Shown: positions 1 through 11,658 of the stretch, one piece after another
Layout: each line of letters opens with the position of its first letter
Numbering within the stretch: the stretch's first letter is position 1
Assembly: GCA_036507075.1 (NCBI GenBank)
Contig: DASXQR010000077.1
Span: forward strand, 1-11,658
DNA length: 11,658 bases
From: Acidobacteriota bacterium
GTDB taxonomy: Bacteria > Acidobacteriota > UBA6911 > JACQSX01
Reading direction: 5' to 3'
Translations under genes and position numbers: made by a program
The notes under the pieces: generated by a model
Told to the model about the DNA's origin: nothing
What the model saw: only the letters and a program-made list of their open reading frames with translations
Databases searched by the model: none

Positions 1-167
1 TTTGTGCGTGCCTCGGAAAGACGGAAGAGTCACTTGGCTGGCTCGAGAAGGCGGCCGAGGAGCGCTCCTATGGACTCATTGTCATTCACCTGGAGCCGCT
101 GTTCGACCCACTACATTCCAACAGAAAATTCCGTGATCTGATACAGCGCCTCGGCCTTCCCGAGTGA
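1..167 (+). CDS. Partial CDS (3' end) of a TPR-containing protein of the TolB-N/TPR kinase, adenylate cyclase or wHTH type
   Basis: Hand translation of frame 3 gives CACLGKTEESLGWLEKAAEERSYGLIVIHLEPLFDPLHSNRKFRDLIQRLGLPE*, with TGA at 165-167. This resembles the typical 'WLEKAYEER...DPxFDPLRSDPRFQDLLRRxGL' C-terminus of these proteins. Not in the ORF track because it lacks a start. Confidence 0.75.
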   Translation, partial: CACLGKTEESLGWLEKAAEERSYGLIVIHLEPLFDPLHSNRKFRDLIQRLGLPE

Positions 168-177
168 AGCGACAACA

Positions 178-231
178 ATTACGATTAAAGGGGACTGTCC
201 CCATTACGATTAAAGGGGACTGTCCCCATTA
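178..231. repeat. 25-bp tandem duplication containing the palindrome GGGGAC-T-GTCCCC (REP-like)
   Basis: ATTACGATTAAAGGGGACTGTCCCC occurs at 178-202 and 203-227, followed by ATTA. The palindromes are at 190-202 and 215-227, with a partial GTCCCCAT at 247-254. Confidence 0.9.
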
Positions 232-275
232 ATAATCTCCATACTAGTCCCCATAAAAAAAATACATACTCAGCA

Positions 276-296
276 TGTGGAAAAGTTTGTGCAAAA
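276..296 (-). promoter_or_regulatory. Two tandem DnaA-box consensus matches
   Basis: TGTGGAAAA (276-284) and TGTGCAAAA (288-296). Their reverse complements TTTTCCACA and TTTTGCACA both fit TTWTNCACA, in the same orientation and 3 nt apart. Confidence 0.45.
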
Positions 297-343
297 CTTC
301 GAGGGCGCTCCGCGGTGCACGACCAATCCTGTTGAGCTGCCAT

Positions 344-360
344 TGCACATGTTCTGTGCA
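344..360. promoter_or_regulatory. Dyad TGCACA-N5-TGTGCA, candidate transcription-factor site
   Basis: Perfect inverted repeat at 344-349 and 355-360, centred about 69 nt upstream of the predicted +1 at 421. Confidence 0.4.
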
Positions 361-363
361 GTC

Positions 364-420
364 AAAAAAAGGCGCATTTTTGCGGTTGACTGAAAGAAAC
401 AGCAGTGTACACTGGCCCCC
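364..420 (+). promoter_or_regulatory. sigma70-type promoter with stable-RNA hallmarks
   Basis: -35 TTGACT (386-391), 16-nt spacer, -10 TACACT (408-413), GC-rich discriminator GGCCCCC (414-420), and upstream A/T tracts (364-381). The predicted +1 at G421 coincides with the first base of the terminal stem. Confidence 0.7.
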
Positions 421-667
421 GTCCCAAGAGGTATTGAGAAGCTCGACGGCGGTTGTCGGGCTCGGAAAGCCGGTGGCAGACGTCCCCTGCGGTCGACTGC
501 AAGCCGGTGGAACGAGGCGGCACTTAAGACGTCGAGGAAGCCGGCGACAGTTGCTGGACGCGGGCCTGACCATAAACATTGGGTCCTCTTCGGAGGAGCG
601 AATGGGCCAGGAGAAACGAGGTCCTGCACATAAGGCGCCGGCAGAAAATCTTAGTATCACTTGGGAC
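421..667 (+). ncRNA. Candidate ~247-nt structured non-coding RNA, family not recognised
   Basis: 421-439 pairs with 649-667 (18 of 19 pairs, 3 of them G-U on the + strand). There is a cUUCGg hairpin at 584-597 and further internal helices, a promoter directly upstream and a U-tract directly downstream. No credible ORF covers it. Confidence 0.7.
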
Positions 668-687
668 TTTTTGTTTCCTGCCGAAAA

Positions 688-831
688 AAAAAAACGGAAC
701 CGCCAAGAACGCAAAGGGCGCCAAGACCCTGAATTGAACGCTGGCGTGAAAAGATTTGGAGCGAAAAGGGTCACGGTACTGTTTAATTAATCACTTCGCG
801 CCCTTGGCGTTCTTGGCGGTTCAGTTTTTTT
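688..831. repeat. Inverted pair of 9-bp-periodic arms (AACCGCCAAGAACGC family); possible bidirectional terminator or processing hairpin
   Basis: 688-721 versus 798-831 is a 34-bp inverted repeat with 2 mismatches, ending in A and T tracts. It lies between the convergent ncRNA and beta-subunit gene. Confidence 0.85.
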
Positions 832-837
832 GAAAGT

Positions 838-1875
838 TTACATCAGCTCGGACATGATTTCGTCCAGAGCTTCCTTGCTGGGACGGACTTTGTCCTGCGG
901 AAGAGTTGACAGCGGTTCATCCACCAGGTTCATCAGCGTTACAAAATCTTCTGTGATCGGGTTGACGTAAATCAATCCGGTCAGAAATTCGTTGTTTTCC
1001 CTTGTTTCCTCAAGCATTCGCATCGCTCCCAGGCGGCTCATCGGGTCGTAGTCGCGAGTGAGCTTCTTCAAACGGATATGCGATCCATCGTGCAGGACCA
1101 CGTCTCGGGTTGTGCCTTCGTCGTAGTCGACAGTGATCGGCTCGAAATAAGGAATAAAACCGACTTCATGAAGCAGCTCTTCATGCTCTTTGGCGTAATC
1201 GTAACTCTTGGTCGAACCGGGATGGTTGTTAAAAGTAACGCAGGGACTGATCACGTCAATCAGAGCGGTTCCGCGATGTGAAATTGCTCCTTTGAGCAGC
1301 GCAACCAGTTGTTTCGGGTCTCCCGCAAAGGAGCGGGCCACGTATCCGCATCCTAGTTCGATGGCCAACTGGCAGCAATCAATCGGTGGCAAAGGATTTG
1401 ACACCCCGGATTTTGACGTCGAGCCTCTATCAGCGGTGGCTGAAAACTGCCCTTTGGTAAGGCCGTAAACCCCGTTGTTCTCGATCACATAAACCATTGG
1501 AACATTGCGCCGCACCAGATGAACGAATTGCCCGATGCCGATCGAGGCGGTATCGCCGTCTCCGGTAACTCCGATTCCCAGCAGTGTCGCATTGGCTGCC
1601 ATCACGCCGGTGGCAACCGACGGCATTCGTCCATGGACAGAATTAAATCCATGAGAACGGTTCAGGAAATAAGCCGGGGTCTTGCTGGAACAGCCAATTC
1701 CGCTTAGCTTTGCGACCCGGTGCGGCTCAATCCCCAATTCGTAAAACGCCTTGATGATCTGACTGGTGATCGCATCGTGGCCGCATCCGGCGCAGAGGGT
1801 CGATTCCAGGCCTTTGTAGTCGGCCAGCGTGAGCCCCAAACGATTTGTTTTTGGTTTGCTCTCTACAGTTGCCAT
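838..1875 (-). CDS. korB: 2-oxoacid:ferredoxin oxidoreductase beta subunit (TPP-binding)
   Basis: Motifs LCAGCGH, SGIGCSS, HGR, GDGD...NNGVYGLTKGQFS and SPCVTFN; AGGAG just upstream, within the end of the alpha gene. Substrate specificity cannot be determined from sequence. Confidence 0.93.
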   Translation of the reverse strand: MATVESKPKTNRLGLTLADYKGLESTLCAGCGHDAITSQIIKAFYELGIEPHRVAKLSGIGCSSKTPAYFLNRSHGFNSVHGRMPSVATGVMAANATLLGIGVTGDGDTASIGIGQFVHLVRRNVPMVYVIENNGVYGLTKGQFSATADRGSTSKSGVSNPLPPIDCCQLAIELGCGYVARSFAGDPKQLVALLKGAISHRGTALIDVISPCVTFNNHPGSTKSYDYAKEHEELLHEVGFIPYFEPITVDYDEGTTRDVVLHDGSHIRLKKLTRDYDPMSRLGAMRMLEETRENNEFLTGLIYVNPITEDFVTLMNLVDEPLSTLPQDKVRPSKEALDEIMSELM

Positions 1876-1877
1876 GT

Positions 1878-3728
1878 CTACTTGTTTCTCTCCTGATCCA
1901 GAATTGCATCCGTTACCGAGCGGGCGTCCAATGGAAGTCCGTTATAGTGCAGAACGCTGCGGATTTTCGTAATGTCCCCGCTGACGTGAAGCTTGACCAG
2001 GTCGGCCATCTGCCCGTCACGGTTCTGTTCGACGACATAAATCCGGTCGTGATCGCGGACGAATTGCGAAAGATCCTCGTTCAAGGGCAGCGCCCGGATC
2101 CGCAGGTAATCCGCTTCTATATTCTGTTCGTTTCGCAGTTGATCGCGGCTCTCCTCTACTCCCCAGTGGCTGCTTCCGAACGCGATAATCCCAATTTCGG
2201 CATTCCTGCCGTTGCTGCTGATTAGCGGCGCGGGAACTGAGAGCCGGGCAGTTTCAAATTTTCTGGCCAGACGGTCCATCAGGTTCTTGTAGTCTTCCGG
2301 CCTCTCGGTGTACTGCGCATTTTCATTGTGCCCGCTTCCCCGCGTAAAGTAAGCGGCCAACGGGCTCTTTGTTCCCGGCAGCGTGCGCCAGGGAATAGCG
2401 TCGCCGTCCACGTCCCGGTAGCGTTCAAATTTCCCCAGTTTTTCCAATTCTTCAGCCGTCAGAATTTTGCCTCGCTGGATCGGGTTTTCCGGATAGGGGA
2501 AGGGATCAGACATCCAGTTGTTCATTCCCAGATCAAGGTCGGAGCAGACAAAGACCGGTGTCTGAAGTTTTTCGGCCAACTCGAAGGCCTCCAGCGCCAT
2601 TGTGAAACATTCCTCAACCGATGCAGGAAACAGCAGGACGTGGCGCGTGTCGCCGTGGGAAAGGAAAGCCGTCGAAAGCACATCACCCTGTGAAGTGCGC
2701 GTCGGCAGGCCCGTGCTGGGGCCGACTCGCTGGATATCAAAGATGACCGCGGGAATCTCGGCAAAATATCCAAGGCCTGCGAATTCGGCCATCAGCGAAA
2801 TTCCCGGCCCGGAGGTTGATGTCATGGCGCGCGCTCCGGCCCATGAAGCCCCCAGAACCATCCCCAACGCCGCCAGTTCATCCTCCGCTTGAATCACCGC
2901 ATATGTCGCTTTACCTGTTTCTTTATCGTTTCGGAACCGACCGAGATAATCAATCAACGATTCACAGAGCGAGCTGGAAGGCGTTATCGGGTACCAGGTT
3001 GCGACGGTTACTCCACCGAACATCGCTCCCAGCGCGCAAGCTGCGTTGCCGTCGATGATGATTTTGCCCGCGGTCTTGTTCATCCGCTGCAGGTTGAACC
3101 GATCGCGTTTTGCGAGATTCTTCATGGCAAAATCAAAACCGCGGTCCACCGCCTGGATATTCAATTCGGCTGCCTTGGGCTTGGTCTTGAACTGTTTGCG
3201 AACCGCCTTGTGGATTTCCTCGATTTCAACCTGGAGCAACTGGCCTGTGGCGCCGACGTAAACCATGTTGGCCAGCAGCTTTCGAAGCTTTACTTCGGAT
3301 GTAACCTCGGCGGCCAGCTTGGCGAACGGCACTGGATAGAAGACAAGGTCGCTCCGGATGTCGCCCAGCTTCAGTGCCTCTTCGTAAATGACAACCGATC
3401 CCGGCTGAAGTCCCGCGACATCCTCGCGAGCCGTATCCGCATTCATTGCCACCAGGACGTCAATTTCTTTCTTGCGAGCAATGTATCCGTCTTTGTTGGC
3501 GCGGATGGTAAACCAGGTTGGCAGGCCGGCAATATTGGAGGGGAACAGATTTTTCCCGCTCACGGGAATTCCCATCTGGAATATCGAGCGAATCAGCACG
3601 TTGTTGCTGCTCTGGCTGCCGGAGCCATTCACGGTAGCAACCTGAATGCTGAAATCGTTTATGACCGGTTCTTCTCTTTTTTTCTTTAGAGTCTCATCCG
3701 CATACGCGGTCTGAACACTGGAAGCCAA
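1878..3728 (-). CDS. korA: 2-oxoacid:acceptor oxidoreductase alpha subunit (gamma-alpha fusion); start revised to TTG at 3728
   Basis: Motifs NGSGSQS, YPITPSS, QAEDELAA, TSGPGISLM and QRVGPSTGLPT. SD AAAGGAG (3743-3737) lies 8 nt before an in-frame TTG at 3728, whereas the track's GTG at 3755 has no SD. Confidence 0.92.
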   Translation of the reverse strand: MASSVQTAYADETLKKKREEPVINDFSIQVATVNGSGSQSSNNVLIRSIFQMGIPVSGKNLFPSNIAGLPTWFTIRANKDGYIARKKEIDVLVAMNADTAREDVAGLQPGSVVIYEEALKLGDIRSDLVFYPVPFAKLAAEVTSEVKLRKLLANMVYVGATGQLLQVEIEEIHKAVRKQFKTKPKAAELNIQAVDRGFDFAMKNLAKRDRFNLQRMNKTAGKIIIDGNAACALGAMFGGVTVATWYPITPSSSLCESLIDYLGRFRNDKETGKATYAVIQAEDELAALGMVLGASWAGARAMTSTSGPGISLMAEFAGLGYFAEIPAVIFDIQRVGPSTGLPTRTSQGDVLSTAFLSHGDTRHVLLFPASVEECFTMALEAFELAEKLQTPVFVCSDLDLGMNNWMSDPFPYPENPIQRGKILTAEELEKLGKFERYRDVDGDAIPWRTLPGTKSPLAAYFTRGSGHNENAQYTERPEDYKNLMDRLARKFETARLSVPAPLISSNGRNAEIGIIAFGSSHWGVEESRDQLRNEQNIEADYLRIRALPLNEDLSQFVRDHDRIYVVEQNRDGQMADLVKLHVSGDITKIRSVLHYNGLPLDARSVTDAILDQERNK

Positions 3729-3750
3729 TGAGGAAACTCCTTTCGCTCGT

Positions 3751-3772
3751 TTCACTTCACCAATGAAGTGAA
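3751..3772. promoter_or_regulatory. Perfect dyad TTCACTTCA-CCAA-TGAAGTGAA just upstream of the korA SD
   Basis: 9-bp arms at 3751-3759 and 3764-3772. Confidence 0.45.
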
Positions 3773-3916
3773 GCGAACAATCAATTCTAAATCATCCGTG
3801 GCCGCGGCTCAAGTGCACCGGCCCCCCGCGGTGTCCGGAATGAGATGACGGGGCGTGAGTTTACGGCATCGAGTCGAAGAAAAATGTGATCCTGGAGCCA
3901 CCAGCGGCTTCGCCGC

Positions 3917-4008
3917 GCGGAGAGACGTCCTGAGGGACGTCTCAGGGAATGTCGCAGGATTCCCTGTCGCCGACTTCGCCCGAGACGGCCATCGGGCCGT
4001 CTCTCCAC
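3917..4008. repeat. REP-like doublet (GGAGAGACG...CGTCTC type) with a central hairpin
   Basis: Hairpins GAGACGTCC-TGAG-GGACGTCTC (3922-3943), CAGGGAAT..ATTCCCTG (3943-3966) and GAGACGGCC-ATCG-GGCCGTCTC (3982-4003). The outer GGAGAGACG and CGTCTCTCC are inverted. Confidence 0.75.
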
Positions 4009-4028
4009 ACTCAAAAATGTCCAAACCC

Positions 4029-4094
4029 AGCGTCGGCCTCTGCTCTGGCCGGCATTTTCGTCGGTGGAAGGGCCGGCCGGAGGCCGGCGCTACA
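4029..4094. repeat. GTAG-family REP doublet
   Basis: The minus strand of 4072-4093 reads GTAGCGCCGGCCTCCGGCCGGC (GTAG plus a GC palindrome). A degenerate inverted partner AGCGTCGGCCTC..TGGCCGGC lies at 4029-4053. Confidence 0.7.
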
Positions 4095-4169
4095 GGTTTT
4101 CACGCAGACTCATCCGGGGACAATCGGATATAAGCCAAACTTAATCGTTGATTTGATATTTTTTACGCG

Positions 4170-4445
4170 ATGGAAGACGAACCCGTCAGGATTCCGATCG
4201 AGGACGTGCTGGACCTGCATACATTTGCGCCTGCCGAGATTGAATCCGTTGTAGAAGAGTACCTGCTGGCGGCGAGGGAGAAATTTCATTCCGTGCGCCT
4301 GATACACGGAAAAGGCATCGGCTTTCAGCGCGATCGAGTGCGTCGATTGTTGGGCCGGCTGGATTTCATTGAACGCTTTCACGATGCGCCGGAACAGGCC
4401 GGCGGCTGGGGGGCGACCATCGTGTTCTTTAGAGCCAGGTTCTGA
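4170..4445 (+). CDS. Stand-alone Smr/MutS2 C-terminal domain protein
   Basis: LDLH, VRLIHGKGIG and GGWGATIV motifs of the Smr domain; 91 aa. Confidence 0.9.
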   Translation: MEDEPVRIPIEDVLDLHTFAPAEIESVVEEYLLAAREKFHSVRLIHGKGIGFQRDRVRRLLGRLDFIERFHDAPEQAGGWGATIVFFRARF

Positions 4446-4471
4446 GAATCGTGAAAAATCCATCGCGAATT

Positions 4472-4499
4472 TTCGCGCTTTCGCGCCTTCGCGGTTCAA
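4472..4499. repeat. Solo arm of the 9-bp-periodic family
   Basis: TTCGCGCTTTCGCGCCTTCGCGGTTCAA, with the same GCGGTTCA end as 815-823 and 6074-6081. No long partner arm is visible. Confidence 0.65.
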
Positions 4500-4645
4500 T
4501 CCGGCATTCTAATTTACTTTTCATCGCCATCAGTCTTAAACTTGCCCGGCTCTAGCGGCCCCGGGGAGTCGTCTGAAACACGCTGGATCTTTCACCAACG
4601 GCTTTCCCAATCGGCGGCTGTCACAAGGTTCAGACTCCAACCCAT

Positions 4646-5878
4646 ATGCATATGGCCATCTTGATTCGATTCGTGCCCCTTCTCGGAATCATCACCATGC
4701 TGGCGATCGCCTTTCTCTTTTCCACCGACCGAAAAGCCGTCAGCGGCAGAGTAATAGCCTGGGGATTGGGGCTGCAGTTTCTTTTTGCCCTGCTGGTCCT
4801 GGAGACGCCGTACGGGCGAATCGCCTTTGAAAAGATGGGATACGGGGTCAATAAGCTGCTGTCCTTTGCCACGGAAGGTTCGCGATTTGTCTTTGGCCCC
4901 CTTGGAGTCTCCCCGAACAGCATCGGTTTTATTTTTGCGTTTCAGGTGCTTCCCACAATCATCTTTGTGGCCGCCCTGTTTGCGGTGCTTTACTACCTTG
5001 GCGTGATGCAGGTGATTGTGGCGTTGTTTGCGCGAATGATGACGCGCGTGATGAATGCCAGCGGAGCTGAATCTTTGAACGTGGCTGCCAGCGTTTTTAT
5101 GGGCCAGACAGAAGCGCCTCTCACTATCCGGCCGTTTCTGAATCAGATGACGCGGTCAGAACTGATGACCGTGATGACGTCGGGCATGGCGCACGTTTCC
5201 GGCGGCATCATGGCCGCTTACATTGCTTTCGGAATCGAAGCGCGCCATCTGCTCACGGCCGTGATAATGACCGCTCCCGGCACAATCATGATCTCCAAGA
5301 TCTTTGTGCCCGAGACGGAAGAGCCGAAGACACGGGGAAAGGTTACTCTGGTAACCGAGAAGCCGGATGCAAATATCCTGGACGCTGCGGCTCGCGGCAC
5401 GATCGACGGCCTGCACCTGGCACTGAATGTCGCCGCCATGCTGATTTCCTTTCTGGCGCTGGTCGCCTTGTTGAATTTCGTCCTGGGAAAGGCGGGAGAT
5501 GTTGTAAGGATGCCGGGACTGAGCCTGCAGCAAATCCTTGGCTGGGTATTTGCCCCCTTCGCTTTCCTGGTCGGAATTCCCTGGCGGGACGCCATGCAAG
5601 TAGGCAGCCTGATGGGCACGCGCATGGTATTAAACGAGCTGATTGCCTTCTCAGAACTGGGCAAGCTGAAGGGGGTACTGGAACCCCGCAGCTTCACCAT
5701 TGCAACTTTCGCGCTTTGCGGGTTCGCCAACATTAGTTCTGTTGGAATACAAATCGGCGGCATCGGCGCCCTGGCTCCCGAGCGTAAACACGAATTAGCC
5801 AAGCTTGGATTTAGGGCAATGATCGCCGGCACCATGGCCAACTTCATCTCGGCCTGCATCGCGGGGATCCTGCTTTGA
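4646..5878 (+). CDS. nupC: NupC/NupG-family concentrative nucleoside transporter (CNT)
   Basis: FAFQVLPTIIF, FMGQTEAPL, LNELIAF, FALCGFANISSVGIQIGG and hydrophobic profile. The start may be the ATG at 4652. Confidence 0.92.
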   Translation: MHMAILIRFVPLLGIITMLAIAFLFSTDRKAVSGRVIAWGLGLQFLFALLVLETPYGRIAFEKMGYGVNKLLSFATEGSRFVFGPLGVSPNSIGFIFAFQVLPTIIFVAALFAVLYYLGVMQVIVALFARMMTRVMNASGAESLNVAASVFMGQTEAPLTIRPFLNQMTRSELMTVMTSGMAHVSGGIMAAYIAFGIEARHLLTAVIMTAPGTIMISKIFVPETEEPKTRGKVTLVTEKPDANILDAAARGTIDGLHLALNVAAMLISFLALVALLNFVLGKAGDVVRMPGLSLQQILGWVFAPFAFLVGIPWRDAMQVGSLMGTRMVLNELIAFSELGKLKGVLEPRSFTIATFALCGFANISSVGIQIGGIGALAPERKHELAKLGFRAMIAGTMANFISACIAGILL

Positions 5879-5920
5879 GAGGATTTTTTGAACTTTCCGG
5901 GCCGCGCGCTGCTCAGAAGT

Positions 5921-6092
5921 GTGAAAGAAATGGAACCGCCAAGAGCGCCCAGGCTCAAAATGGAATTAAACAACTTGCATCCGGCAAACAATTCAAAATA
6001 CTAGAACAAGTGCAACGTCGACAGAGAATCCACCAAAGGGATCCTTATCCTCTTGGCGCTCTTGGCGTTCCTGGCGGTTCAATCTTTTTCAC
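5921..6092. repeat. Inverted pair of 9-bp-periodic arms around an AT-richer spacer
   Basis: GTGAAAGAAATGGAACCGCCAAGAGCGCCCAGG (5921-5953) versus 6060-6092, an imperfect inverted repeat. The right arm has an extra 9-mer at 6051-6059. Confidence 0.8.
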
Positions 6093-6149
6093 CTGCACGT
6101 CTTGGTTACGCCGATTTGACTTTTTTCCCGAAACTGTGAGACTGGACGG

Positions 6150-7250
6150 GTGAAGACGAATGTCTATCAAATCTGGATCAGCCTGCTCAATCGTCCTGTC
6201 CGCAGCGTCGTCAGCATCGTCGCCATCGGAATTGAAGTAGCCATGATGCTTTCCTTTGTCGGCATTACCAGCGGCATCCTGCAGGACTTTGGCCGAAGAG
6301 TTCAGGGAGTGGGAGCCGATGCCATTATTCAACCTCCGAACGCCTCGCTGCTGCTTTCCCTGGGCGGCGCCTCGATGCCGATCAAAATCCGAGATAAGAT
6401 TTTAGAGTTGAAGCAGGTAAAACAGGCCGCGCCGGTGCTGGTCGCCCTGGATACTGAAAAGGGCTTTGATATGATCTATGGGGTTGATTTTACCAGCTTT
6501 AGCGGGCTGGGCCGCGGCTTCCGCTTTGTAAGCGGTGCCTTACCGCGGTCGGCGAATGAGGTCCTGATCGACGACTTCAAATCCCGGTCACAGGGGATGA
6601 AGGTCGGCAGCCGGGTCCGGCTGTTGGGTCATGACTTCACGGTCAGCGGGATTGTTGAACATGGTCGGGGAGCGCGTTTCTTTCTGCCGATTTCAGCTTT
6701 GCAGGAAATTACGGGCTCTGGAGACAAAGTAACGCTTTTCTTTGTCGAGTCCAGGGGAGATGTTCCGGCGCTGCTTGCCGAGCTGAAACAGATTTTTGCC
6801 GGATACAAGATTCTTGCTGTTGATGAATACGCGACTTTAATGTCCACCACCAATTTCTCTGAAATTCAACTTTCGCTCCGAATTATCGTCTTTCTCGCTG
6901 CCCTGATCGGCTTTTTGATCATTCTGATGACCATGTACACTTCCGTTATGGACAGAATTACCGAAATCGGAGTACGGCGCGTCGTCGGGGCCAAAAGAAG
7001 AGACATCATGCGTCAGATGCTTACGGAGGCCTGCGCGCTGGTACTGCTCGGTTATCTTTTGGGTATCGGCACAACCTATCTGCTGAAGACCTCCCTGGCG
7101 ATCAGCAAGCCCACTCTTTCGATCTTGATACGTCCCGACTGGGTGGCAAAATCCGGTTTGATCGCGCTGGCCAGCGCTCTGCTTGGCGCCACATATCCGG
7201 CCTATCATGCCTCTCGGATCGATCCAGTCCGAGCCGTTGCTTATGAATGA
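6150..7250 (+). CDS. ABC transporter permease, MacB-periplasmic/FtsX family
   Basis: N-terminal TM after RPVRS, a large extracytoplasmic domain, the motif SVMDRITEIGVRRVVGA, and a C-terminal YPAYHASRIDPVRAV; GTG start. Confidence 0.88.
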   Translation: MKTNVYQIWISLLNRPVRSVVSIVAIGIEVAMMLSFVGITSGILQDFGRRVQGVGADAIIQPPNASLLLSLGGASMPIKIRDKILELKQVKQAAPVLVALDTEKGFDMIYGVDFTSFSGLGRGFRFVSGALPRSANEVLIDDFKSRSQGMKVGSRVRLLGHDFTVSGIVEHGRGARFFLPISALQEITGSGDKVTLFFVESRGDVPALLAELKQIFAGYKILAVDEYATLMSTTNFSEIQLSLRIIVFLAALIGFLIILMTMYTSVMDRITEIGVRRVVGAKRRDIMRQMLTEACALVLLGYLLGIGTTYLLKTSLAISKPTLSILIRPDWVAKSGLIALASALLGATYPAYHASRIDPVRAVAYE

Positions 7251-8988
7251 AACCAAACAATGTGTGAAGGCGAAACCGGAAAAGATCGCGCCCAGCCGCA
7301 AGCTGATATGCCTGCTCTTTTGCCTCGCCCTGGTGCTGCGCTTAAACGGATTGGGTCGGATAGGCCTGAGCGCGGACGAATATAACAAGCTGGAAGCGTC
7401 CAACTCGTACCGTCACGGATATTACTCTGTCAACAGCGAGCATCCGATGCTGCTGAAGCTGCTCGTCACCGGATCGGTGACGGTCTCCGAGAAATGGAAC
7501 GCCGTCGCGGCGCGGCTGCAGCCGCGGAGCGATAAGTACCAGATCTCCATTGAAGGCGCGGTGCGGTTTCCGGCGGCGGTCTTTGGAGCCGCGACCGCTG
7601 TGGCGATGGTCTATCTGGGAGCTCTGCTGGTAACTCCCGCGGTCGGTTGGTGCGCCGGTTTTTTGTGGGCCACAGATATCAACGTAATCTCGGTGAACCG
7701 TGTGGCCAAAGAGGAGACCCTCGCCGTCTTTTTCCTGGTTCTGACATTTTTCTTTTTCATGCGCGGCAAGGCACAGGCTCGGCAGGACGGTGAGGCGCGG
7801 CGCGACTATTTTCTTGGAGCTGCGTGCATCGGTCTGCTGCTCGGTTCCTGGTATCTGGTCATTGTGTTGTTCCCACTGATGCTTTACTACTCTATTTTGC
7901 AGCGACGTCCCGGCGGGTGGACGATCGAACGCATGATGGGACTGAAAATCATGATGATTGCCCTGGGGACGTTTTTAATCATCAATCCCACCGTCCTGTC
8001 TCCGGAAAACATCGCCCATATCCAGGACACCATCCTGCATCGAATCAGCAGCCACCATGGGTATTACATGATGGGAAGGGTATTCCCGAACAAGGCGTAT
8101 TACACTTTCTGGGGAGTGCCCTTCTATTTCTACTTTCTTTACCTCGGCGCCAAAGTTCCGCTGATCACGCTGGCAGCTTTTCTCATCGGATTCCTGTCGC
8201 TCGTTTTGCGCAAGGATCGCAATGACCGCCAGTTGCTGATCCTGGTCTGGTTTTTGTCATGGTCGGTGGTGCTGATGATGCCGGGGGGGAAATTCGTGCG
8301 TTACGTTCTGACGCTGATGCCGGTGTTTGTTCTGATCGTTGCCTACGGCGTGATGGCGGCATTCGCTTACCTGTACCATTCCATATTGCGGCGGCCACAC
8401 CCGCAGTATCTTTATGCGGTGCCGGTGATGACGTTGATGACGTTCAGCTATTTGTTCAATCCGCTGGCGCTCGCCTTTAGCCAGTTCCCGCACTACGGAG
8501 TGTATCTCAACGAGGTGGCGTCCGGCCTGGTTGGTTCCGGCGCGCTGTTTCCTCACTGCGAGTACTACGATGCCGGTGTGCGTGAAGCGATGGAGTATAT
8601 TTGCCGCCATGCGCCTCCTGGCGCGGTGGTTGGCTCCGAAGTGATGGAACTTTCACATTTCTACAGTTCGCGCCTGGGAAGAAAAGACCTGAAATATGTT
8701 CGCCTTTCTCAGATCTACGAAGCCCGCGTGGCGCGGCGACAGAAGATCTCCGTGGATTATTTCCTGGTTCAGGACGGGCGCAAGTATTTTGAAAACGTGC
8801 GACAATTCGAGTATCTGCAAACTTCGCGCCGGCCTGCGTATGAGTATCGTATCCACGGGGGCGCTGCCGTCAGCGTGTATAAAGGCGACCCTGAAATCAA
8901 CAGGCGCCTGTTTCTCCTCCCTTCCGCGCGCCCGCAGGACACCTGGACACTTTATGACGGGATGACCTATCAATCCCGGAAGTTCTGA
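7243..8988 (+). CDS. GT-C fold membrane glycosyltransferase (ArnT/PMT_2, GT39/GT83-like)
   Basis: N-terminal TM followed by LSADE and EHPML, then RFPAAVFG, about a dozen hydrophobic segments and RYVLTLMP. The likely start is ATG 7243 (MNETK), overlapping the permease stop. Confidence 0.8.
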   Translation: MNETKQCVKAKPEKIAPSRKLICLLFCLALVLRLNGLGRIGLSADEYNKLEASNSYRHGYYSVNSEHPMLLKLLVTGSVTVSEKWNAVAARLQPRSDKYQISIEGAVRFPAAVFGAATAVAMVYLGALLVTPAVGWCAGFLWATDINVISVNRVAKEETLAVFFLVLTFFFFMRGKAQARQDGEARRDYFLGAACIGLLLGSWYLVIVLFPLMLYYSILQRRPGGWTIERMMGLKIMMIALGTFLIINPTVLSPENIAHIQDTILHRISSHHGYYMMGRVFPNKAYYTFWGVPFYFYFLYLGAKVPLITLAAFLIGFLSLVLRKDRNDRQLLILVWFLSWSVVLMMPGGKFVRYVLTLMPVFVLIVAYGVMAAFAYLYHSILRRPHPQYLYAVPVMTLMTFSYLFNPLALAFSQFPHYGVYLNEVASGLVGSGALFPHCEYYDAGVREAMEYICRHAPPGAVVGSEVMELSHFYSSRLGRKDLKYVRLSQIYEARVARRQKISVDYFLVQDGRKYFENVRQFEYLQTSRRPAYEYRIHGGAAVSVYKGDPEINRRLFLLPSARPQDTWTLYDGMTYQSRKF

Positions 8989-9139
8989 GCACGAATTGTC
9001 CGTAGTCAGTGGTCAGTTGTCCGTGGTCAGTGGTTCGTACTTGTTGACTGAATAACTGCCTGGCATCCGATAAGCAACAACAGACCACGGACTACGGACA
9101 ACTGACCACGGACAACTGACCACGGACAATTGGTGCTCA
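8986..9139. repeat. Large hairpin built from 7-bp GTC(A/C)GT(G/T/A) tandem repeats
   Basis: The left arm TGAGCACGAATTGTCCGTAGTCAGTGGTCAGTTGTCCGTGGTCAGTGG is inverted against ...CCACGGACAACTGACCACGGACAATTGGTGCTCA; the outer 18 bp match 17/18. Confidence 0.9.
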
Positions 9140-9145
9140 ACTGCG

Positions 9146-10018
9146 ATGAAGAAACTGATCGTCAACGCGGACGACTTCGGTTTTACTTCCGGCGTCAATC
9201 GCGGCATCGTGCGGGCATTTCAAAACGGAATCGTCACCAGTTGCACGATCATGGCGTCGGGCGATGCATTTGATCATGCCGTCGAACTGGCCAGGCAGGA
9301 ACCACGGCTTCCCGTAGGCTGCCATCTGACGCTGGTGAACGCAAGGCCGGTTGCCCCGGCCGGCCAAATCGGGTCCCTGCTGAACGGCAGTAGCTCCCTG
9401 CCGGGTACGCTGGCAGAAGTTTTGCTGAGGCTGGTCTCAGGAACGGCAAAGCAGGAGCACATCGAGCGCGAATTCCGCGCGCAAATAGAAACCGTGATGT
9501 CGGCAGGCATTAACCCGACACATCTGGATACCCACAAACACCTGCACGCCCATCCCCGAATCTTCGAGGCTCTTGTGACAGTGGCGCGGGAGTTTGGAAT
9601 TTCGCGTGTGCGCAACCCTTTTGAGCAAGTGCGCCGGAACAGCCCGAGGGGAATCAGAGCGCGCCAGCAGGGGAGGGAATTCAAAAAACAGCAGGCGGCG
9701 GCCCTGGCAATGCGGATGGTCCGGCGAGCATTCCGTGGCCGGTTGCAGGCCGAAGAACTGCGCGCACCCGACTGCTGCTATGGAATTTCCCTTACCGGAA
9801 TGCTCGACAGCAGCGCCATCCAGGAGGTGGTCAGGCAGCTCGAATCCGGAGTGACAGAACTGATTTGCCATCCCGGGTTGTATGATGAGCATCTTGAGCG
9901 GGCGGTAACGCGTCTCAAGCGGGAGCGGGAAGTGGAGGTTGAGGCGCTTACCGACCCGCAGGTGCGCACGACCATTAATGACAATCAGGTTGAATTGATC
10001 AGCTACCGGGATATTTGA
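9146..10018 (+). CDS. YdjC/ChbG/HpnK-family carbohydrate deacetylase
   Basis: LIVNADDFG, GCHLTL, THLDTHKHLH and ELICHPG motifs. Confidence 0.92.
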   Translation: MKKLIVNADDFGFTSGVNRGIVRAFQNGIVTSCTIMASGDAFDHAVELARQEPRLPVGCHLTLVNARPVAPAGQIGSLLNGSSSLPGTLAEVLLRLVSGTAKQEHIEREFRAQIETVMSAGINPTHLDTHKHLHAHPRIFEALVTVAREFGISRVRNPFEQVRRNSPRGIRARQQGREFKKQQAAALAMRMVRRAFRGRLQAEELRAPDCCYGISLTGMLDSSAIQEVVRQLESGVTELICHPGLYDEHLERAVTRLKREREVEVEALTDPQVRTTINDNQVELISYRDI

Positions 10019-10019
10019 A

Positions 10020-11033
10020 ATGTTCAACGAACAGCATGAGCCGATGTACTCGGTTGTAATTCCATTTCACAACGAGCAGGAAAGTATTCGTGAATTGTAT
10101 GCCATCCTGTCTGATGTGATGGAGCGCCTGCAGCCTTGCGAGTTTGTATTCGTGGATGATCACAGCACCGACGCCACTCCGCAGTTGCTGGGGCAACTTG
10201 CAAGGGACGATTCTCGCGTGGTGATGATCCGACTGAAACGCAACTACGGTCAGACCACCGCGCTGGCGGCGGGCTTTGAGCACGCCAGGGGAGAAGTGAT
10301 CATTTCCATGGACGGCGACTTGCAGCACGATCCCCGCGACATCCCGTCTCTGCTGTCGGTTTTTGAGGAAACGGGCTGCGATATTGTGAGCGGATGGCGG
10401 AAAAACAGAGTGGATAATTTTCTGTTCCGGCGTCTACCGTCCAGAATTGCCAATTGGCTGATGTCCAAGCTGTCGGGCGTCAACATCCACGATTTCGGCA
10501 CAACCTACAAGGTTTACCGACGGGATACAATCCGTCAAATCCGACTTTATGGCGAAATGCACCGCTTCATTCCGGCGCTGGCTTCATGGAATGGGGCGAC
10601 CATCGTCGAGGCGCCAATCCGCAGCACGCACCGGCCAAACGGCCAGTCGCATTACGGCCTGTCGCGCACCATTCGCGTTCTGTTCGACATCCTGACGGTC
10701 CGGTTTTTGCTCCGATATGTCACGCGGCCGCTGCATTTCTTCGGGCCGGCGGGCCTGCTCGGCATCTCCGCGGGAATTTTCATCGCTCTCTGGCTGGTTC
10801 TGGAGAAACTGATCTATGACACGGATCTCTTTGAACAGCACGGACCGCTGATGCTCTTTGGCATTGTGTTGTTTCTAGGGGGAGTGCAACTGATCTCGTC
10901 GGGCCTGGTGGCCGAGTTGATCAGCCGCACGTACTTCGAATCTCAAGGCAAGAGCGTCTACTCGATAGAAAAGATTGTCCGCAAGCCTGGAGTATCAAAA
11001 AACATCAACCGCGGAGAGCGCCAAGAACGCTAA
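10020..11033 (+). CDS. GT2 polyprenyl-phosphate glycosyltransferase (ArnC/GtrB/DPM-like)
   Basis: SVVIPFHNE, VDDHSTD, RNYGQTTAL, MDGDLQHDP and HRFIP motifs with two C-terminal TM helices; starts 1 nt after the ydjC-like stop. Confidence 0.92.
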   Translation: MFNEQHEPMYSVVIPFHNEQESIRELYAILSDVMERLQPCEFVFVDDHSTDATPQLLGQLARDDSRVVMIRLKRNYGQTTALAAGFEHARGEVIISMDGDLQHDPRDIPSLLSVFEETGCDIVSGWRKNRVDNFLFRRLPSRIANWLMSKLSGVNIHDFGTTYKVYRRDTIRQIRLYGEMHRFIPALASWNGATIVEAPIRSTHRPNGQSHYGLSRTIRVLFDILTVRFLLRYVTRPLHFFGPAGLLGISAGIFIALWLVLEKLIYDTDLFEQHGPLMLFGIVLFLGGVQLISSGLVAELISRTYFESQGKSVYSIEKIVRKPGVSKNINRGERQER

Positions 11034-11199
11034 GACCGGTGTGGGATGGCAGCCTGAAGCTCAAAGCAGGGAGGCCAATAAGTATTGCCTGTCGCGGTTT
11101 TTTTTCGTTGGCCTCCTGCTTTGAGCTCCAGGCCGTTAACCCGCGCCATCTCAGCGTTCTTTGCGTTCTTTGCGGTGAAGTTTTTTGATACTCCAGGCT
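10984..11199 (+). repeat. 216-bp near-continuous palindrome (MITE/REPIN-like)
   Basis: Perfect 20-bp outer inverted repeat (10984-11003 / 11180-11199), then 9-mer arms, then an inner inverted repeat (11052-11078 / 11108-11133). Confidence 0.9.
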
Positions 11200-11236
11200 G
11201 GCGGTCTTTAGACCTTCGTCTTTCAGACATTCGACC

Positions 11237-11464
11237 TTAGTTTATAGAGCACATTCCTTTGCGCGGCGCGCCGCAGCCGCAAGGCCCGCTGTCTTCCAAA
11301 GTCGAGCGTTTCGTTCCCGAGGAGGATCCGATGGCAAAGCTGGACAGTTGGCGTGTCACTTTATTCGAATGGCATTGGTTGCAGTCAGTGGCTTCATCAG
11401 CGTGGCGCAACAGCTTCTCAAAGCGCGTTCCGCAGTCACTGCAGACAAATTCGAAGATCGGCAT
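11237..11464 (-). CDS. FmdB-family zinc-ribbon protein
   Basis: MPIFEFVCSDCG...CNQCHS...RQLSSF followed by a Cys-rich tail; GGAGG SD 5 nt upstream. Confidence 0.88.
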   Translation of the reverse strand: MPIFEFVCSDCGTRFEKLLRHADEATDCNQCHSNKVTRQLSSFAIGSSSGTKRSTLEDSGPCGCGAPRKGMCSIN

Positions 11465-11497
11465 AAAAACCTCCGCCTCCTAGATTAACACACTCTT

Positions 11498-11528
11498 GTC
11501 AGTAGTCCGTTGTCAGTGGTCCGTGGTC
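11498..11528. repeat. Solo arm of the 7-bp repeat family
   Basis: GTCAGTA GTCCGTT GTCAGTG GTCCGTG GTC, the same unit as at 8998-9033. Confidence 0.8.
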
Positions 11529-11530
11529 GG

Positions 11531-11658
11531 GGTACAACCTCACAACATCGTTGACACTTTAACCTCACAACATCGTTGACACAATTGAACAGGGCAGAAT
11601 GGGGTCTTTGAGGAGATCACAGGATGCCCTGGGCAGAGAGGTCGACGATGGAAGAACG
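11531..11658 (+). mobile_element. Probable left end of an IS481-family insertion sequence
   Basis: The 22-bp direct repeat AACCTCACAACATCGTTGACAC (11536-11557 and 11561-11582) precedes an SD and an ORF starting MPWAERSTMEE. Truncated by the window end. Confidence 0.6.
11624..11658 (+). CDS. N-terminus of a probable IS481-family transposase (partial)
   Basis: GAGGAG at 11610-11615 and ATG at 11624. MPWAERSTMEE(R) resembles the MPWKExSxMEER starts of IS481-type transposases; only 11 full codons are visible. Confidence 0.6.
   Translation, partial: MPWAERSTMEE

Follow-up and report, generated by a model that had tools for sequence, protein, structure and literature searches.

Positions 421–667 of the window, by which we mean the whole stretch of 11,658 nt of Acidobacteriota DNA analyzed here, very probably contain a genuine structured RNA gene, as predicted. 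In the modeled fold, an 18-bp terminal helix (P1) is shown to join the 5′ and 3′ ends of the RNA and to clamp two paralogous hairpin modules of ~100 nt each. On a compromise estimate, we put it slightly above an even chance that this is a stand-alone, lineage-restricted structured RNA of an uncatalogued family that acts as a two-site scaffold. The features of the locus are collected in Table 1.

Table 1. Features of the RNA locus, with positions numbered from the first nucleotide of the window
Feature	Positions	Strand	Description
Sigma-70-type promoter candidate	386..413	+	−35 TTGACT (386–391), 16-nt spacer, −10 TACACT (408–413)
Structured RNA proper	421..667	+	247 nt; terminal helix closing two arms at a three-way junction; from folding, single copy, and homologs
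P1, 5′ strand	421..439	+	Pairs with 649–667: 8 bp, A-A mismatch, 10 bp; unique in the genome at ≤3 mismatches
Module A	442..536	+	95-nt irregular hairpin, paralog of module B; 72.9 bits with model R2
Module B	540..642	+	103-nt irregular hairpin with the C(UUCG)G hairpin (584–597) as its cap; from folding and pair changes in G003
P1, 3′ strand	649..667	+	Outer 11 nt, TCACTTGGGAC, identical in G003
U-run, TTTTTGTTT	668..676	+	Directly after P1; likely 3′ end or termination signal
Dispersed inverted-repeat element	686..835	.	Outside the RNA; arms of ~30 nt at ~690–727 and ~794–828, loop of ~66 nt

Direct reading of the sequence reproduced the terminal stem described in the original prediction. 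A perfect outer segment of 8 bp (421–428/660–667) and an inner segment of 10 bp (430–439/649–658) are separated by A429 opposite A659. Three wobble pairs, G-U or U-G, were found in this stem at 431-657, 434-654, and 436-652, as had been claimed. On the minus strand they would become A-C mismatches, indicating that the plus strand is the functional one. The minimum free energy (MFE) of the plus strand was −116.3 kcal/mol, against −88.7 ± 4.8 kcal/mol for shuffled sequences (z = −5.70), and none of 200 shuffles was as good. For the minus strand, the MFE was −87.4 kcal/mol (z = −2.52; 1 of 200 shuffles as good). Both the difference in z and the wobble pairs, which work on the plus strand only, agree with the earlier view that selection acts on a plus-strand RNA.

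The predicted fold is a three-way junction in which linkers of 2, 3, and 6 nt connect P1, module A, and module B, and it was unchanged when a longer context (395–700) was folded. Of the 82 pairs that make up the window fold, 7 are G-U, as are 7 of the 37 module pairs in the homolog from genome G003. The cUUCGg hairpin noted previously is present at 584–597. A 7-bp helix, 540–546/636–642, had been offered merely as an alternative pairing; it is part of the MFE fold, and two double changes in the homolog back it. Three further helices that had been thought possible (560–567/619–627, 552–557/638–643, and 454–462/539–549) are absent from the fold, which instead forms arms at 442–536 and 540–642. 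By direct reading, helix 552–557/638–643 is also incompatible with the G003 sequence. The RNA stands out as a single-copy, GC-rich island, with a GC content of 0.62–0.67 across its length and 0.37–0.52 in the flanks.

By sequence comparison, modules A and B are paralogs that arose by tandem duplication, a feature that the original prediction missed. Their global alignment scored 56, against 25.6 ± 6.7 for shuffled sequences (z = 4.5; 0 of 1000 as high). Common to both is a basal 7-bp helix. The asymmetric internal loop above it is similar in the two modules, its 5′ strand reading (R)GUUG and its 3′ strand GCAC-WUAAGR-CG, and an A-rich internal-loop motif, GGNGAAACGAGG, is also present in each. 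When a single-module model (R2) was searched against the source genome, exactly these two modules were recovered, with scores of 115.6 and 72.9 bits. In an alignment of three module copies, 92% of the cells are paired. This alignment combines paralogs with one ortholog, and because the tested structure was derived from the same three sequences, the test is not fully independent; 9 pairs had changed on both sides, a number reached by none of 500 shuffles (3.7 ± 1.5). The number of such changes was 0–3 when the pairing partners were slid by 1–3 columns.

The RNA was found in three sources only: the source genome (G000), the 3′ half in G003, and a metagenomic sequence, P0002, available only as the translation of a spurious ORF. 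A BLAST search over 41 related genomes gave one other match, to G003, which belongs to the same family and a different genus, with 74% identity over the 3′ 140 nt. The G003 contig begins inside the RNA, at RNA position ~118, and the missing 5′ half was not found on the other contigs of this genome, which is 63% complete. The position is conserved, since the homolog too is convergent to an oxidoreductase beta gene, 84% identical to the one in the window. Beyond P1, the two loci remain similar for ~20 nt, to a point just behind the U-run. Folded alone, the G003 fragment took the same shape (z = −4.12). Collecting homologs and examining them for covariation had been proposed along with the original prediction; among the 32 pairs of module B, a small sample, 19 were unchanged in G003, 6 had changed on both sides with pairing kept, 5 had changed on one side with pairing kept (all 5 to G-U), and 2 were broken. 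Because G003 lacks the 5′ half and P0002 is known as amino acids only, cross-species covariation at the nucleotide level is confined to module B, with none for module A or P1.

P0002 was found by a profile-free search of the plus-strand ORF at 275–790 against 1.84 billion protein representatives. It is a 139-aa single-member cluster (E = 3.8e-6), and its alignment covers the whole RNA. In the reciprocal search over 137 genomes of the class, P0002 returned only the RNA locus itself (G000:C77:401–691; E = 3e-10). Nucleotides of P0002 were deduced only at positions that the amino acid fixes. By this measure, 8 of 8 determined positions in the 5′ strand of P1 and 11 of 12 in the 3′ strand are unchanged, 19 of 20 in total. 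The one forced change, G to A at 654, would convert a U-G pair to U-A if 434 stays U, where the codon permits C or T. All 18 pairs of P1 remain possible in this relative.

For the promoter earlier said to place +1 at the stem base, there is a candidate with the arrangement TTGACT-16 nt-TACACT, from which a start at ~420–421 is predicted. It matches the consensus at 9 of 12 positions. Over 1200 bases, the scan that detected it gave 2 sites, and shuffled sequences gave 0.6 ± 1.0. In P0002, 3 of 3 positions of the −35 element, 2 of 3 of the −10 element, and 4 of 11 of the spacer are kept, as deduced from amino acids, and the distance from the −35 element to P1 is identical to that in the window. 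Hexamers kept with a diverged spacer are the pattern expected of a promoter, here read through amino acids rather than DNA.

At the other end of the RNA, the UUUUU reported directly after the stem is confirmed as part of the U-run. This run is partly kept in G003 (ATTTTCTTT), and similarity stops thereafter. A terminator scan left it uncalled because the loop limit of the scan was 3–8 nt. The U-run has no local hairpin in front of it, so that a long-range stem would be needed for termination at this point. Termination may depend on the formation of P1 or on the dispersed inverted repeat at ~690–828.

Long open frames run through the RNA region on both strands (275–790 on the plus strand and 244–774 on the minus strand), and gene callers have predicted proteins, P0001 and P0002, from parts of it. 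We nevertheless regard the chance that either ORF is a protein-coding gene as negligible. Neither ORF matched a Pfam family, and whichever of the six frames is taken, the three codon positions differ from G003 about equally often. Indels of 2 and 1 nt in the alignment with G003 break the reading frame. Protein searches with both ORFs gave no real protein homolog: the profile-free search with the plus-strand ORF returned only P0001, P0002, and P0003, a repetitive, unrelated-looking protein that we rejected, and word-index searches with the plus-strand ORF, the minus-strand ORF, and P0002 returned nothing new. P0001 is a public-catalogue protein 100% identical to the 62-aa ORF at 602–790 on the plus strand, which begins inside the RNA. 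It is almost certainly spurious, because its frame is lost in G003.

The RNA had been described as unrecognised, and none of the 4227 families in Rfam 15, among them raiA, the Acido motifs, riboswitches, and ribozymes, reached its gathering score anywhere in the window. A permissive scan of 150–900 (E ≤ 10) gave six rows, none of them over 421–641; two chance-level rows touch the 3′ end. ARAGORN detected no tRNA or tmRNA, and the genome's own RNase P RNA (C15, 248 bits) and SRP RNA (C222, 71.2 bits) lie on other contigs, in keeping with the earlier failure to see signatures of tmRNA, tRNA, or SRP RNA, or complete ones of RNase P RNA. Among the titles and abstracts listed by literature searches, none describes such an RNA, which is weak evidence for its absence from print. 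The original description as a novel large ncRNA class therefore holds in part: the RNA is free-standing, novel, and unknown to Rfam, but "large class" is an overstatement for an RNA with three sources in all, found in 2 of the 137 class genomes.

An atypically long 6S-like RNA, which would bind the holoenzyme through open-promoter mimicry, had been named as the other candidate. The likeness to 6S RNA (RF00013) is that of a free-standing, stable, and highly paired RNA with its 5′ and 3′ ends paired, behind a candidate promoter of the housekeeping, sigma-70-like type. 6S RNA is, however, rod-like with a large central bubble, whereas both the MFE and the centroid fold of the present RNA are three-way junctions with linkers of 2–6 nt and no large central bubble. 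The 6S model found no match in 150–900 even at E ≤ 10, and a canonical 6S RNA lies at another place in the genome (C79:8066–8247; 81.6 bits, against a gathering score of 46.4 bits). We accordingly consider the 6S reading highly improbable.

Bacterial Y RNA/YrlA offers another comparison, as it also has a long end-to-end terminal stem with an internal mismatch and extra modules. Unlike Y RNA/YrlA, the present RNA has no tRNA-like module and no Rfam match, and no gene for TROVE/Rsr (Ro60) was found with it. A search for the TROVE domain (PF05731) gave no matches in the 95.7%-complete source genome and was positive in the controls, Deinococcus radiodurans and Bacteroides thetaiotaomicron. The Y RNA reading fails because no TROVE gene was found in a genome of this completeness.

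The source genome comprises 6.1 Mb in 233 contigs. The gene that follows the RNA, at 838–1875 on the minus strand, encodes the beta subunit of a 2-oxoacid:ferredoxin oxidoreductase, and the adjoining gene at 1878–3755 encodes the alpha/gamma subunits. Because this next gene is convergent, here and in G003, the RNA is neither a leader nor a riboswitch, as originally argued. Between the RNA and the beta-subunit gene sits the inverted-repeat element, preceded by an A-run and followed by a T-run. The family to which it belongs has 133 arm sites on 60 contigs of the genome, with 26 convergent pairs whose spacers range from 3 to 183 nt. Metagenome depth rose to 275 over the repeat arms and was 4.7 over the RNA. 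The element probably terminates transcription from both sides, that of the RNA gene and that of the convergent oxidoreductase gene. Its arms resemble short tandem ~9-mers. In G003, downstream of the RNA homolog (L003, 170–400), tandem 7-mers (GGTCATT-like) and inverted copies of them occupy the gap that separates the RNA from the oxidoreductase gene; these form a different hairpin-repeat family at a position equivalent to that of the inverted repeat in the window.

Copies of dispersed palindromic repeats flank the RNA on both sides, and the RNA is absent from the corresponding position in three genomes with the orthologous oxidoreductase gene (G002, G004, and G005). These observations would suit a structured intergenic element of non-genic nature, a mobile-element relic or an insulator of convergent genes that has no RNA function. 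Like the dispersed hairpin repeats of this genome (REP/MITE-like), the RNA is an inverted repeat around a payload in an intergenic gap. It differs from them in being single copy and in having stem arms that are unique and do not consist of tandem short repeats. Many dispersed copies, as of a MITE, had been named as evidence that would speak against an ncRNA; we looked for them throughout the 6.1 Mb and found one copy only, and each 19-nt arm of P1 occurs once at ≤3 mismatches, so the RNA is not a MITE. Compensatory changes, together with G-U pairs that form on the plus strand only, indicate selection on the RNA fold. The promoter hexamers, as read from amino acids, are kept where the spacer has diverged, and conservation stops at the U-run. 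Given this evidence, we regard a non-genic element as unlikely.

A full-RNA model (R1) searched against the 137 genomes of the class detected G000 and G003, plus a 26.7-bit match in G116, which we rejected because it lies inside a 666-aa ORF. Among the other genomes of the order, R1 was positive in one of five. Run with filters off on the sequence that follows the orthologous oxidoreductase gene in G002, G004, and G005, R1 gave no match; nor did R2 over 150 other genomes of the phylum, or searches of phage and plasmid collections. Scans of public collections for two motifs separated by a gap gave 18 genome loci, 13 metagenome loci, and no viral loci. By BLAST and nhmmer, only L003 and L016, which consist of G003 bases, were like the RNA beyond the motif. 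Judged by these searches, only a small group of soil Acidobacteriota has the RNA.

Among the remaining motif-scan loci, L025 and L037 were rejected: their likeness spans 37 nt at 84–86% identity after a (CAG)n tract, and L037 scored 5.4 bits and L025 gave no model row. Weak model matches in L035 (17.6 bits) and L011 (16.5 bits) are at a distance from the motif and lack most of module B. Contigs from four soil or rhizosphere DNA runs carried near-identical copies of the RNA (records 1, 9, and 14 without a single differing letter), which for that reason add no new sequence variation. X4 records 15 and 16 are short pieces of low likeness (38–39 nt, with 6–7 differing letters).

In the explanation that we propose, the plus strand would be transcribed from the sigma-70-type promoter, starting at ~421, and the transcript would end in the U-run, with the downstream dispersed hairpin repeat as a back-up terminator. 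As a stable trans-acting scaffold or decoy, the RNA would then have two equivalent sites, to be bound by a dimeric protein or by one protein in two copies. Such a role is suggested by the two internal loops, which are conserved, equivalent to each other, and carried on a rigid frame. Taken by itself, this two-site protein-binding mechanism is a tentative proposal.

Two further readings accept the RNA and differ as to what it does. A compact, tertiary-folded, free-standing RNA could bind a small ligand or be catalytic, in the manner of a tandem aptamer or a ribozyme, with no role as a protein scaffold. Two homologous tandem modules, conserved A-rich internal loops, the UUCG cap, and a very stable fold are all in its favor; tandem modules, A-rich loops, and stable folds are common in aptamers and in ornate RNAs generally. 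Against this reading, no Rfam riboswitch or ribozyme model matched at E ≤ 10, there is no co-oriented downstream gene to regulate, and the distribution is very narrow, so that we give it only a minor share of our confidence. Glycine-riboswitch-type tandem aptamers are 5′ leaders of the genes that they regulate. The glycine riboswitch resembles the present RNA in having two homologous modules side by side, and differs from it in that the RNA has its own candidate promoter and U-run, a convergent next gene, and no model match.

Alternatively, P1 might be an RNase III-type processing stalk, in which case the released hairpin modules or fragments would be functional and the 247-nt molecule only their precursor. 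An 18-bp terminal duplex with flush ends, nearly invariant in sequence among the homologs, is compatible with such a stalk; that the element is single copy counts against it. We rate this a little less probable still than a ligand-binding or catalytic RNA.

Returning to the two-site scaffold, the most far-reaching form of the proposal is that the RNA is the founding member of an internally duplicated, pseudo-symmetric class. Such an RNA could be a compact tertiary unit that binds a dimeric partner or a ligand cooperatively, or a two-site regulatory particle, and would be a counterpart in soil Acidobacteriota of raiA or OLE. We consider this form speculative, and less probable than the two-site mechanism as such. 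With the orphan RNAs raiA, OLE, ROOL, and GOLLD, the present RNA shares a stand-alone gene, an intricate fold, a GC content above that of the flanks, and no obvious mRNA target. In length it is close to raiA and below OLE, ROOL, and GOLLD. What separates it from these RNAs is the lack of a match to their models, the small number of close relatives, and a trait of its own, the tandem duplication inside one clamp helix.

The classification that suits the RNA best is as a new family of structured bacterial RNA, restricted to one lineage. In soil, Acidobacteriota belong to the most abundant bacteria, and to our knowledge almost nothing is known of their non-coding RNAs. If the RNA is expressed, it would represent a new structured RNA family whose design is unusually clear, in that a single clamp holds two duplicated modules, and this duplication would provide a direct handle on the partner through the shared internal loops. 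The narrow distribution limits wider impact for now.

Upstream of the RNA, the contig ends where the window starts, so that the preceding gene is seen only as its last 54 residues (1–167). This fragment has no Pfam match, and no counterpart of it was found beside the oxidoreductase genes of G002, G004, and G005. A perfect 6-5-6 palindrome, TGCACA-TGTTC-TGTGCA, lies at 344–360, 26 nt upstream of the −35 element, and is followed by an A-run (364–370). It may serve the RNA gene as an operator or activator site, but could easily have arisen by chance. Further upstream, at 179–235, a unit of ~25 nt occurs in two direct copies, each with the palindrome GGGGAC-T-GTCCCC. Rfam gave only chance-level hairpin matches to 179–235. 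GGGGACNGTCCCC occurs 70 times in the genome, and the unit is probably a second REP-like family.
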